A stretch of 64,000 bases of DNA. It comes from Clostridia bacterium (lineage in GTDB: Bacteria; Bacillota; Clostridia; Oscillospirales; CAG-272). The notes under the pieces are model-generated. The model searched no databases. It was not told the origin of the DNA and saw nothing but the letters and a program-made list of their open reading frames with translations. The DNA lies in assembly GCA_017441005.1 (NCBI GenBank), contig JAFSAM010000077.1:6443-70442 (forward strand). The letters are read 5' to 3'. Shown one piece after another: positions 1 through 64,000 of this stretch (positions within the stretch are counted from its first letter, which is position 1; every line of letters starts with the position of its first letter). The translations under genes and the position numbers were made by a program.

Positions 1-2334
1 GGATGAATCGTATGAGCTGACACCGCTTGTGGATTTGATGAAGTCGATTATCTTATCAATTTCCGCTTCGCTTACGAATGAACCCTGTACACGTACCGGC
101 TTTGAGAATCCTACGGGGGCATAAAGCATATCGCCTCGGCCGATGAGCTTTTCTGCACCTGCTACGTCAATTATGGTACGCGAGTCGACCTGTGATGCCA
201 TTGTGAATGCTATTCTTGAGGGTACGTTTGCCTTGATAAGACCGGTTACAACGTCGACGGACGGTCTCTGCGTACCGATTACAAGGTGCATACCTGCCGC
301 ACGCGCCTTTTGTGCAAGTCGGCAGATGGAATCTTCTACTTCCTTGGGCGAGGTCATCATAAGGTCAGCCAATTCGTCGATCACTATTATGATCTGGGGC
401 AGAAATTCTTTTTCCGGATCGTCCTTTGTTATCCTGTTATAGCTTGCAACGTCTCTTACGCCCACTTCTTCAATAAGCTCGAAGCGTCGATCCATCTCGG
501 TAACTGCCCAATGGAGCGAGCCTGCCGCTTTCTTGGGGTCTGTTACTACGGGAACAAGCAGGTGCGGAAGTCCGTTGTATATGCTGAGCTCGACCTTTTT
601 GGGGTCGATGAGTATGAGCTTTACCTCGTCGGGAGTTGCCTTATAAAGAAGGCTGACGATCATCGAGTTTATGCACACGGATTTACCCATACCCGTTGCA
701 CCGGCAATGAGCAGGTGGGGCATTTTTGCAATGTCAAGATAAATGGGGGCACCGGCGACGTCCATACCGAGACCGACGGTCACGCGGCTCTTTGCGGTGC
801 GGAATTGCTGTGTGTCAAGAAGCTCCTTGAGGTATACGATGGAGACGTTCTTGTTCGGGACCTCGATACCAACAGCCGCTTTTCCCGGGATGGGAGCTTC
901 GATTCTGACTCCCGTAGTCGCAAGGCTGAGTGAGATATCGTCGACAAGGTTTGCGATCGCACGTACTCTTACGCCCTCCTCGGGAGCGAGCTCATAACGG
1001 GTAATAGAGGGACCTCTCGAGACGTCGATTATACGTGTTTTGACCTTGAAGCTGTTAAGCGTTTCGACAAGCTTGATTGCCGTCGAACGCATTTCCTCGC
1101 TTACGTCCTCGTTCTTTACGTTGTTTTCCATATTAAGAAGGCTGTATGGCGGGAAAACGTATTCCTTGACGGGTGAAAGCTCCTTTTCTGCCTCTTCGGT
1201 GGCAATAAGCTTCTTGCGTTCAACCATAAGCTCGAGCTCTTTTGCATCAGGGACTCCGGCAGTTATTTTATCGGCAGAGTCCTGTGACTCGGTCACTACT
1301 TCATCAACATCCTCTTCCGAAAGGTCGTCTTCGCCGTCTTCGTCTTTGAATATATCGTTAAGATCGATCTTACGCTTCTGCGCGGCTTGTGCCTCGCTGT
1401 CCTCAAGTGTAGCCTTCTTGGGCTTTCTAAAGCCGAATACGGACTCCTTTTGTGCTGAATTTACCTGCTCGGCGAGATCGTCTAAGGGAACGTCAGGGTT
1501 GAAGGGCTCGTCTGTCTGCTCGTCATGGTTTCTGAGTCTTTCCTTTTCCTTCAGAGCCGCGTCAAATGCAGTCGTGTCGACGGGGGCTCTGTCATTTTCG
1601 GGCTCAAGTGCAGACTCGTCTATCGTAAGCTTTGCTTTATCCTTGGGTGAATGCCATACCTTTTCCGCATCCACTGCCATTCTGTCCTTGCCCTCGCGGA
1701 TCTTTTCCTTTATCTTTTTGAATGCCGTTGCAGGGGTAAGACCGAAAAGAAATGTAACAAATATGACCAGAAGGGGAATGAATATACAAAGTGTCAGGGG
1801 CTTTGCCATAATGTTCTGGAACAGTGCGGCAATAAATCCGCCTATCGCACCTCCGCCGCTCCAGTTCGTTCCGGCACTCCAAAGCTTGGCGATGTTGAGC
1901 GACTCTGCGGGAGTGGCGATCGTGTGGGCGACTACCGAGAACGAAACAAGTACGAATGCCGCCGATACCGCTTTCCAGAAAAGCGTATCGGAGATCACGT
2001 CTTTTTTCCAGAACAATGCCTGTATGATTATCAAAAAGGGCACTGTGATCGCACCGAATCCGAAAAGTCCGCAGAGCAACGGCTGTACGATCGTATTACC
2101 GAGGAAGCCTGCGTATGTGGGGAAAAGGAGACAAAAGGCGATGGCAAAAGCGAGCAAGCCCCAAAGGTACGGAATGATCAAATTCCAAATACTGTTTGGG
2201 TTTCTTTCCTTTTTCTCTTTTGGAGTTTCGTTTTTTTCTGTCGGAGAAACGGTCTTTTTCTTCTCCGGCTCTTTTTTTATCTTATGTTTGTTTTCTTCTT
2301 TTTTCTTTGTTTGGTTGTACTTATACGTCGGCAT
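1..2334 (-). CDS. ftsK: DNA translocase FtsK/SpoIIIE (C-terminal end runs off the window start)
   Basis: Absent from the ORF track because it leaves the window. Manual minus-strand translation from the ATG at 2334 gives MPTYKYNQTKKKEENKHK..., followed by several hydrophobic TM segments. A Walker A motif 'MPHLLIAGATGMGKS' is encoded at 679-723 in the same frame. The plus-strand ORFs here (143-2389) are Ser-rich shadow ORFs. Confidence 0.9.
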   Translation of the reverse strand, partial: MPTYKYNQTKKKEENKHKIKKEPEKKKTVSPTEKNETPKEKKERNPNSIWNLIIPYLWGLLAFAIAFCLLFPTYAGFLGNTIVQPLLCGLFGFGAITVPFLIIIQALFWKKDVISDTLFWKAVSAAFVLVSFSVVAHTIATPAESLNIAKLWSAGTNWSGGGAIGGFIAALFQNIMAKPLTLCIFIPLLVIFVTFLFGLTPATAFKKIKEKIREGKDRMAVDAEKVWHSPKDKAKLTIDESALEPENDRAPVDTTAFDAALKEKERLRNHDEQTDEPFNPDVPLDDLAEQVNSAQKESVFGFRKPKKATLEDSEAQAAQKRKIDLNDIFKDEDGEDDLSEEDVDEVVTESQDSADKITAGVPDAKELELMVERKKLIATEEAEKELSPVKEYVFPPYSLLNMENNVKNEDVSEEMRSTAIKLVETLNSFKVKTRIIDVSRGPSITRYELAPEEGVRVRAIANLVDDISLSLATTGVRIEAPIPGKAAVGIEVPNKNVSIVYLKELLDTQQFRTAKSRVTVGLGMDVAGAPIYLDIAKMPHLLIAGATGMGKSVCINSMIVSLLYKATPDEVKLILIDPKKVELSIYNGLPHLLVPVVTDPKKAAGSLHWAVTEMDRRFELIEEVGVRDVASYNRITKDDPEKEFLPQIIIVIDELADLMMTSPKEVEDSICRLAQKARAAGMHLVIGTQRPSVDVVTGLIKANVPSRIAFTMASQVDSRTIIDVAGAEKLIGRGDMLYAPVGFSKPVRVQGSFVSEAEIDKIIDFIKSTSGVSSYDSS

Positions 2335-2385
2335 AGAAAACTTCCTTTTTTTGAACTTCTTTGAGCTTTTTGTTGATTACTTGGC

Positions 2386-3213
2386 TTAACCGAATATTAT
2401 TGCGAGAACGCCCACTGCGAAGCAGTAATACGAGAACATTCTGAAATTTGATTTTTTTGATATGTATATGAGAAACTTCATTGCGAGGACACCGACTACC
2501 GCCGCCGCTACCGTTCCGGCGATGTAGGGTACAACGTCGGACGACGCGATAGGATTTTCTGCAATGTCAAATATCGAAAGCAGATTTGCTCCGATGATCG
2601 CGGGAATGGACATAATGAATGAGAACTTAACCGCCGTTTCTCTCTTGAGTCCCATAAACAGGCCGCCCGTGATGGTCGAGCCCGAACGGGAAAGTCCGGG
2701 GACTATTGCGCACATCTGGCAAAGACCTATAAAAAGTGCGTGGCGCGGTTTTGTTTTGTCGAGCGAAAGAGTGCCTTTTTCCAGTTTATCGGATATAAAG
2801 AGCACAAGTCCGTTTAAAAGCAAGATTCCGCCGATTATCTTTGTGTATCCCGTGAGTACCTCAACGTAGTCCTTGAAGAAGACCGCTGCTGCTAAGGGGA
2901 GGGTGGCTATTATGACGAGGATGACGAATCGCTCGTTTTCTGTGTAGTCGGAAAGCTTGAATTTGCCGGTGAATACTTTTTTGAACATTGTAAAAATAGC
3001 CGGGATCAAGGCGAAAATGTCTTTATAGTATACTATGAATACGGCGATCAATGTGCCAAGGTGGAGCAGTATGTCAAAAGTGAAGTGGCTCGCCTCTAAG
3101 TTTTCCATAGAAAAGAGGTTTTGCGATATTGCAAGGTGAGCAGAGCTGGAGATCGGAAGGAATTCCGCTATTCCCTGAATGACACCGTACAGAATTGCTA
3201 AAAATATACTCAT
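2386..3213 (-). CDS. uppP: undecaprenyl-diphosphate phosphatase (BacA/UppP family)
   Basis: 275-aa polytopic membrane ORF. The N-terminal 'GIAEFLPISSSAHL' motif and internal 'PGLSRSGSTI' motif are typical of UppP. Confidence 0.9.
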   Translation of the reverse strand: MSIFLAILYGVIQGIAEFLPISSSAHLAISQNLFSMENLEASHFTFDILLHLGTLIAVFIVYYKDIFALIPAIFTMFKKVFTGKFKLSDYTENERFVILVIIATLPLAAAVFFKDYVEVLTGYTKIIGGILLLNGLVLFISDKLEKGTLSLDKTKPRHALFIGLCQMCAIVPGLSRSGSTITGGLFMGLKRETAVKFSFIMSIPAIIGANLLSIFDIAENPIASSDVVPYIAGTVAAAVVGVLAMKFLIYISKKSNFRMFSYYCFAVGVLAIIFG

Positions 3214-3312
3214 AGACAGTACCTCGGTAAAAATAGTATATAGATAATATATAATAACATATATTCAAGAAAATTACAATAGGGTACGAATAAAAAAAGG
3301 AGTTACTTGGAA

Positions 3313-3675
3313 ATGGCGCGTTGGATGTTTGTTGCTTTGGTGGGAGGTGCGGCAGGGTTTGTGAACGGACTGCTTGGCACCGGGGGTGGTATACTGCTTG
3401 TTTTTGCGCTGAATTATATGTTTAAAAATGCCGATGGCAAGGACATTTATGCAACGACGCTTGTCGTTACGCTGTGTATGTCTGCGGTTTCCGTTTTTAT
3501 ATACGGCAGAGGGGGCGGACTTCAAAGGTCAGAATGCCTAAAGTATGGGATTGCCGCCGTCCCGGGAGGCTTGATCGGAGCATATCTGCTTGACAGACTG
3601 AACGGGAAAACGGTTAAGAGGTTGTTTGGTGTGCTTCTGATAGTGGCAGGGGCAAATATGTCGGGATTGTTTTAG
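3313..3675 (+). CDS. TSUP (TauE/SafE) family permease, half-size subunit 1
   Basis: About 120 aa and about 4 TM. The Gly-rich 'GFVNGLLGTGGGILLV' motif is typical of TauE/SafE. The ATG at 3313 lies 10 nt after AAGGAG; the track start at 3307 is a TTG only 4 nt after the RBS. Confidence 0.75.
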   Translation: MARWMFVALVGGAAGFVNGLLGTGGGILLVFALNYMFKNADGKDIYATTLVVTLCMSAVSVFIYGRGGGLQRSECLKYGIAAVPGGLIGAYLLDRLNGKTVKRLFGVLLIVAGANMSGLF

Positions 3676-3684
3676 GAGGTTTTT

Positions 3685-4038
3685 ATGATAGATTTTTTTG
3701 CCGGTGTTTTGATCGCATCCCTTGCCGGGATGGGGATAGGCGGGGGTGGGCTGCTCGTGCTGTATCTCGTGTTTGTTAAGGGGGCGGAGCAGTTAGGGGC
3801 GCAAGGACTCAATTTGGTGTTTTTTATCTGCGCGGCGGCATCTTCTCTTGTTTATCATGCGAAAAAGAGAAAAATAATGTGGAGGGTTGCCGGAATACTG
3901 GCACTTGCCGGGACAGCAGGCGCGTACATGGGCTCTGTGGCGGCATCGGCAGTCAAGCCGGAGACGTTGAGAAGCATTTTCGGTTGGTTTATTATGACTG
4001 CCGGTGCTGTTGTGGTGCTCAATTTTAAAAAGAAATAA
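3685..4038 (+). CDS. TSUP (TauE/SafE) family permease, half-size subunit 2
   Basis: 117 aa with the 'GMGIGGGGLLVLYLV' motif. An AGGAGG RBS sits 5 nt upstream, and the gene starts 9 nt after the previous stop. Confidence 0.75.
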   Translation: MIDFFAGVLIASLAGMGIGGGGLLVLYLVFVKGAEQLGAQGLNLVFFICAAASSLVYHAKKRKIMWRVAGILALAGTAGAYMGSVAASAVKPETLRSIFGWFIMTAGAVVVLNFKKK

Positions 4039-4056
4039 TTTTTTTGCAAAAAGGGG

Positions 4057-4085
4057 TTGACAATTCGAAAGTTGTGTGATATTAT
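4057..4085 (+). promoter_or_regulatory. sigma-A type promoter of the rplJ-rplL operon
   Basis: TTGACA (4057-4062), a 17-nt spacer containing TG, then TATTAT (4080-4085). Confidence 0.6.
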
Positions 4086-4091
4086 ACTGAG

Positions 4092-4237
4092 GTAGTCTAA
4101 AGACAGCAGGTATCACAGTAAATCCTGCCGAGGATGAAAACAATCGAATTTATTGATTATATGAATTGGTTTGCTTTCGGTCGGTGTGTTTTGTGAACGC
4201 TGCAAGAAAGCATTTTTTGATTCAGGAGGTGAAAACC
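4092..4237 (+). ncRNA. putative ribosomal protein L10 leader (autoregulatory 5' UTR)
   Basis: About 150 nt of untranslated leader lies between the promoter and the rplJ ATG, with pairing segments such as 'cagcagg...cctgccg'. Firmicutes rplJL operons are known to carry an L10(L12)4-binding leader. The structure was not verified against a covariance model. Confidence 0.45.
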
Positions 4238-4771
4238 ATGCCGAGCGCAAAAATATTGGAACAGAAGAAAGCAGTTGTGGCTGATCTTTCCGAGAAATTG
4301 AAGAACGCTACAGCAGGTGTTGTAGTTAACTATTCCGGTATCACAGTTGAGAACGATACAAAGCTTCGTGCAGAACTCCGTAAGGCCAATGTTGAATATA
4401 AAGTATATAAGAACACTTTGACAGCAAGAGCGTGCGAAGAAGCAGGTCTCGGTGGTCTTAAGGACCAGTTCGAGGGCATGACCGCTATCGCGATCAGCGC
4501 AGAAGATCCCATTGCTCCCGCTAAGATCCTCAAAGAGTATGCTGACAAGCTCGATACATTCGAGATCAAGGCAGGTTTCCTTGACGGTGAGATAATGGAC
4601 AAGGACCAGGTAATCGCCCTTGCAGAAATTCCTTCCAAGGAAGTTCTCATCGGACGTATCGTTGGCAGCCTTATGTCTTCTCTTTACGGCTTTGCATTTG
4701 GATTGCAGGCTATTATCGACAAGAACGGCGAAGGTGCGGCTGAACCCGCAGCAGAAGCTACCGAAGCTTAA
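4238..4771 (+). CDS. rplJ: 50S ribosomal protein L10
   Basis: MPSAKILEQKKAVVADLSEKLKNATAGVVVNYSGITV... An AGGAGG RBS precedes the ATG at 4238. The track ORF start at 4166 (TTG) is an upstream extension. Confidence 0.95.
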   Translation: MPSAKILEQKKAVVADLSEKLKNATAGVVVNYSGITVENDTKLRAELRKANVEYKVYKNTLTARACEEAGLGGLKDQFEGMTAIAISAEDPIAPAKILKEYADKLDTFEIKAGFLDGEIMDKDQVIALAEIPSKEVLIGRIVGSLMSSLYGFAFGLQAIIDKNGEGAAEPAAEATEA

Positions 4772-4831
4772 GCCAAAGCTTCACAACAAAATAACAATAA
4801 TAAACAATATCTATATTGGAGGTAAATTAAA

Positions 4832-5200
4832 ATGGCAAACATTGAAAATATCATAGAAGAATTAAAGTCTCTTACAATTCTCGAGCTCGCTGACCTCGTA
4901 AAGAAGGTTGAGGAAGAGTTCGGCGTATCTGCAGCTCCCGTAGCAGTAGCAGGCGCAGCAGCTCCCGCTGCAGCAGCAGCTGAGGAGAAGACAGAGTTCG
5001 ACGTAGTACTTAAGGAAGCAGGCGCTAAGAAGCTTGACGTTATCAAGGCTGTTCGTGAGATCACCGGTCTTGGTCTTAAGGATGCTAAGGACCTCGTTGA
5101 AGCAGCTCCCAAGGTTGTTAAGGAAGCAGCTCCCAAGGAAATGGCTGAGTCCATCAAGAAGCAGCTTGAGGATGCAGGCGCAGTAGTTGAACTTAAGTAA
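4832..5200 (+). CDS. rplL: 50S ribosomal protein L7/L12
   Basis: 122 aa with an Ala-rich hinge '[23 protein letters not shown]' and a C-terminal '[19 protein letters not shown]' segment. Confidence 0.95.
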
Positions 5201-5278
5201 TTAAGGTTTAACACAAAAAAGTATATTGACTTTGGCAGGCTCCACACAGATGGAGCTTGCCGAAGAAAAATATAATAT

Positions 5279-5370
5279 GCAGAGATGGCTGAGCTGGTCT
5301 AAGGCGCACGACTGGAAATCGTGTGAACGCTAATACCGTTCCGAGAGTTCGAATCTCTCTCTCTGCGCCA
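5279..5370 (+). tRNA. tRNA-Ser (anticodon GGA), encoded CCA
   Basis: Acceptor stem GCAGAGA/TCTCTGC. Anticodon stem CACGA/TCGTG with loop CTGGAAA. Long variable arm GAACG-CTAATAC-CGTTC. T arm GAGAG-TTCGAAT-CTCTC. Discriminator G followed by CCA. Confidence 0.9.
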
Positions 5371-5375
5371 AAAAA

Positions 5376-5403
5376 CACCACCCTGAATGGGTGGTGTTTT
5401 TTT
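5376..5403 (+). terminator. intrinsic terminator after tRNA-Ser
   Basis: Stem CACCACCC/GGGTGGTG followed by a T7 tract. Confidence 0.8.
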
Positions 5404-5858
5404 GGCAAGAAGCAGAGAGAGAGATTCGAAAAGGGCAGTCGCCGAAGGCGAAAGAAACGATTCGGGGAATCGTTTCGGTGCAAATGTGTATTATTTTTCA
5501 AAAAAATAATATAAAAAAATAACTTTACTTATTGATTCTTTTCGTGATTTTCTAAATTTATTGACATACTTGCGAGACGGAGGGAGAGAAAAAACATTAC
5601 TGTTTTGCTATTTTCATTATCATAATATAGGGGTGGAGTCTTTGAGGAGCATTCGCTCTTTGTGTGCCATGTGAAAGGTTGTGCATAGGGGGAATTATAG
5701 TGGTAACGTCAATGTAGATTTTTTGCAATAAAAAATCTGTGCAAACCTAAATGATTTGCACAGACTAAATGTTAATTTGCTTTTTTAAGGATGAAGTATG
5801 AACATTTTTGTAGTTTTTTTGATAAGCTTTTGGGTGACTGTTTTTTGGCGGGGATTTA

Positions 5859-7421
5859 TCAGGAATTGAGTGCGTAATACTTGTATACGGGAGAGTAGCA
5901 ATCATTGGGAAGCTCGAGAAAGACGTAGTATGTGCCCGTTTCTCCGCTTTGGGCTTCGGGATAAGAGAGGGAAACATTGACTGTTCCGTTTTCGAGTTTA
6001 ACCTCATTTATTCCGAACGTGTCTGTTTTGCTTATACGTGTTCTGATCAAAACGAGCATTTTTTCTTTAAAGAAATCGTCGGTATATTCGTTTGCAATTT
6101 CAACGAAGCTCTTATTGTATGTGTCGGTAGTTACATTTCCGTCGAATGACTTGATTTCGACAAGCTCCATCAGCTGTTGACGTGTAGCTACGGGGTAGGC
6201 GCTTATGCCGGTGGTTTTTAACTCGCCGTCGATTATTGGCGCGATCTGATACTGATATACCGGAATAGAAAGATTGATTTCCGGAGTTTCTTCAAATTCT
6301 GCGACAAACGAGCCGTCCATACCGCATTCTCCGCGGACGGTATTTCCGACGTTATAAGTTTTATCGACCTCAAGGAAGCAGTAATAGAGAAATGTATTGG
6401 TCGTCCAGTGATCAGTGGTAGGATAGGTATATCCGATTCTTAACAGTTCGCTATCCATAGTAACGCTTGTTATTTCGGGTAGAACACCGTATTTGAAATC
6501 CTGTCCGAAAATGATCAAGGTTTTTTCTTCAAAGAATTTTTCGTCGTACTTAGCGACACCGTCCATAAACGTCGCGCCGATCTGATCATTTTTTACGCAT
6601 CCGCTGAAATGGCGTTCGCTCAGGTACTTTTCAAGATCTTCCTTTGTATCGAATACGCGAACGGTATTGTCGTATTGCGGGAAGTATCCGACGCGCTCTA
6701 TGTCATGCATGATCTGTCCGCCAACCTTGTATTCGAAGGGGACAGCTACGGGAGCGCCCTTTGCAGGTGCTTCGTGTTGATTGAAAACGACCTCGACGTT
6801 TTCGGAATATTTATCCTGAGGGACGGTTATAAGAATATGAAATACCTTTGATTTTATGTTGTCATAAGGGTCGGACACAACGGTGACCGTAATTTTTTCG
6901 TCGGAGTATTCAACGTTTTCGACTTCGGGGAGGTAACCCATAGCACCGGGAGCTTCTACTGCGACGACAATAAGTGCGTATTCATTGAAATAGGCGGAGT
7001 TATAGCTCTTTATTTCCTCGGAAAAGCCGTCATAAATTGTTAAGAATGCTCCGTGGGTTTCAGAGTAAAGTGCATTCAAGTCAAATGTTTCGCCGAGTGA
7101 TTCGGTGAAGGAGGTAAGCTCATCCAAGGTTTTGATCGGCTTCGCATAGGGAAGAGAAACACTTGTATTGAGCACGGGGGTGTATATAGCGGGAGAATTT
7201 TTAAACGAGCCGAGTATCGACTCGTGAACGAGTATTTTTTCGGGCTCCGTTTCGGGTACGGTCTCCGCTTCTGTTTCGGGTACGGTCTCGCTCTCGGGTG
7301 TGTTTTCTTCAGTGTCGACCACCGTCTGCGGTTCTGTTTCGTCAGGCTTTTCCGAATCGGAAGAGCAAGCAACCAAAAGGAGCGTTCCGAGTAATGCTAA
7401 TACAAGCACAAAATATTTCAT
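5859..7421 (-). CDS. lipoprotein of unknown function with three tandem ~150-aa modules
   Basis: MKYFVLVLALLGTLLLVACSS lipobox, then an acidic E/T/P linker. Three modules each end in a similar motif: 'FHILITVPQDKY', 'FLYYCFLEVDKTY' and 'TYYVFLELPNDCY'. The start is taken at the internal ATG 7421 rather than the track start 7469. Confidence 0.7.
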   Translation of the reverse strand: MKYFVLVLALLGTLLLVACSSDSEKPDETEPQTVVDTEENTPESETVPETEAETVPETEPEKILVHESILGSFKNSPAIYTPVLNTSVSLPYAKPIKTLDELTSFTESLGETFDLNALYSETHGAFLTIYDGFSEEIKSYNSAYFNEYALIVVAVEAPGAMGYLPEVENVEYSDEKITVTVVSDPYDNIKSKVFHILITVPQDKYSENVEVVFNQHEAPAKGAPVAVPFEYKVGGQIMHDIERVGYFPQYDNTVRVFDTKEDLEKYLSERHFSGCVKNDQIGATFMDGVAKYDEKFFEEKTLIIFGQDFKYGVLPEITSVTMDSELLRIGYTYPTTDHWTTNTFLYYCFLEVDKTYNVGNTVRGECGMDGSFVAEFEETPEINLSIPVYQYQIAPIIDGELKTTGISAYPVATRQQLMELVEIKSFDGNVTTDTYNKSFVEIANEYTDDFFKEKMLVLIRTRISKTDTFGINEVKLENGTVNVSLSYPEAQSGETGTYYVFLELPNDCYSPVYKYYALNS

Positions 7422-7550
7422 ATTCAAACCTAAGCCTCCGTTTTTTTGTATACACACTAATATTATCATATTGACAAATTGATGTCAATACCGGGGGCGT
7501 ATAAATACCGTTTCGTTTTGGGGGGCAATGGTATTCACAGTACAGAGAAA

Positions 7551-7895
7551 TCAATTTTTGTTTTGAGTGGCGACGATATTGCTTCCGAAAACATCTTTCA
7601 CAATTACGTCTCCGATATTTACCGGGAGCGTCGCTGTGGTTTGGTTTATGATTTTCATGCAATCAAACACCTTTTCTTTCGGGATGGGTTGATCTGTTTT
7701 TACCGAAAGCAAGCTTCCGTCAGTGCATTTTACCGTCGAGGTAACAGTCCTTTTGGGAGAGATGCACTCATTTTCGGCGTAGATTTTGCCTCTGTTGCAG
7801 GTGTTTCCTTTTATTTCGATGATTTCTTTTCCCTCAAGATCAATACAAAGCTCGCATCCGAGAGGACAAACAATACAGGTTAAAATTTTTTCCAT
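7551..7895 (-). CDS. DUF1667-type small Cys-rich protein (third gene of the glycerol-3-P dehydrogenase operon)
   Basis: 114 aa with 'CIVCPLGCEL...GNTCNRG'. The gene abuts the upstream oxidoreductase (7897). Confidence 0.75.
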   Translation of the reverse strand: MEKILTCIVCPLGCELCIDLEGKEIIEIKGNTCNRGKIYAENECISPKRTVTSTVKCTDGSLLSVKTDQPIPKEKVFDCMKIINQTTATLPVNIGDVIVKDVFGSNIVATQNKN

Positions 7896-7896
7896 A

Positions 7897-9132
7897 TCAC
7901 ACTACCTCCAAGGAAAAGTGGAGTTCTTTAACGTTTTTCAGGTGATCGTTTTTGAGTGTAACCGATTCCATTTCTCCCGGAGAAACCTTCGGGCGTTTTT
8001 TTGTGAGGAGTGTATTTATGCCGTCGGTAACTTTGATATTTACATTTTTGTATATGTTATTTACCCTGAAATAAACCTTTACATCGGTCAGATCGGTTAT
8101 TCTTTGCGGTACGGTATATCTGATCTTACCGTCTGTAAATATGTTTATTTCCGTACTGTCAGAAAGGTCGTTGTTTATATATTTTGCCGCGCTTTTTCCC
8201 GCAATCTCGGCTTCGTCGGAAACGAAATCGACAAGATCGTGAACGTGCAAAACGTTACCGCAAGCAAAGATTCCCGAGACTGAGGTTTGTCTGTTTTGGT
8301 CGACGAGTGCACCGTTTGTGACCGGGCTTATTTTAACATTTGCGCTTTTTGAAAGCTCGTTTTCGGGGATGAGTCCCACCGACAGCAAAAGAGTATCGCA
8401 GGGGATGAACTCTTTTGTGCTTTCGATCGGAACGCGTTTTTCGTCAACCTCAGCGACGGTTATGCCTTCGACTCTCTCTTTACCGTGGACTTCGACAACG
8501 GTATGACTGAGCCTCAGCGGTATATTGAAGTCGTTTAGGCACTGTTGGATGTTTCTTGCGAGCCCGCCCGAATAGGGCATAAGCTCAAATACTCCTTTTA
8601 CTTTTGCGCCTTCGAGGGTCAATCTTTTTGCCATAATAAGTCCGATGTCTCCGCTTCCCAATATAACCACGCTTTTTCCGGGCAAAAGGCCTTTGGTGTT
8701 TACAAGCTTTTGAGCTGTACCGGCAGTGAATATCCCTGCAGGACGGCTGCCTGCGATATTAAGTGCGCCGCGCGGACGCTCACGGCATCCCATTGCAAGG
8801 ATCACGGCTTTTGCTTTTATTTGAAATATACCGTCATGGGGGTTGGTGGCGGTGACGGTTTTATCTTCTGTTATGTCCAAAACCATAGTGTTCAGCTTGA
8901 CTTCTATGCCTGATTTTATAATTTTTTCTTCGTATCTGAATGCATATTCAGGTCCTGTCAGCTCTTCTCCGAATTTTTGCAGACCGAAGCCGTTGTGTAT
9001 ACATTGCTGTAACACTCCGCCGAGGTGGCTGTCGCGCTCCAGTATAAGTATATCTTTTATTCCGCAATCAAAGGCGGAGAGGGCGGCACTCATCCCTGCC
9101 GGCCCACCGCCGATTATGACAAGATCTTTCAT
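7897..9132 (-). CDS. FAD/NAD(P)-binding pyridine nucleotide-disulfide oxidoreductase family protein
   Basis: Two Rossmann motifs, 'VIIGGGPAGMSAA' and 'VVILGSGDIGL'. The gene overlaps the upstream gene by 4 nt. Confidence 0.8.
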   Translation of the reverse strand: MKDLVIIGGGPAGMSAALSAFDCGIKDILILERDSHLGGVLQQCIHNGFGLQKFGEELTGPEYAFRYEEKIIKSGIEVKLNTMVLDITEDKTVTATNPHDGIFQIKAKAVILAMGCRERPRGALNIAGSRPAGIFTAGTAQKLVNTKGLLPGKSVVILGSGDIGLIMAKRLTLEGAKVKGVFELMPYSGGLARNIQQCLNDFNIPLRLSHTVVEVHGKERVEGITVAEVDEKRVPIESTKEFIPCDTLLLSVGLIPENELSKSANVKISPVTNGALVDQNRQTSVSGIFACGNVLHVHDLVDFVSDEAEIAGKSAAKYINNDLSDSTEINIFTDGKIRYTVPQRITDLTDVKVYFRVNNIYKNVNIKVTDGINTLLTKKRPKVSPGEMESVTLKNDHLKNVKELHFSLEVV

Positions 9133-10568
9133 AAATTTGGATTTCCTTTCGTTTTTCCGGTAATCACCGCTGAGTTAGCTCCGAATTTTGTTACACTTTC
9201 AAATGAAATGCCGTTTTCGCGGGCGATAAGCTCGATAATGTACGGAGTGCAAAAGCCGCCCTGACACCTTCCCATTTGCGCTCTTGTCCTGCGTTTTATG
9301 CCGTCAAGATCTGTAGCTTTTGGATTGGTGCGAAGGGCATCAAGGATCTCTCCTTCCGTAATTTTTTCACATCTGCAAACTATTTTTCCGTATGCGGGAT
9401 TATCAGAAATCATTTTGTTTTTTTCTTCAAGTGAGGCATCCCGAAAACGCGTTGCCGAGGGGCGAGTGGATATATATTTTTTCTTTTTGTGCATAACTAT
9501 GCCGCTGTCTTTAAGCATATCGACAACGTATTCGGCAATTGCAGGGGATGCCGAGAGTCCGGGAGATTCTATGCCTGCAACATTTATAAATCCCTTTTGG
9601 GGAGATTCAATTATAAAATCTCCCGTACTACCTACGGCGCGCAGACCGCAGAATGAGGTTATGTTTTTTCCTGTCGGGACTGTCGCAAGGTACTCGCACG
9701 CTTTGGATTGAATGGATGATAAGCCGACTTGTGTAGTATCCTTGTTGTCTTTTTCATTAAAATCGACTGACGTCGGACCGAGTAGGAGGTTTCCGTCGAC
9801 GGTTGGGGAAACGAGAATGCCTTTACCCATAGACGAGGGAGGGCCAAAGATCGTATGGGTAACGGTTTTTCCGCACTCTTTGTCAAGTAGAATGTATTCG
9901 CCCTTGCGCGGACGTATGGTAAAGCTGCTATCATTTGCGAGTGCAGATACTTCGTCGGCGAAGAGACCTGCGCAGTTTATAATATATTTTGTGCTTACTT
10001 TTTCGGTGTACGAGGAAACCTCAAAGCCAAGATCGGTTTTTGTTATAGATTTCACGTTATAATTGCATTTCAGTTCTGCTCCGTTGTCCATTGCATTTCC
10101 TATTGCGGCAACTGCCAGTCCGTACGGGCAAACGATTGCGCCGGTCGGCGCATAGAGCGCAAAATGTGCACTTCGGGAGAGGGCGGGTTCAAGCTCGTGC
10201 AGTTCTTCGGAATTTAAGATCTTCAGTCCATTAACACCGTTCTTTTTACCCCTATTATACAGGTCGAGGATAGTTTTTAGATCTGTATCGTTAAAGCCGA
10301 CGACCAATGAGCCGTTCCTTATATATTTTACGCCAAGCTCCTTGCAGACGGATTCCATCATTTGCGATCCTTGAACATTGAGCTTTGCTTTCAGACTTCC
10401 GACCGGAGCATCAAATCCTGCGTGAATTATAGCTGAATTGGCTTTGGTCGAGCCCATCGCAACGTCGTTTTCTTTTTCTAAAACACATATTTTCAGGTCA
10501 TATCTTGATAAAGCTCTTGCAATCATTCCGCCGATGACACCCGCACCGATAATTACAACGTCATACAT
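9129..10568 (-). CDS. FAD-dependent glycerol-3-phosphate dehydrogenase/oxidase with C-terminal BFD-like [2Fe-2S] region
   Basis: 'MYDVVIIGAGVIGG' dinucleotide fold, plus C-terminal 'VCRCEKITEGEI...RAQMGRCQGGFC'. The start at 10568 was chosen for its G-rich RBS; the track start is 10583. Confidence 0.8.
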   Translation of the reverse strand: MYDVVIIGAGVIGGMIARALSRYDLKICVLEKENDVAMGSTKANSAIIHAGFDAPVGSLKAKLNVQGSQMMESVCKELGVKYIRNGSLVVGFNDTDLKTILDLYNRGKKNGVNGLKILNSEELHELEPALSRSAHFALYAPTGAIVCPYGLAVAAIGNAMDNGAELKCNYNVKSITKTDLGFEVSSYTEKVSTKYIINCAGLFADEVSALANDSSFTIRPRKGEYILLDKECGKTVTHTIFGPPSSMGKGILVSPTVDGNLLLGPTSVDFNEKDNKDTTQVGLSSIQSKACEYLATVPTGKNITSFCGLRAVGSTGDFIIESPQKGFINVAGIESPGLSASPAIAEYVVDMLKDSGIVMHKKKKYISTRPSATRFRDASLEEKNKMISDNPAYGKIVCRCEKITEGEILDALRTNPKATDLDGIKRRTRAQMGRCQGGFCTPYIIELIARENGISFESVTKFGANSAVITGKTKGNPNL

Positions 10569-10693
10569 GTTGTTTACCCCCATAGGATTGACATTACTAC
10601 ATTATGGGTATATAATAAATCGATCAAACCGGATTGTCAACCAATGGCTTTAAAGGTGATAAACGATCAAAAACGATCACAAATGAGGGCGTT

Positions 10694-11446
10694 ATGTTAA
10701 AAGAAGAGCGATACGATAAGATACTTGGCATTTTGGAGGAGGAGCAGTATATTTCTGCAATTAAGCTCAGCCGAATGCTGTACGTTAGCCTGCCTACAGT
10801 AAGGCGAGATCTGGCGGAATTGGCGCGCAGAAATCAAATAATCAGAAGTCACGGAGGGGCTAAAAAGATTCAGGCGGAGCATATTGTTTCCCCCCTGAAC
10901 TTCCGAAAAACAGTCCACGCATCCGAGAAGCGATCGCTTTGCCGACGGGCGGCGGAAATGGTGAACGATAACGAAATTATTTTTATTGACTCATCGACGA
11001 CTACTTTGCAGATGGCGGATTTTTTGAGTGAGAAAAAGGGGATAATCGTTATTACAAACGGAATATCGATTGCTGCGGTGCTTGCAAAAAAGGGAATAAA
11101 AACATACTGTACGGGCGGCGAGATATTTGAAAACTCGTTGGCTCATTTCGGCAGCTTTGCCGAAGAATTTATCGAGAGATTTAACATCGATACACTGTTT
11201 TTTTCGTGCCACGGCATAACCGAAAAGGGGATGCTTACGGACCCATCTCTTCCCGAAACGCAAATAAGGCGCGTGGCGATAAGACAGTCGAAGAAGATAG
11301 TTTTTTTGTGCGATGATACAAAGCTTGACGTGTCAACACCGTATAATCTCGCCCCGATTCAGACGGTAGATCACGTTATAACGAACACCGAGGAAGTAAA
11401 AAAATATTTTTCTCCCGAGGATCATACCAAGGTTATCGTAGTGTAG
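10694..11446 (+). CDS. DeoR family transcriptional regulator (GlpR-like), divergent from the G3P dehydrogenase operon
   Basis: N-terminal HTH 'ISAIKLSRMLYVSLPTVRRDLAEL' and a DeoR C-terminal sensor domain. The start is taken at MLKEERYDKIL. Confidence 0.85.
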   Translation: MLKEERYDKILGILEEEQYISAIKLSRMLYVSLPTVRRDLAELARRNQIIRSHGGAKKIQAEHIVSPLNFRKTVHASEKRSLCRRAAEMVNDNEIIFIDSSTTTLQMADFLSEKKGIIVITNGISIAAVLAKKGIKTYCTGGEIFENSLAHFGSFAEEFIERFNIDTLFFSCHGITEKGMLTDPSLPETQIRRVAIRQSKKIVFLCDDTKLDVSTPYNLAPIQTVDHVITNTEEVKKYFSPEDHTKVIVV

Positions 11447-11461
11447 GGGGAAATGGGAATA

Positions 11462-11496
11462 TTAAAACAAAAAGCGCACCCGAAAAAGCGGGTGCG
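11462..11496 (-). terminator. intrinsic terminator downstream of the radical SAM gene
   Basis: Stem CGCACCCG/CGGGTGCG. On the minus strand it is followed by CTTTTTGTTTT. Confidence 0.7.
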
Positions 11497-11501
11497 TAAT
11501 T

Positions 11502-12347
11502 CTATTTACTGAATCTTTTTGCGTAGCCGCATTTGCGGCATAATTCTTCGGCGGCACGTCTGTTGCTGAAACTATCGTAGATCGCTTTGGCGCGTGGGGA
11601 ACTAATGATCTGATCGAGGTCCGATTCGAACAGATTTCCGAGAGCAATTACGCCCTCGGCATCAAGGCAGCAGGGCACTACCGTTCCGTCGCACAGTATG
11701 CCTATCTGGTCGCGTAGACCGTAGCAGAACATATCGGCATCTTTTTTGCATTCATCGGCATTCATATCGGGCCAGTCGAAGTGTTCTGCAAACTCGAGAT
11801 ATATCCTGTCGGCAAGCTTTTTGCCGTTTTTGTTTCGAACGTCTGTCCATTCGCCGGGGAATTCCTCGTGAAGTTTGTCTAAAATAGGCCTATTTTCTTT
11901 TTCTTCTTCGGTTCCGATGTTCCAAAGTCTGTATGCGATATAGCATCCGGTATTTGATGCTTTGTGTGCAAAATCAATGCAATTATCGAGGTATGAGCTA
12001 TCGGCAAAAGCCTTATTTGCCGAGGGGGCGTGGAGGGATATGCTTATCTTGTGTGGGGGATCGGATAAGATATTGTCGCGTATTTTGCCTAAAAGTGTAC
12101 CGTTGGTGGTGATTATGGGCAGAAATCCCATAGATTTTGCAGTGGATATGAATTTCGGCAGATCGGGGTGGAGGGTAGGCTCACCCATCAGGTGAAAATA
12201 CAGATACTTGATCTTTCCCTTCAGCTTGCTTGCAAGATGCTCAAATTCATCTGCCGTCAGAAGCCTCGGTTTTCTCTTTGTCTTGTGACAAAACGTGCAA
12301 GATAGGTTGCATACGTTTGTTATTTCAAGATAAGCCTTGTTAAGCAT
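11502..12347 (-). CDS. radical SAM protein with C-terminal SPASM/twitch-like Cys cluster
   Basis: 'ITNVCNLSCTFCH' CxxxCxxC motif near the N-terminus and C-terminal 'CYGLRDQIGILCDGTVVPCCLD...CRKC'. The start is taken at MLNKAYLE; the track start 12491 adds an implausible extension. Confidence 0.8.
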   Translation of the reverse strand: MLNKAYLEITNVCNLSCTFCHKTKRKPRLLTADEFEHLASKLKGKIKYLYFHLMGEPTLHPDLPKFISTAKSMGFLPIITTNGTLLGKIRDNILSDPPHKISISLHAPSANKAFADSSYLDNCIDFAHKASNTGCYIAYRLWNIGTEEEKENRPILDKLHEEFPGEWTDVRNKNGKKLADRIYLEFAEHFDWPDMNADECKKDADMFCYGLRDQIGILCDGTVVPCCLDAEGVIALGNLFESDLDQIISSPRAKAIYDSFSNRRAAEELCRKCGYAKRFSK

Positions 12348-12480
12348 AAGATTCACCCCTTCGATCAATATAACCGTTATGACAATTATATCTAAAACAG
12401 TTAGAAATTTCAAGTGGTAATGGCGAACTGTGTTCACAAGCGGGAGACCTGCGTTAGCCGATTTATATATTGCAGATAAC

Positions 12481-12518
12481 AAAAAAGGCACACTTGATGT
12501 AATAAAATCAAGTGTGCC
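12481..12518 (-). terminator. intrinsic terminator (A/T tracts on both sides)
   Basis: 12-bp stem GGCACACTTGAT/ATCAAGTGTGCC, with A6 upstream and TTTAATT downstream. Confidence 0.75.
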
Positions 12519-12534
12519 TTTAATTATGTATAGG

Positions 12535-13389
12535 TTATATTTCTATATCGCAGTAGACGGGTGAGTGGTCGGAAAGCGGTAAGTAATATTTTGGCGAATA
12601 ACGGTTAAACGAGCAAATTTTCAGCTCTGACTCGGGTGTTAGCAGTATATGGTCGATTGCTTTTTCAAAGGGGAAATCGTAGTAATAGTCGTAGTATCCG
12701 TCGGCGAAGCAATAGTGAAGTCCCGCGCTTTCGTCGGGAGGAGCAATCGAAACGTCGTGTGCGTGGACGTATCCTTTTTCAAGCGCCGTCTTTACACATT
12801 GCGAATCATATCCGCCATTGAGATCGCCAACGATTATTGCGGGGCAATCGTATTTTTTTCTGTATTCTTCGATTTTTGTTATGATAAGACCGATTTGATA
12901 TACCCTTGCGAGGTCCGAATAGGGTTGGTAGTTGGGGGTGTTCGGTTGTGACGATTTCCACCACAGATGGTTTGTCGCAAAGATCAAATGCTTTCCGTTT
13001 TCTTTTATGCGGAATACCGCTATATTCCACGATTTTGTTTTATAGTTATTGAAGCATCCTTCGTATCCGGGTAATTCTTCGGGATAAAGGGCAAAATGGG
13101 AATCTATAATTTCAAATTTGTCCGTGCGATAGATTATGGGGGTATCCTTACCCCAAAGGAGTGCATATTTCTGTCCGTTTTCCAATACTCCGCACATTAG
13201 CTTTTCAGCCATAAGCGACGACATTTCCTGACATCCGATGATGTCGGGAGATAGTTCTTCGTATACTTTTATAAAACCTTTAACCCTGGCATCAGCAGAG
13301 CAGTCAAGCCCTTTTTCTTCCCAGGCGGGCTTGTTTACATCGTTTTTCCAAAGGTTGTGAGACATTATTCGCAGACTGCAAGATTTCAT
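12535..13389 (-). CDS. endonuclease/exonuclease/phosphatase (EEP) family protein
   Basis: 284 aa with 'GCQEM', 'GDLNG' and C-terminal 'SDHSPV' motifs, which are characteristic of the EEP fold. Confidence 0.8.
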   Translation of the reverse strand: MKSCSLRIMSHNLWKNDVNKPAWEEKGLDCSADARVKGFIKVYEELSPDIIGCQEMSSLMAEKLMCGVLENGQKYALLWGKDTPIIYRTDKFEIIDSHFALYPEELPGYEGCFNNYKTKSWNIAVFRIKENGKHLIFATNHLWWKSSQPNTPNYQPYSDLARVYQIGLIITKIEEYRKKYDCPAIIVGDLNGGYDSQCVKTALEKGYVHAHDVSIAPPDESAGLHYCFADGYYDYYYDFPFEKAIDHILLTPESELKICSFNRYSPKYYLPLSDHSPVYCDIEI

Positions 13390-13420
13390 TAAGGGTTCCT
13401 CCGAGACGGATTTTTTTTGG

Positions 13421-14632
13421 TTAACCGTTTGATTGGCGATTTTTGTTTGAAAATTTCATAAAGATAAAGTATGCACTACCTGCGGCAACCATAAGACTTG
13501 AGGAAAAGATCATTGTTCCGACACCGCCGAGGAGTCTCAGCAAGGGGATTGCAACAAGGCTCGATAGTGCGACGCCAAGTGTGTGCAGAAGCATTCTGTA
13601 TGATGAATACTGACCGATATAATCATAATCGACAAGCTCGACTATGACGCAGGGGACTGCCGAGTCGATGACCGATATGCAGAGGGCAGACAAAAAGTAC
13701 ATTGTGTAGAATACGACTATATTGCCCGACATCATAAGCGGCATAAGTATAATCAGACAAAGGCTCGAAAAGAACGTAAGCTTTGAGTTTCTTTTTGGGG
13801 AAGAGACCTTGGAAAAGAAAAAGTTACCGATCATATAGGCGCTTTGCAGAATGAGCGAAAGAACTGCGGAGGCAGAGTCGCTTTTTGTTATGCCGAGCGA
13901 AAAGCCGATGGTCATTGTGGAGACGAATATGCCCGAATTAAAGCCGCGCATAAGGTGGGGAAGCGCCAGAATATAGAACGGCTTGTATTTCAGTATGTTG
14001 GTTTTTTTGGCTTGATTATCTTTTCTTTGGGGGAAGGTGGGCTCGGTCGAGCGTATGCTCATAGCGACAATAAACGATATTATTATAAGCGTGATTCCGA
14101 AAAGGAAGAAAAAGAGCATCGATTTATTGTAGTCAAATCTTGCGGTTACAAAAATCATCACCGATGAAGACAAAGCGCCCGTAAGCCCGCAAAAGAAGCT
14201 CGTTATTCCCATTATGTTTCCGAGGCGGTTTATATCGAGGTAATAATACGGTGTTTTGTACTGTACGACAGCTAAGACGGCCTGGTCAATATTGGTGATG
14301 ATTCCTGCCGCAAACAGCCCTACCGTTTTGATCTTCAAAGACAGATTCGGGGTCAGACAAAAGGCGATCAAGGCGACAAAAAGAATGATCTGCAATAGAA
14401 TCGATATTGAGTAGAGCTGCATAATTCTTTTTATTCTGTCGACTATGAGCGAGAAGCCCAGCATAACGACTACCTGTGTGATCTGCAAAACTGACAAATA
14501 GAGCATTACCGTGGTATCGGGAATGCCGTTTTTCAGCATAAAGCCTTGTATAATAGCATTTGTGATCAATGTGCAGGCAAGGCTGTATAGTGTGACGTGT
14601 ATAACGTGCTTTTGATTGTTTGTGAGTTTCAT
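13421..14632 (-). CDS. MFS-type transporter
   Basis: 403 aa, highly hydrophobic, about 12 predicted TM segments. No substrate assignment is possible. Confidence 0.7.
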   Translation of the reverse strand: MKLTNNQKHVIHVTLYSLACTLITNAIIQGFMLKNGIPDTTVMLYLSVLQITQVVVMLGFSLIVDRIKRIMQLYSISILLQIILFVALIAFCLTPNLSLKIKTVGLFAAGIITNIDQAVLAVVQYKTPYYYLDINRLGNIMGITSFFCGLTGALSSSVMIFVTARFDYNKSMLFFFLFGITLIIISFIVAMSIRSTEPTFPQRKDNQAKKTNILKYKPFYILALPHLMRGFNSGIFVSTMTIGFSLGITKSDSASAVLSLILQSAYMIGNFFFSKVSSPKRNSKLTFFSSLCLIILMPLMMSGNIVVFYTMYFLSALCISVIDSAVPCVIVELVDYDYIGQYSSYRMLLHTLGVALSSLVAIPLLRLLGGVGTMIFSSSLMVAAGSAYFIFMKFSNKNRQSNG

Positions 14633-14819
14633 TAATTTTACCCTCTTGTCAAGAAGAAAATCGGGAAATCATTACCTGAATAGTAACACATAAAATTTAA
14701 AAAGTAAATAGGGACAAAAAAATTTTTGAAAAAACACGATTGGAAGATTTTATGAATAAATATATTGATATTTGATCAATATGTATGATATAATAAAATG
14801 TGGAAACGGAGGGAGCAGA

Positions 14820-16817
14820 ATGAGAGTACGAAAGAAAAACAAAATGATCGAATACGATCCGTACCTTTTGCCTTATGAAAAGGACTTAGAGCTTCGTCGG
14901 GCGCTTTATGCCTCAAAAAGAAAAGAGCTGTTAGGTAATTTAAGAAAAATAAAAAGCTTTGCAAACGGGCATCGATATTTCGGCTTCCACCGCAAGAGGA
15001 CAGGTTGGGTCTACAGAGAATGGGCTCCCGCCGCCGAGAAAATGTATCTTACGGGTGATTTCAATAACTGGGATATATCCTCGCACCAAATGAAAAAGCT
15101 TGAAAACGGCATTTTTGAAATAGAATTAAAGGGCAGGAATGCTTTGATTCCCGGACAAAAGGTTCAGGCTATTGTGATATATAAAGGGCAGACCCTTCGC
15201 CGTGTGCCTACTTATGCTACGAGAGTCGTGCAGGACCCCGTTACCTATTTATGGTGTTGCGAGCTTGAAGAGCCGAACGAAAGGTTCCCTTGGACCGACG
15301 GCGGTTTTGTTCCGCAAAAAACACCCTTTATCTATGAATGCCATATAGGTATGGCTCAGGAAGAGGGACGGGTAGGTACTTATAGTGAATTCACAAAAAA
15401 CATCCTTCCGAGAATAAAAAAGCTGGGCTACAACACGATACAGATCATGGCGGTAATGGAGCATCCGTATTACGGCTCGTTTGGCTATCAGGTGTCAAAC
15501 TTTTTTGCTGTTTCATCGCGTTGCGGACACGGTAGCGAGCTGAAAGAGCTTATAAATACCGCTCACGAAATGGGGATTGCCGTATTGCTTGACGTCGTGC
15601 ACTCGCACGCTGTCAAGAACACGAATGAGGGGCTGAACGAGTTTGACGGAACGGTATATCAGTTCTTTCACGGTGGGGTAAGGGGTGACCACAGCGCGTG
15701 GGGCACAAAGCTTTTCAACTATTCAAAAAACGAGGTACTTCATTTCCTTCTTTCAAACTTGAAATACTGGATGGAGGAATTCCATTTTGACGGCTTCCGC
15801 TTCGACGGAGTGACGTCGATGCTTTATCACGATCACGGGCTTGGCAGTGCTTTTACCGACTATTCTATGTATTTTTCGACCAATACAGATACCGATGCCG
15901 TTACCTATCTGCAGCTCGCAAACGAGCTTATTCACGAGATCAACCCCGATGCCATAACCATCGCCGAGGATATGTCGGGAATGCCCGGTATGTGTATTCC
16001 GATAAGCGACGGCGGAATAGGCTTTGACTACCGACTGTCGATGGGCGTGCCCGATCTTTGGATCAAAACCATCAAGGAATATACCGACGACGAGTGGGAT
16101 ATGGGTAAGCTGTGGTATGAGCTTACCTCCCGTCGACCGCACGAAAAGAATATCGGCTACTGCGAGTCGCACGATCAGGCATTGGTGGGTGACAAGACGA
16201 TCATGTTCAGATTATGCGATGCCGATATGTATACCTCAATGAGCAAAATATATACCAACAGCGTGATAGACAGAGGTATTGCCTTGCACAAGATGATCAG
16301 ACTGCTTACTGCATCTCTTGCCGGAAACGGGTATCTGAACTTTATGGGCAACGAGTTCGGCCATCCCGAGTGGATAGATTTTCCGCGCGAGGGCAACGGC
16401 TGGAGCTATCACTATTGCCGCAGACAGTGGAGTCTGGTCGATTCTCCCGAGCTCAGATACTGCGAATTAAACGAGTTTGATATGGCAATGATAAAGCTTC
16501 TCAAGGAGGGCGACCTTCTTGAAAAAACGGCTGTAAACCGCTGGATGCATCAAGACGACAAGCTTATTATTTATACCAAGGGAGACTTTGTATTTATATT
16601 CAATTTCCACCCGACAAAGTCGTTTGACGGCTATTTTGTGCCGGTGGGGGATATTGGAAAATACACCGTTTCGCTTTCGACCGATGACAAAATATTCGGA
16701 GGATTTGAGAGGGTGGATACCGAGGTCGAATACAGTGCATATAAAGCACAGGACGGCAGAGTCGGCTTCAAATGCTATATTCCAAACAGAACGGCAATTG
16801 TCTTAAAGAAAAAATAA
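14820..16817 (+). CDS. glgB: 1,4-alpha-glucan branching enzyme (GH13)
   Basis: GH13 conserved regions 'DVVHSH', 'GFRFDGVTSM', 'IAEDMSG' and 'YCESHDQ'. A GGAGGGAG RBS precedes the ATG at 14820. Confidence 0.9.
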   Translation: MRVRKKNKMIEYDPYLLPYEKDLELRRALYASKRKELLGNLRKIKSFANGHRYFGFHRKRTGWVYREWAPAAEKMYLTGDFNNWDISSHQMKKLENGIFEIELKGRNALIPGQKVQAIVIYKGQTLRRVPTYATRVVQDPVTYLWCCELEEPNERFPWTDGGFVPQKTPFIYECHIGMAQEEGRVGTYSEFTKNILPRIKKLGYNTIQIMAVMEHPYYGSFGYQVSNFFAVSSRCGHGSELKELINTAHEMGIAVLLDVVHSHAVKNTNEGLNEFDGTVYQFFHGGVRGDHSAWGTKLFNYSKNEVLHFLLSNLKYWMEEFHFDGFRFDGVTSMLYHDHGLGSAFTDYSMYFSTNTDTDAVTYLQLANELIHEINPDAITIAEDMSGMPGMCIPISDGGIGFDYRLSMGVPDLWIKTIKEYTDDEWDMGKLWYELTSRRPHEKNIGYCESHDQALVGDKTIMFRLCDADMYTSMSKIYTNSVIDRGIALHKMIRLLTASLAGNGYLNFMGNEFGHPEWIDFPREGNGWSYHYCRRQWSLVDSPELRYCELNEFDMAMIKLLKEGDLLEKTAVNRWMHQDDKLIIYTKGDFVFIFNFHPTKSFDGYFVPVGDIGKYTVSLSTDDKIFGGFERVDTEVEYSAYKAQDGRVGFKCYIPNRTAIVLKKK

Positions 16818-16831
16818 TACAAGCATAAAAA

Positions 16832-16861
16832 ATGACCGTACTGAATTGTACGGTCATTTTC
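16832..16861. terminator. bidirectional intrinsic terminator between glgB and the dehydrogenase gene
   Basis: Stem ATGACCGTAC/GTACGGTCAT flanked by an A tract and a T tract. Confidence 0.75.
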
Positions 16862-16883
16862 ATTGTTTTCTTGATTTATCGGC

Positions 16884-17921
16884 TTATCTTCTGCCCCAGA
16901 TGCAGTCTTCAGCAAACTGTTCAGCGATTACGCCTTCGGGAACGCCTGTAGACTTGGACTCGGTAAGAATGTTCTCAACGGTATTGTAGATGTTGTATAC
17001 CTTCTTGAGAACCTCTTCTTCGTTGTAGTTGCCTGCAGCTTCGCCTGCCGCGTTGATTACGCCGCCTGCGTTGATGATGAAGTCAGGCGCATAAGCGATA
17101 CCTCTTGCCTTGAGAGCTTCACCCGAAGCGAGGTCGAGGATAACGTTATTAGCCGCACCTGCAATTGCCTTACAGTTGAAGTTGGGGATTGTGTCGGGGT
17201 TAACGATAGCACCCATAGCACAGGGAGCGAGAATGTCGCATTCCTGAGAAAGGATCTTGTCTGCGGGAACGATCTCTGCACCGAACTTGTCGCGGAGCTC
17301 TTCGAGAGGAGCCATGTTTGTACGGTTGGAAACGTAGAGCTTAGCACCCTCTTTTGCGAGGTGGTGGCAAAGGTCGAAGCCAACCTTACCGATACCCTGA
17401 ACGGCAATCTTCATACCGTTGAGGTTGTCAGTGCCGAAAACTACCTTTGCGGTAGCCTTGATACCCTGCCATGTACCGATGGAGGTATAGGGAGAGGGGT
17501 CGCCGCTGATATGGGGAAGACCGCAGATGTACTTTGTTTTTCTTGCCATAATAAGAGCATCGTCGCAGTCTGTGTTAACATCTTCTGCTGTGATGTAGCA
17601 GCCGCCGAGAGCGTTTACAGCTTCAGCAAATGCTTCGAACATAGCTTCTGTCTTCTGGGAAGGATCGGCAATAATAACGCCCTTACCGCCGCCAAAGTCA
17701 AGACCTGCTGCAGCATTCTTGTGAGACATACCGCGAGAGAGACGGAGAACGTCGAAAAGTGCATCGTCGCTTGATGCGTAAGGATAGAGACGGCAGCCGC
17801 CGATGGCAGGGCCTCTAACTGTATTATGTACTGCAATAATAGCACGAAGGCCTGCTTTTTCGTTGTTTACGAACAATACTTTTTCGTGTCCGCGATCAAC
17901 CATAGTTTCAATGAGTTTCAA
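16884..17921 (-). CDS. Leu/Val/Phe-type amino acid dehydrogenase (Glu/Leu/Phe/Val dehydrogenase family)
   Basis: 'GLRAIIAVHNTVRGPAIGGCR', catalytic-Lys motif 'FGGGKGVI' and Rossmann motif 'VQGIGKVG'. A TTG at 17921 sits 6 nt after AAGAGGTG; the track start GTG at 17930 overlaps the RBS. Confidence 0.85.
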   Translation of the reverse strand: MKLIETMVDRGHEKVLFVNNEKAGLRAIIAVHNTVRGPAIGGCRLYPYASSDDALFDVLRLSRGMSHKNAAAGLDFGGGKGVIIADPSQKTEAMFEAFAEAVNALGGCYITAEDVNTDCDDALIMARKTKYICGLPHISGDPSPYTSIGTWQGIKATAKVVFGTDNLNGMKIAVQGIGKVGFDLCHHLAKEGAKLYVSNRTNMAPLEELRDKFGAEIVPADKILSQECDILAPCAMGAIVNPDTIPNFNCKAIAGAANNVILDLASGEALKARGIAYAPDFIINAGGVINAAGEAAGNYNEEEVLKKVYNIYNTVENILTESKSTGVPEGVIAEQFAEDCIWGRR

Positions 17922-18042
17922 AGAAATCACCTCTTAGAAAAATTTGAATAAACATATCCAAGGCATGGAAAGATCGAGCCAAATTAAACGTCCAAAAAAG
18001 CCTTTAAGAGATTCTTATCTTCCATACAAAAAATATGGAAAT

Positions 18043-18071
18043 ATTCTATCATAAAGATGTTGTGGTGTCAA
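18043..18071 (-). promoter_or_regulatory. sigma-A type promoter of the dehydrogenase gene
   Basis: On the minus strand: TTGACA, 17 nt, TAGAAT. It lies about 110 nt upstream of the start codon. Confidence 0.55.
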
Positions 18072-18233
18072 TATTTTTTTGCATAAAAATTTTAAGTTTT
18101 TTTAAAAAAACGCATTAAAGAAGACACATCGGAATGTACAGATTGAACCGATGTGCCTGTGTGCTTAAATCCGGGGACCGGAAATCAAGAATATAATTTT
18201 CTTTTTGTCCGATCTTTCGGGAGAAAATCTATA

Positions 18234-18863
18234 TCAGCCGGCTGAATAATCGACACCGAGTGTTTCGCAAAGGGAAAGAACGGTTACGGGAGTGTCGACA
18301 CGGAGGTACACACCGTATCGGTTATCTACGGTCATTTTTCCGTCTTTTATGGACGAAATGACTATTGTATCCGTGTAGGGCTCTTCATATTCGCCGTAGT
18401 CTGCACGGGTATATGTTATTTCGAGCTTTGAGCCATTGAGGATATAGGTTCCGTAATCGCTCGGGAAGCCCATCGGAGCCGTATACCATCCTTCCTCGCC
18501 TTGCATAGGCATATAATACGAGTTGTAGAGGGTGCGTCCGTCGCTTTGGGCAGTTCCGTCCTCGTTGAGCGTAATGGTGTGGGTATATAAGCAGTTGTCT
18601 TCGCGGATGACGCTCATCCAAGTGCCTGTGATATCGCTTTTTGTGATCTCGGGAGAGGCAACGCTTTGTGTCTCCGACTCGGTTTGGATCGTGGTTTGCT
18701 CTGTTGTGTCCGATTCATCTGTAGCTGTCGATTGTTCTTCAAGTGTTTCGTTTCCGGGTCTTGCGTGGGTTATCGCTTCATTTTTGCGGGTCACTATGCT
18801 GCATCCTGTCGAAAGAATTGCAAGTGTTAAGATCAAAGTAATAAAGACAAATGTTTTTTTCAT
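18234..18863 (-). CDS. lipoprotein of unknown function
   Basis: MKKTFVFITLILTLAILSTGCS lipobox followed by an acidic T/E-rich linker. Confidence 0.7.
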   Translation of the reverse strand: MKKTFVFITLILTLAILSTGCSIVTRKNEAITHARPGNETLEEQSTATDESDTTEQTTIQTESETQSVASPEITKSDITGTWMSVIREDNCLYTHTITLNEDGTAQSDGRTLYNSYYMPMQGEEGWYTAPMGFPSDYGTYILNGSKLEITYTRADYGEYEEPYTDTIVISSIKDGKMTVDNRYGVYLRVDTPVTVLSLCETLGVDYSAG

Positions 18864-19074
18864 ATTGGTATTTTCTCCTGTAAATTATATTTGTATCGCG
18901 AAATGTACCAAACAACACAATGATAGCACATTTATGTGGGAAAATCAATAGCGTTGTTCTATTCCCGAAAAACTGTTTTTTCAAAAAATAAGTAAATATT
19001 TTTAATACTCATTGAAGATATTTTGTTTTTGTAGTATAATTCAAAACACATACAGTTAAGGTTGGTAAAAGGAA

Positions 19075-19938
19075 ATGAGTATAAAAGTAACAGACGTAAG
19101 ATGTCAAAAGGGCGATGCGGCATTTTTGCTTGACGATGGGAAGACTGCCGTTTTATACGATACGGGCTTTGGTTTTACCGGATATAACGTCGCCGATAAT
19201 ATAAAAAAGGTATTGGGAGATAGACCGCTTGACTATATTTTTCTGACACATTCGCATTATGACCACGCACTCGGAAGTGCTTATATTTTGAGGAAATATC
19301 CTACGGCAAAGGTGGTTGCGGGCAGTTATGCGGCAGGCATTTTCAAGCGCGACGGCGCAAAAAGAGTAATGAAGGAGCTCGATAAGAAATTTGCCGAAAA
19401 ATGCGGAGTATTCGACTATGAGTTCCTCGGAGACGAGCTGAAGGTCGATATTGCCGTCGAGGACGGCGACGTTGTCAAGGCGGGAGATATGGAGTTCAGA
19501 GTGCTCAGTCTGCCCGGGCATACCCGTTGCTCCGTAGGCTATTATTGCGAAAAAGAGGGGCTGTTTCTTGCCTGCGAAACGCTGGGCGTATACGACGGAA
19601 GCAAGATCGTTCCTTCGTTTCTTGTCGGTTACAAAATGTCGATCGAGTCGATCGAACGGGTGGAAAAGCTCGATATATCGTCTGTTGTTATGCCGCACTA
19701 CGGTCTGCTTGACGGCGAAGAGACAAAATTCTTTCTTCGGAATATGAAGGCTTTTTCAGAGCAAATGGCAGATTTTATTCTTGGCGGCATAAAATCGGGA
19801 TACAGCGACGAAAAACTGATCGAACTTTTTAAAGAAAAATATTGGAACGGACATACGAAGGAGGTCTATCCCGAGGATGCTCTCAAGCTTAATACTTCAA
19901 TAATGATCAATTTGATAAAAAAAGAGCTTTTGCAATAG
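19075..19938 (+). CDS. MBL-fold metallo-hydrolase
   Basis: 'LTHSHYDH' metal-binding motif. 287 aa. Confidence 0.85.
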   Translation: MSIKVTDVRCQKGDAAFLLDDGKTAVLYDTGFGFTGYNVADNIKKVLGDRPLDYIFLTHSHYDHALGSAYILRKYPTAKVVAGSYAAGIFKRDGAKRVMKELDKKFAEKCGVFDYEFLGDELKVDIAVEDGDVVKAGDMEFRVLSLPGHTRCSVGYYCEKEGLFLACETLGVYDGSKIVPSFLVGYKMSIESIERVEKLDISSVVMPHYGLLDGEETKFFLRNMKAFSEQMADFILGGIKSGYSDEKLIELFKEKYWNGHTKEVYPEDALKLNTSIMINLIKKELLQ

Positions 19939-19943
19939 AAAAA

Positions 19944-19971
19944 ATGACACGTCAAAAACGTGTCATTTTTT
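19944..19971. terminator. bidirectional intrinsic terminator
   Basis: Stem ATGACACG/CGTGTCAT flanked by A5 and T6. Confidence 0.75.
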
Positions 19972-19997
19972 ATGCATAAGAAATTATCGGATAAAGC

Positions 19998-20801
19998 TTA
20001 TTTAACTATACAGGCTTGTCTGTAGTTAATGGAAAAAGATAATTCCACGTCCGATTTTCTGTACTCGGTTATTCCTTTCAAGGGGTCGCAAAAAATATAC
20101 GTTTTGCTTGTGTAACCGATAAGCACCATGCAGTGAGAAAAAGAATGCCATTCGACCTTTTTGCCTTTTACGGTGGCTTTCCAGCATACGCTCGGATCTC
20201 CGTTCATTTCGATCAGTCCCCATAGGATAACGGGTGTGCCTTGATCTATCATTTTTTCATAATATTCCATTGATTCTCCGCTGACGTCGACAACCTTTTT
20301 CGGAGAACCGAGTGAAGCAAAAAATGCATTGCCTGTTGCAACGATACAGGGGGCATAGCATCCGTAGCCCACTCCCTTTGCATCTCCGACATAGGTCGTC
20401 CACGGGTCGCCGTTTTTGTATGGCGACTTCGGCATATAATTGTCATACAGTATTACCGGATCGATGTTATATCCGGCATAGTTTAAGGCTATCGCAAGTG
20501 ACACGACCTCGCAGCCGTTTGGAAGAAGTGGTTTTTGCATAATGTTTGTTACCTTTAAGCGGGCATATTCGTTTTTCGGGCTTGTCGGTGCTTTCGTTTC
20601 GTTAGGCTTTTTTGTCTGTTTCGTCGTTTCTTCCCGTGTGAATTTAGGCTCCTCCGTTTCGTTTGGCGGAGTGGAAATGGTATCAATTTCCGAATCGTTA
20701 AACGCAGGGTAAGAAGGCTGATCGTAATTATCCATACAGGCTGTCGCCATATAACATACCAAAAGAAAGATCAATACGAGTAACTGTGTGTATTTTTTCA
20801 T
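19998..20801 (-). CDS. secreted C39-like (papain-fold) peptidase domain lipoprotein
   Basis: Signal and lipobox 'LVCYMATAC', a low-complexity linker, 'NGCEVVSLAIALNYAGY' (candidate nucleophile Cys) and 'HCMVLIGY' (candidate His). Confidence 0.65.
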   Translation of the reverse strand: MKKYTQLLVLIFLLVCYMATACMDNYDQPSYPAFNDSEIDTISTPPNETEEPKFTREETTKQTKKPNETKAPTSPKNEYARLKVTNIMQKPLLPNGCEVVSLAIALNYAGYNIDPVILYDNYMPKSPYKNGDPWTTYVGDAKGVGYGCYAPCIVATGNAFFASLGSPKKVVDVSGESMEYYEKMIDQGTPVILWGLIEMNGDPSVCWKATVKGKKVEWHSFSHCMVLIGYTSKTYIFCDPLKGITEYRKSDVELSFSINYRQACIVK

Positions 20802-20890
20802 AAAAAAATCCCTCCTCTGCTAAAAAGGGTAACACAGGGGAGGGAAAAAAGTATTCATAAAAATGTAAGTGAAATGTAAGAATGTTGCTT

Positions 20891-21763
20891 TTATTTATAA
20901 AATGTCATACCCGAAAAACGGCACGTTTCCATATCCCAGCAGAGCATCATCGTTCCCAGAGCAGAGGAGTTGAAATCAAGAATGATCTTGCCGTCCGAAT
21001 AGAAGGCGGTGGGTATTTGATTGTTTATGATGGCTATTATATCAAAAACGTCGCGTCTGTCGGCGGAATAAAACTGCCAGCGGCAGTAGGAGTAAAAAAA
21101 GTCGGCTATCGGGTCGACATACAGAATACTGTCGCTTATGTATGCTCCGCCCGACAGAGGGGTCTCCTCTCTTTCGTAGAACACTCCCGAGAGCAAGATC
21201 TGTAAATAATTTGACAGATCTGTATTGCTTCCGTTCAGGCGGTGGTATTCGGCTGAATCGCATATAGTTTTGAAGCATTCGTTTACTGTGGCAGTTTTGT
21301 ATGTGTTTCTTGTCAATGGCTCGATGATGAAGGATATCAGGTTTCCGTCACTGTCGCAGGCAAAGTTCATTATGAGCTCGTTGTAGCTTGTTCCGCATGA
21401 CAATATAACGTTTTTTACAAGATGGATATCCCTTGTTGTGTAATATTCGGCTTTGGAAAAGTCATATTGATTGGAGTCGGTAAACGATTCCGAAAGCCGT
21501 CTGATCTTTATGGTTATCCAAGCCGGCACCTCTTCCTCAAGAGGGGCTTGATCTTTGATCAACGTCCAGGGGTAAGCATCGCTGATCATTTTTCTCTTTT
21601 GTGTTTCATCATGGCTTTTTTGAACGTCTACCGTCACGGTCTTGTTCTTCTCTTTTTCAAAAAGCGTTCTTGAATTTTTTATCAAGATAAAGCCGGAGAT
21701 TATTATTGCCAAAGCGATTAATACTGCGACAACCGAATCAATAATTCTAATCTTTGTTTTCAA
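20891..21763 (-). CDS. membrane-anchored hypothetical protein co-oriented with the two-component system
   Basis: A single N-terminal TM segment (VVAVLIALAIIISGFILI). The gene overlaps the kinase gene end by 17 nt. No recognisable motif was found. Confidence 0.6.
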   Translation of the reverse strand: MKTKIRIIDSVVAVLIALAIIISGFILIKNSRTLFEKEKNKTVTVDVQKSHDETQKRKMISDAYPWTLIKDQAPLEEEVPAWITIKIRRLSESFTDSNQYDFSKAEYYTTRDIHLVKNVILSCGTSYNELIMNFACDSDGNLISFIIEPLTRNTYKTATVNECFKTICDSAEYHRLNGSNTDLSNYLQILLSGVFYEREETPLSGGAYISDSILYVDPIADFFYSYCRWQFYSADRRDVFDIIAIINNQIPTAFYSDGKIILDFNSSALGTMMLCWDMETCRFSGMTFYK

Positions 21764-23213
21764 TTAATCTTCGACCTCCTTCCGCATAAGGTACGGTTAT
21801 AAACATAGTTGTACCCGCGCCCGATCTGCTTTTTGCCGTAAGGCGTGCATAGTGTCTTTTTGCGATCTCAAGGCAGAGGGACAGTCCGAGTCCCGCGCCG
21901 CCCGCGGAGCGTGATCTTGATTTATCAGCCATATAAAAGGGCTCTGTAATTTTTTTGAGCACGTCTTTTGTCATTCCGATCCCGTTGTCCTGAACGGATA
22001 TCACGATACCGTTCTTTTCGCATCTTGATTTCAGCCTTACGGTTCCGCCCTCAAACGAGGCTTTTGCCGCATTGTCGACGAGATTGTAGATAAGCGATTT
22101 GAAAAGCTCTCTGTCGCAGAAGATCTCTCCGTCTTCGCCCTCGTATGTCAGCTTGAGCTTCATTTTTTCGAGGGATGGTTCCATGGTGTTTTTCACCTCT
22201 GACAGAATGTCGCTTACGGAGTATACATTATAATCAAGCTCTGCGCTGTCTGCCGTGGCAAGCTGGAGCAGCTTTGACGACATATTCTTCAGCCTCTTTG
22301 CCTCATCTACGATTATTCGCGAATATTCCAGACGCTCTTCGTCCTTTACGTCTTTTTTTATACGCAAAATATCGCCGTAGCACAGGATGGACGTTAACGG
22401 TGTTTTCATCTCGTGCGCAAGATTGTTAACGTACTGCTTTCTTCCCTCGGCAATGTCTTCAAACTTTTTCGCGTTTTCCTCTACGGCTTCTGCCATTATG
22501 TTGATCTTTTCCGATATTTCCCTGATCTCGGCACTGCCTTTCACTTTTACTCTTGCGCTGTAGTCGCCCTCCGCGATCTTGCTTACTGTATTTTTCAGCT
22601 TTGACAGCGGCGAGAGAAGGAATATAAGAAAACAAAGCAAGATTAGCGATATGAGTACGGCAAAAATTATACTCACATACCCCGCCGTTTTGAAAAGCGA
22701 GGTGTATTCGTTGAATATATTACTGATATCGTGAAGGGTGTATAAAGCGTAGCTGTTTTCTTCAGCCTGAAAGACCGATGCACTGACAATATACGTCAAT
22801 GAATCGTGTTCATATATGTGCGTGGTGAATTTGTCCTTTTCAAGCTCGTTGAAGGAGGGAAGCAGCTCTGTTTTTATGTTGTAGAACTCGCCACCGCAGC
22901 CCGTCATGTCACCGTTTTGGGAATATATAGCCAAAGCATAAATTGAGCCGTATTCGCTGTAATGCGAGCTTCTTTCGGCTATGATCTTATCGGTTTCGTC
23001 TTTTGACAGCAGAGCGATTCTGTCCAAAAGCTTTTTTTGTGATATTTCATTTTGGACCGAGGAAACAAAAAAGCTTCCCTCGTTAGCCGTGGTTTTTCTC
23101 ACGTTATCGATCGAAGACGAAAAGGTGATGTGCAGTACCGTTATCGTTGTTATCCCGACTGCGATCATAATAAACAGAAGGGATACAAGAAATATTTTCC
23201 ACTTCAGCTTCAT
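21747..23213 (-). CDS. sensor histidine kinase
   Basis: Two TM segments, an H-box 'LAHEMKTPLTSI', and ATPase boxes 'DNAAKAS', 'DNGIGM' and 'GGAGLGLS'. Confidence 0.9.
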   Translation of the reverse strand: MKLKWKIFLVSLLFIMIAVGITTITVLHITFSSSIDNVRKTTANEGSFFVSSVQNEISQKKLLDRIALLSKDETDKIIAERSSHYSEYGSIYALAIYSQNGDMTGCGGEFYNIKTELLPSFNELEKDKFTTHIYEHDSLTYIVSASVFQAEENSYALYTLHDISNIFNEYTSLFKTAGYVSIIFAVLISLILLCFLIFLLSPLSKLKNTVSKIAEGDYSARVKVKGSAEIREISEKINIMAEAVEENAKKFEDIAEGRKQYVNNLAHEMKTPLTSILCYGDILRIKKDVKDEERLEYSRIIVDEAKRLKNMSSKLLQLATADSAELDYNVYSVSDILSEVKNTMEPSLEKMKLKLTYEGEDGEIFCDRELFKSLIYNLVDNAAKASFEGGTVRLKSRCEKNGIVISVQDNGIGMTKDVLKKITEPFYMADKSRSRSAGGAGLGLSLCLEIAKRHYARLTAKSRSGAGTTMFITVPYAEGGRRLIENKD

Positions 23214-23214
23214 A

Positions 23215-23877
23215 CTATTCTTCCCAACCGTCGAGACGGTAACCGAGCTTCGGTATCGTCACGAGCTTTGTGTGCAGAGCTAATTTTTTTCGGATCTGCT
23301 GAATGTGTATATCAAGTGTGCGGCTTTGCCCTTCAAAGTTTATTCCCCATACAGACGACAGCAGTCTGTCTCTCGGAATGGCGATGTTGATGTTTTTTAG
23401 AAAATACACAAAAAGCTCAAATTCTCTTGGGGTGAGAGGTATCTCTTTGCCGTTCTTTTTTATGCTGTGACGCGTGATGTCTGCAATAATATCTCCGTAG
23501 TGCAGTATGGGCGACAGCTTGTTTGCTCTCCTCAGAACGACCTCTATTCTTGCAAGTAATTCCAAAGCTTCAAAGGGCTTTACTATATAATCCTCGGCGC
23601 CCAGCTTCAGCCCGTTTACCTTGTCGAGAACGTCCTGAAGCGCGGTAAGGAAAATTATCGGAATATTGCAGCCGTTTATCTTTTTGATCACATCAAAACC
23701 GTTTAGTCCGGGCAGCATAACGTCTAAAAGCACAAGATCCCAATTTCCGTCCTTTATGACCCCGACTGCCGAAAGACCGTTATCGCATATCTCGCTGTTG
23801 TATCCCGCCATCGAAAGGGTAGCTTTTATCGTTTTTGCAATGTTGATATCGTCTTCTACGATGAGTATGTTTGTCAT
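23215..23877 (-). CDS. OmpR-family response regulator
   Basis: Receiver motif 'LVLLDVMLPGLNG' and a C-terminal winged helix 'LTPREFELFVYF...GYRL'. Confidence 0.9.
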   Translation of the reverse strand: MTNILIVEDDINIAKTIKATLSMAGYNSEICDNGLSAVGVIKDGNWDLVLLDVMLPGLNGFDVIKKINGCNIPIIFLTALQDVLDKVNGLKLGAEDYIVKPFEALELLARIEVVLRRANKLSPILHYGDIIADITRHSIKKNGKEIPLTPREFELFVYFLKNINIAIPRDRLLSSVWGINFEGQSRTLDIHIQQIRKKLALHTKLVTIPKLGYRLDGWEE

Positions 23878-24023
23878 AGTTTTTCTCCCGAAATATAGGG
23901 TGCATCCCGTTATGATGATATTGTAGCATAAACGGTATGATAAATCACCGCTTATGTAATAAAGGTATTATGACCGAAATGTAAAATATAGGTTTCAAAC
24001 ATAAAAAAGGGAACAAATAAAAA

Positions 24024-24412
24024 GGTCTGTACAAACCATTATGATTTGCACAGACCCGTAGATTTAAGTTTTCTTTGCCTGTTTTTTCAAAAAATAAAGC
24101 GCACAAATATAGAGGTCTGCACAGACTTTTGTAGTTTGTACAGACCAATAGATTCAAGTTTTCTTTGCCTGTTTTTTCAAAAAATAAAGCGCACAAATAT
24201 AGAGGTCTGCACAGACTTTTATAGTCTGCACAGACCAAAAGATTCAAGTTTTCTTTGCCTACTTATTCAAAAATAAGGCGCACAAATATAGAGGTCTGTA
24301 CAGACTTTTATAGTCTGCACAGACCCATAGATTCAAGTTTTCTTTGCCTACTTTCTTTCCGAAAAAGAAAGTAGGCGAAAAAGAAAGTAGGCGAAAAAGA
24401 AAGTAGGGAAAG
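24024..24412 (+). repeat. tandem array: four ~90-bp units (starts 24024, 24114, 24204, 24293) plus three 16-bp units (24361-24408)
   Basis: Each 90-bp unit carries a ~33-nt hairpin, for example GGTCTGCACAGAC-TTTTATA-GTCTGCACAGACC, followed by the conserved 'agattcaagttttctttgcct...aaaaataaagcgcacaaatatagag'. The array ends in the hairpin CCTACTTTCTTT-CCGAAA-AAGAAAGTAGG and GAAAAAGAAAGTAGGC x3. Confidence 0.9.
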
Positions 24413-24416
24413 TAGG

Positions 24417-25706
24417 TCAGAAGCCGAATTTTGAATAGTAGGTGTCCATATCGACAACTACGCTTTCTTTTCTCGATTCTTCTGCGGCGAAGGCGAGGAA
24501 GTGGTTGCGGACGGAAACGTCGATGTCGGCGGCACGATAGCCGTTATAGCTGCCGCTCAAATACTGGTGCAATTCCTCGACCAGACCCTGGTCGCCGCCA
24601 CCGTGACCGCCGTTTATGGATTCGTCGGTTCTGACTACGGGAACCGAATAGGTTTTACCGCTTTCGAAATTGAACACGTGAATTTCGGTAGCTGCGGCGT
24701 GAGCATAGAGCTCGCCCTTTGTTCCGTAGATTCGAATGTATCTGCCGCCTCGGTTGAAGGCGTTTACGTTCAGGGTTGCGGTAACTCCGCCCTCAAATTC
24801 CATATTGACGACCTGATGGTCGGCAACGTCGTTGTTTGCGTGGTATACACAGAGGCCGTAATCGGTATTGCGGAGTGCATTCATAACGTCCTCGTCGGTG
24901 GGATTCTGATATGCATCGGTGAAGCCGCGTGTGATGATACGGCGGCGGGGATTTTCTTTAAAGTCTACGTAGTGCTTAATGCAGTTGTAGGGACAGGTAT
25001 TACCGACGGGGCAGTTGCCGTCACAGCAACGAACGGGTGCGCCCTCGGGTGCATTTTTTTCTGTGAAGTGAGTCAAAGAGCCGAACGACGTGATCTTTTT
25101 GCAGGGCTTATCGACGATCCATTGGATCATATCGAGGTCATGGCTCGATTTTGCCAAAAGCATGGGAGCCGATTCAGCCTCGCTGTGCCAGTTTCCGCGA
25201 ACGTAGCTGTGGCTGAAGTGCACGTTACCGATTCCCTCGACCTGATCGACGGAAACGACATCTCCGATCGCACCGCTCATTACGATCTCCTTGACGTGCC
25301 AGAAGAAGGGGGCATAGCGGAGCACGTGGCCGACAAGCACCTTTGTGCCCTTTTTACGGGCAGCGGCGGCAATGTCCGCACACTCCTTGGCTGTCGGAGC
25401 GACAGGCTTTTCAAGAAGTAGGTCATAGCCTCTTTCGATAGCTAACAAAGCGGGCTCGTAGTGCATATTGTCAACGGTGGATATTACGGCAAGATCAGCC
25501 ATTTTAGGCTCTGCCAATATTTCCTTCCAACCGGGATAGCATCTCTCCTTAGGAATGGAAAATTTTGTTTCAAAGTGCTTTCTTCTCGCTTCTTCGGGGT
25601 CAGCCATACCTACGATCTCGTAGTTTTCGGGGTATTCTGCCATAAGATTTGAGTATCTGTTTCCGCGGTTTCCCGCGCCGATTATGATCACGCTGATTTT
25701 TTTCAT
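24417..25706 (-). CDS. Gfo/Idh/MocA family oxidoreductase
   Basis: 'VIIIGAGNRG' Rossmann motif and 'LLLEKPVA' EKP motif, plus a Cys-rich insert 'RCCDGNCPVGNTCPYNC'. Confidence 0.85.
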   Translation of the reverse strand: MKKISVIIIGAGNRGNRYSNLMAEYPENYEIVGMADPEEARRKHFETKFSIPKERCYPGWKEILAEPKMADLAVISTVDNMHYEPALLAIERGYDLLLEKPVAPTAKECADIAAAARKKGTKVLVGHVLRYAPFFWHVKEIVMSGAIGDVVSVDQVEGIGNVHFSHSYVRGNWHSEAESAPMLLAKSSHDLDMIQWIVDKPCKKITSFGSLTHFTEKNAPEGAPVRCCDGNCPVGNTCPYNCIKHYVDFKENPRRRIITRGFTDAYQNPTDEDVMNALRNTDYGLCVYHANNDVADHQVVNMEFEGGVTATLNVNAFNRGGRYIRIYGTKGELYAHAAATEIHVFNFESGKTYSVPVVRTDESINGGHGGGDQGLVEELHQYLSGSYNGYRAADIDVSVRNHFLAFAAEESRKESVVVDMDTYYSKFGF

Positions 25707-25833
25707 TGAAAAAACCTTCTTTCTTGCTATTACAATCTTGACATTTCTTTATTTTTATTTTATAGTATTTTTAAAGAAAATCAAGAGTTTATATTGACGA
25801 ACAATAACACAATATTGCTGTTTTGGGGGCATT

Positions 25834-26625
25834 ATGATTTCTTCACGCTACGAAACGCACAACATCAAAAATTCTGTTTTACCGTTTATTTTTCATCCGT
25901 CGTTTAAAATGAGTCGGCGAGTGAAGATACCGAACTGGCATAAAAACATTGAATTCCTCCAGTGTATCGACGGAGAGGGCTTTGTTCGTTGCGGCACAAC
26001 GGTAGTCCCACTGAAACCGAATTCCGTTGTGACCGTTAATTCGGACGTTTTGCATTCGATCGGGACGGATTCGTTTCTTGAATACCGATGCCTGATCCTT
26101 GACAACGGTTTTTTGGTGTCAAACGGTATTCCTGCCGACGGGCTGTTTTTCCGTTCTTTGTTGGATTCGCCGAAGCTTGTAGATCAATTTAACCGAGTAT
26201 GTCAGGCGTTTCTTGAGCTTGATGCCGAGGATTTCAGATCGGTTGCATATTTGCGGAGTGAGGTCATGCGCTTTTGTGTTGAGCTGTGCGAATTCAGCGA
26301 GCCGAAGCAACCGACGGAAATGGATAACGATTACGTCAAGGAAGCAATTTACTATATTAGAAGTCATTTGACGGAGCAGGTCTCGCTGGACAGACTTTCG
26401 GCTGTGGTCGGGGTAAGCAAGTTTCATCTTGCGCGCCAATTCAAAAAGTATACGGGTAATTCGATCATTCAAACAGTCAACCTTATGCGGTGTGCCGAGG
26501 CACAGCGCTTGCTGGAGCAGGGAATGAGCGTATCTAATGTCGCCGATGCCTGCGGCTTTGCCAATCATTCGTATTTTTCAAAGACGTTTTATTCAATAAT
26601 GGGCAAGCTCCCGTCTGATGTGTAA
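25834..26625 (+). CDS. AraC family transcriptional regulator
   Basis: N-terminal cupin-like region and a C-terminal double HTH ('VSKFHLARQFKKYTGNSI', 'GFANHSYFSKTF'). It is divergent from the oxidoreductase gene. Confidence 0.85.
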   Translation: MISSRYETHNIKNSVLPFIFHPSFKMSRRVKIPNWHKNIEFLQCIDGEGFVRCGTTVVPLKPNSVVTVNSDVLHSIGTDSFLEYRCLILDNGFLVSNGIPADGLFFRSLLDSPKLVDQFNRVCQAFLELDAEDFRSVAYLRSEVMRFCVELCEFSEPKQPTEMDNDYVKEAIYYIRSHLTEQVSLDRLSAVVGVSKFHLARQFKKYTGNSIIQTVNLMRCAEAQRLLEQGMSVSNVADACGFANHSYFSKTFYSIMGKLPSDV

Positions 26626-26688
26626 CCGAAAAAGCACATCATTTTCGGTTTTTAACTTGTAATTTGATACAAAAGGAGAAAAAACACC

Positions 26689-27426
26689 GTGAAACGCACA
26701 TATTCGGTTTTATTTATCGGAAACAGCTACACATATTATAACGATATGCCGACCGAGATTTTTAAAAGGATAGCGGAGTCGGGGAGGGTTACTGTAGACG
26801 TTACAGCCATTACAAAGGGAGCACACACGCTCTCAAGGTTTGCAGATCCGTATGACAGTTACGGAGCATCGGTCGAGCGGGAATTGACGGGGGATAAAAA
26901 ATACGATTACGTGATATTGCAGGAGCAGAGCTGTCGTCCCATTACCGAGAATGCAGGCGATTTTTACTCTGCGGTAAGAAATCTTGCCGAAAGAATAAGA
27001 CATACGGGGGCGGAGCCTATCTTGTATGCAACCTGGGGTAGGGAAAAAGACAGCCCGACGTTAGAGCAGTATGGCTGGACAAACGAAAGTATGACCTGGA
27101 AATTGGCGGCGGCATATCGTGCGATCGGCGGCGAATTGGATATCCCCGTCGCATACGTCGGACTTGCCTTTTATGACGTTTACAGCAACCGTAATGACAT
27201 AGAGCTTTACGCCGCCGATAGGACCCATCCGTCATACAGCGGAAGCTATCTTGCCGCGGTGTCTTTGTTTTCAAAGATATTCGGCGTAGACCCCACAGAT
27301 ATCAAATTTACGGGAGGTTTATCTGCCGACGATGCCGAAGTGCTTTGCCATGCGGCAAAGAATGCGATTTGTTCTGATCCCGCTATCCCGAAGGAGTACA
27401 TAACTTCGTCAATAGGGATAAAATGA
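26689..27426 (+). CDS. SGNH/GDSL-like hydrolase family protein
   Basis: 'VLFIGNSYTYYNDMP' block I-like motif. GTG start 6 nt after AAGGAGAAAA. Confidence 0.65.
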   Translation: MKRTYSVLFIGNSYTYYNDMPTEIFKRIAESGRVTVDVTAITKGAHTLSRFADPYDSYGASVERELTGDKKYDYVILQEQSCRPITENAGDFYSAVRNLAERIRHTGAEPILYATWGREKDSPTLEQYGWTNESMTWKLAAAYRAIGGELDIPVAYVGLAFYDVYSNRNDIELYAADRTHPSYSGSYLAAVSLFSKIFGVDPTDIKFTGGLSADDAEVLCHAAKNAICSDPAIPKEYITSSIGIK

Positions 27427-27450
27427 TTCTTTGTGATAATATAAAAAAGG

Positions 27451-27599
27451 ATCTCTCATCCCGTCTTTTTGCTGCGCAAAAATCCACCATTCTCGCTGCG
27501 GCGGAGGACTATCTCGCGTTCTGACAGTCCACCGGACTGTCATTCATTGCGCGTAGTAACGCTTCGCTACCCACAGGAAAGGGCTTGAAATAACATTGC
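27451..27599 (+). repeat. R-family dispersed repeat, long form, copy a
   Basis: 'atctctcatcccgtctttttgctgcgcaaaaatccaccattctcgc...ctgacagtccaccggactgtcattc...cccacaggaaagggcttgaaataacattg'. It is near-identical to 40644-40790 in the same orientation. Confidence 0.9.
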
Positions 27600-27945
27600 A
27601 TTAAAAAAATATGGAGGAGCTTGCTCCTCCATATTTTGATTTGTAGCTTTAGCGCCAAAAACCACCACTTGAAGTGGTGGAATAAAAAACCTTTAGATTC
27701 AATTGGTTGAATATATATGGGTAATAAAAATAGATGAAAATAAGGCTTTTGGTGCATTCAGTATATCACATATTAAATTAAAGTCAATGGTTTTTTGAGA
27801 TTTTTGCGGGGGAGGTTTTTTAACTTAAAAATGACGTTTATGCGTTTTTTAAAAAATAATTTTTTTAGAAAATAAATATTGAAATAAAAAATATTCTGTG
27901 ATATAGTATTTAAAGGACATAATCGTTTTTATAAGGAGAGGTTTT

Positions 27946-29214
27946 ATGAAAAGAATACTGTTCAGTTTACTTGTTCTTGTACTTGTTGTATCTTTTGCTT
28001 CTTGCGGGAATAATGACGGTGTCGGTGATGAAGTAAATGAGACTCATTACGAAACAGAAACAAACGATGAAACAAAAGTTTCCGAAGAGACGGAAGCAGA
28101 GACTGAGATAACTATTGGCGGAAAAAATATAAATGATTATTATAAAGTAGTTCAGTTTGATCTGCCCGAAGGTTCTTTCAGGGATGCTGTCGTTGCGCAT
28201 ATGAGAGAGCAGGCATCAATAGAATGGGTTTGCTCGGAAACTTTTGGAATAACCGAAGATTTTAACAGCTGGGGAATACACCTTCAATTTAAAAAAGGCG
28301 AGAAATACGTAGGAATTCCTTATGCCGATACAAAGGTAAGCGCAGAGCAGTTCAGACAGGCTTTGGTTGACGGAACGTATACTTGCCAATCCGATAAATG
28401 GAAGGACGTATACGGAGTTCAATGTGTTTCTTCGATATACAATTCTATTCAGCAAGTAGCCCCGAACGTTTACGGAACTACTTATAATATGACTCCGGGA
28501 ATAGTGTCGTTTGAATTCAGAGGCATTATATGCGGACAGTACGAGGTACCAAAGTCGCTGAGAAAAACTCAGGAGATCATTGATACAAATTCCGGTGACG
28601 TAATGTGCGAAGCTTATGCACAGCTCAAAAAGGGAGACGTTATCATAATGCAGGACCTTGACAGAGGTGCTGCGCACACCCGATTGGTTGTTGAGGATGC
28701 CGTTGTTTTGAGAAATGCGGCGGGTAAAATCAACAAGGGAAGAAGCTATGTTCAGACAATAGAGCAGACGAACTCTTTCGATGCACAGCGTACGGACGGT
28801 GTAAAAACCACATGGTATGTGGATCATAAATATTCTTTTGATAAACTTATTCAAACCAATTACGTGCCGATAACTTTTGAAATATACAATAAAGACAGAT
28901 CAGAGTGTGAGGCTCCTTATTTGCTTCTTGACAAAGAGATCACCCCAAAGCAGATAGAAAAGGGAGCAATAGGAAGCAATGTTGAATCTAATTTCCCCAT
29001 AAGATACGTTTATCTTGACTTGTATAGCAAGGACGGAAAGCTTGTAAAAAGGGAAATGAAGTTTGATATGGCGGATGAGTTTAAGGTAATTCTCCGCAAA
29101 CCTTCGATAGCTCTTGCTTCAAATCTCGAAAAAGGCGAATATACGTTCGTTTTGACCGCGGGCATTGCAAGAGGAAGTGCAGAGCTTGCAAGAGTAGATT
29201 TTACGGTAGAGTAA
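27946..29214 (+). CDS. P-family lipoprotein, paralog 1 (uncharacterised; conserved Cys/His pair)
   Basis: Lipobox 'VVSFASCG' and an E/T-rich linker. Conserved blocks 'SIEWVCSETF', 'KGEKYVGIPY', 'GVQCVSSIYNSIQQ', 'AAHTRLVVE', 'SYVQTIEQTNSFD' and 'TTWYVDHKYSF'. Confidence 0.8.
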   Translation: MKRILFSLLVLVLVVSFASCGNNDGVGDEVNETHYETETNDETKVSEETEAETEITIGGKNINDYYKVVQFDLPEGSFRDAVVAHMREQASIEWVCSETFGITEDFNSWGIHLQFKKGEKYVGIPYADTKVSAEQFRQALVDGTYTCQSDKWKDVYGVQCVSSIYNSIQQVAPNVYGTTYNMTPGIVSFEFRGIICGQYEVPKSLRKTQEIIDTNSGDVMCEAYAQLKKGDVIIMQDLDRGAAHTRLVVEDAVVLRNAAGKINKGRSYVQTIEQTNSFDAQRTDGVKTTWYVDHKYSFDKLIQTNYVPITFEIYNKDRSECEAPYLLLDKEITPKQIEKGAIGSNVESNFPIRYVYLDLYSKDGKLVKREMKFDMADEFKVILRKPSIALASNLEKGEYTFVLTAGIARGSAELARVDFTVE

Positions 29215-29247
29215 AAAGTGAATTCAAGAAAATAATCGAAAAACAAT

Positions 29248-29295
29248 GGACACATCATAAGGGTAGATCCCCAAAATGATGTGTCCGTATTTTTT
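29248..29295 (+). terminator. H-family conserved hairpin, copy H1
   Basis: GGACACATCAT (29248-58), loop, ATGATGTGTCC (29276-86), then a T-rich tract. Confidence 0.85.
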
Positions 29296-29383
29296 TAGAA
29301 AAAGTTTTTTGGCTTACTCTGATTAAGCGGAATAAGTTTATTTTTTAACGGTTATTTGCCAACTTTTTTAAAAGGGCTGCAGG

Positions 29384-30223
29384 TTAAGCTTTACCTGCAG
29401 CGCCTACTAAATTGATTTTATTTAAAGCCATTGCTTTAACCGATTCAATAGGTTTTTTCATAAAAATGTCAACGGCAAGGCTTCTGTCGGGGTCATTTAA
29501 AGTTTCAAGCACACCTGAGGCAAATGAGCAACAAACGTCTGTACCGATATTCATTTTGCGTACCCCCGCTTTGATAGCAGCTTTTACTTGGTCATCGGGA
29601 ATACCGGTGCCGCCGTGAAGAACAAGGGGGATGCCTCCTGTTGCCTCTCTTATAGCTTTTATTCTCTCGATATCGAGGCGGGGCGTTTTTTTGTAATGAC
29701 CGTGGGCATTTCCTATGAGCACGGCGAGACAGCAAACACCCGTTTGCTTTACAAATTCCGCGGCTTCGGTGGGGTCTGTGAATTCTTCTATAACGTCGTC
29801 GTTGGCGCTGCCGACGTGGCCGATCTCTCCCTCGACGCCGACGTTTATATAATTGCAGATGTCAACTATGCGTTTGGTTGCCGAAACATTATCGCTGAAC
29901 GAGTGAACAGAGCCGTCAAACATAATGCCGGTCGCGCCCCAATAAAGGATCCTCTGGACCTCTGCCTCTGTTGCCCCGTGATCAAGGTGGAAGCAAACGG
30001 GCACGCTTGCCTTTTTTGCCGCCGCCAAAACAACGGGAGCGATATAGTAGCCCACCTCTTCATTGATAAGACGCGGATATACCTGAATGATCACCGGCGC
30101 TTTTGCCTCTTCTGCGGCGCTGATCACGCCCATGACGGTTTCAATGTTATATACGTTGAATGCGGGAACACAGTATCCGCCTTCCTCTGCCATTCCAATA
30201 ATTTGCTTTAAAGTTACTAACAT
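29384..30223 (-). CDS. class II ketose-bisphosphate aldolase family protein (fructose/tagatose-bisphosphate aldolase-like)
   Basis: 'CVPAFNVYN', 'FHLDHG' and 'LVLHGGTGIP' motifs. A GGAGGA RBS precedes the ATG at 30223. Confidence 0.85.
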   Translation of the reverse strand: MLVTLKQIIGMAEEGGYCVPAFNVYNIETVMGVISAAEEAKAPVIIQVYPRLINEEVGYYIAPVVLAAAKKASVPVCFHLDHGATEAEVQRILYWGATGIMFDGSVHSFSDNVSATKRIVDICNYINVGVEGEIGHVGSANDDVIEEFTDPTEAAEFVKQTGVCCLAVLIGNAHGHYKKTPRLDIERIKAIREATGGIPLVLHGGTGIPDDQVKAAIKAGVRKMNIGTDVCCSFASGVLETLNDPDRSLAVDIFMKKPIESVKAMALNKINLVGAAGKA

Positions 30224-30429
30224 TTTATTCCTCCGGATCATTATTGTATTTTTGTAATATTATATCTGACATAAACCGCTGATACAATGTATTTTTAGAA
30301 ACGGTTATTGTATTTTTTGGTATTATTGTGTGAATGTATATGAAGTTTGAATAAAACGGGAAGAGGTGTTGACTGACATTGCAAAAGTAGATGATTTGGT
30401 AAAAATATTAACAAATTGAAACAAAAGTG

Positions 30430-30457
30430 TTGAAAAAAATAATCGGAGTGATATAAT
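30430..30457 (+). promoter_or_regulatory. candidate sigma-A promoter upstream of the coiled-coil/signal peptidase/pilus genes
   Basis: TTGAAA (30430-35), a 16-nt spacer with TG, then TATAAT (30452-57). Confidence 0.5.
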
Positions 30458-30509
30458 ATAATTAATAAGTAAGATTATCTATCGGGACTAAAAGGAGGAG
30501 TGGGTTAAA

Positions 30510-30953
30510 TTGACTGATAAAGAGTTAAAGTCATTGAGCCGTCGAGAGCTGCTTGAGGTGCTGATAGTTCAAATGGAAGAAAACCAAAAATTGACCGAAC
30601 GGCTTGAGCAAGTCGAAAAGGAACTTAACGACAAAACAATAAGAATAGAGAAGTCGGGGTCCATAGCGGAAGCTTCGCTGAGACTTAATGATATTTTCGA
30701 TAAGGCGGAGGCTTCGGCGGCATTGTATCTTGAAAACATAAAAAGGCTTGAAAAAGAGGCGGAGGAAAAGGCGGAAAAGCTTATCCGAGATGCGGAAGAA
30801 GAAAGCCGACGGATGGTGAAGCACGCAGAGAATATGTTCAACACGCTTCCCAAATTAAAAACAATAGCTGATATGGAAGAGAAAGAATTTGTTTTCGACG
30901 AAAAAACAAACGATAAAGAGGAAAATGATAAAGAAGAGCAAGAAAACGGTTAA
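30510..30953 (+). CDS. coiled-coil protein of unknown function
   Basis: 147 aa, heptad-rich and E/K-rich. An AGGAGG RBS lies upstream. No enzymatic motif was found. Confidence 0.6.
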   Translation: MTDKELKSLSRRELLEVLIVQMEENQKLTERLEQVEKELNDKTIRIEKSGSIAEASLRLNDIFDKAEASAALYLENIKRLEKEAEEKAEKLIRDAEEESRRMVKHAENMFNTLPKLKTIADMEEKEFVFDEKTNDKEENDKEEQENG

Positions 30954-31515
30954 AACACCCACTATCGATGAGCTGAAGCGTGAGCTTGAGAGGGTCAAAT
31001 ATAACAGCAAGTACCGCCGAGTGTTAAAAAGCACGGTTTTTACTTTGGTCGTCGTTGCGGCATTGGCGGTTTTGGTCGCTACGATATGGCTTCCCGTTTT
31101 GAGGATCTACGGAACGTCAATGGTGCCGACGTTGGACGAAGGCGAAATAGTAATATCCATCAAGGGGGCAAAGTTTGAGGCGGGCGATCTGGTGTGCTTT
31201 TATCTTGGAAACAAGCTGCTTGTAAAGAGATTTATCGCAGGGCCCGGACAATGGGTCGATATAGATGAAGAGGGCAACGTATACGTAGACGGAAATCTGT
31301 TGGATGAGCCCTACATCGCCCAAAAGTCTTTGGGAGATTGCAATATTGAGCTGCCGTATCAGGTTCCCGACAGCAGATATTTCGTTTTGGGCGACCAAAG
31401 AGCAACCTCGATAGACAGCAGAAATACTGTTGTAGGCTGTATTGCGGAGGAGCAGATGGTCGGAAAGATCGTATTCAGGGTATGGCCCTTCAGTAAATTC
31501 GGTAAGATCAAATAG
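30925..31515 (+). CDS. signal peptidase I (S26 family), pilus-island associated
   Basis: 'GTSMVPT' (Ser box), 'LVKRFIAGPG' (Lys box) and 'GDQRATSIDSR' (box E), plus an N-terminal TM segment. Confidence 0.85.
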   Translation: MIKKSKKTVKTPTIDELKRELERVKYNSKYRRVLKSTVFTLVVVAALAVLVATIWLPVLRIYGTSMVPTLDEGEIVISIKGAKFEAGDLVCFYLGNKLLVKRFIAGPGQWVDIDEEGNVYVDGNLLDEPYIAQKSLGDCNIELPYQVPDSRYFVLGDQRATSIDSRNTVVGCIAEEQMVGKIVFRVWPFSKFGKIK

Positions 31516-31573
31516 AAATAATCGGTAAATAATTTTTAACTATTATTAAAAACAGAAAGGAGGAGCATTTGGT

Positions 31574-34500
31574 ATGAAGGACAATATGGTCGCGAGAGTG
31601 TCGGAATACAAGAAAAAGCGGTCGCGCAGAAAAATGTGGTACAGAATAGTGACCTGTATGGCTGCTATTGTCGTTTTCGTTACCACGTATGCTCTTATCC
31701 TGCCTGTAATAACATTGAACAAGAACGTGTGCGGTCTTACAGAGCATACCCACACGGATGAATGTTACAATGAAGCTAACGAATTGTTGTGCGAGCTTAC
31801 GGAGCACATTCATACGGATGAGTGCAAGGGGGCTGAGCTGACCGACGGCGAAATGCAACAGGTCGACACCGTTATACAAAAGATCGATGCCCTCCCGAGT
31901 GCCGATGTGATCGAAAATACGCTGCTTGGCTATGACGAGTCGGGTGATATGGATTCGTATGAGACCTATTTTGCAGAGGTTCAGCCGGACATTTTGGAAG
32001 TATATAGAGAATATGACACATTATCCGTTGAACAGAAGGCTTACGTCGAAAATGCTTCCAAGCTTATGGAGCTTGAGTGGATATGGTCGGTGGCGGTGTA
32101 CGATAGCGGAGATTCATCTACCATAGGTGACGTTCTCGACGGAGACTATGCATATTTATATGACGTAAGACTCAAGGAGAACGCCTCCGAAAACAGATAC
32201 CCCTCTACGGGAACGGCTCCCTTCGATGCCGATGACGCGGCGGGAAATGACACAGGGGCCGATAATTTGATCGTCAGAACGTATGATACCGTTTCGTATA
32301 CGGTTGAATTTTATACGGCATTGAGAAAAGAGGTCGTGGACGATCACATATCCGGATATAAGACGGGACGCATTTATTTTGAATTTATTCTTCCTTTAAG
32401 CGAGGAGGAGGCACAGTTTGAGGTCGAATCGATGCTGTGGCTCAAATCCTCACAGAATATAAAGTACGAGCTTGTGACCGTTGACGGAAAGCAGGTGCTT
32501 CGCGGAAGCTATATGCTGGTAGGAAACGCGACCAACCCCGCGGCGATAGGTGCAAGCCAAAACGAGACTGTAGTCGTTGTACGTGCCCTTCGTATGCATA
32601 ACGGCGAGAAGATCAAGCCGGACATTACATTGTGGCTTGAATATAACGAGGTTGGTACGACCTACGTCAACAATATTCCGCAGACTATAGTAACAGGCTC
32701 GGGGGCTGTCTGCTCGAAGACCGACAGCGATTCGACGGCACACGGTGCGGAATACAAAACCGTAGAAATACCCGAGGTTACCGTATCGGCGGCTCCAATG
32801 TATAACATAACGGTAGTCCAGGGTGACACTTCAAGAAACACATTGGTTGGAGCTTTTGACTTTTCAAAGGGTAATTCCCAAGCAGTAAACAAGAGCGCGG
32901 ATTACGGCATCATATATGGCAGAATGAGCGGATACGGCTTGAGAATCGAGATATGCGGAAAGAAAGGTCAGGGATTGCGAGGCGTCGAATTACCCGACGA
33001 GAACACCCCTATAACCTTTGATATCGGAATATACTCTACCTATAAATACTACGATGAAGAGCAAGGCAAAAACATAACGCTGGAAAAAGACGGCATTGCC
33101 GACTATCAGCCGTTGATATGGATGGTTACCGACAACGATTCGACGTCGGGCGCGCAGGGCAGAGCACCCGCGACCTACAATGCTTACATTACCTCTGTTC
33201 CGTTGAACAGGAAGACTTCACTCCCTGTCGATTGGTCATATAACCGTTGCTATACGGGCGGTACTTGGACACCTGCTGACAAGCAAGGTGAAATCGATAC
33301 CGTATCTGTTACGGTATCCGGGTTTAAGCTTGGCGGATATGAGGAGTTGGGCGGCGGATTGCACTTTCCGTATCTTGATGCGGCGGATGCGAAAACGTCG
33401 GGAGCGAGATACTACAATCCCAACAACATAAGTCATTATTGGGAGATCGAGCAGGGTATCTTCTCTGCCGGTGAGTTGTGGATAATGCAGCCGTACAACA
33501 GCATTGAGGACGGCACATATATAAGCGAGAAGATCGGTTACGAGGGACAGTACAGCACTTATATAACCCTTTCTAATCTGAATATGAAGAGCGAAGGCGG
33601 CACGGTGGTAACTACAGAGGACCAGACGAATACCACTGACGATACCAAGATGTTCAGCCGTTATATGGTAAGCAAGGGTCACATAAAGGCGTGGGTAGTT
33701 TACCTTAAATACAATACAAGAGTTTGGAACCAAACATTGACGGACGGCGCTTACCAGACAAATGCCGACAGCGACTGGGCTGTTGCAGGTCAAGGTGTCA
33801 CCGTGAACACCGTCATAGAGCATATGGACAACGAGGGAGTATATCTCGGAATTGCCTATGACGTACTGTTAAAATGGGACGATGACTATTTCGAGCCTGA
33901 CGGAGACACATCTGATGACTACTCGATAACGGGATATACCAGATCCGGTCAGACGACAAAGCTGCTGTGGGCGGCTAAGCCCGACGGTACGGGATGGTCT
34001 GATGTCGATAACGATGAAGAAATGAAAAGGTATACCGTGGACGACCTGGTGTTTTACAGCAGTCTTTCCGACCTTAAGGCTTCGGGGGCTGTGTGTGTAG
34101 GTGCTTTGGCGGAATACAGAGGTATACAGCATACGGGACTTCGAAATATACACGTATACATAGATGGAAAGATCAAGCAGGATTGTCCCGTAAATCAGGT
34201 CTATATGTTGGTGGCAAACAGATATGCCTGGAGAAAGACGGACGTCGCAAAGGACGTTGCCGCATATTACGGCATAGACGAAAATTCGTTACACACAATA
34301 ACCGAAGAGCAATACTCGTATTACGCGCACAACGTATTCCCGACAAGGGATCCGGGAAAGGCTTCGCAGTCGAATTATCTCGGAACGAAAAAGATGCTTG
34401 ACGAGACGCACACGATAATCGTAAACTATCCCGAAACCTATTGGCGCCAGGATTACTATAAGACCAATGCGGGAAGCACGACGTCATACTCGGAGGATAA

Positions 34501-36412
34501 CAAGATGTCCGCCCTCGCATCGAAGGCGGTATACAATGAAACGGGATATCACACCGGATACGGCTCGTTCTGGTATCAGGACTCCTGTTTGATCATTCCT
34601 TATGAATCCACGGTCAACAAGAGCGTGGCGCAAACGGAGGGCTCGGGAGAGTTAAAGACCGTATATGATATGAACCAAAACCAGCGAGTGATCGACTACG
34701 CGATTTTTGCAAGGATAGACAGGAAGCTGGGAGAGGGAGTATCCTCGGCGGGCATTCTTGAAACCGTAATCTATATTGAAGATACCATACCTGCAGGTAT
34801 GACATATATACCGGGATCTGCATATTTGGGCGGCACTTATGCTCAGGATCCTCTGCATCAGCAGCAAGGTACGGTGACGAACGGCTTGCAAGAGTCGGAA
34901 ACCATGCAGTCGGCAGCTGCTTACTTTGTAAGAGAAACGCTGACGGTTTATTCCGACGGTACTACGACGGTGAGATGGAGGTTCCCCGTTACGGCTGATT
35001 CGTCAATGGCGATCTGGTCGGATACGCTGAGATATTCGTGCTATATCGGAACTCCCGGAAACGAGGAAACCGACGTAGTCCACGACCAGCAGCTTACAAA
35101 CTCGGTAAAGATCTGGTCTGCCGGTGAGGCAAAAAGAACCTTCAAGGTAGATTTCGGAAACCTTGACAGTTACGGCATAAAGATCCAGAAGATGGGTGCG
35201 GTATCCCTTTCAAAGCTTTCGGATCAATTGGTCGTAGACAAGGGCGCCGATATGGGCTTTACCATGAACGTCGGTAACAACGGAAGCACGGCTCAAACCG
35301 GTACGATCATCGTCGAGACGCTTCCCTATAACGGATATAACGGAACAAGCTTCAACGGGAAGCTTGTGATAACAGAGTTTTCCGCGGGTACTGTCGACAA
35401 CAGTACAGCCTCGGATGCATTGCTCAGCGGATTTAATTTCTACTATACAACAGATCCGTCATATGCGGGCAAGGTCAGCGATCAGCTGGTCGGTGAAGAT
35501 TTCACTAATACGTCAATATGGACTCCTCTTGTGAAGAGTTCTTCCGCAAACAACGTTGACGGTCGACCGTTTGGACTGTTTACCGATTCATCCGGCAACA
35601 GCTTCCCGTCGGCAGTCGATCAGACAAATCAGATAGTGTTGATCGCGGCTGTCGGTAATTTGCCGGCAGAAAAAACCCTTAAAATGCATATTACACTTTC
35701 GCTTCCCAACGGTGTGGCGGAGAACAAGCTTGTAAACTTCCTTTCTCAGGGAACTCTCAGATCTCAGGCACAGTCCCAGATAGTAAACAGAAATATCGAG
35801 GGCTTGACCTGGATCGATGATAACGCAAACGGTGCGCGAGCAGAAAACGAAGTGCTTATTTCGGGAGTGACGGTCACGCTGAAAAAGTATAACGTGCTTA
35901 AAAGCGCATACGAAAACGTATGCTATCCCGGAACTACTGAGCCCATTGTGATAAAGACCGGACAAAGGGTAAGCGTACAGAGCGGAGGAAGCTATTACAT
36001 CGAGACCTATGAGGCGGGAAAATACTTATTTACCGATCTGTCGGCAGGAACCTACTCTGTTGTATTCAGCGACGGAACGGGAGAGGGTATCATCTCACCG
36101 TATCTGGCATCGCCGCAGAATTATGTGGGCGATGACACCATAGACTCGGATGCGAGAGCGGTTTACGTAGACTCAAAGCACAGTGCGATCTCGTACACCG
36201 TAATAGAGGGTATCGAGATGAAGCCTGCGGGCCAGTTGACTTACGGCTCCGACTTTTCGAGAAACAATGACAGCGGCTTCTATTTGAGAGGTCCGCTTCT
36301 TCCCACCACGGGCGGAACGGGTCATGAAACGTATATTTTGGGCGGAGGACTGTTGATGGTAACAGCGGTTCTGTGTCTATTATATAAAAAACGCAGAAAG
36401 GAGGACACCTAA
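31574..36412 (+). CDS. 1612-aa LPxTG-anchored surface protein (candidate pilus tip adhesin)
   Basis: N-terminal TM/signal anchor. Two 'C-x-LTEH-x-HTDEC' motifs. An SdrD-B/Cna-B-like C-terminal region ('GLTWIDDNANG...YLFTDLSAGTYSV'). C-terminal sorting signal 'LPTTGGTG', a hydrophobic stretch, then 'KKRRKED'. Confidence 0.85.
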   Translation: MKDNMVARVSEYKKKRSRRKMWYRIVTCMAAIVVFVTTYALILPVITLNKNVCGLTEHTHTDECYNEANELLCELTEHIHTDECKGAELTDGEMQQVDTVIQKIDALPSADVIENTLLGYDESGDMDSYETYFAEVQPDILEVYREYDTLSVEQKAYVENASKLMELEWIWSVAVYDSGDSSTIGDVLDGDYAYLYDVRLKENASENRYPSTGTAPFDADDAAGNDTGADNLIVRTYDTVSYTVEFYTALRKEVVDDHISGYKTGRIYFEFILPLSEEEAQFEVESMLWLKSSQNIKYELVTVDGKQVLRGSYMLVGNATNPAAIGASQNETVVVVRALRMHNGEKIKPDITLWLEYNEVGTTYVNNIPQTIVTGSGAVCSKTDSDSTAHGAEYKTVEIPEVTVSAAPMYNITVVQGDTSRNTLVGAFDFSKGNSQAVNKSADYGIIYGRMSGYGLRIEICGKKGQGLRGVELPDENTPITFDIGIYSTYKYYDEEQGKNITLEKDGIADYQPLIWMVTDNDSTSGAQGRAPATYNAYITSVPLNRKTSLPVDWSYNRCYTGGTWTPADKQGEIDTVSVTVSGFKLGGYEELGGGLHFPYLDAADAKTSGARYYNPNNISHYWEIEQGIFSAGELWIMQPYNSIEDGTYISEKIGYEGQYSTYITLSNLNMKSEGGTVVTTEDQTNTTDDTKMFSRYMVSKGHIKAWVVYLKYNTRVWNQTLTDGAYQTNADSDWAVAGQGVTVNTVIEHMDNEGVYLGIAYDVLLKWDDDYFEPDGDTSDDYSITGYTRSGQTTKLLWAAKPDGTGWSDVDNDEEMKRYTVDDLVFYSSLSDLKASGAVCVGALAEYRGIQHTGLRNIHVYIDGKIKQDCPVNQVYMLVANRYAWRKTDVAKDVAAYYGIDENSLHTITEEQYSYYAHNVFPTRDPGKASQSNYLGTKKMLDETHTIIVNYPETYWRQDYYKTNAGSTTSYSEDNKMSALASKAVYNETGYHTGYGSFWYQDSCLIIPYESTVNKSVAQTEGSGELKTVYDMNQNQRVIDYAIFARIDRKLGEGVSSAGILETVIYIEDTIPAGMTYIPGSAYLGGTYAQDPLHQQQGTVTNGLQESETMQSAAAYFVRETLTVYSDGTTTVRWRFPVTADSSMAIWSDTLRYSCYIGTPGNEETDVVHDQQLTNSVKIWSAGEAKRTFKVDFGNLDSYGIKIQKMGAVSLSKLSDQLVVDKGADMGFTMNVGNNGSTAQTGTIIVETLPYNGYNGTSFNGKLVITEFSAGTVDNSTASDALLSGFNFYYTTDPSYAGKVSDQLVGEDFTNTSIWTPLVKSSSANNVDGRPFGLFTDSSGNSFPSAVDQTNQIVLIAAVGNLPAEKTLKMHITLSLPNGVAENKLVNFLSQGTLRSQAQSQIVNRNIEGLTWIDDNANGARAENEVLISGVTVTLKKYNVLKSAYENVCYPGTTEPIVIKTGQRVSVQSGGSYYIETYEAGKYLFTDLSAGTYSVVFSDGTGEGIISPYLASPQNYVGDDTIDSDARAVYVDSKHSAISYTVIEGIEMKPAGQLTYGSDFSRNNDSGFYLRGPLLPTTGGTGHETYILGGGLLMVTAVLCLLYKKRRKEDT

Positions 36413-36470
36413 CTCTTTGAAGCGTTTATCCCTAAAACAAAAAAAATTAATTATAAAAAAGGAGAAAACC

Positions 36471-38021
36471 ATGAAAAACATCAAAAAAATCGCCGGCATT
36501 TTGCTGGTAGCCATTATGCTTATGGCAATGACAGTTAACGTTTTTGCTCTTACAGATCAGCAGCTCATCGACCAGTACGGAGATGTATTTGGCGAAAACT
36601 CTATCCAGGATGGTCTTGATCATATCGAAGACATTGCTCCCGGAAAGAGAGGTTTGCTCTACATCAATGGCACGATCCAAGGTCAGAAGTACAGACTTTA
36701 CACTATCGCATCCCTTGAAAGCTGGAACGGAACAACCTATTCTTACAAAGTAAACCCCAAGTGGGCAGCTTTCTTCGCTGATGGCGCTGAAGGCGCTGCT
36801 TATGCAAACGTAGATGCTCAGGGTTACTTCACATGGAAGACAGGAACCGATGAAGCTACCATGAAGGAGTTCACTCAGAAGGCATTGGCATATGCTAAGG
36901 CAAATTATACGTCTTCGAATATGGACGAAGCTGAAATTACAGCTGACGGAACAGGCTATGCAAGATGGTATGCAAAGTACGGCTATCACCTTATCGATTC
37001 CGATACAGGTACATTGGCTTCTTTGACAACAAATGATCCTCACCAGGTTATTACTCTTAAGAACAAGGCTCCCACAGTAACTAAGACTGTAAAAGATGGC
37101 GATGCTCAAGGCGCGTCCAATACTGCAAGCATCGGTGACACAGTAGAATACACAGTAACGATTACTGCTCAGGCAGGCGCGCAGAACTATATTTTGCACG
37201 ATACAATGTCCGCAGGTCTTACTTTTGACGCAGATTCCGTAAAGGTTTATAACGGCTCTGTAGCAGACGGCAATCTCATTACAGCGGGTGCTGCTACCTA
37301 TTCCGTTGCCGGCGGCACCAAAATGGGCAGCGACACAGAAGACTGTACATTCCACGTTGTATTTGCACAGGCATTCTGCGATACTTTGATCGCAGACCAG
37401 AAGATCATCGTAACATATTCCGCAACACTTAACGACGAAGCTGTTATCGGCGGTGTAGGCGAAAACAACGAAGCAAAGATCACTTACGGTGAAACAAGCC
37501 AGATCGAAACCGCAGAAACTAAGACCAACACATTTACATTCGAGCTTCCCGTATTTAAGTATACAGGCGATCCCAAGACTGCATTGGCAGGTGCAACCTT
37601 CTCCATCAAGGATGAAGACGGCAATCTTATCAAGGCAATTCAGACCGAAGGTGCGGCTGATGGCGCTGTAGAGGACGTATATCTTGTAAGCGATGATGCT
37701 GCAGCAGTAACACAGTTTACAACAGATGCTACAGGTAAGTTTACTGTTCAGGGTCTTGCTGCAGGCACATATACACTTACCGAGGTTACAGCTCCTCAGG
37801 GCTACAACAAGTGCGTTGACGTTGAGATCGAGATCGCAGAAGACGGAACAATTGATATAGCAAATGCTGAAGGCTATGTTGAGATCGAAAACAAGTCCGG
37901 TTCTATCCTTCCTTCGACAGGTGGTATGGGTACAACGATATTCTACGCTGTCGGCGGTTTGCTCGTCGTAGTAGCAATAGTATTCCTTATTACCAGAAAG
38001 AGAATGTACTACAAAGGCTGA
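36471..38021 (+). CDS. LPxTG pilin (candidate major/backbone pilin)
   Basis: Signal peptide MKNIKKIAGILLVAIMLMAMTVNVFA. Cna-B-like 'ATFSIKDEDGN...GTYTLTEVTAPQGY' (E-box-like). Sorting signal 'LPSTGGMGT', a TM segment, then 'RKRM'. Confidence 0.8.
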   Translation: MKNIKKIAGILLVAIMLMAMTVNVFALTDQQLIDQYGDVFGENSIQDGLDHIEDIAPGKRGLLYINGTIQGQKYRLYTIASLESWNGTTYSYKVNPKWAAFFADGAEGAAYANVDAQGYFTWKTGTDEATMKEFTQKALAYAKANYTSSNMDEAEITADGTGYARWYAKYGYHLIDSDTGTLASLTTNDPHQVITLKNKAPTVTKTVKDGDAQGASNTASIGDTVEYTVTITAQAGAQNYILHDTMSAGLTFDADSVKVYNGSVADGNLITAGAATYSVAGGTKMGSDTEDCTFHVVFAQAFCDTLIADQKIIVTYSATLNDEAVIGGVGENNEAKITYGETSQIETAETKTNTFTFELPVFKYTGDPKTALAGATFSIKDEDGNLIKAIQTEGAADGAVEDVYLVSDDAAAVTQFTTDATGKFTVQGLAAGTYTLTEVTAPQGYNKCVDVEIEIAEDGTIDIANAEGYVEIENKSGSILPSTGGMGTTIFYAVGGLLVVVAIVFLITRKRMYYKG

Positions 38022-38161
38022 TAGACGATAGTTTTTAGGTGTGCGAGGAGAGCTCTTGCAGCTCTCCTCCTAACCTAACCGGAAAAGTGTCAGAATGATA
38101 ACTACAGCACTTTTCTTTTACCGTTGACATAGAAATATGCAACGGCAAGGAGGGCCCTTCA

Positions 38162-39040
38162 ATGAAGCAAAAAAGCAAAAAGAATAAGAAAAAAGGCAGC
38201 TTTTTGACGACGCTGCTTTTGGTCTTTGTTTTTATTGTAGGGTTGTCCTTGCTGCTGTATCCTTCATTCAGCGATTATTGGAATTCTTTGCACCAATCCA
38301 TCGCAATAGCCAACTATTCCGAAGCGGTGTCTAATCTCGGAGACGAAGAAAACGAAAGACTGTTCAATGAGGCCGTTGAATATAATTCATCTCTCAAAGA
38401 GAGAACCAACCCGTATTTATTGAGTCCCGATCAGAAACAACAGTATGCAGAGCTTCTTGACGTATCCGGAACAGGTGTTATGGGATATATAGAGATCCCG
38501 TCATTGGGAATATCGGCTCCTCTTTACCATACTACCGAAGAAAAGGTGCTTCAGGTTGCCATCGGGCATATTGAATGGTCATATCTTCCGGTTGGCGGAG
38601 AGGGAACGCACTGCGTTTTGTCGGGACATAGAGGCTTACCGAGTGCACGTCTTTTTACAGACGTTGACAAAATGGTGGTAGGCGACGTATTTACGATCTG
38701 TATACTTGACAGACTTCTGACCTATGAGGTGGATAAAATATCTATCGTCGAGCCCGACGAAACGGCAGGACTGAGGGCAGAGGAGGGTATGGATTACTGC
38801 ACTTTGGTAACGTGTACTCCTTACGGAATAAACACTCACAGATTACTTGTCAGAGGACACAGAATAGAGAATGCAGAGGTAGCAAAAACCGTGCGTGTAA
38901 TGGCAGATGCCATACAGATAGATCCCATGGTGGTGGCACCTATACTGTCAATACCGATACTTGCCGTGCTTTTGGCAATGGTTTTGATGAATGACAGAGA
39001 TTCCTACAGAAATAGCGGAGGTGACGACGATGAAGACTAA
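38162..39040 (+). CDS. class C (pilus-polymerising) sortase
   Basis: N- and C-terminal TM segments, 'LSGHRGLP' and 'TLVTCTPYGINTHRLLVRGHR' (TLxTC plus Arg). Confidence 0.85.
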   Translation: MKQKSKKNKKKGSFLTTLLLVFVFIVGLSLLLYPSFSDYWNSLHQSIAIANYSEAVSNLGDEENERLFNEAVEYNSSLKERTNPYLLSPDQKQQYAELLDVSGTGVMGYIEIPSLGISAPLYHTTEEKVLQVAIGHIEWSYLPVGGEGTHCVLSGHRGLPSARLFTDVDKMVVGDVFTICILDRLLTYEVDKISIVEPDETAGLRAEEGMDYCTLVTCTPYGINTHRLLVRGHRIENAEVAKTVRVMADAIQIDPMVVAPILSIPILAVLLAMVLMNDRDSYRNSGGDDDED

Positions 39041-39941
39041 AATAGTGTCAATTGTATTGGCTTTTGTCCTTTTGAGTATATCTTTGGCAACCGGCGTAAA
39101 TGCAATCGACGGTATTGATATAAATAAAAAAGCCGATCTTACGGTTATTTTTGCCCCCGAGGGCGAGGGAGCGGAGATAAACTTTTATTTGCACAAGATA
39201 GCCGACGTGGAAGAGACTGCAGAATACAAGGTCGTAGACCGTTTTAAGGGTTATGACATTGATCTCGAAGACAATACCGCCGAGGAATGGAGACTTCTTG
39301 CAACATATTTGACGGGTGTTATATCATCCGACGGAATAAGCGCCGATTACTTTGTGAAAACGGACAGCGAGGGACGTGCGGTGTTCAGCGGACTTCCTCT
39401 CGGTCTTTATTACGTTTCCGGCGAAGTGTATCACGGCGACAGAGTGTACGTTACGCCGACACCGTTTTTGATAAGCCTCCCCGACAGAGATGCTACCGGG
39501 GAAGGCTGGAATTACAACGTAGAGCTTTATTCCAAATATTCATCAGTACCCGATTCCGAACCTGTTAGTGTTGAGGTTTTGAAGATTTGGAATGATAACA
39601 ACGATGCGTCCCGCCCCGAAAAGGTGGAGATCAGTCTTTATGACGGCGAAAAACTGTATGATACCGTGGTTTTGAATAAAGACAATAATTGGCAGCATAA
39701 ATGGACAGAGCTTTACGGCGGTACCGTGTGGAGCGTAAAGGAGACGTCAGTTCCCGATGGATACAGCGTATCGGTAGAACAGCAGAACCAGCGCTTTGTT
39801 ATAACTAATACCAAGACCGTTCCGTCTGTTCCCTCAGGTCCCTCGTTGCCTCAAACGGGTGTGATGTGGAGACCTGTTCCGATCCTCGCATTTTTGGGTA
39901 CAGGTTTGGTCATAGCCGGTGTATTGCGCCGCAGAGGATGA
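39030..39941 (+). CDS. LPxTG minor pilin (candidate basal pilin) with Cna-B domain
   Basis: Signal peptide MKTKIVSIVLAFVLLSISLATGVNA. 'VLKIWNDNNDASRPEKVEISLY...WSVKETSVPDGY'. 'LPQTG', a TM segment, then 'RRRG'. The start overlaps the sortase stop. Confidence 0.8.
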   Translation: MKTKIVSIVLAFVLLSISLATGVNAIDGIDINKKADLTVIFAPEGEGAEINFYLHKIADVEETAEYKVVDRFKGYDIDLEDNTAEEWRLLATYLTGVISSDGISADYFVKTDSEGRAVFSGLPLGLYYVSGEVYHGDRVYVTPTPFLISLPDRDATGEGWNYNVELYSKYSSVPDSEPVSVEVLKIWNDNNDASRPEKVEISLYDGEKLYDTVVLNKDNNWQHKWTELYGGTVWSVKETSVPDGYSVSVEQQNQRFVITNTKTVPSVPSGPSLPQTGVMWRPVPILAFLGTGLVIAGVLRRRG

Positions 39942-40615
39942 AAATGAAAAAGAAAAAGAAGAATAAAAGAGGATTAATTTTGATAATATCGGGGCTGTTG
40001 CTTATTGCAGCCGCCCTTTTTCTGACAGGATACAACATCTGGGATAACAATAGGGCTAAGAAGGAAGCCGACAATGCCGTAAAGGTGTTGATGGAGGAAT
40101 TGAATGTCGAGACGGAAAGTCCGAAAGAAGAGGAAAGCTCCCCCGTCTCGGTAGAGACAGAGGAGCCGATCGAGGAGACAGTACCCGAAATTCCGATATA
40201 TATTCGTAATCCGCTTATGGAAATGCCGATAAAAACAGTCGACGGAATTGATTATATCGGGATAATTGAGCTTCCGTCGCTTGATATTGTTCTTCCCGTC
40301 GCGTCAAAATGTAACGATCAGATACTGAAGAGTGCCCCCTGCAGATTTTACGGATCGGTATATACGGATGATATAGTAATTGCCGCCCATAATTATGATG
40401 CCCATTTTGGGAAAATAACCGGATTAAAAACGGGCGATGACGTAGTATTTACCGATATGGACGGAAATGTGTTTGTTTATTCCGTAGTGGGACACGAGAC
40501 GATCGACGGAAACGACGTTGAGGGGATGATATCCGAAGGCTGGGATATGACTCTGTTTGCCTGTAACTTCAGCGGAGACAAAAGAGTCGCCGTGAGATGT
40601 GAAAAAGCTGATTGA
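39938..40615 (+). CDS. second sortase-family transpeptidase (class uncertain)
   Basis: N-terminal TM segment, 'IAAHNY' (His) and 'MTLFACNFSGDKRVAVRC', where TLFAC replaces TLxTC and an Arg follows. An ATGA overlap joins it to the pilin stop. Confidence 0.7.
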   Translation: MKMKKKKKNKRGLILIISGLLLIAAALFLTGYNIWDNNRAKKEADNAVKVLMEELNVETESPKEEESSPVSVETEEPIEETVPEIPIYIRNPLMEMPIKTVDGIDYIGIIELPSLDIVLPVASKCNDQILKSAPCRFYGSVYTDDIVIAAHNYDAHFGKITGLKTGDDVVFTDMDGNVFVYSVVGHETIDGNDVEGMISEGWDMTLFACNFSGDKRVAVRCEKAD

Positions 40616-40643
40616 CGGCTTTTTGTTGAACACAAAACGGGGC

Positions 40644-40790
40644 ATCCCATCCCGTCTTTTGCTACGCAAAAATCAACCATTCTCGCTGTAGCGGAGGACT
40701 ATCTCGCGTTCTGACAGTCCACCGGACTGTCATTCATTTCGCGTAGTAACGCTTCGCTACCCACAGGAAAGGTGTAAATTGACATTGATT
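40644..40790 (+). repeat. R-family dispersed repeat, long form, copy b
   Basis: Direct copy of 27451-27599, differing at roughly half a dozen positions. It starts 29 nt after the sortase stop. Confidence 0.9.
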
Positions 40791-40967
40791 AAAGATAATA
40801 ATGCCCCGACCAAATGATCAAACATTCGGTCGGGGCATTGTTTTAATGATAACTCTCAAATGCTGTCTTTGTTGCTTATAGCGTGTATTTATGTTATAGC
40901 ATAATTGGAAAAGCTTTATTAAGTGTATCAAATAAATGCTTAAAAATCCAAAGGAAAAGTAATAAAA

Positions 40968-41012
40968 AGCCCTTTCCTGAGGGAAGGGTGTCACGCGAAT
41001 GCGTGACGGGAT
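40968..41012 (-). repeat. R-family repeat, short form with alternative internal hairpin, inverted orientation
   Basis: 'agccctttcctgagggaagggtg-tcacgcgaatgcgtga-cgggatgagagata'. The flanks equal the reverse complement of the 41202-41272 flanks, but the central hairpin differs. Confidence 0.8.
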
Positions 41013-41201
41013 GAGAGATATACATTAATTTTTTGAAAATAATATTTCGGCATGAGAACTAATGAAAGCGGTATGATAAATTAAAATATATGGCTGACAC
41101 ATATTTTCGTTGCAAGTGGTAAGGTTCTTTGCGGTTTTTCCCCAAAAAAACAGATGATATAGGTAATGTGAAATAATATAGCGAGCAAAGACTTAAAGCA
41201 T

Positions 41202-41272
41202 ATCTCTCATCCCGTCTTTTTGCTACGCAAAAATCCACCCTTCCCACAGGAAAGGGCTTGAAATTACATTGA
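41202..41272 (+). repeat. R-family repeat, short form (lacks the ~85-bp internal segment)
   Basis: 'atctctcatcccgtctttttgctacgcaaaaatccacccttcccacaggaaagggcttgaaattacattg'. Confidence 0.85.
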
Positions 41273-41344
41273 TTTAATATAAAAAGAGATAGAGAGTAAG
41301 GCTATATTTTATAAATTTGTATACTTGCTTGTAATTATCGAGCT

Positions 41345-42160
41345 TTAATATTCGTTTCTGAATTCGTTTGGGGACATTCCGCAGTGTTTTTTGAATATAC
41401 GGCTGAAATAGTTCTGATCATCGAAGCCGACGGCGGAGCCGATCTCGAGTATTGACATATCACTGTCAAGCAACAGCTCTTTCGCATTTTCCATACGAAC
41501 GTTCATAATGTATTGCTTGGGGCTTTTTCCAAACAGCTCGGTAAAGAGGTGAGAAAAACGGCTTTCGCTTAGGTTGCACTTTGTCGCAAGCTCTTCAAGG
41601 GTCAAGTTTTTCGAGAAATTATTGTGTATGTATTCGCAAACATTTTCAAAGCGTTTGTTCGTGTCACTACTCCCCGATAGCATATATGCATTTTTTCTGC
41701 CGATCACCGAGATGATCTCAAGAAGTATGCCGTTCATACGGTGGGTGCCAAACTTTAGCTTCTGCTTATATTCGCCGATGAGCGTATCAAAAAGGACCTC
41801 CAGGGTATGGCTTTTCCCGATATAATAAATGTTCCTTTCGTCAAGCGCCGTATCGCGCATCAGCTGTTCGCATTCACTGCCTGTGAAATGTATGTAATAT
41901 GATATAGGGCAGTCCTCGGGGAAAAAGCTGTATTCCTGTGGCTGACCGGGAAGATAAACGATTACAGAGCCTTTTGGTGCTTCGGTCGTTTCGCCGTTTA
42001 TTGTTACGAAGCATCTGCCCTCGGCTATATACAGTAAGTGATAGTCTTTTCTGCCATAGGGTCTGTAGCTTCCGCGCCTTTTAGCAAATAAATGCTGTCT
42101 ACCGCAGGCGTTTATTGAGATATATTCGTCTGATACCTTTTCCGACGTGTAATTTGTCAT
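41345..42160 (-). CDS. AraC family transcriptional regulator
   Basis: Cupin-like N-terminus and a C-terminal double HTH ('LSESRFSHLFTELFGKSP', 'GFDDQNYFSRIFKKHCGMSP'). A GGAGGGTGG RBS precedes the ATG at 42160. Confidence 0.85.
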   Translation of the reverse strand: MTNYTSEKVSDEYISINACGRQHLFAKRRGSYRPYGRKDYHLLYIAEGRCFVTINGETTEAPKGSVIVYLPGQPQEYSFFPEDCPISYYIHFTGSECEQLMRDTALDERNIYYIGKSHTLEVLFDTLIGEYKQKLKFGTHRMNGILLEIISVIGRKNAYMLSGSSDTNKRFENVCEYIHNNFSKNLTLEELATKCNLSESRFSHLFTELFGKSPKQYIMNVRMENAKELLLDSDMSILEIGSAVGFDDQNYFSRIFKKHCGMSPNEFRNEY

Positions 42161-42352
42161 AGATCCACCCTCCGTTTGCAAACAGTATAACATTTTTTGA
42201 TATATTTTGTCAATAGCAGAAAAGTCCAGATAGTCAGCAGAAAAAACTATATTATTTTTAGTGATTCGGTGGTATTATGTGGTTGTAACGGATAGATCGA
42301 TTATCTGTGATTTAGCAAAAAAGTGAAGTTTATTGAGAGTGAGGGAGTTTTT

Positions 42353-43489
42353 ATGTTAAAGCTTGGCGTAATAGGATGCGGCACCAGAATGACCGGAGTT
42401 GTGAAAAAAATATTGGCTGCCGGAGAGGTTACTCTTACCTGCGTTTGCGATACCGATATCGATAGGGTAAAGAAGGTTAATCTCTTTGAGGAAAAATTTT
42501 CGTCCGTCAGATACTATTCGGATGCCGAAGAAATGCTGAAAAACGAGGAGCTTGACGGCGTATGTATAGGAACAAGATGCTCCACCCATACAAAGTATGC
42601 ATTGTTGGTTGCAAAATACAATTTGCCCATGTTTCTTGAAAAGCCCGTATGTACGACCTATGAGGATCTTGAACTGTTGAAAACAATAGACTTCATGGAC
42701 AATAAGACGGTTGTTTCTTTTCCGCTTCGAAACACTACACTCGTTAATTTCGTAAAAGAGTTGGTCGACAGCGGAAAGATCGGAAATATCGAGCACATAC
42801 AGGCATATAACAACGTCACTTATGCAAGAGGCTATTATCATAAGTGGTATAGAGACGAGAATGAGACGGGCGGACTGTTCTTGCAAAAGGCGACACACGA
42901 TCTTGATTATATAAATCATATTTTGAACGGACTGAGGCCGGTAAGACTGTGTGCTATGAAATCTAAACAGATATTCAAGGGAGATAAGCCTGCAGGGTTA
43001 AAGTGCGCAGACTGTCCCGATGCCGAGACCTGCCCCGAAAGCCCTGCAAACGTATATAAGGCGGGCGACACGAGACCCAAGGGTGAATATTGCTGTTTCG
43101 CCGTAGACACGGGTAACGAGGACAGCGGAAGCGTCATAATTGAATACGAAAGCGGAATGCACGTTGTATATTCCCAGGATTTTATCGTGCGAAACGGCGC
43201 ATCCAAGAGAGGCGCAAGGCTTATCGGATATAAGGGAACATTGGAATTTGACTGGTATAAGGATACAGTCACGGTGTATCGCCACGATGCCGACGTTATC
43301 GAGACACACAAGCTTGGAAAGACAGAGGGCGCTCACTTCGGAGGTGATGACGCTCTGGCAAAAAATTTCGTAAAGGTTATGGAGGGAAAAGCAGATTCCA
43401 TAGCCCCACTTTCCGAGGGAATAAACAGTGCGGCTCTTTGTTTGGCTGCAAAAAGATCGGCTGAAGAGCATATTTTCATTGAGCTGTAA
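42353..43489 (+). CDS. Gfo/Idh/MocA family oxidoreductase
   Basis: 'LGVIGCGTRM' Rossmann motif, 'MFLEKPVC' motif and a Cys-containing insert 'KCADCPDAETCPESP'. It is divergent from the AraC gene. Confidence 0.85.
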   Translation: MLKLGVIGCGTRMTGVVKKILAAGEVTLTCVCDTDIDRVKKVNLFEEKFSSVRYYSDAEEMLKNEELDGVCIGTRCSTHTKYALLVAKYNLPMFLEKPVCTTYEDLELLKTIDFMDNKTVVSFPLRNTTLVNFVKELVDSGKIGNIEHIQAYNNVTYARGYYHKWYRDENETGGLFLQKATHDLDYINHILNGLRPVRLCAMKSKQIFKGDKPAGLKCADCPDAETCPESPANVYKAGDTRPKGEYCCFAVDTGNEDSGSVIIEYESGMHVVYSQDFIVRNGASKRGARLIGYKGTLEFDWYKDTVTVYRHDADVIETHKLGKTEGAHFGGDDALAKNFVKVMEGKADSIAPLSEGINSAALCLAAKRSAEEHIFIEL

Positions 43490-43522
43490 GATATAAAACA
43501 CCTTTCTCTTAACACAAAAAAC

Positions 43523-43568
43523 GGACACATCATAATGGAAAACAACCAAAATGACGTGTCCTTTTTTT
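43523..43568 (+). terminator. H-family conserved hairpin, copy H2
   Basis: GGACACATCAT (43523-33), loop, ATGACGTGTCC (43551-61), then T7. Confidence 0.85.
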
Positions 43569-43688
43569 GTTAATTAATTTATAGCCGGTTTTCTTCACTT
43601 ACTTTCTTTCGAAGAAAGGTTGGCAAAGAACTTGAATAAGAAGTTTTTGCTTTTTCACAATTACTTGATAATTATAATTTTGAAAGAT

Positions 43689-44477
43689 TTATATGTTTTT
43701 TAGCTTTTTTCTCATTTTTATCGGAGAAACACCAAAGCAGTTCTTAAATACTTTTGAAAAATATCCGTAATTATCATATCCCAGCCAATATGCTATTTCT
43801 TGTAAGGTCATTTCGTTATTGGTAAGCATATTTTGGGCAAGGAGCATCTTCTGTTCGTTAATGTATTCGGTAAGAGTCAATCCCATCTCTTTTTTGAAAA
43901 TGCGTGTAGTGTGTTCGCGTGAAAGATGTATTGCTTCACTGACTGTGTTCAAGGAGATGGGTTTTGTAATATTGTCATTTATGTATTTTATGGCGTTCAG
44001 TGCGTGGCGGTTTTTTGTCTTATATTTCAAGGTGTCAAAGAACTCTGTCAAAATACAGTTAAATAGATTTGGCAATATTTCAATTATTTTTAAGTTTTCG
44101 CCCTTGTCATCTATTGTGCTGTCATCAACGTTATAATAGGTGTAAGGGTAAGAAGCAAGCAGATTGCGGATGGTTGAGTTTACGGCATTCCTCATAAGAA
44201 GAACTGAAGATATCTCACTTCCCGTCCTGGGATGATAGTTAAATATAACGTAATGTGCGGGAGAGTCGCTTTTGTAACGCTCTCTTTTGGTTCCCGGAGG
44301 AAGAATGAGAGCATCGTTTTCACCCAAAACTATTTCTTTGCCGTTTACTTTGTAACGGACATTACCGCTGAAAACAAAGGTAAGATGGTAAAAATCTATA
44401 ACCGAAAACGGAATGCTTCCGTGACAGGGTCCGTTATAATTATAAAAGCAAATGAATCTATCGATTTTATATGTCAT
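43689..44477 (-). CDS. AraC family transcriptional regulator (divergent from P-family paralog 2)
   Basis: MTYKIDRFICFYNY..., with a C-terminal HTH 'LSREHTTRIFKKEMGLT' and 'GYDNYGYFSKVFKNCFGVSP'. A GGAGAA RBS lies 7 nt before the ATG at 44477. The track start 44852 would overlap the neighbouring gene. Confidence 0.8.
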   Translation of the reverse strand: MTYKIDRFICFYNYNGPCHGSIPFSVIDFYHLTFVFSGNVRYKVNGKEIVLGENDALILPPGTKRERYKSDSPAHYVIFNYHPRTGSEISSVLLMRNAVNSTIRNLLASYPYTYYNVDDSTIDDKGENLKIIEILPNLFNCILTEFFDTLKYKTKNRHALNAIKYINDNITKPISLNTVSEAIHLSREHTTRIFKKEMGLTLTEYINEQKMLLAQNMLTNNEMTLQEIAYWLGYDNYGYFSKVFKNCFGVSPIKMRKKLKNI

Positions 44478-44661
44478 ATTTTGGTTCTCCATATCAATAT
44501 AGTGTATAAAATAATGTTTATTAGAGCAATATTGTTTATTGAAAAATATCGCTTGATATCTTATTATATAGTAAAGACCAATTAAAGTCAATGGCAAAAT
44601 AGAGTATAAAAGTTTGTACCGCGGAAAACTGCTTTTTTGCTTTTGACGGGAAGGTGATAAA

Positions 44662-45936
44662 ATGAAAAAAATACTTGTTTTACTTTTGGTTGTATTGCTC
44701 TTTGTATGCGTGGGTTGCGCAAAGGAAGAGCCTGAGAACAACAATAAGGAGGAGACTGATATGTCAGAGACAAATAATGAAGTTATTGACACTGAAAATG
44801 AAACTGAAGCCGAAAACCAGCCTAAAAATGAAAACGGAATATTAACCATCAATCCCGATGATTATTATAAGTGCGTTGTGTTTGAGCTTCCGAAAGAGAA
44901 TTTCAGAGACGCAGCCGTAAATCACATGAGAGCGCAGTCATCTATCGAGTGGGTGTGCAGTAATGATTTTGCAGTATCGGAAAAGTTTAACAGCTGGGGG
45001 ATTAATCTCGAATGGAAGAAAGGCGAAAAATATATGGGAATTCCATATTCCGATACAAAAGTAAGCCTTGAAGAATTCAAGACTTATATGGTAGACGGAA
45101 CGTTTACTTGCAATTCGAGTAAGTGGAAAGAAGTTCCGGGAAATGCATGTATGTCTTCAATTTTTAATTCCATACAGCAGTTTGAACCTAATGTTGCGGG
45201 GGTATCTAATCAGCTTATGCCCAGTTATGATACTTTCCAAGCTAAAATACTGGGAGAATACAATGTTCCCAAAGGGGTTAAGACGACAAAAGAAATAATA
45301 AGTGCCAATAATTTAAATGATATTTACGAAGCGTTTGCAAGCGGAATAGAAGGCGACATTGTAATTTTCAAAGATGATATTAAAGATGCATCACATATTC
45401 GTATGCTTGTCGAACCTGCAACGGTTGTAAGAAATGCGGCAGGAAGGATCAACCCTTCAAGAAGCTATGTTAAGACTATCGAGCAAACCAATGCGTTTGA
45501 CACGCAGAGAAAAGACGGAGTAAAAACCACGTGGTTTGTAGATCACGTTTATACGTTTGATGCTCTTATTGAAAAGGAATATATTCCGATAACACTTGAG
45601 ATTTACAATAAAGATAAATCCGAGTGCGAGATTCCGTATTTGTATCTTGACGAGGAGATTACCCCTGCAATATTGGCAAAGGGAACAGCGATAAGTACAA
45701 TAAAATCCAATTTCCCCATTCGTTTTATGAAGGCTGAATTGCTTGATAAAACAGGAAATTGTGTGAACAGCGTTGTGGTACACGATCTCCACGATACCAG
45801 AAGCATAAATTTGAGAAATCAGATGACAAAGCTGTTTAACGGACTTGAAAACGGTGATTATACTTTTGTGCTTACCTCGGGTATTGCAATTGGAAATGCT
45901 GAACTTGCAAGGGTAGATTTTACCTACAATAAGTGA
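44662..45936 (+). CDS. P-family lipoprotein, paralog 2
   Basis: Lipobox 'LFVCVGCA' and an acidic linker. Blocks 'SIEWVCSNDF', 'KGEKYMGIPY', 'GNACMSSIFNSIQQ', 'ASHIRMLVE', 'SYVKTIEQTNAFD' and 'TTWFVDHVYTF'. Confidence 0.8.
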   Translation: MKKILVLLLVVLLFVCVGCAKEEPENNNKEETDMSETNNEVIDTENETEAENQPKNENGILTINPDDYYKCVVFELPKENFRDAAVNHMRAQSSIEWVCSNDFAVSEKFNSWGINLEWKKGEKYMGIPYSDTKVSLEEFKTYMVDGTFTCNSSKWKEVPGNACMSSIFNSIQQFEPNVAGVSNQLMPSYDTFQAKILGEYNVPKGVKTTKEIISANNLNDIYEAFASGIEGDIVIFKDDIKDASHIRMLVEPATVVRNAAGRINPSRSYVKTIEQTNAFDTQRKDGVKTTWFVDHVYTFDALIEKEYIPITLEIYNKDKSECEIPYLYLDEEITPAILAKGTAISTIKSNFPIRFMKAELLDKTGNCVNSVVVHDLHDTRSINLRNQMTKLFNGLENGDYTFVLTSGIAIGNAELARVDFTYNK

Positions 45937-46008
45937 TTGGTTTATAGATCAATAATCCCCCTCGGTGGTATGAAAAGCCGAGGGGGAAAGTTTTAAGGAG
46001 AAAACAAG

Positions 46009-46872
46009 ATGAAGATAAAAAAAGTATGCGTTATCGGCGGCGGACTTATGGGACGTCAGATTGCACTTAATACTGCGATTTATTCTTACGAGGTTACTTT
46101 AACCGATTCCAACCCGGACGTACATGATGCGGTTGCAAAATGGGAAGAAGAGTATTTGGCGGGCAGAATTGCAAAGGGAAGAATGACTGAGGAACAGGTT
46201 GCGGGAATCAAGAGTCGTTTTCATATAGTTTCGACGCTGGAGGAGGCTGCAAAAGACGCAGACCTTGTTATTGAAGCGATAGTTGAAGTCGAAGACATAA
46301 AAAGAGAGCTTTTCCGAAAGCTGTCGGCACTTACAAGAGAAGATACGATTATTGCAACAAATTCAAGCCGTATGTGCGCATCGTTGTTTAAGGATGAAGT
46401 AAAGAACCCCGCAAGATTTGCAAATCTTCACTATTTCAATCCTGCGCTTGTAATGAAGCTGACCGAGGTAGTTCAAGGTGAACATTGCAGCTCGGAAACG
46501 GCAGAAACACTTATGGAGTTTTCAAGGTCAACGGGAAAGACCCCCGTTTTGTTAAAGCGTGAGATTGAGGGCTTTATCGCAAACAGACTGCTAAACGCCT
46601 TAAAAAACGAAGCTCGTTATCTTGTCGAAAACGGTTATTGTACCATTGAGGACGTTGATACTGCCAGTGAAAACGGACTTGGACATCCTATGGGTCCATT
46701 TAGACTGGAGGACCTTACCGGTATCGACCTTACGTATAACATTATGATGAGGACATACGAAAAAACCGGTGAAAAGCCTATAGGATTCGAACTGGTGAAA
46801 AGCTATTATGATAAAGGTTTTTACGGTAAAAAGAATGGCAGAGGATATTACGATTACTCACAAAAAAAATAA
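46009..46872 (+). CDS. 3-hydroxyacyl-CoA (3-hydroxybutyryl-CoA) dehydrogenase family protein
   Basis: 'VCVIGGGLMGRQIA' NAD fold, 'TNSS' and 'HYFNPA' motifs. 287 aa. Confidence 0.85.
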   Translation: MKIKKVCVIGGGLMGRQIALNTAIYSYEVTLTDSNPDVHDAVAKWEEEYLAGRIAKGRMTEEQVAGIKSRFHIVSTLEEAAKDADLVIEAIVEVEDIKRELFRKLSALTREDTIIATNSSRMCASLFKDEVKNPARFANLHYFNPALVMKLTEVVQGEHCSSETAETLMEFSRSTGKTPVLLKREIEGFIANRLLNALKNEARYLVENGYCTIEDVDTASENGLGHPMGPFRLEDLTGIDLTYNIMMRTYEKTGEKPIGFELVKSYYDKGFYGKKNGRGYYDYSQKK

Positions 46873-46996
46873 AAATGAGATCAGCCGCTAATGCTACAGC
46901 TCTGTCGGCGCATATTTTATAACGATATGTACTAAAAATCGAGCAGAGATTTTATCTGACATTGTAGGGGGCGACGTCCTCGACGCCCCGATAAAA

Positions 46997-47362
46997 GTGA
47001 AGTTATTACCTTACGGAGAAATTGCGGAAAAGTATATAAAACAATTAAATAAATTTTACGAGAATATTTCTGTTGAAAAATACGTAATAATGCCGGATCA
47101 CATACATATATTAATCGTCGTAAAAAAAGAAAAAGATACAATACAAAAGGGTGGGGCGTCGAGGACGTCGCCCCCTACAAGACAACATTCGTCTGTGTCA
47201 AAAAATGTTTCTACATTTAAAAGGTTTTGTAACAAGGAATATGGAGAAAATATATGGCAAGAATCTTTTTTTGACCATATAATCAGAAGTAACGAAGACT
47301 ATGAAGAACACTTAAAATACATTCACGAAAACCCGATAAAATGGTATTATAAGAATAAATAA
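46997..47362 (+). CDS. RAYT/IS200-like Y1 (HUH) transposase, N-terminally disrupted
   Basis: 'VIMPDHIHILI' HUH motif and C-terminal 'YIHENPIKW' (candidate catalytic Tyr). The same frame reads '...GAYFITICTKNRAEILSDIVGGDVLDAP...' upstream back to an in-frame TAA at 46889. The only nearby ATG (46875) is in another frame. Confidence 0.7.
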   Translation: MKLLPYGEIAEKYIKQLNKFYENISVEKYVIMPDHIHILIVVKKEKDTIQKGGASRTSPPTRQHSSVSKNVSTFKRFCNKEYGENIWQESFFDHIIRSNEDYEEHLKYIHENPIKWYYKNK

Positions 47363-47367
47363 AAAAA

Positions 47368-47420
47368 GGACACATCATTTTCGGATAAACTCCGAAATGA
47401 TGTGTCCTTAGTTTTTATTG
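47368..47420 (+). terminator. H-family conserved hairpin, copy H3
   Basis: GGACACATCAT (47368-78), loop 'tttcggataaactccgaa', ATGATGTGTCC (47397-407). It lies 6 nt after the RAYT stop codon. Confidence 0.85.
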
Positions 47421-47501
47421 AAGTTTGTGCGATAAAACTATATAAAAGTTATAAAACTTTGAAAAAGCTTTTTACTCTTCTTGCTTTTATCGACTGCATT
47501 C

Positions 47502-48293
47502 TTATGCTTCAAGCTCTTTTAATGCGGCTTCAAGCGTTTGTTTGCTTTCAAGCACGATTCCGCCTACCTCAAGAACGACAAGCTTGTCGTATCCGTAATT
47601 TTCAAGCGAACGGCAGACCTCGACCAAATCAACCAAACCGTCCTCGCATACCAATGAATGATGCATTTTTCCTGCGGCTGAATTCTGGCTCAAATGAACG
47701 TTGTAGAGGGGCAATTTAAGCTCATCGAGGTTAGGTAAGCCAATGTTGTGAGATGAATAGTGCGCAAAATCTATAGTTGCGCCAAAATAGGGGTTGTTTT
47801 CGGTGAGGTGTGCAAAGCGATTGAGATCATCTACAGTAAAAACGAGCTCATAGGGGCGTTTCTCCATATTTTCAATACCGACACGAACCTTCTTTTCTTT
47901 TGCATATTGCGCAATATCGGTAACGATATCCATCAAGGTTTCCCAATGCTCGTTTGGGTCTTCTTCGTTTGTTGTAAGTCTTCCGGGATGGAAGGTAACG
48001 GTACCGAGACCGTGTCTTGCCGAAAGATCGATCGAGTGCTTCAGATTGGCAATCGAGGATGCACGGCGTTCAAGATCGGACGAGGATATGTTGTTGACTC
48101 CGTAGGGCGCGTGTAAAGAGAGTGTCAACCCCCGTGATACTGCATAGGCGAGGATTTCATCCTGCAGGCTTTCATCATCGGGGAGGTTGCTCACCGCAAT
48201 TTCCATATATGAAAAACCGAGTTCTAATGCCTCGTCTATCCAATTTTTGTCTCCGTTTTTAAATTTACCGCAATCGGTACATGCTATTTTCAT
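47502..48293 (-). CDS. sugar phosphate isomerase/epimerase (xylose isomerase-like TIM barrel)
   Basis: Motifs 'LSLHAPY', 'VTFHPG', 'VGIENMEKR' and 'TIDFAHY' are typical of this fold. Confidence 0.8.
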   Translation of the reverse strand: MKIACTDCGKFKNGDKNWIDEALELGFSYMEIAVSNLPDDESLQDEILAYAVSRGLTLSLHAPYGVNNISSSDLERRASSIANLKHSIDLSARHGLGTVTFHPGRLTTNEEDPNEHWETLMDIVTDIAQYAKEKKVRVGIENMEKRPYELVFTVDDLNRFAHLTENNPYFGATIDFAHYSSHNIGLPNLDELKLPLYNVHLSQNSAAGKMHHSLVCEDGLVDLVEVCRSLENYGYDKLVVLEVGGIVLESKQTLEAALKELEA

Positions 48294-48462
48294 TTATAAT
48301 CACCTTTCTGGAAAGATTATGTTTTTTAATATCCTTTTGTCATATTGAGGTACAAGAGGTCGAGCTTCCGCTTGTAACCGGGAAAGTTGCCGTCTGGTTT
48401 GGCCGATGGTGGCGCATTAATTTCTGCGGTGTGTCTAAGCTTTTGTATATGGCATTATCGGT

Positions 48463-49551
48463 TTATACCGTAAATTCAAAATGCTCAAGGTCAACGCCGC
48501 CTCGTGCAATCGCAATTCGGTAATTATATGTATAAGAGCCCTTTTCCAAAGAGGCAAGATCAAGATCATTATTCATATCGCATAAGTTAAGACCATAGAC
48601 ATTCGTGAAATTGTTTTTCAGAGATGATCTGACAAGCTTTCCGTCTGCATCTTTAATTGTTGCATAGGCGTAGTTCAAGGGAAACGTGGATGTTATTTTG
48701 CCGTTTAGTCCGTTCTTTATCGTGTCGGGGTTATTTTTTTCTTCAAGGATAATATATGCATCCTTCGGTTCATCGCCGTTGGTGTAGATTTCAAGGGTTA
48801 TGGGCATAAAATGCTTTTCGTAAAGTTTTTCAAAGGTGTACTTTCTGCCAACAAACCAGGTTGTGTTAATGTCTACGGTTTTGTCCCAGGCATTAGTCTG
48901 CTCGATTACAGCAACAGTGCTTTTTTCCCCGTCAATAGTGCCGTTTTCGTTATATACGACCTCGGCATCGGAGTATACCATTCTCACGTGTCCCGCTCCG
49001 GGTTTGCAGTAGTACAAAATGTCTGCTGACTTCAGCATTCCGTATGCTTCAAAAATTTTTGTTTTGGGGTTGAAATCCCAAATGTTGAATGATGAATAAT
49101 CGTCTCCGTATTGTTCGAAGGGGATTTTTATATCGTTGGGGAACTTAAAAATTCCGGGATACCATTTTTGCGGTTTTGTTCCGCCGATACCGCCGTTGCT
49201 GATAAGCTGTTGCAGAGCCATTGAAATAGAAGACGAACAATGGTTTCCCACGATTTCATCGAAATAAAAAACGTCGTTGTTGTCAAAAACACCGTTGTCA
49301 ACAAATTGCTCGAACTGATCGAGTGTAGCCTTCATTCCGGAGTAGGATACACCGTAATAGGTCTTGCCTTTTTCATAGGTAAGATCTACGTTTGTTCGTG
49401 GACCTTTTTTGATTATGGTAAATGTCTGCTTTGGTGTCCATTTAATCTGCGACATTTTTATCATATAATCGAGAACAATCTGTCTGTAATCTCCCCGGGG
49501 AGCAGGAATCTTTGCGATTTTACAATTATCGGAAACTATAGCATTATTCAT
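48463..49551 (-). CDS. P-family paralog 3, without signal peptide (predicted cytoplasmic)
   Basis: MNNAIVSDNCKI... The blocks 'QIKWTPKQTF', 'GNHCSSSISMALQQ', 'AGHVRMVYS', 'VIEQTNAWD' and 'TTWFVGRKYTF' align with paralogs 1, 2 and 4. An AAGGGAGAG RBS lies 7 nt before the ATG at 49551. Confidence 0.75.
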   Translation of the reverse strand: MNNAIVSDNCKIAKIPAPRGDYRQIVLDYMIKMSQIKWTPKQTFTIIKKGPRTNVDLTYEKGKTYYGVSYSGMKATLDQFEQFVDNGVFDNNDVFYFDEIVGNHCSSSISMALQQLISNGGIGGTKPQKWYPGIFKFPNDIKIPFEQYGDDYSSFNIWDFNPKTKIFEAYGMLKSADILYYCKPGAGHVRMVYSDAEVVYNENGTIDGEKSTVAVIEQTNAWDKTVDINTTWFVGRKYTFEKLYEKHFMPITLEIYTNGDEPKDAYIILEEKNNPDTIKNGLNGKITSTFPLNYAYATIKDADGKLVRSSLKNNFTNVYGLNLCDMNNDLDLASLEKGSYTYNYRIAIARGGVDLEHFEFTV

Positions 49552-49727
49552 AGGTGTACTCTCCCTTTTTGTGGTTTTGGTTGTATATGTTTCAATTGGA
49601 TTATAGCACAAATGCGGTTAGTTGTAAAGTGATGATTATAGTTTTTCATTTGTAGAATTTTATCAATATAAGTCACTTTTTTAAAATATTATTTTGTGAG
49701 CTGTTTTGTTAACTTATAAAAAAATAT

Positions 49728-49778
49728 AGACACATCATCCTTGAAAACTCCCAAATGATGTGTCCAACTTTTTTATTG
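49728..49778 (+). terminator. H-family conserved hairpin, copy H4 (start of a ~95-bp repeat shared with H5)
   Basis: AGACACATCAT (49728-38), loop, ATGATGTGTCC (49755-65), then AACTTTTTT. Confidence 0.85.
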
Positions 49779-49785
49779 TTTTTAT

Positions 49786-49920
49786 TCAAGTTTTTAGCAC
49801 GCCTTTTTTCAAAAAGCGACCCGCGTCCCCTTTATTTGCTTGCGCTTTTCGAAACGCAACGGCAACCGCTACAGTCATACCGACCATAGGATTGTTACCT
49901 GCGCCGATGAGAGCTATCAT
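49786..49920 (-). CDS. 44-aa small hydrophobic/basic protein (candidate small membrane peptide)
   Basis: MIALIGAGNNPMVGMTVAVAVAFRKAQANKGDAGRFLKKGVLKT. It starts 7 nt after the DUF4926-like stop. A second copy at 63623-63725 differs mostly at third codon positions. Confidence 0.45.
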   Translation of the reverse strand: MIALIGAGNNPMVGMTVAVAVAFRKAQANKGDAGRFLKKGVLKT

Positions 49921-49927
49921 TATATTT

Positions 49928-50176
49928 TCAATCTCCAAATTCAGCTTTTATCTGTTCATTGATAATGGCGTGCATTACGGGAATAAGTTTTAGGTCCTCT
50001 TCTTTGATTGGGATCTCAGCGATATCTTCTTTCTCACCACATTGAGGGAAACATACGTCCCACTCTCCGTCTATGCATTCTTCCAACCAAATAACGCCTT
50101 GCATACCTTTATGCACGCCGTATTTGGCATACTTTTCTTTTTCAACTATTATTTCTACACAATCTAAATATTTCAT
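49928..50176 (-). CDS. DUF4926-like small protein (candidate antitoxin/immunity partner)
   Basis: 82 aa. The pattern 'D.VEIIV...YAKYGVHKGMQGVIW...GEWDVCF...EDIAEIPIKEEDL' matches my recollection of DUF4926. It starts 1 nt after the upstream gene's stop. Confidence 0.55.
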   Translation of the reverse strand: MKYLDCVEIIVEKEKYAKYGVHKGMQGVIWLEECIDGEWDVCFPQCGEKEDIAEIPIKEEDLKLIPVMHAIINEQIKAEFGD

Positions 50177-50177
50177 A

Positions 50178-50519
50178 TTATTTACCCCCGTATGGTGTAT
50201 TTAAAGATATGTGCCCATTAGGATATACCGTCCATCCTGTAATAAAAGATACAAATTCTCCTTTTGTTTTATTTGGAATCTCTACCCTTATACTGATTCT
50301 TTGGCCATACTTATTCAATAGACCTAATTGGTACTCTCCGTTAATATATTTTTCTAATGCTTGTTTCTTTACCTCGTTTTGTAACCATTTTGCATCTGCT
50401 ACAGTATAGCCCCAAGAATTGAACATTTTCTCCTTTGTATGACTGTATTGTTTTTCTGTGTTAAACAGGTATGGATCAAATTTTGAGTATGGGCAGTTAG
50501 CAGTGCCATTGAACATCAC
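50178..50519 (-). CDS. DUF6883-like domain protein, part of a longer disrupted gene
   Basis: 'KFDPYLFN...SHTKEKMFNSWGYT...YGQRISIRVEI...FITGWTV...ISLNTPYG' fits the DUF6883 pattern as I recall it. The frame is open upstream to 50708 and encodes a Cys/His zinc-ribbon-like segment, with no start codon in that stretch. Confidence 0.55.
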   Translation of the reverse strand: MMFNGTANCPYSKFDPYLFNTEKQYSHTKEKMFNSWGYTVADAKWLQNEVKKQALEKYINGEYQLGLLNKYGQRISIRVEIPNKTKGEFVSFITGWTVYPNGHISLNTPYGGK

Positions 50520-50889
50520 ATTAACATATGGTATATCCTCTAATATACAATGACAATAAGTGTGGTGCGGGTGCTTGGGATGAGATTCTTTTGAGAACCA
50601 ACAATTATGCAGTTTTAGACATTCAGAGCAATGATTAGGGCTTAAATTTCTGTGAATCCATTTTACCCACTGCGGTTCTGTGGGGATTGAGTCCTCCGTT
50701 TTACTGCATTAACAACTTGCGATAGATAATTCATTTGTATTCCTTTCTAATAGTATCATACTTTATTGAAATTGTAAATATATGAATTGCGGTTGTTTCG
50801 AAAGGAATTATAGCATAATTTTAAGTTATTCTCTCCCCATTGTTAAGTGAAAAAAGTTTATTCTTATTGGAGCAGATAGAAAAAATATT

Positions 50890-50940
50890 GGACACATCAA
50901 GGATGAAAACTCCCAAATGATGTGTCCAACTTTTTTATTG
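50890..50940 (+). terminator. H-family conserved hairpin, copy H5
   Basis: GGACACATCA (50890-99), loop, ATGATGTGTCC (50917-27), then AACTTTTTT. The repeat shared with H4 extends to about 50985. Confidence 0.85.
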
Positions 50941-51027
50941 TTTTTATTCAAGTTTTTAGCACGCCTTTTTTTCAAAAAGCGACCGTAGTTTCTTTTACTC
51001 TTTCGACATCGCAGTGCTTTTTTTCTT

Positions 51028-51726
51028 CTATATTATTTGATCCTGCAAAGGGTTATTTATAGTGAATATTTCATATTCCCCGCCTTTTATCCTTTCGATC
51101 AGGTCTGCTTCACATTCAATAGCATTTTCACAACGTATGCCTGCAAGTCTTTTGGCGGCGGAGGCAACGTGATTGTCCGAGCCTGCAAAGTGCAGCAGCT
51201 TATAAAAATCGGCATAGATTCTGGCAAGATCGTTTTCTTCTTCAGATCGTGATGCGTTGACAATCTCAACGCCATGAACCTCTCTGGGATAAAGTCGTAT
51301 ATGATCTATATATGATGCCTCGCGATAGGGATGAGCCTGGATAACCAGTGCACCCGCTTCAGCTAAAAATCGCAGCTCGTCGCTTTTCTTCATTTCCATA
51401 ATTTCGGGGTGGTCAAGATACCATTGCTTATCCTTACCGTATATGAGAAAATCGGTACCACCATAGGTAAGTTCAACTCCGCAAAACACCTTTATTCCAA
51501 TATCATTGCCCAAAGAAAGCCCCTCTTCGTAAGCGGAAAAGTAAAATTCGATCTGCTCTGCGTATGGACGCTTTTTGTCATAATTGATATTACCGTCAAG
51601 AAAATGATTGGTGATGAATACACCGTCATAGCCCAGTTTCTTATAAAACTTAAGGCTTTCCTCCACGGTGGCGCGCGCACACTTGCTTACGGGACTTGTG
51701 TGGAGGTGAGTTTCGTACAAAAACAT
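51028..51726 (-). CDS. PHP-domain metal-dependent phosphoesterase
   Basis: N-terminal 'ETHLHTSPVSKC', plus 'IQAHPYR' and 'FAGSDNH' motifs. Confidence 0.8.
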   Translation of the reverse strand: MFLYETHLHTSPVSKCARATVEESLKFYKKLGYDGVFITNHFLDGNINYDKKRPYAEQIEFYFSAYEEGLSLGNDIGIKVFCGVELTYGGTDFLIYGKDKQWYLDHPEIMEMKKSDELRFLAEAGALVIQAHPYREASYIDHIRLYPREVHGVEIVNASRSEEENDLARIYADFYKLLHFAGSDNHVASAAKRLAGIRCENAIECEADLIERIKGGEYEIFTINNPLQDQII

Positions 51727-51729
51727 ACT

Positions 51730-53367
51730 TTATTCACCCCAATTTTCCTTAATGGACAAGTCGAATATCTCCCCGAACCTTGGTACACGTACTACCGTTT
51801 CGGGGGATTTTTTGCGTATAGCTTCCTCGATCACCCTTGCGTGCTCCATAGTCCAACGCTTGTCGTCGGTTCTATCTACGTATAGGTGGGTGAGAAAAAT
51901 GCTCTTCTTGGACTTTGTCAGCATATAATCGGCAAACTCATCTGCCACGGGCATGTAAATCTCGGGTTCAAGAGCGTGGTCGGTCAACCAAACGTGTCCG
52001 AAGGCGTAATCTGCATTATGTTCCCCATCGGTCAGACTGTAATCCCTCACATCGCAGGGAAAGATAAGCGAAGGGGCGTTTTCTGCAGTAACAAGATAAC
52101 CTACGCAAGGAGTTCCAACTTTTTCGGTGGGACGCTTGTGTGCGCCTTTAAGAACGCGTATATTCAAGGGCCCCATTTTTATTTCGTCTCCGGCTCTTAC
52201 TTCAGTAATATATTGAGACCTAACACCAAGCTCAAGCACTTTTTCTGTCAAAAAGTCCGGTACGACCCATTTTAATTCCGTATTTGCCAACGCTCTTACC
52301 GTGCGCTTTTCCAGATGGTCACCGTGTGCGTGAGTCAAAAGCATACAGTCTATGTCGCCCAAATACTCGCGAACCATTGAGGGAGTTTCGGCAAAATAGC
52401 GCAACCTATGGAAGGATACGTCCATCGCCCATTGATATCCGTGGGTCGAAAAGAGATAAGAAGAGGGAGCAAGAAGGGTTCCGTAACAGCCTCTTTTCTT
52501 GCGAAGCACGTCGAGAGAACGGCGGAAGCATCCGTCAAACAGCAATCTCTCCTCGTCGTGGCGCAGGGCCCTGATAGGATAGTTTGCTTTTAAGGTATCT
52601 GCAGAAAGCAGATACCCTTCGGTTGCCGTCCAGCGGTGGGCAAATCGCTTTGGATCAAGCTCTATGTTATATATTCCCGTATAGGTATAACCCAGTGCTT
52701 CAAAATACAGTTTTTGGGGCTCTCCCAATTCCACTAAAGGGAAATGAGTAGTTCCTTCGCTGTAGCTGTGTATATGGGTATGTATGGCTCTCTTCAAAAA
52801 CTCCGCGGGGGGGAGCGTGTTCGGCGAGTCGGTAAACTTCGATGCGTACCAGACATAATGTCCCATATCAAAGCAGGTGCCTACGTTCGGTCTGTCAGCA
52901 CGGGTAACGGCATCCAAAACCAACGATAGGCTGTCGCCATCGGCGCCGCCGGGTAATTGCCGGTTATTTTCCAGTGCTATCTTTACGGGATAATGGTTGG
53001 ATGAAATATGCTCGGAAAGCTGTGTGAGCATTACCGCGTTGTCTCCCTGAACCGGGTGAATAGTGACGATTAACTCGTTTTGCCTCATATTTGCCAAAAC
53101 AAGCTTCAGCGGTTCAAAAACGGCTGAAACGGCACCCTCCACAGTTTTGGTCTTGCCGTGGACGGTTATATTGAAGCCGTAGTCCCACAGAAGATTCGCA
53201 ATCCGCAATACCTCAGAAGGATCGGCATTAGCCTGCACGTTTCGTATCTCGATGCTTCTCACTCCGTGGTTCCACAGTTTCGGAAGAAGAATCTCGGGTC
53301 TGTTTTCTCCTTCTTCTTTTCCGCTGAGTATTTTGTATGCAACAGACATTCCAATCATTTTTAGCAT
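51730..53367 (-). CDS. fusion protein: xylose isomerase-like TIM barrel (N) + MBL-fold hydrolase (C)
   Basis: N-terminal half has 'IALENNR', 'CFDMGHY' and 'HTHIHSY'. C-terminal half has 'LLTHAHGDHL'. 545 aa. Its stop lies 3 nt before the start of the downstream PHP gene on the same strand. Confidence 0.7.
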   Translation of the reverse strand: MLKMIGMSVAYKILSGKEEGENRPEILLPKLWNHGVRSIEIRNVQANADPSEVLRIANLLWDYGFNITVHGKTKTVEGAVSAVFEPLKLVLANMRQNELIVTIHPVQGDNAVMLTQLSEHISSNHYPVKIALENNRQLPGGADGDSLSLVLDAVTRADRPNVGTCFDMGHYVWYASKFTDSPNTLPPAEFLKRAIHTHIHSYSEGTTHFPLVELGEPQKLYFEALGYTYTGIYNIELDPKRFAHRWTATEGYLLSADTLKANYPIRALRHDEERLLFDGCFRRSLDVLRKKRGCYGTLLAPSSYLFSTHGYQWAMDVSFHRLRYFAETPSMVREYLGDIDCMLLTHAHGDHLEKRTVRALANTELKWVVPDFLTEKVLELGVRSQYITEVRAGDEIKMGPLNIRVLKGAHKRPTEKVGTPCVGYLVTAENAPSLIFPCDVRDYSLTDGEHNADYAFGHVWLTDHALEPEIYMPVADEFADYMLTKSKKSIFLTHLYVDRTDDKRWTMEHARVIEEAIRKKSPETVVRVPRFGEIFDLSIKENWGE

Positions 53368-53676
53368 TACTCCTTAATTTTTATTGTATTTTTACTGTGA
53401 GAGCTCTATACTAAATGCGAAAACTCTGCATAAAGCTATAAGTCAGCCTGTTTGTTCGTATGTAATCGTCGTTGAGGAAGTTTTTACTTCCGCCGAAAGA
53501 CGTACATCATACCAATATCATAAATATTTCCATCAAAAATATGTCAAGGAATCTTTCCGGAATGTTATCACGAACGTGTTTCGATTATAACATTTATCTT
53601 TTTATTTGTCAAATATCCAACACTTCTTTTGGTCAACGTATTCACTTTTACATTATATTACTCCCCCCAAAAAATA

Positions 53677-53725
53677 TAGACACATCATGAGGATAAACTC
53701 CAAAATGATGTGTCTATATTTTTTT
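53677..53725 (+). terminator. H-family conserved hairpin, copy H6
   Basis: TAGACACATCAT (53677-88), loop 'gaggataaactccaaa', ATGATGTGTCTA (53705-16), then T-rich sequence. Confidence 0.85.
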
Positions 53726-53790
53726 GTCAATTTTGTTTATTGGAGCGATTTGTGTGCGAATGAACAATAGTGTATAATTCCGGAATATGT

Positions 53791-54876
53791 TTAAATGTCT
53801 TTCGACTGACCTTGATCTATCCAGATTCCGGTGCCGTCGGACATAATTGCGAATTGATAGGCTTCTACAAGGCTTTGAATAGTGCGGCTTAAAGCTTTTC
53901 GTTCTATAAAAAGCTCGTAGGGAGGATTCTTGAGTTCCTCCAAAATATCTTTTTGTCTCAGGTGGTGTTTGCTGTCGGATTTCGTTTTTAAAATTGAATA
54001 TACAAAGAGTGGCAAAAGACTTTTTTGTGAATTGCCTTTTTTGGGACGGTAGAGCTCGTCGAGCTCTTCTTCAGTCATCTGTTCTTCTCGTTCAATTTGA
54101 AGGCGTCTGGTGTTGCTGACAGTTTCTCGTGATATTCCATAACGGTTTAAGAGCATTGCGGCGACAAGCTGTTTTGCCTCTGTGAAAACTACTGCATACG
54201 GGGCATTTAGGAGCATCAAGCGATATAGCCTTCTGGAACGAATGATCACATCGTATGCGCAAATTTTTCCGCCGATACGAGCTTGTGCCTGTGAATAGAG
54301 GTCAGAGACGGATTTGTGATAGTATTCTTTTTCATCGTCGGATACTGAAACATTTAGGTAGTCTGACAAAAAAGAACGTTCAAAATCATCGAGAGGTGCT
54401 CCTTTCGAGAGGTTTCCGGCAATTACCTTGACGTATTCGGATACGTCCATTCTGTCTTCTATATCTTGAAGCCTTTCTATGTCAAATTTATCATACGAAA
54501 AAGGTCGAAGATAATCGTTCCAAAACTTAAAAAACGTATCGTCATTAACTTGTTTTTTGAAATCTTCAGTTGATTGAATATCGAGCAGATCCCCAAGCTT
54601 TTCCGCAAAAAAACGAATAATTGCAACATGAGCCTGCGCTTCGTCTATGAAGTATTCATAGTCTGCAAGATTCCAATTTACCAAGCAACGGTAGCTGTCA
54701 TTTTCGTCTGTATGCAGGTCTTCGCTGAAGCCTTGTCCCGGGGCGTCATAGTGCCAACCGGGAATATATAAAACTCCGTCTTCGTCGGTACGCTCAAACA
54801 TTAGAGTAATGAAATCTTTAAGCTCTAATTCGGGATCATCAAAGGAATAAAATGTTTTGTTTGCTATGTTTGACAT
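53791..54876 (-). CDS. retron-associated protein of unknown function (candidate effector), acidic N-terminal ~280 aa + C-terminal wHTH-like region
   Basis: MSNIANKTFYSFDDPELELKDF... AAAGGAGA RBS 6 nt before the ATG at 54876. C-terminal 'LRQKDILEELKNPPYELFIERKALSRTIQSLVEAYQFAIMSDGTGIWI' resembles an HTH_11-type winged helix. No nuclease, ATPase, TIR or TM motif was recognised. Confidence 0.7.
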   Translation of the reverse strand: MSNIANKTFYSFDDPELELKDFITLMFERTDEDGVLYIPGWHYDAPGQGFSEDLHTDENDSYRCLVNWNLADYEYFIDEAQAHVAIIRFFAEKLGDLLDIQSTEDFKKQVNDDTFFKFWNDYLRPFSYDKFDIERLQDIEDRMDVSEYVKVIAGNLSKGAPLDDFERSFLSDYLNVSVSDDEKEYYHKSVSDLYSQAQARIGGKICAYDVIIRSRRLYRLMLLNAPYAVVFTEAKQLVAAMLLNRYGISRETVSNTRRLQIEREEQMTEEELDELYRPKKGNSQKSLLPLFVYSILKTKSDSKHHLRQKDILEELKNPPYELFIERKALSRTIQSLVEAYQFAIMSDGTGIWIDQGQSKDI

Positions 54877-54951
54877 ATTGTTTCTCCTTTTCATATATTA
54901 CAAAAAGAGTATATCAACTTAGTTGCACCATATTAGGTACAACCACTTTTT

Positions 54952-54981
54952 ATTATATAGGATTCGATAATAAAAAGTCAA
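54952..54981 (-). promoter_or_regulatory. candidate sigma-A promoter for the retron-associated gene
   Basis: On the minus strand: TTGACT (54981-54976, overlapping the RT stop codon), 18 nt, TATAAT (54957-54952). An imperfect palindrome GTTGCACC-ATATTA-GGTACAAC at 54922-54943 follows it. Confidence 0.5.
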
Positions 54982-56030
54982 CTATTACAATGGGTATCAA
55001 AAGATTTAGACAAATTTTCTTTAGCTGCTTGAAACCATTTATTTTCAGGTTCAATTTGTAAAATGTAGTTAACTTTTCCGATAAGGTGACATTTATATCG
55101 AGCGGTATCCCATTTTCCATTTTCGAAAAAGTCATTCTTTTTTCCGTATTTCATACTGTCTTCAAGACCGAATTTTAATGCGTAATAAACATCTTGGCGA
55201 AGTGTTTTTTTATAGTCTGACGGAATAGACACTTTTTTGTTAACGCATAATCCTGTTACTGTTTGGCGCGATGAAAAGAATATGTATTTTGTTTTTTTCT
55301 TATTTACCTGAAATCCCCATCGGTTGAGCATATCTTCAATTTTGTAAGAAAGAACAACAAGAGGATAGTCGGCGGAAAAGGTTAAATCATCACAGTACCG
55401 TGTGTAGACTATGCCGCGTTCGTTACACCAAAATCCTATGTGCTCGTCAAAAGATTTCATCACAAGATTGGATAATGCGGGAGATGTAGGAGCGCCTTGT
55501 GGCAATACACCGTCTTTTGTGCAAAGGGAAGTAAGAATAACCCCGCATTGAGTTGGGAAAAGAGTGGAGGGGAAAGCTGAAGATAGAACTTGATGAAAGG
55601 TAATAGAACTAAAAAAGTCGGAAATATCCATTTTTAATAAATAAAGATGATTGATATGAGGAGCAGCATTATCTTTAAGGTTTTTTCCTTTTTTATATGC
55701 CATAGCATAAGGCGATGTTTCTGCTTTTGATATGATGTTTTGAAGTATTTTCTTTTGGACTTTTTTTAGTTTTCCGTTGGGGGAATGAATGATCCTGAAG
55801 CCGTTGCTTCTTTTGGGGATTCGTATTTCTTTATAACAAGAGTCTGCTTTCTTTGATAAAGCAAAGAGTTCTCCTGTTGTTGTGCCGAGAGTGTCGGCAA
55901 GAGATTGCAGTTCTTTTGATATGCCTTTATTGCTTTTTTGTTTTTTTGAAGAATGTGAATTGGCAAATATTCCAATGAGTTTTTTTACAAAGACTTGAAT
56001 GTTTCTGATAATGTTTGATGCTTTTTTCAT
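54978..56030 (-). CDS. retron-type reverse transcriptase
   Basis: 'IRIPKRSNGFRIIHSP', 'NAAPH' (retron NAxxH), 'LPQGAPTSPALSN', 'RYCDDLTFS' (YxDD) and 'RQTVTGLCVN' (retron VTG motif). A GGAGGA RBS precedes the ATG at 56030. Confidence 0.9.
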   Translation of the reverse strand: MKKASNIIRNIQVFVKKLIGIFANSHSSKKQKSNKGISKELQSLADTLGTTTGELFALSKKADSCYKEIRIPKRSNGFRIIHSPNGKLKKVQKKILQNIISKAETSPYAMAYKKGKNLKDNAAPHINHLYLLKMDISDFFSSITFHQVLSSAFPSTLFPTQCGVILTSLCTKDGVLPQGAPTSPALSNLVMKSFDEHIGFWCNERGIVYTRYCDDLTFSADYPLVVLSYKIEDMLNRWGFQVNKKKTKYIFFSSRQTVTGLCVNKKVSIPSDYKKTLRQDVYYALKFGLEDSMKYGKKNDFFENGKWDTARYKCHLIGKVNYILQIEPENKWFQAAKENLSKSFDTHCNS

Positions 56031-56059
56031 TGGTTTTCCTCCATTTTGGTAACAAAAAC

Positions 56060-56243
56060 CCCTTTGCAGTACAAAATGACTTGGGAAAAATCGACGAGAG
56101 TCTGAGTTACCGGAGGTAACTCAGCGGCTCGATGGAGATTTTTTTCAAGCACGCGGCTATGCCGCACACGAGGGAATAAACACCGATCAACGACTCGCTG
56201 ACCGTCTTGAAACTTTAATCAAGATGTACTCTACTGCAAAGGG
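56060..56243 (-). ncRNA. retron msr-msd non-coding RNA template
   Basis: 12-bp inverted repeats CCCTTTGCAGTA (minus strand; plus 56232-56243) and TACTGCAAAGGG (minus strand; plus 56060-56071) lie 160 nt apart. A G directly follows a1 (plus coordinate 56231), as in the Ec86 'TTA-G' context. Three short msr-like hairpins are followed by a long msd-like stem CTGAGTTAC/GTAACTCAG (56102-56124). The region ends 29 nt upstream of the RT ATG. Confidence 0.8.
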
Positions 56244-56329
56244 ATTCTTATAATGTTGTTTGTATTTTAACAAAATCAATGTACCGAATTCGGTTCATTG
56301 ATTGTTAGAAGTAAAAAAAACAAAAAATA

Positions 56330-56379
56330 TTGGACACATCATAAGGATAAACTCCAAAATGATGTGTCCAACTTTTTTG
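56330..56379 (+). terminator. H-family conserved hairpin, copy H7
   Basis: TTGGACACATCAT (56330-42), loop 'aaggataaactccaaa', ATGATGTGTCCAA (56359-71), then T6. Confidence 0.85.
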
Positions 56380-56383
56380 TTAT

Positions 56384-58237
56384 TTAATTAGTTGCAAGTT
56401 TTCTTTGCTTACTTTCTTTCCTTAAAAAAAGTAGGTTTCCTATTGAGCATTTTGCGTTGCCGTAAAGGTGGGGGAGCGAGTCTGCGCCTACTGTGGAGAG
56501 AACGTCAAATCTAACATATCTTGCTTGTGTGTTTTCAAATGTAACGACGGTTTCACCGCCAAAAGTGCGAAAAATACCGTCTGCTTTTTTTTCGTACTTT
56601 GTTCCGTCAATGCTCGTATATATGGCAAAGGCGGTTGGGAGAGTTGCTGTGTAATCATCTTCACGCCATTTTGTGCGAAGTTCGGGTTGGGTTTTCGGAG
56701 GCTTTTCAACCGGTCTTGGATAGTACCCAATTGCACTGACCGTATGCAATTGTTGCATATCGATTACAATTGATGCTTTGGTGTTCTTTCCTTCCCATAC
56801 GTTGTATACGTCTCCTTCAATGGCGGCAGAGGCATCTTCGCCTGTGAGTATATCAACTGCTGTTGCGTTGCTTAGGTCTATGGCGGATAGTTTTGATTCG
56901 GTATATTTGTCAAATTTACGTCCCGTCCATACGGGCATCGACCAAGTTCTTTTGCCCTCACCGTCTACAAAACGCAGATAGAAATACCGTGCGGTATCTG
57001 ACTGTATTTCAAAATCAAAACTTGAAGAAATATTTGTTGTTTTCAGCAAAGTCTTTCCACCGTCGGATATAACGGCACATTCAACGGGAACTGTCATTTC
57101 ATCTTTTGTAAAATATGAAAGTTCAACGTGGAATCGGTAGGTGTTTGCATAATCAAGGTCGGCGGGAGCGGCTTTTCCATTTACGGTATATCGAAGTTTT
57201 ACGTTTCCGCTTTCGGTTGCATAAAACCTATTATTGCGGAGAGCATCGATAAATGCTTCTCGACTCTTTTCTCGAGCGAGTAAAACCGTTTTCGCTCTCA
57301 TAAAACCGTATCCTCTTTCAGGGCCGTGGGAGTCTGTCGATGCGACTGAACTTACACGAAAGCCGCTATCCAGTGCAAGTGAATAGTTAAATTCATGCAT
57401 AAGATTTTCCCCGATAGCTCTGCCGTTAATCGTTTCGATTCCTCGGACAGCATGTATCATTTCGGGAGTATTGTTTTTATGAAAACAGAAATTCCAGATT
57501 CCCTTATGTCCGATTCCCACTGTACAAGGATGGGCAAAAATTGCGATGGGGGCGGGAGAAGTGCTTATACATTCAAAGAACGGTTTCCAAGAATCTGCAG
57601 AAATATATCCATCTGTGTTGAAAGTAACGATTTCTCCGGAATTTTTGTGAAGAACACCAAAACGGTCGTTTTCCAAAACCGTTACCTCCGATTCTGCTCC
57701 CGGAAGCATAATCACAACGTTCGGCTCTGCTTTTTCGATTTCTACAAAATTGCGGAAGAACTCTGTATCGTTGAGTACGATTGCATGGTCGGACATAACG
57801 CAGAAATCAAGAAGACCTTCGTTTTTGATTTGTTTGATAAAATCACGCTGGAACTCTGACGTGCGGTTGATAAATTCTTCGTGATTATGAATTTTGGTAG
57901 TGTGATTATGAAGGTCGCCTATATAGTAGTTTAATTTATCGTCAGAACTTGCTTTTTTGTTCTCGGTTACCGTTACGAAGCAGGTGTATTGAACACCGCC
58001 CATCGTTGCACTTACGGTTGCATTTCCAACCTTTTTCAATATAAGCAGAACACCGTTGTTGAAGCACATCGGTTCATTACCAGAGAAGGAGTGAAGTGAG
58101 ACTGCATCTGAATCGGATTCCCATTTTATATCTGCTTTGGCCAACTCATTATGTTTTTCGCTGTCAAAACCTATGTGGAGCGGTAACACATCTCCTACAA
58201 ACGATGTTATGTGATTTTGGGATAATGAAACAGTCAT
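56384..58237 (-). CDS. PHP/CehA-like metallo-hydrolase with N-terminal Ig-like region and C-terminal discoidin (F5/8 type C)-like domain
   Basis: MTVSLSQNHITSF... after a TAGGAGGA RBS at the ATG 58237. Motifs 'GDLHNHT' and 'ASTDSHG'. The C-terminal ~150 aa are discoidin-like. The last 12 codons (RKESKQRKLATN) are encoded by a dispersed repeat module. Confidence 0.7.
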   Translation of the reverse strand: MTVSLSQNHITSFVGDVLPLHIGFDSEKHNELAKADIKWESDSDAVSLHSFSGNEPMCFNNGVLLILKKVGNATVSATMGGVQYTCFVTVTENKKASSDDKLNYYIGDLHNHTTKIHNHEEFINRTSEFQRDFIKQIKNEGLLDFCVMSDHAIVLNDTEFFRNFVEIEKAEPNVVIMLPGAESEVTVLENDRFGVLHKNSGEIVTFNTDGYISADSWKPFFECISTSPAPIAIFAHPCTVGIGHKGIWNFCFHKNNTPEMIHAVRGIETINGRAIGENLMHEFNYSLALDSGFRVSSVASTDSHGPERGYGFMRAKTVLLAREKSREAFIDALRNNRFYATESGNVKLRYTVNGKAAPADLDYANTYRFHVELSYFTKDEMTVPVECAVISDGGKTLLKTTNISSSFDFEIQSDTARYFYLRFVDGEGKRTWSMPVWTGRKFDKYTESKLSAIDLSNATAVDILTGEDASAAIEGDVYNVWEGKNTKASIVIDMQQLHTVSAIGYYPRPVEKPPKTQPELRTKWREDDYTATLPTAFAIYTSIDGTKYEKKADGIFRTFGGETVVTFENTQARYVRFDVLSTVGADSLPHLYGNAKCSIGNLLFLRKESKQRKLATN

Positions 58238-58354
58238 AAAAATCCTCCTATGCAAATCTGTCTGTATTTTATCACAATGTATGGTTTTTGTAAAGGGAAA
58301 AAGATAGGGCAAGCACGCTGTTGTCGAGTATGTAATAACACTTTGCAAGATAAC

Positions 58355-58462
58355 ATTTTTGCGTTGTTTTCCTTTTAAACCGAGGCTTTTCATCAACTTT
58401 TGAACTGTCTTGTGGTTAAGAACATAGCCTTTGTATGATATCAATCGTATAAACGTATACAA
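58355..58462 (-). pseudogene. IS3-family transposase (OrfB) remnant
   Basis: 'SYKGYVLNHKTVQKLMKSLGLKGKQRK' matches the conserved 'G..VNHKRV.RLM.ELGL..R.R' segment of IS3-family OrfB. Only about 36 codons remain, and they are read in frame into the long track ORF 56384-58462. Confidence 0.5.
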
Positions 58463-58536
58463 AATAATGTGTTGACAAAAAAGTATAAATCGTTTATACT
58501 TTTTTAAATTAATTAAAAAACGGAGGCTGTTGTTTA

Positions 58537-59193
58537 ATGATAAACATTTTTTTGATTTTTGGTGACAGCTATTCTGCCCACAAAAGCTATATACCTAATG
58601 ACCATGATTTTTATTATTGCGATGAAGGCGGCGATTGGGGGGAGCCGGTTACAAAAATGTATGCAGACCAAATGTGGTGGGGACATCTCATTAAAAATAC
58701 TGATGCCAAGCTTATACGTAACGATAGTTGGTCGGGGGCTGCGATAGGATATACCGGTTATTCAGGAGATTGTTCGGAAACATCATCTTTTATTTGCAGG
58801 TATCATAAACTTGCAGAAACAGGTTTTTTTAATGAAAATCATATTGATACGATACTTATTTTTGGGGGAACAAACGATAGTTGGTGTCAAGCGCCTATAG
58901 GCGAAGAAAAATATTCTGATTGGGAAAAAGAAGATCTTTTTTCGGCATTACCCGCTATTTGTTATTTTATTGATGTACTGAAAAAAGATCACCCGGACAA
59001 GAGAATCATATTTTTGATAAACTGTGATTCGATAAAAACTGAAATAATTGAATGTATAAAAAATGCTTCAAAGCGGATAGGAATTGAGTTTGTAGAATTA
59101 AAAAATATTGATAAACTCACAAAACATCCGACGGTGACGGGTATGGAGCAAATATATTGTCAGCTGATGGCATATTTAAAAAGCCAAAATTGA
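58537..59193 (+). CDS. SGNH/GDSL hydrolase family protein
   Basis: 'IFLIFGDSYS' block I and 'FGGTNDS' block III. No signal peptide. Confidence 0.75.
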   Translation: MINIFLIFGDSYSAHKSYIPNDHDFYYCDEGGDWGEPVTKMYADQMWWGHLIKNTDAKLIRNDSWSGAAIGYTGYSGDCSETSSFICRYHKLAETGFFNENHIDTILIFGGTNDSWCQAPIGEEKYSDWEKEDLFSALPAICYFIDVLKKDHPDKRIIFLINCDSIKTEIIECIKNASKRIGIEFVELKNIDKLTKHPTVTGMEQIYCQLMAYLKSQN

Positions 59194-59376
59194 CAGTTAT
59201 ATAAGCTGAATGGCAAAATAGTTCAAAAACTCAAATTAATGCGGCAAAATAGTTTATTGAAAAAAACTTCGATTTAGATTACTATAAAGCAGGTATGCTT
59301 GATATTGTGCAGAAACACAACACAATGATTTAATAGTATGCCAACAGTAATAATTATTGGTGTATGGAGAAGTGTT

Positions 59377-61212
59377 ATGAAGAAATTTTTATCATTTTTT
59401 CTGATCTTTGTATTGATGTTAAGTTTGGGTTGCAATCTTATTTCCTGTCAAAAGGTAGAAAAACAAAACTCCGGTAATGATAATGAAACCGAATCAAAAA
59501 ATAACACAAGTGAAGAAAAAGAACCGACGGTATTTCTCGATAGTCTTACTCTTGATGACGAAAGATACACGATAGGAGAATTTAAAAAGAACGTTTTTGA
59601 ATATAAAGTATCCCTCCCGGACGGAAGACCGACCGTACCCAGAGTAAATGCAGCTGCCCCCGATGGCTGTGTAGTTAAGATAAGTCAGGCAGCTATTCCC
59701 GATAGCGCAACCTCCGGTAAGGCTACGGTTACAGTAACAAACGCTAAGGGGGAGAGCTCAGCTTATACGGTTATATTTGAGCGTAGTATAGAGAACGGGT
59801 TTGTCCTGCAGTACGATGACAGATGGGTGTTTAATACGGGGTATCACAACGACACGGGGGATGGTTATGTTTACGAATCAAGCAATCCCGACATAATTTC
59901 TATTGACGAAAACGGTATTTTGAGGGCAAACAAGGTTTCTGATGAGGAGGTTACTCTTACCGCCAAGCAGGGAACTGCGATAAAGGCGACTTTGGTTGTT
60001 GATAGGGTAGAAAAGGCTCATATAAATTTGTTTTTTATAACCGGTCAATCCAACGGTCAGGGACATTATGATTCATCAAACTGGGGCACCGGAGTTGCGC
60101 ACCTGATTTCTCACGAAGAACAACTTGAAAACGTAGAGGAAATAGGTGGGGAAGGAAGAGTATACAGCTATGATGTGTTCCCACGTCCCGAAAATAAAGA
60201 AGTTTACAGTCTTAAGGGAAAGATTTACGATATGGCAACCGTATCAAAGCAGGGGCATCAAAACTCTCTCGGTAAGACGTATTATGAGCTTTCGGGTGAA
60301 AAGGTAGTGTTTTTACAGTCATCTTATGGTGGCGCTCCCATTGAATCATGGTTAGATATAAAAAGACATAAAGACATTGTGGGAAGCTATGACCAGCACT
60401 ATTTTTATGCCGAAACACGTTCTGCATACAACAAGCTTGTAAAGTTGCTTGAAGAAAATTATGAAATTGTTTGCACCGCAAATTTCTGGTGCCAAGGTGA
60501 AACCGCAATGACTGCGATTTACGACAGAAATCTTACCACTTACCTTCACCCAAGTAATGATGGGTTCAAAACAAGCAATTTAATGACCGATGAAAAATAT
60601 TACAATTACTTTATGATGATGCACGAAGATATGAAAGAGGACTTCGGGCTTGAATATAATTGTATTATGTTTGTAAGATCAAGGGGAGGCGTAAGCAAGA
60701 GTGCCGTTGTTCCTATTATTTCAGCTCAGTTCGCGCTTTGCAATAACAACGACGATATAATTGTTGCTACAAGAACGTTTGCTGAAATAGGTACGATGTA
60801 TGGAAGCGGTGACAAAAATAAAGAGGGGTACGGCTTTATCGGAACGGATGATACCCACTATAACCAGATAGGCTATAATTATCACGGAAAAGAGGCGGCA
60901 ACAAACGCATTTAATGCTATTTTTGGAGTTGCGACAAATACCTGCGAGGGCGTGGAAATCATAGCCAATAACGGCATAGACAGACTTGATTCTACAAAGA
61001 TTATTACCTTGAAAGCGGGAAAAGAACAAAGAATAGGCGCACTTTGTTTGCCGCATTATATTAATGAAAGTATTATGTGGACATCAAGTGATGAGAGCGT
61101 GGCGACCGTAGATAAATTCGGTAAGATTACGGCAGTGGGCGCAGGTAACGCTGTAATTACTGCAACGGCTTCAAGCGGAAAGATGCAATCCGTTAACGTC
61201 AAAGTTAATTAA
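59377..61212 (+). CDS. lipoprotein: SASA-family (sialate O-acetylesterase-like) carbohydrate esterase with Big_2 domains
   Basis: Lipobox 'MLSLGC'. 'FFITGQSNGQGH' (GQSN motif). Big_2-like 'YESSNPDIISIDENGILRA' and C-terminal 'WTSSDESVATVDKFGKITAVGAGNAVITA'. Confidence 0.7.
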   Translation: MKKFLSFFLIFVLMLSLGCNLISCQKVEKQNSGNDNETESKNNTSEEKEPTVFLDSLTLDDERYTIGEFKKNVFEYKVSLPDGRPTVPRVNAAAPDGCVVKISQAAIPDSATSGKATVTVTNAKGESSAYTVIFERSIENGFVLQYDDRWVFNTGYHNDTGDGYVYESSNPDIISIDENGILRANKVSDEEVTLTAKQGTAIKATLVVDRVEKAHINLFFITGQSNGQGHYDSSNWGTGVAHLISHEEQLENVEEIGGEGRVYSYDVFPRPENKEVYSLKGKIYDMATVSKQGHQNSLGKTYYELSGEKVVFLQSSYGGAPIESWLDIKRHKDIVGSYDQHYFYAETRSAYNKLVKLLEENYEIVCTANFWCQGETAMTAIYDRNLTTYLHPSNDGFKTSNLMTDEKYYNYFMMMHEDMKEDFGLEYNCIMFVRSRGGVSKSAVVPIISAQFALCNNNDDIIVATRTFAEIGTMYGSGDKNKEGYGFIGTDDTHYNQIGYNYHGKEAATNAFNAIFGVATNTCEGVEIIANNGIDRLDSTKIITLKAGKEQRIGALCLPHYINESIMWTSSDESVATVDKFGKITAVGAGNAVITATASSGKMQSVNVKVN

Positions 61213-61226
61213 TAGGAAATAGGAAT

Positions 61227-61272
61227 AAAGGACACATCATCAGGAAAAACCAAAATGATGTGTCCTTTTTTT
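61227..61272 (+). terminator. H-family conserved hairpin, copy H8
   Basis: AAAGGACACATCAT (61227-40), loop 'caggaaaaaccaaa', ATGATGTGTCCTTT, then T7. Confidence 0.85.
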
Positions 61273-61306
61273 GGGGGGATTCAACAGCGGTGTCCGATGG
61301 ACAAGT

Positions 61307-62092
61307 TTATTTTTTCATTAATTCGTTTTTCAGGTTTATCGGTGGAATGCCGAAAAAATCTTTAAATACCTTTGAAAAATAACCGTAGTTTTCATATCCC
61401 AAGCACAATGCTATTTCGGTTAATGACATAGCATCGTTCGTAAGCATATTTTTTGCGAGTGTGACTTTTTGCTTGTTGATAAACTCCGAAACCGTCATAC
61501 CGAGTTCTCTTTTGAAAAGCTTTGCAGTATATTCCTTTGTAACGTGCAGAAATTGGCTTATGTCAGAGAGCGACAAGGATTGTGTTATGTTGTCATTGAT
61601 ATATTTAATTGCATTTAAGACGTGAATGTTTTTTGTTGAATAATTCATAGAGTCGAACAGCTCGGCAAGCACGCAGTTAAAAAGATTCGGCAGGATTGTG
61701 TTGACTTTGCTGTTGCCATATGAGGGGGATGTCAGATGGTCAGCTGCTCTGTAATACGTGTACGGATATACCTCGAGCAGTTTTCTTATGGTTTGATTGA
61801 CTGCATTTTTGAAAAACAGATTTGATGGTATGTCGTTTCCTTTTGTGGTTGTGTAATTAAATATAACGTAGTGAGCTAATCCTTCGCTGGGAAACCTTTT
61901 TCTGACAGTTCCTGGTACCAGAAGCATAGCATCATTTGGGTGAAGAACAACCTCTTCCCCATTTACTATATAAGTTATTGTTCCTTCCAAAACAAAGGTG
62001 AGATGATAAAAGTTTATTTTTGCGGTTTCAATCTTTTTGTGTTTGTATCCCTTGTGGTTGCAAAAATAAGAAAAATTTTTTACGGTATACAC
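61307..62092 (-). CDS. AraC family transcriptional regulator (paralog of 43689-44477; divergent from P-family paralog 4)
   Basis: Aligns along its length with the 43689 regulator: 'INFYHLTFVLEGTITYIVNGEEVVL', 'AHYVIFNY', 'GYENYGYFSKVFKDFFGIPP'. GTG start at 62092, 8 nt after GGAGAA, by analogy with the paralog. The track start is 62179. Confidence 0.75.
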   Translation of the reverse strand: MYTVKNFSYFCNHKGYKHKKIETAKINFYHLTFVLEGTITYIVNGEEVVLHPNDAMLLVPGTVRKRFPSEGLAHYVIFNYTTTKGNDIPSNLFFKNAVNQTIRKLLEVYPYTYYRAADHLTSPSYGNSKVNTILPNLFNCVLAELFDSMNYSTKNIHVLNAIKYINDNITQSLSLSDISQFLHVTKEYTAKLFKRELGMTVSEFINKQKVTLAKNMLTNDAMSLTEIALCLGYENYGYFSKVFKDFFGIPPINLKNELMKK

Positions 62093-62271
62093 GATACGGT
62101 TTCTCCACAGATTAATATAGTATAAAAAACTGTAACCAACAGAATAATCTGGTTTATTGAAAAAGAGCTTTTCATACACTATTATATAGTAAAGATAAAA
62201 ATATTGTCAAGTATAAAATAATGAATGCCTTTTGAGTTAAACGTAAGTTTTTATAGCGGGAGGGGAATTAA

Positions 62272-63516
62272 ATGAAAAAGGTGTATTTTCTTTTATTGAT
62301 GCTTATATTTTTGTTTCTTGTTGTATCTTGTGGCAAAAAAGAAGAAAATTCAAAGGAGGAGATTACGGTGAAGGAGGAAATAAAAGAAACGGTTTTGGAG
62401 ACTGATAAAGAGGAAATCGATCTTCCTGTTGATCCCGATGATTATTTTAAATTGGTGACGTTTGAGCTTCCCGATGATTTCAGAAAAGCCGCGGTTGAGT
62501 ATATGCGTAAGCAGTCAAGTATAGCGTGGACTCCCGAAAAAACCTTTAAAACAGGAAGGCAAAACGAGAATTGGGGCTTTGAGCTGACATACGAAGAGGG
62601 AAAGGTTTATACAGGTCTTTTGTATTCCACAAGAAAGGCATCTGTTGACGAATTTCAGCTTACTCTCGCAAAAAATGGAGGCAAATACACCTCGGAAAAG
62701 TATGATTATAGCTTTCCCTTGGGGGTAGAATGCAACACGTCCATTACACATTCATTGCAGCAGTTTACAAATGCGGTGACAGGCAAAGCAGAAACACTTA
62801 TGCCCAGTTATGCGGACTTGTTCGGTGGCGTAGTAGTGGGCGAGTATACTGTTCCCGATGGGGTGCGCCAAACAGCAAAGATTATATCGGCAAATACTCC
62901 CGAGGTGATGTATCAGGCATATTCGCAGTTGGATGTGGGTGATATTATAATCACGAAAGATGAGGATAAAAAAGTAAACCATTTGAGAATGATTGTGGAA
63001 AAGCCGGTTGTTGTTACGACAGCGTCAGGTAAGATCAATCCAAACAGAAGCTATGTGGTTACTATAGAGCAGACAGATACTTTTGATAAAACAAGAACAG
63101 ACGGTGTAAATACAACGTGGTGGGTAGACCATCAATATACATTATCAAAGCTTCTTGAAAAGAACTACGTTCCCGTTTCGGTTGAGGCATACAGAACCGG
63201 AGTGGGGGTTGTTCCGTATATAGGGCTTGACACCGAGATTACGGCAGGAATACTCGAAAAAGGCACTCTTACGGGTACAATAACATCAAATTATCCTATC
63301 AGATTTATTCATATCAATCTTTATAAAAAAGACGGTACCCTTGTGAGCAACGTGGTCTATAACGGCGAATTTGATACGAGAAAAGTCAATTTGAGAAAAT
63401 ATGCTTCCGATATATTTACCGACGGTATGACCGAGGGAGAATATACTCTTGAAGTATTGGCGGGGGTAAGCCGCGGTTATGCGGAAATAGCGAAAGTAAA
63501 CTTTATATACGGGTAA
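62272..63516 (+). CDS. P-family lipoprotein, paralog 4
   Basis: Lipobox 'FLVVSCG'. Blocks 'SIAWTPEKTF', 'GVECNTSITHSLQQ', 'VNHLRMIVE', 'SYVVTIEQTDTFD' and 'TTWWVDHQYTL'. Confidence 0.8.
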   Translation: MKKVYFLLLMLIFLFLVVSCGKKEENSKEEITVKEEIKETVLETDKEEIDLPVDPDDYFKLVTFELPDDFRKAAVEYMRKQSSIAWTPEKTFKTGRQNENWGFELTYEEGKVYTGLLYSTRKASVDEFQLTLAKNGGKYTSEKYDYSFPLGVECNTSITHSLQQFTNAVTGKAETLMPSYADLFGGVVVGEYTVPDGVRQTAKIISANTPEVMYQAYSQLDVGDIIITKDEDKKVNHLRMIVEKPVVVTTASGKINPNRSYVVTIEQTDTFDKTRTDGVNTTWWVDHQYTLSKLLEKNYVPVSVEAYRTGVGVVPYIGLDTEITAGILEKGTLTGTITSNYPIRFIHINLYKKDGTLVSNVVYNGEFDTRKVNLRKYASDIFTDGMTEGEYTLEVLAGVSRGYAEIAKVNFIYG

Positions 63517-63539
63517 ATGTATTATAAGGATAAAAAATA

Positions 63540-63590
63540 TTGGACACATCATGGATAAAAACTCCAAAATGATGTGTCCAACTTTTTTTG
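63540..63590 (+). terminator. H-family conserved hairpin, copy H9
   Basis: TTGGACACATCAT, loop 'ggataaaaactccaaa', ATGATGTGTCCAA (63569-81), then T7. Confidence 0.85.
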
Positions 63591-63622
63591 AAAAAAATAA
63601 GGATATGGGGGAACCCATATCC

Positions 63623-63725
63623 TTAAAAATATGCTTTATTTGTTTGCGCTTTTCGAAACGCAACTGCAACAGCAACAGTCATACTTAGCCTGCGGGTTGT
63701 TGCCTGCAACCACGAGACCCATCAT
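63623..63725 (-). pseudogene. second copy of the small hydrophobic ORF, split by a 1-nt frameshift
   Basis: The ATG at 63725 gives MMGLVVAGNNPQAKY..., then changes frame. The conserved C-terminal half MTVAVAVAFRKAQTNKAYF* is readable from the ATG at 63682. A terminator hairpin GGATATGGG-GGA-ACCCATATCC (63601-63622) follows. Confidence 0.4.
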
Positions 63726-63726
63726 T

Positions 63727-64000
63727 TCAACTGCGGAAATTATAAAAATATTCCGAGGGCGAGCATCCGATATGCTTTTTGAATTCGGTGGAAAAATATT
63801 TATAATCCGTGTAGCCCGACATTAACGCGACTTCTTTGAGAGAATAATATTTTGTGGAAATCAATTCTGTGGCATACCGTATTCGGAGAAAAACAATATA
63901 TTTTTGAGGTGATTTTCCGTATTCTTTTTTAAAAAGCTTTCGGAAATATACTTCACTTACAAACGATTGATTTGCAATTTCACGTATAGACAAATTCGGC
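63727..64000 (-). CDS. AraC family transcriptional regulator, C-terminal part (N-terminus beyond window end)
   Basis: 'EVYFRKLFKKEYGKSPQKY' and 'GYTDYKYFSTEFKKHIGCSPSEY' double-HTH motifs. The frame is open to the window edge. Confidence 0.75.
   Translation of the reverse strand, partial: PNLSIREIANQSFVSEVYFRKLFKKEYGKSPQKYIVFLRIRYATELISTKYYSLKEVALMSGYTDYKYFSTEFKKHIGCSPSEYFYNFRS

Follow-up and report, generated by a model that had tools for sequence, protein, structure and literature searches.

Whether the gene behind a retron reverse transcriptase (RT) belongs to the retron is the question raised by this locus, for which a preliminary description had proposed that the retron is complete and has its partner gene downstream. 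Our preferred reading, which we hold to be likely though well short of certain, is that the locus comprises two adjacent, separately promoted cassettes, a clade 2 retron and a regulator-like gene that we call c0, both drawn from a modular Clostridia island.

Locus layout and boundaries

In the window (the whole stretch of DNA analyzed, 64 kb), all features described below lie on the minus strand, in the order ncRNA (56251-56052), RT (56030-54978), and c0 (54876-53791). RT and c0 are separated by 101 nt without a terminator, so that co-transcription by read-through is possible. Operator, ncRNA, RT, c0, and terminator together form a compact 2.7-kb unit that is set apart from the rest of the island: the genes flanking the cassettes encode PHP/F5_F8 and TIM-barrel/MBL proteins, and none of the SNF2, MoxR, VWA, LigA, PolIII-alpha, WYL, and AAA+ genes of the island occurs elsewhere in the 64-kb window. 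Both cassettes would have landed alone among carbohydrate-metabolism genes, and this isolation of the ncRNA-RT-c0 trio is as expected if RT and c0 were a functional unit. In a search for an empty site, the 545-aa protein encoded beside the cassettes was looked up by exact match and was not on record.

A second genome, L047, retains the whole trio in a block of 84% identity. A repeat search of the window uncovered a terminator-like hairpin in two copies of a 56-nt direct repeat, one (56323-56378) following the stop of the 692-aa gene that lies upstream and the other (53669-53724) 67 nt past the c0 stop, the two sharing 86% identity where no such pair is expected by chance. We considered these hairpins as the ends of a mobile cassette and rejected the idea; they resemble a recurrent island terminator. 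The block common to the window and L047 starts inside the upstream hairpin, at 56365, and ends at the c0 stop codon, while L047 carries another hairpin copy elsewhere and none detectable after its c0, and for these reasons the hairpins do not look like defined ends of an element.

The retron core

The ncRNA (msr-msd) spans 200 nt (56052-56251) and is supported by its fold, a covariance model, and covariation. Its closing stem is built on perfect 12-bp inverted repeats, CCCTTTGCAGTA (56243-56232) and TACTGCAAAGGG (56071-56060), 160 nt apart, for which we estimate a chance expectation of about 0.006 in a 450-nt search window. The pairing extends from these 12 bp to 18-19 bp, giving an a1 arm at 56232-56250 and an a2 arm at 56053-56071, and 14 of 16 pairs of the stem show compensatory change. 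Directly 3' of a1 lies the predicted branching guanosine (56231), in a GTA|G context that is invariant in the ncRNA alignment A3 (G18, T19, A20, G21). Two msr hairpins follow (56224-56205 and 56204-56184), corresponding to covarying helices 2 and 3, of which the second holds a conserved CAGCGAGTCGCTG, and then a long, three-tier msd stem-loop (56076-56152), the predicted msDNA template on the evidence of the fold and the homologues. If it works as the retrons studied so far do, the RT would start synthesis at the 2'-OH of G 56231, with the long msd hairpin as template, and so make msDNA.

The 201-nt ncRNA stretch folds into the closing stem, short hairpins numbering two or three, and a single long stem-loop with interruptions, at -83.4 kcal/mol compared with a shuffle mean of -46.3 kcal/mol (z = -9.0; 0/200 shuffles as stable). 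The ncRNA recurs 5' of RT homologues in 20 loci, where 98% of cells are paired, compared with 37-49% in slid controls, and compensatory change is seen at 28/35 pairs. A long interrupted msd hairpin, differing in sequence, is formed by 18 of 20 homologues, the exceptions being L063, with three short hairpins, and L092, with several short ones. A covariance model built here from nine sequences (R1) scores the window ncRNA at 179 bits and detects an ncRNA immediately 5' of the RT, in the same orientation, also in loci outside its training set. When the 53-57 kb interval was searched against Rfam at E values up to 10, there was no match on the ncRNA, and the flanking hairpins gave only spurious miRNA-type matches.

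The RT (350 aa; 54978-56030) carries the motifs NAAPH, LPQGAPTSP, YCDD, and RQTVTGLCVN, all of which are invariant across 32 homologues. Its best PADLOC model is RT_Ec107-like (376 bits, 2.9e-113), followed by RT_III-A (306 bits), and it reaches 238 bits with the NCBIfam model retron_St85_RT, whose cut-off is 235. That the RT is instead a group II intron, diversity-generating retroelement, or Abi/DRT enzyme is exceedingly improbable: its weak cross-matches to group II maturase, Drt2, and Drt3a models reach 49-57 bits against cut-offs of 200-390, compared with 200-376 bits for retron models, Rfam finds no intron RNA, the repeat search finds no template/variable repeat pair, and a covarying retron-type ncRNA accompanies the gene. 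The elements from which the preliminary description had recognized a retron, namely the RT with its four motifs, the spaced inverted repeats, the G after the 5' repeat, and msr-like hairpins followed by a long msd-like stem-loop, were thus all recovered at their positions; the RT falls within the retron models, and the a1/a2 repeats are present and covarying in homologous loci.

Profile scores place the RT in the Ec107 branch and not in type III-A1. The cassette resembles Retron-Eco5 (Ec107) in its best RT model, in an ncRNA directly 5' of the RT, and in the a1/a2 closing stem, but differs in its host, which is a member of the Clostridia and not E. coli, in its ncRNA sequence, and in having no matching Rfam family. 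The Ec107 branch was tied to no specific protein cluster by Mestre et al. 2020 (PMC7736814), and a SPIRE survey of metagenomes from 2026 (10.64898/2026.05.14.725207) ranks clade 2 (Ec107-like) second in abundance among retron groups and describes it as 93% Bacillota, 91% host-associated, and without a recurrent accessory module, which matches the variable neighbors seen here. All the tests that could be run support the retron core as genuine, and its lineage is already known and common in gut Clostridia. As in the rest of the clade, the effector is not identifiable from sequence; other retrons suggest by analogy that this one may act against phage. No functional study of clade 2 retrons was found in the literature searched.

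A predicted shared palindromic promoter heads both cassettes

Upstream of the ncRNA lies a putative palindromic operator, 30 bp in its extended form (56274-56303) and conserved in seven loci, with the 12-bp core ACCGAATTCGGT at 56294-56283. Exactly 13 nt past the palindrome, a spacing found in all loci compared, is a predicted -10 element, TAAAAT (56264-56269), preceded by TG, and transcription of the retron probably starts near 56257. An extended -10 promoter overlapped by the 12-bp palindromic operator would thereby drive the ~200-nt msr-msd RNA and the RT.

The same composite promoter heads c0. Alignment with L047, L046, L050, L005, L043, L044, and L049 predicts a promoter of its own at 54908-54938, made up of a degenerate palindrome, ACCTAATATGGT (54938-54927), 13 nt, and the -10 element TATACT (54913-54908), and the c0 ATG lies exactly 51 nt past the palindrome, as it does for c0 genes at other loci. 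A generic scan had offered TTGACT-18-TATAAT (54981-54952) as the c0 promoter, which we set aside for the conserved palindrome and -10 element at 54938-54908. c0 would be transcribed from its own copy of the operator-bearing promoter. The composite of palindrome, 13 nt, and -10 element was counted 55 times on the gene strand, against 3 on the opposite strand and 3-7 in shuffles.

This signature promoter is common to dozens of island cassettes. In it the palindrome overlaps the promoter at about -37 to -26 and is followed by an extended -10 element, with no -35 hexamer, an architecture that recalls PafBC-type promoters (PMC8635444). The retron differs from described Ec107-like systems in its setting, an island whose cassettes have a palindromic promoter in common and in which the retron either resides or originated; no description of such a setting was found in the literature searched. 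The msd loop was also inspected as a carrier of the operator and rejected by eye, as a loose ACC...GGT likeness occurs in the window and L047 only, with different spacing.

c0 is a putative DNA-binding protein with a candidate beta'-like hairpin

c0 (53791-54876) belongs to an uncharacterized family of 1,140 clusters and was delimited from its open reading frame and homologues. Counted from the first ATG the frame encodes 367 aa; homologues and the conserved geometry of promoter and ribosome-binding site place the start at M7 (54876), and given this start the length of 361 aa in the preliminary description is right. Searches with Pfam, NCBIfam, PHROGs, and PADLOC assigned no family, giving only a faint match to the SspB C-terminal region (E = 0.0016), and Pfam was equally uninformative on longer or fused relatives. 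An AlphaFold model (pLDDT 85) found no global match in PDB or BFVD, only local winged-helix matches and beta' matches of low probability. Profile and structure searches detected no toxin or enzyme fold, and Pfam detected no WYL or WCX domain.

Two regions are nevertheless recognizable. The C-terminal winged helix of c0 is homologous to the N-terminal wHTH of the WYL proteins of the island, including those that follow the RT elsewhere, which links c0 to wHTH-WYL-WCX regulators (BrxR, CapW) and WYL activators (PafBC, DriD); c0 differs from these in lacking WYL and WCX, in the C-terminal position of its winged helix, and in that palindrome binding is putative. On the beta' subunit of RNA polymerase, sigma region 2 and NusG dock at the clamp helices. 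The c0 core contains a 33-residue helix-turn-helix hairpin that resembles these helices, with 42-44% identity to residues 271-303 of E. coli beta' (RLxRLxxLxAPxIIxxNE...), and it coincides with the most conserved residues of c0. In a search of PDB the best 60 matches were all beta' chains (best E = 0.0012, the only database-corrected figure), hhalign, in a single pairwise comparison, aligned 32-33 residues with a probability of 76-77% (E = 2e-5), and weaker collinear matches span about 90 c0 residues, whereas Foldseek gave beta' matches of low probability only. The likeness is short, and outside it c0 bears no relation to beta'. c0 would thus be a DNA-binding protein that combines a WYL-paralogous winged helix with a beta' clamp-helix-like hairpin.

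Is c0 the partner of the retron?

The preliminary description took c0 for the partner of the retron. In a tripartite retron with c0 as its dedicated effector, RT-msDNA, bound via the winged helix, would hold c0 inactive, and infection would release it to arrest growth, for example by titrating a sigma factor or NusG through the beta'-clamp-helix-like hairpin. We consider this rather unlikely. The adjacency of RT and c0 on the same strand, across a short gap free of a terminator, is in its favor, as are the retention of the trio in L047 and its isolation in the window, and the beta'-like hairpin suggests a target protein in transcription. RT and c0 also diverge in parallel, their identities to the window copies declining as 100/100, 83/87, 60/63, and 53/51. 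Wherever the flanking sequence sufficed, RT homologues with an identity of 52% or more (L046, L047, L049, L051, L213/L050, and L214/L004) have c0 on the same contig or MAG, in a sample that is biased because four of them were found via c0. In the closest relatives, both genes belong to one island.

Wider sampling speaks against a fixed partnership. On contig JAZPDG010000006.1, a single island contains both RT and c0, but at a distance of 12.5 kb. No RT, and likewise no ncRNA, lies within 6 kb of c0 in 45/45 species-representative c0 loci, and none of 80 RT loci from metagenomes and 80 from viruses has a c0 within 5 kb. c0 is missing beside the RT relatives that share 34-51% identity, and the position behind the RT is filled by unrelated genes at other loci, among them a WYL regulator, a helicase, and an AAA+ gene. 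Direct adjacency was observed in the window and its 84%-identical relative L047 only. The c0 family is, moreover, far broader than the RT sub-clade, and the island-type promoter of its own and the want of a detected toxin or enzyme fold speak equally against a dedicated effector.

Type III-A retrons, which pair a PRTase-like protein with a winged-helix protein, form the sister RT clade, as judged by second-best PADLOC matches, and there too a winged-helix module adjoins the RT. A PRTase-like gene was seen only beside RT relatives at 34-40% identity, where it lies upstream together with a small gene for a winged-helix protein. Winged-helix accessory proteins of these sister retrons count in favor of a partner role, and in both type II and type III systems such helices are C-terminal (PMC7736814), as in c0. 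The window cassette differs in that it lacks a PRTase, c0 itself having no PRTase match in Pfam or PADLOC, in that c0 matches no PADLOC type III accessory protein, and in that its winged helix is fused to another, uncharacterized core.

Of the preliminary reading, the RT and ncRNA core accordingly stands, while the partner is not established: c0 usually occurs without an RT, has its own promoter, and is replaced by other genes behind the nearest RT relatives, in a clade documented without a recurrent accessory module. c0 is a neighbor from a shuffled gene island, and its role as a retron partner is not proven. It is most likely a co-regulated regulator or an RNA-polymerase/sigma-directed island factor, rather than a conserved retron effector.

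A possible signaling role for the retron

An alternative that we regard as improbable treats the retron as a signaling module, in which msDNA is a single-stranded DNA ligand of the wHTH regulators of the island (WYL proteins, or c0 here), and these regulators, by binding to the palindrome that the promoters have in common, would switch the regulon of the entire island. It draws on the WYL protein found directly after the RT in 3/3 unbiased look-ups and near the RT in seven further loci, on the palindrome that stands in front of the retron as well as of many further cassettes of the island, and on the DNA-binding domain that c0 has in common with WYL regulators, which are known to sense single-stranded DNA (PMC11804915, PMC11662680, PMC10853764). 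The proposal stems from gene context, however; c0 has no WYL domain, many island loci with palindrome promoters have no retron within 6 kb, and WYL regulators are common beside defense genes simply as repressors (PMC9122601).

Carried further, and equally doubtful in our view, the "effector-less" Ec107-like retrons of gut Clostridia would provide the input to a regulon that spans the island, rather than toxin-antitoxin defense, with c0 as a "pseudo-beta'" transcription factor. The msDNA would then be read by wHTH regulators on the ACCnAAyTyGGT operator, by WYL proteins at most loci and by c0 here, and c0 would dock sigma region 2 or NusG by mimicking the RNA polymerase clamp helices.

Significance

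The isolated 2.7-kb unit offers a convenient construct in which to address msDNA production, the phenotype with or without c0, and the tie to the island regulon. The c0 family, with its beta'-clamp-helix-like hairpin, and the signature promoter found on dozens of cassettes may also interest those who work on transcription and on the regulation of defense islands.

Reverse transcriptase and clade

The locus lies on the minus strand of the window, and its 350-aa reverse transcriptase (RT) ORF (56030-54978) carries in the ORF listing the four motifs singled out by the preliminary description: NAAPH, LPQGAPTSP, YCDD, and RQTVTGLCVN. In PADLOC, the top model was RT_Ec107-like (2.9e-113, 376 bits), followed by RT_III-A models at no more than 306 bits; the protein also exceeds the NCBIfam retron_St85_RT cut-off, the NCBIfam group II, Drt2, and Drt3a models score it far under their own cut-offs, and Pfam reports RVT_1 only. 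Retron-specific residues are invariant in an alignment of 32 RT homologues. HMM classification and sequence place the protein among the retron RTs, in the Ec107-like clade.

Ec107 belongs to clade 2 of Mestre et al. 2020, without a link to any specific protein cluster, on a branch sister to PRTase-linked type III-A1 (PMC7736814). A 2026 survey ranks clade2_Ec107like as the second most abundant retron group (10.64898/2026.05.14.725207), and the relatives that we retrieved, from gut MAGs of Acutalibacteraceae, Oscillospiraceae, and other Clostridia, are consistent with that picture. The type III-A arrangement, in which the upstream genes encode a PRTase-like protein and a small winged-helix protein, appears with RTs at 34-40% identity. 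The window locus is a real retron and adds a member to a clade that is known, abundant, and without accessory genes.

Noncoding RNA and its conservation

Reading the minus strand of 56700-53500 located the a1 core CCCTTTGCAGTA (56243-56232) and its complement TACTGCAAAGGG (56071-56060), spaced 160 nt apart, with G 56231 directly 3' of a1. The two arms of this closing stem extend further, to 18 nt at 89% in a repeat finder and to 19 pairs, including G-U, in the RNA fold. The fold energy of the 201-nt stretch is -83.4 kcal/mol, whereas shuffles average -46.3 (z = -9.0; 0/200 shuffles), and the closing stem encloses hairpins at 56224-56205, 56204-56184, and 56165-56153, followed by a long interrupted stem-loop, the msd, at 56152-56076. 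The inverted repeats, the G after a1, the hairpins, and the long stem-loop are thus all present as first described; Rfam holds no family matching this RNA.

At the RT-homologue loci, the best inverted repeat 5' of the RT occupies the same position and has the same ...GTA|G end, and a1/a2 changes are matched on both arms, as in CCCTTACAGTA or GCCTTTTGTGGTA. A consensus structure from nine aligned sequences has 17 of 35 pairs compensated, and the covariance model built from those nine matches an element immediately 5' of the RT, on the RT strand, at RT-homologue loci outside the training set (L214, L061, L054-58, L067, L049, L063, L090, L092, L094, and L101). In a 20-sequence alignment, 98.0% of cells pair, compared with 76% in shuffles and 37-49% with slid partners; fitting to the model somewhat inflates this pairing, though neither the slid controls nor the number of pair types leaves room for doubt. 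There, 28 of 35 pairs changed on both sides, and the a1/a2 stem covaries in 14 of its 16 pairs. The msd region is a long interrupted hairpin of lineage-specific sequence in 18 of 20 homologues, the exceptions being L063, with three short hairpins, and L092, with several. The retron ncRNA is real and conserved. Because the RT falls within the retron clade and a1/a2 are conserved and covarying, neither of two observations that the preliminary description took to speak against a retron, an RT outside these clades or unconserved repeats, was made.

In a sub-clade of RT homologues at 48-49% identity (L059-L066), the RT is 413-414 aa long and extended at its N-terminus; a WYL-domain gene lies two or three genes upstream of it, and the a1/a2 stems run to 20-21 perfect pairs.

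Promoters and flanking elements

Seven loci carry a 12-bp palindrome, ACCnAAyTyGGT, about 35-45 nt upstream of a1, with a -10 box, usually TGnTATAAT, exactly 13 nt after it. Across 1.13 Mb of fetched loci, the gene strand carries 55 copies of the composite and the opposite strand three (shuffles, 3-7), and the composite precedes many genes of the modular Clostridia island, typically 50-52 nt ahead of the start codon. This island-wide signature heads many unrelated cassettes (LRR, Sel1, SNF2, WYL, the retron, and c0, the gene downstream of the RT) and was seen in the window (56283-56294, 54927-54938), L213, L214, L215, L050, L051, L005, L006, and others.

In the window, the ncRNA promoter comprises the palindrome at 56294-56283, extended to a 30-bp palindrome (56274-56303), and a -10 box at 56269-56264. 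A degenerate copy, ACCTAATATGGT (54938-54927) with TATACT (54913-54908), precedes c0, which therefore brings its own island-type promoter; the spacing of 51 nt from palindrome to ATG is exactly that of the c0 genes of L005, L043, L044, and L050. Two separate transcription units under common regulation, one for the retron and one for c0, are the best reading. Because the window has no terminator between RT and c0, read-through from one into the other is possible.

A terminator-like hairpin of 56 nt, whose 16-nt loop is conserved, flanks retron and c0 as a direct repeat (53669-53724 and 56323-56378; 86% identity). Copies also occur in other intergenic positions of a related genome (L047, 1515-1580 and about 2519-2575), and Rfam returned spurious miRNA matches only.

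The gene downstream of the RT

The ORF after the RT is 367 aa from its first ATG; every close homologue has 361 aa, and conserved promoter/RBS geometry sets the c0 start at 54876, in agreement with the 361 aa originally reported. Among 118 close homologues, none is named or has Pfam domains, and a full profile search gave 1,140 family clusters at 50% identity.

The "complete retron with partner" first proposed is only partly supported. Its retron core is real, but a partner role of the downstream gene is not established: c0 usually occurs without an RT, has its own promoter, and the gene after the RT varies. In 45 species-representative c0 loci, tblastn found no RT within 6 kb and the ncRNA model nothing real, and 80 metagenome and 80 viral RT loci had no c0 within 5 kb. 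Direct RT-c0 adjacency is confined to the window (L052 is the same sequence) and L047, in which the region matching 56365 through the c0 stop codon is 84% identical to the window. Elsewhere, a 213-aa gene (L049) or an AAA+ gene and four small genes (L051) intervene, and the distance is 12.5 kb in JAZPDG010000006.1. In L046, a 60%-identical relative, a 730-aa SNF2/DEAD-box helicase directly follows the RT (span 7027-10311), and c0 lies on the opposite strand, convergent with the RT gene, about 1.3 kb past the helicase and about 3.6 kb from the RT. For RT homologues at 56-57% identity, all three unbiased look-ups place ncRNA-RT at the left end of a large island, ahead of a WYL-domain protein and then AAA+, SUFU, SNF2 helicase, MoxR, and VWA/DUF2201 genes, with an NAD-dependent ligase in L213; in L050, whose contig extends further, the ligase and two small genes precede c0. 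On these data, a fixed RT-c0 partnership is unlikely.

A tripartite retron with c0 as effector is accordingly unlikely, though not negligible, because the ncRNA-RT-c0 trio is conserved, is isolated from island genes in the window genome, and its RT and c0 diverge in parallel. It is opposed by the variable gene after the RT, by the independent c0 promoter, and by the c0 protein, in which no toxin fold was detected; no effector was identified at the locus.

No other island gene occurs anywhere in the 64-kb window, where carbohydrate, PHP, pilus, and AraC genes neighbor retron and c0. A same-strand block recurs in Clostridia MAGs (L213, L214, L215, L049, L050), with retron and WYL regulator at its left edge, then SNF2 helicase (WH_1/DUF8437), MoxR AAA, VWA/DUF2201, NAD-dependent DNA ligase, two small genes, c0, and often LRR proteins and a short PolIII-alpha/PHP protein; it could be a defence, repair, or mobile element. 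In the window, the listed N-terminus (58358-58432) of a 692-aa PHP/F5_F8-type-C ORF (56384-58462) matches HTH_21 of IS3-family transposases; this stretch, about 2 kb from the retron, probably remains from an IS and precedes the true ORF start. A minus-strand pair (49928-50519), a 113-aa DUF6883 protein directly followed by an 82-aa protein without family, resembles a toxin/immunity-type pair.

The c0 protein

Compared with PDB and viral structures, the c0 fold gave winged-helix matches only and no global match. Homology links this winged helix (about 285-355) with the N-terminal wHTH of the post-RT WYL proteins in L213-215, at 30-40% identity and E values between 1e-4 and 1e-10, and WYL and c0 are neighbors in six c0 loci. 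Given this homology and the post-RT position of WYL in sister loci, c0 in the window fills the slot held there by the WYL regulator, with the same kind of predicted DNA-binding domain.

Family-profile matches in the PDB are RNA polymerase beta' chains only (best E = 0.0012), positions 203-234 aligning with beta' 270-301, at the clamp-helix tip. With hhalign against E. coli RpoC 1-450, the probability is 76-77% (E = 2e-5; 42-44% identity across 32-33 residues), and BLASTP lengthens the collinear match to c0 202-288/RpoC 257-343. The resulting helix-turn-helix hairpin (c0 about 200-246, like E. coli beta' 271-303) holds the family's most conserved residues, the nearly invariant R216, A225, and E233 and P226, invariant in a 31-sequence alignment (A1), and is retained in members of about 247 aa without the winged helix. 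The hairpin is probably a mimic of the site where sigma/NusG dock, or a fragment captured from it.

Discussion

At the level of sequence, the window holds a retron ncRNA that is conserved and covaries, together with an intact retron RT and two promoters with operators. By analogy with established retron biology, the RT would prime at the 2'-OH of G 56231 and copy the msd hairpin into msDNA, and the retron would serve phage defence. From its context, c0 may bind the palindrome and act on transcription. A more speculative, unlikely reading of the same context makes msDNA an ssDNA ligand of the island's wHTH regulators; WYL regulators are known ssDNA sensors (PMC11804915, PMC11662680, PMC10853764). 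The locus offers a compact, testable unit for an abundant, accessory-less retron clade, and the island promoter and the c0 family with its beta'-like hairpin add further value as side observations.

Follow-up and report, generated by a model that had tools for sequence, protein, structure and literature searches.

Retrons of the Ec107-like clade (clade 2) are abundant in gut Bacillota and have been described without a partner or known function; 178 of the 192 clade2_Ec107like members are from Bacillota and 91% are host-associated (bioRxiv 10.64898/2026.05.14.725207). WYL regulators with the domain order wHTH-WYL-WCX include DriD, BrxR and CapW. At DriD-regulated promoters, which lack a -35 element, the target site overlaps the -35 region and its spacing from the -10 is constant (PMC13004042); regulators of the BrxR type recognise inverted repeats at multiple sites in a defence island (PMC9122601). 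The locus analysed here, which lies in a 64-kb stretch of DNA from a Clostridia bacterium (the window), carries an Ec107-like retron followed by a gene for a protein designated the partner. The favoured reading, to which a probability of roughly 55% is given, is that the partner is a two-domain, sequence-specific DNA-binding regulator of an 18-bp palindromic box with a novel sensor domain, rather than an enzyme or toxin. The features of the locus are listed below in window coordinates.

53669 to 53724, no strand assigned: downstream copy of a 56-nt hairpin, bidirectional and terminator-like, with a perfect 20-nt stem; one end of the cassette
53791 to 54876, minus strand: partner gene, starting at the ATG at 54876 and encoding 361 aa, with its stop codon at 53791-53793 (the open reading frame 53791 to 54894 encodes 367 aa)
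53812 to 54027, minus strand: predicted C-terminal winged helix-turn-helix (wHTH), residues 284-355, from the AF2 fold and BLASTP to the wHTH of WYL proteins
54052 to 54876, minus strand: N-terminal acidic domain (N-domain), residues 1-275, mostly helical in the AF2 model
54139 to 54258, minus strand: predicted helical hairpin with an NAPY turn, residues 207-246 (helices 207-222 and 227-246)
54908 to 54916, minus strand: extended -10, TGA-TATACT (P2), 10 nt downstream of box 1, with the -10 hexamer TATACT at 54908-54913
54924 to 54941, no strand assigned: box 1, candidate operator, TGTACC-TAATAT-GGTGCA on the minus strand; core of the 54922-54943 palindrome
54952 to 54981, minus strand: P1, TTGACT-18-TATAAT, matching 11 of 12 promoter positions, with the -35 over the RT stop codon
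54978 to 56030, minus strand: retron reverse transcriptase (RT), 350 aa, Ec107-like clade, identified with PADLOC, NCBIfam and Pfam RVT_1
56054 to 56249, minus strand: retron ncRNA (msr-msd), with a1 at 56232-56249, a2 at 56054-56071 and the msd hairpin at 56095-56131
56280 to 56297, no strand assigned: box 2, second copy of the candidate operator, within the 56274-56303 palindrome; minus-strand sequence TGAACC-GAATTC-GGTACA
56323 to 56378, no strand assigned: upstream copy of the 56-nt hairpin, a direct repeat of 53669-53724 with 86% identity; other end of the cassette

The RT matched RT_Ec107-like in PADLOC (E 2.9e-113) and retron_St85_RT in NCBIfam (238 bits against a cutoff of 235), and the NAxxH and VTG motifs are visible in its translation. 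In an alignment of the ncRNA from 9 loci (RNAalifold), both bases have changed with pairing preserved in 22 of the 43 predicted pairs. A scan of positions 53000-57000 against Rfam matched no family for a retron ncRNA and gave sub-threshold matches to microRNA families on the terminator hairpins only; these matches are artefacts of long AT-rich hairpins. The ncRNA, RT and partner are the sole contents of a 2.65-kb cassette between the 56-nt direct repeats, which lies away from every other gene of the island described below. The right arm of the upstream hairpin is partly conserved upstream of the retron of a related locus (L048). No empty site for the cassette was found, homologues of the flanking 545-aa gene being at most 67% identical and without synteny. 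The msDNA was also considered as a mimic of the box and this was rejected, since the GTTACC/GGTAAC of the msd hairpin in the window is not conserved in other loci.

An AAGGAG ribosome-binding site (54884-54889) is located 7 nt before the ATG at 54876 and within the first codons of the 367-aa open reading frame, so that this ATG is the likely start of the partner. The initial annotation had described a 361-aa acidic protein without a recognisable effector domain, and both points were borne out: residues 1-280 have a pI of 4.56 and a net charge of -22 (the pI of residues 281-361 is 8.21), there were no matches to Pfam, NCBIfam or PHROGs, and no Walker A motif was found. The last 85 residues are basic throughout the partner family (median pI 9.28). 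No usable match was obtained with phmmer against PDB sequences, the sole PADLOC match, with the C-terminus of SspB, was weak (E 0.0016), and no Pfam family was matched by more than 2 of 52 partner-family members. Sequence and structure searches of the partner revealed no catalytic motif, domain or fold, nor was a membrane domain found. A phage origin was dropped when a scan of IMG/VR gave no relative.

Residues 1-280 were modelled by AF2 with a pLDDT of 90.5 and a pTM of 0.86. Foldseek searches with the full model and the N-domain model against PDB and BFVD gave no match below E 0.3 (best E for the N-domain 0.53 in PDB and 0.51 in BFVD). As modelled, the N-domain of approximately 275 aa is a novel fold without a sequence or structural relative in the databases searched.

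The C-terminus was modelled as three helices (residues 288-299, 308-315 and 326-338) and a beta-wing (strands 344-347 and 350-353), and local Foldseek matches to the winged helices of Zur and Fur were obtained with probabilities of 0.54-0.89. BLASTP aligned residues 284-360 of the partner with the wHTH at the N-terminus of a WYL protein (77 aa, 32% identity, pairwise E 9e-7). Searched in isolation, the C-terminus gave no direct Pfam match, even with the threshold raised to E<=10. For the wHTH of the WYL proteins, matches to HTH_11 (PF08279) had E-values of 2.9e-4 to 0.11, below the Pfam cutoff. The earlier suggestion of an HTH_11-type winged helix at this end is thus supported through homology to a wHTH which itself matches HTH_11 weakly. 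The WYL domain (PF13280) was not matched in the partner but was matched in the WYL proteins encoded near related RTs, the closest solved relatives of which are DriD structures. The predicted recognition helix, ERKALSR (ERKAxxR; E325, R326, K327, A328 and R331), is invariant in the partner family and is also present in 10 WYL proteins. What appeared in a first clustering to be tandem paralogues of the partner were in fact WYL proteins, joined to it via the shared wHTH.

The RT and the partner gene are separated by 101 nt, close to the 100 nt first estimated, and the TTGACT-18-TATAAT promoter with its -35 over the RT stop codon TGA is present as described (54981 to 54952, minus strand). A promoter scan of this AT-rich stretch gave 13 promoter-like sites, compared with 8.9 +/- 2.9 in shuffles, and P1 is therefore not significant on its own; it is clearly conserved in L048, and a similar hexamer pair is seen by eye in L067. 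The palindrome GTTGCACC-ATATTA-GGTACAAC is present at 54922-54943 and was found to be one copy of an 18-bp box, TGNACC-N6-GGTNCA. Exact boxes occur 52 times in 628 kb of related loci, where 0.35 were expected from shuffles, which argues that this palindrome is not there by chance. The 64-kb window holds exactly two (at 54924 and 56280) compared with approximately 0.04 expected from the scaled shuffle rate, and the second places the 56274-56303 palindrome, also noted at the outset, in the same operator class.

A match of at least 5/6 to TATAAT lies exactly 10 nt downstream of 39 of the 52 boxes (1.7% at random positions), and 25 of 39 partner-family genes have a box with at most one mismatch 54-65 nt before the start codon (2.3% background). 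The aligned upstream regions of family genes share the order terminator, box, N10, (TGn)TATAAT, AAGGAG, ATG. In the window, the 54922-54943 palindrome lies 10 nt upstream of the TGn-extended -10 TATACT (54908-54913), and upstream of the ncRNA box 2 has the same spacing on the minus strand, with 10 nt separating it from TGT-TAAAAT (-10 hexamer 56264-56269). Both boxes keep their position in relatives; the box upstream of the ncRNA is exact in L060, L061 and L062 and has one mismatch in L047, L048 and L063. This conserved layout supports a promoter belonging to the partner with an operator-like palindrome, as the initial annotation proposed, with one amendment to its geometry: the palindrome does lie just downstream of the -10 of P1, but in the conserved P2 it occupies the -35 position.

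Under the regulator reading, the partner wHTH, presumably as a dimer, would bind the palindromic box TGYACC-N6-GGTRCA, as homology and the position of the motif suggest. Each cassette box sits exactly 10 nt upstream of a TGn-extended -10, in the usual place of the -35 hexamer. Box 1, before the partner gene, would give autoregulation, and box 2, before the ncRNA-RT transcript, would bring the retron under the control of the partner; because the boxes precede both, the partner would set the expression of the retron and of itself. No other protein with a partner-type wHTH is encoded in the 64-kb window. The geometry would suit activation, being that of DriD-activated promoters, while repression by occlusion fits equally well, and transcription starting upstream at P1 would likewise be blocked at box 1. 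The acidic N-domain may serve as a sensor or protein-interaction module, and would replace the WYL-WCX ligand-sensing module of the alternative retron neighbour. The window cassette would represent a minimal 2.65-kb derivative (ncRNA, RT and regulator) of a larger island.

We infer from co-occurrence and homology that it is the partner wHTH which recognises the box. The wHTH would suit this role because the invariance of ERKAxxR, a motif common to the WYL proteins of the island, parallels that of the box. Against the assignment, no covariation was seen between variant boxes (e.g. TGTCCC) and the recognition helix, the helix being invariant. The true binders could be the WYL proteins or small wHTH-only proteins of the same islands, and a WYL regulator may be encoded outside the 64 kb window.

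A winged helix is also compatible with an effector role, as retron effectors of types II, III, IX and XIII carry one (PMC7736814), and a new class of retron effector had been proposed for the partner in the initial annotation. In that case a toxic or growth-arresting N-domain would be held inactive by RT-msDNA, with the wHTH docked on the msDNA in the manner of type II and III effectors, and its release by phage would lead to abortive infection. The gene order would also fit an effector: RT and then partner, on the same strand and 101-123 nt apart, was found in three diverged lineages, namely the window, L048 (83% identity to the window RT and 87% to the partner) and L067 (60% and 41%, respectively). 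The order RT-213aa-partner was found in L057, the RT-partner interval of the cassette gave no terminator-like site, and the direct repeats enclose just the ncRNA and these two genes.

The distribution of the family weakens the effector proposal. A total of 117 clusters of partner homologues was found, and the family comprises at least 1,029 clusters at 50% identity, among them N-domain-only and wHTH-only forms; in gut Clostridia its members recur in a larger multi-gene island, many genes of which have the box at their promoter, as the partner does. An RT was present in the flanks (up to 5 kb) of none of 46 species-level loci with partner homologues; taken literally, this is the outcome that the initial annotation had named as refuting its proposal. 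The +1 gene was a WYL regulator in 4 of 5 RT-centred look-ups, and on one contig the RT and the partner are 11.5 kb apart. In addition, the msd hairpin is not conserved in sequence among loci and has no box-like half-site, and the searches of the partner described above found neither a catalytic nor a membrane domain. The effector explanation is on balance considered unlikely. The uncharacterised cluster 'AC006', the lineage of which is exclusively Bacteroidota (bioRxiv 10.64898/2026.05.14.725207), is for that reason probably a different family from the partner.

Ten loci whose RT is at least 52% identical to that of the window, a small and partly biased sample, were compared. A partner-family member occurs at +1 in three of them, at +2 in one and no more than 3.6 kb away in two; in each of the remaining four a WYL protein carrying a similar wHTH is at +1. 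A wHTH gene, of the WYL or partner type, is thus less than 4 kb away in all 10 and at +1 in 7. More distant RTs (L050 and L051, 41% identity) have no partner-family member nearby, the RT in L050 being alone beside an IS200-like gene, and a metagenome scan with the RT gave 7 loci (best identity 41%), none of which had a partner. The neighbours of the RT also vary and include an AAA protein (L059) and an SNF2-like helicase (L047).

Such variation, together with the description of the Ec107-like clade as lacking associated proteins (PMC7736814; bioRxiv 10.64898/2026.05.14.725207), would be expected if the adjacency were incidental, the partner being a regulator of an island or mobile element, or having some other function unrelated to the retron, and the RT belonging to an orphan retron. 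That explanation appears quite improbable: the retron promoter bears the box in the window, L048, L047 and L060-L063, which argues that the retron is wired into the regulon of the partner, a wHTH gene accompanies the RT in all 10 of the closer loci, and in the window the RT and partner form a minimal cassette apart from all other island genes.

As regards what the regulator might sense, the helical hairpin at residues 207-246 is the most conserved part of the N-domain in the partner family, and in sequence it resembles the tip of the RNA polymerase beta' clamp helices. When PDB sequences were searched with a profile of the family, 75 chains matched at E<=10, and all 60 listed were beta' or cyanobacterial gamma, with a marginal best E of 0.0018. 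Alignment of the family with E. coli beta' 272-303 by hhalign gave a probability of 90.4% (E 1.4e-6), while Foldseek of the partner against beta' was non-significant (E 0.6-1.9). The partner could accordingly be imagined as a decoy of the clamp helices, the hairpin of which would bind sigma region 2, a NusG-like factor or a phage-encoded clamp-docking factor, with the result that the presence of the factor is coupled to occupancy of the box, or that sigma is sequestered. The profile matches, the hhalign result and the predicted hairpin favour such a decoy, as does the alignment of R213, E233 and A240 with the beta' residues R275, E295 and A302, mutation of which impairs holoenzyme formation (PMC8321222). 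The likeness spans just 32 residues, however, helical hairpins are a simple motif, the database and Foldseek E-values are marginal and non-significant, respectively, and the position matching beta' R275 is not invariant in the family. A decoy is judged very unlikely. We know of no precedent for a decoy transcription factor which mimics the beta' clamp-helix tip.

A broader and speculative proposal, which we regard as improbable, is that Ec107-like 'orphan' retrons of gut Clostridia are not orphans but are wired to a box regulon through the adjacent wHTH protein, either a DriD-like ssDNA-sensing WYL regulator or a member of the partner family, and that the N-domain senses by clamp-helix mimicry. 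The msDNA or the RT would then be the signal which switches a defence or stress island on, and the target captured by the N-domain would be sigma or a clamp-helix-binding factor encoded by phage.

Taken as a regulator, the partner offers a concrete link between an orphan retron and transcriptional control, with a nearby winged-helix gene in all of the closest relatives and a presumptive box at the retron promoter. The analysis also defines a large uncharacterised protein family with an N-domain fold which is confidently modelled and unmatched, and the box-N10-TATAAT motif offers a means of mapping the regulon in these uncultured Clostridia. If the likeness to the beta' clamp helices were functional, it would represent a new principle by which a cell detects that its transcription has been taken over.

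Compared with the beta' clamp helices (E. coli approximately 260-309), partner residues 210-241 align with beta' 272-303 (44% identity to the family consensus), the segment is likewise predicted to form a helical hairpin, antiparallel and with Ala-Pro at its tip, and the family residues R213, E233 and A240 correspond to beta' R275, E295 and A302. The similarity differs in being local (32 residues) and in an otherwise unrelated protein, and in that R213 varies in the family (R, H, T, S or F); common ancestry and sigma binding are putative.

With DriD, BrxR and CapW the partner shares a homologous HTH_11-like winged helix and a putative palindromic target at the promoter and, with DriD in particular, a promoter layout in which the box takes the place of the missing -35 element and keeps a constant spacing from the -10 (PMC13004042). 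It differs from them in having neither a WYL nor a WCX domain, in carrying the wHTH at the C-terminus rather than the N-terminus, and in that its putative sensor part is an acidic domain of approximately 275 aa for which no relative was found.

The effectors of retron types II-A and III-A (and the accessory proteins of types IX and XIII) resemble the partner in that the gene is directly downstream of the RT and in that an N-terminal module precedes a C-terminal winged helix (PMC7736814). Unlike these proteins, the partner has no NDT, PRTase, HEPN or other effector domain, its family occurs mostly without an adjacent RT, and its gene has a predicted regulated promoter of its own; moreover, the window RT belongs to the Ec107-like clade and not to type II or type III-A3.

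The closest described retrons are Retron-Eco5 (Ec107) and the clade 2 orphans, to which the window retron is alike in the best PADLOC match of its RT (RT_Ec107-like), in a host which fits the reported distribution, and in an ncRNA with a1/a2 repeats and covariation support. It differs from the clade as described, which has no recurrent accessory module, in that a wHTH gene lies less than 4 kb from the RT in 10 of 10 loci and directly at +1 in 7.

The retron and the partner gene beside it lie on the minus strand of the window, where they form a compact cassette.

Elements of the retron-partner cassette, in minus-strand 5' to 3' order
56323-56378: 56-nt hairpin, first copy
56274-56303: 30-bp palindrome
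56232-56249, minus: retron ncRNA, a1 inverted repeat
56095-56131, minus: retron ncRNA, msd hairpin
56054-56071, minus: retron ncRNA, a2 inverted repeat
54978-56030, minus: reverse transcriptase (RT), 350 aa
101 nt: spacer between RT and partner
53791-54876, minus: partner gene
53669-53724: 56-nt hairpin, second copy (86% identity with the first)

The 350-aa protein is a retron RT; its top PADLOC model was RT_Ec107-like (E 2.9e-113), followed by RT_III-A, and its score against NCBIfam retron_St85_RT was slightly over the cutoff. Aligning the ncRNA with eight related loci supports its assignment: of the 43 predicted pairs, 22 stay paired despite changes on both sides. The hairpin copies, long and AT-flanked, are direct repeats 2,654 nt apart that flank the ncRNA, RT and partner, a layout which suggests that a bidirectional terminator was the site where the 2.65-kb unit inserted, or was duplicated by it. 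Rfam microRNA-family matches at both copies (53669-53724 and 56323-56378) were rejected as hairpin artefacts. Nearby, the first ~35 residues (58350-58462, minus) of a 692-aa ORF at 56384-58462 match HTH_21, typical of IS3-family transposases, while beyond them the ORF encodes an F5/8 type C protein; the N-terminal match is probably a transposase remnant, fused by a mechanical ORF call that reads through into the next gene.

The initial annotation had described an operator-like imperfect palindrome at the partner promoter, GTTGCACC-ATATTA-GGTACAAC, and this was found at 54922-54943 as reported. Both palindromes of the window share an 18-bp core, TGNACC-N6-GGTNCA (the box), of which the window has exactly two copies.

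Copies of the box in the window
54924-54941: box 1, then 10 nt and TGA-TATACT on the minus strand
56280-56297: box 2, then 10 nt and TGT-TAAAAT

Across the window and 66 fetched related loci (628 kb in total), the core occurred 52 times, compared to 0.35 in shuffles, and 39 of the 52 were followed exactly 10 nt downstream by at least a 5/6 match to TATAAT (1.7% at random positions). The -10 elements are mostly of the TGn-extended type, and no -35 hexamer was present in the aligned upstream regions of the box-linked promoters. With up to one mismatch, the box was located 54-65 nt 5' of the start codon in 25 of 39 partner-family genes, against a background of 2.3%, in upstream regions with the constant order of terminator, box, N10, (TGn)TATAAT, ~25 nt, AAGGAG and ATG. 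It was also found 5' of the retron ncRNA, exactly in three related loci (L060, L061 and L062) and with one mismatch in three others (L047, L048 and L063), as well as 5' of many further genes in the same islands. From this recurrence and the fixed place before -10 elements it follows that the operator is real, being one copy of a widespread, positioned box. The promoter proposed along with it, TTGACT-18-TATAAT (P1), is present at 54981..54952 on the minus strand, overlapping the RT stop codon, with the box immediately after its -10; P1 is clearly conserved in L048, and a similar hexamer pair was read by eye in L067. The partner gene does then have a promoter and an operator of its own, but the conserved promoter to which the operator belongs is the box promoter (P2), downstream of P1.

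The mechanical partner ORF is 367 aa in length; as an AAGGAG ribosome-binding site lies within its first six codons, 7 nt 5' of the second ATG, the likely product is 361 aa. The reported acidity over about 280 aa was borne out (residues 1-280, pI 4.56, net charge -22), and the last 81 residues have a pI of 8.21. In agreement with the reported lack of a recognisable effector domain, the partner had no Pfam, NCBIfam or PHROGs family match, PADLOC gave just one weak match, to the SspB C-terminus, and no consistent Pfam match was seen among 52 family members scanned one by one. AlphaFold2 modelled the C-terminus as a three-helix winged helix and the N-domain as approximately eleven helices and two short strands (pLDDT 87.3 at full length; 90.5 for residues 1-280, pTM 0.86). 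The N-domain model, although confident, had no significant structural neighbour in PDB (best E 0.53) or BFVD (best E 0.51), and no relatives of the partner were found in IMG/VR. At 90% identity 117 clusters match it full-length, all of them unnamed proteins whose named sources are Clostridia MAGs, and a profile run against 1.84 billion representatives gave at least 1,029 family clusters at E<=0.001. Many of these are ~245-aa proteins comprising the N-terminal part only or ~80-130-aa proteins comprising the winged helix only, and the family is therefore modular. Small genes for the winged helix only (104-134 aa) were identified in L036 (4914-5276), L037, L039 and L041, with a box upstream in the three checked (L036, L037 and L041); together with the ~245-aa proteins, these indicate that the two domains are able to work as separate polypeptides.

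One lead, not a finding, concerns a resemblance of the N-domain to the clamp helices of RNA polymerase beta'. When the family profile was searched against all PDB sequences, 75 distinct matches were obtained at E<=10 (best E 0.0018), and the 60 listed were all beta' (or cyanobacterial gamma) chains. Using hhalign against E. coli beta' 251-350 (90.4% probability), residues 210-241, a predicted helical hairpin with an Ala-Pro tip and the best-conserved stretch of the N-domain, were placed on beta' 272-303. R213, E233 and A240 correspond to beta' R275, E295 and A302, substitutions of which impair holoenzyme formation (PMC8321222); R213 varies within the family, while the invariant R216 pairs with beta' R278. 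Foldseek matches of the partner to beta' were not significant.

The partner had also been proposed as a new retron effector class. RT-partner adjacency does recur in diverged lineages, the two genes constitute a minimal cassette between the 56-nt repeats, and winged helices are present in several known retron effectors (PMC7736814). However, the co-occurrence check, in which homologues mostly lacking an adjacent RT were to count against the proposal, found no RT homologue in the flanks (up to 5 kb) of partner relatives at any of 46 species-representative genome loci. In addition, among ten loci whose RT shares at least 52% identity with that of the window, the gene at +1 was more often a WYL protein (a wHTH-WYL-WCX regulator, wHTH being winged helix-turn-helix) than the partner. 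Both observations weaken the effector proposal.

Genes next to the RT in the ten loci
Partner family at +1: window, L048, L067
Partner family at +2: L057
WYL protein at +1: L060, L061, L062, L063
Other gene at +1, partner family within 3.6 kb: L059 (AAA), L047 (SNF2-like)

L067 was selected by RT identity and size of sequence only, and its partner is just 41% identical to that of the window, yet the arrangement and the box match. L047 (7027-10311) has the same parts in a different local arrangement: next after an RT ~60% identical, the same strand encodes an SNF2/DEAD helicase of 730 aa and a protein of 213 aa, and the partner-family gene (protein 63% identical) lies on the other strand at a distance of 3.6 kb.

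Neighbours of the partner family are varied yet recurring: DUF2201/VWA metallopeptidase, MoxR AAA, LigA-like ligase, a short PolIII-alpha-like protein, PD-(D/E)XK proteins, Metallophos, ADP-ribosylglycohydrolase, BspA-type LRR proteins and McrBC. In RT-centred look-ups, related RTs (52-57% identity) occupied one end of a stretch of such island genes. L060 and L058 belong to a single contig, reading RT, WYL protein, SUFU, a 1,205-aa SNF2-like helicase, MoxR, DUF2201, ligase, two small genes, a partner-family gene and the PolIII-alpha-like protein, with 11.5 kb between RT and partner-family gene; L061-L063 have extra genes between WYL gene and helicase (a 670-aa AAA protein plus LRR, GmrSD or PD-(D/E)XK). 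In L060-L063 (e.g. L063:7001-9129; L061:6104, 6742, 8069, 9274) the gene directly after the RT is DriD-like, and the pair occupies an end position in a larger multi-gene island, many of whose genes have promoters of the box-N10-TATAAT kind. Recurrent genes of L057, L058 and L060-L063 are a 670-aa AAA+, a SUFU-domain protein, a ~1,200-aa SNF2-like helicase (WH_1/DUF8437), MoxR AAA_3 with DUF2201/VWA, a LigA-like ligase, a ~740-aa short PolIII-alpha-like protein, DUF2779 and Metallophos; McrBC, GmrSD and BspA-LRR are variable. No other island genes were found in the window.

The Ec107 branch has no associated protein according to Mestre et al. (PMC7736814), and the Ec107-like clade is described as lacking accessory modules. 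This small sample suggests that such an orphan description is not apt for the RT sub-clade of the window, where one of two wHTH-gene architectures is always nearby and the box is at the retron promoter. The WYL-associated lineage TXI_C2like is exclusively from Bacteroidota and type XI-like (bioRxiv 10.64898/2026.05.14.725207), and is therefore a different group. A more distant RT (41% identity; L050:6019-6543) stands alone beside an IS200/IS605-type transposase-like gene, with neither a partner-family member nor a box in its vicinity, in keeping with the description of the wider clade as orphan.

The C-terminal winged helix had been likened to HTH_11, and a link to that family runs by way of the WYL proteins, themselves weak HTH_11 matches: residues 284-360 of the partner match residues 6-80 of the L063 WYL protein (32% identity, pairwise E 9e-7). 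The recognition helix 'ERKA(I/V/L)SR', found in ten WYL proteins of these loci, is invariant within the partner family. As the partner gene and the retron both combine a box, conserved and fixed in its promoter position, with a conserved wHTH, we consider box binding by the partner, through its wHTH, to be probable (roughly 0.7). The proposed DNA-binding, autoregulated role gains support and takes on a more general form. By this model the partner would regulate its own gene and control retron transcription, with the N-domain serving as a putative sensing or interaction module; on balance, regulation rather than toxicity appears to be its main role. It might act as an activator, given the DriD-like geometry, or as a repressor by occlusion, in which case it could also form a roadblock for P1.

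The closest solved relatives of the WYL proteins are DriD structures. DriD is an ssDNA-activated activator whose targets overlap the -35 position and keep a constant distance to the -10, in promoters without a -35 element (PMC13004042), and the box promoters described here have the same geometry. In contrast, BrxR-type WYL proteins repress defence islands via inverted repeats (PMC9122601). As the ssDNA-making retron of L060-L063 adjoins a relative of ssDNA-sensing DriD, the analogy suggests that msDNA could be a ligand of the WYL regulator there. The partner, which differs from WYL regulators in having a novel N-domain in place of WYL-WCX, is probably a winged-helix regulator of the defence-island type with a new architecture, tied to an Ec107-like retron.
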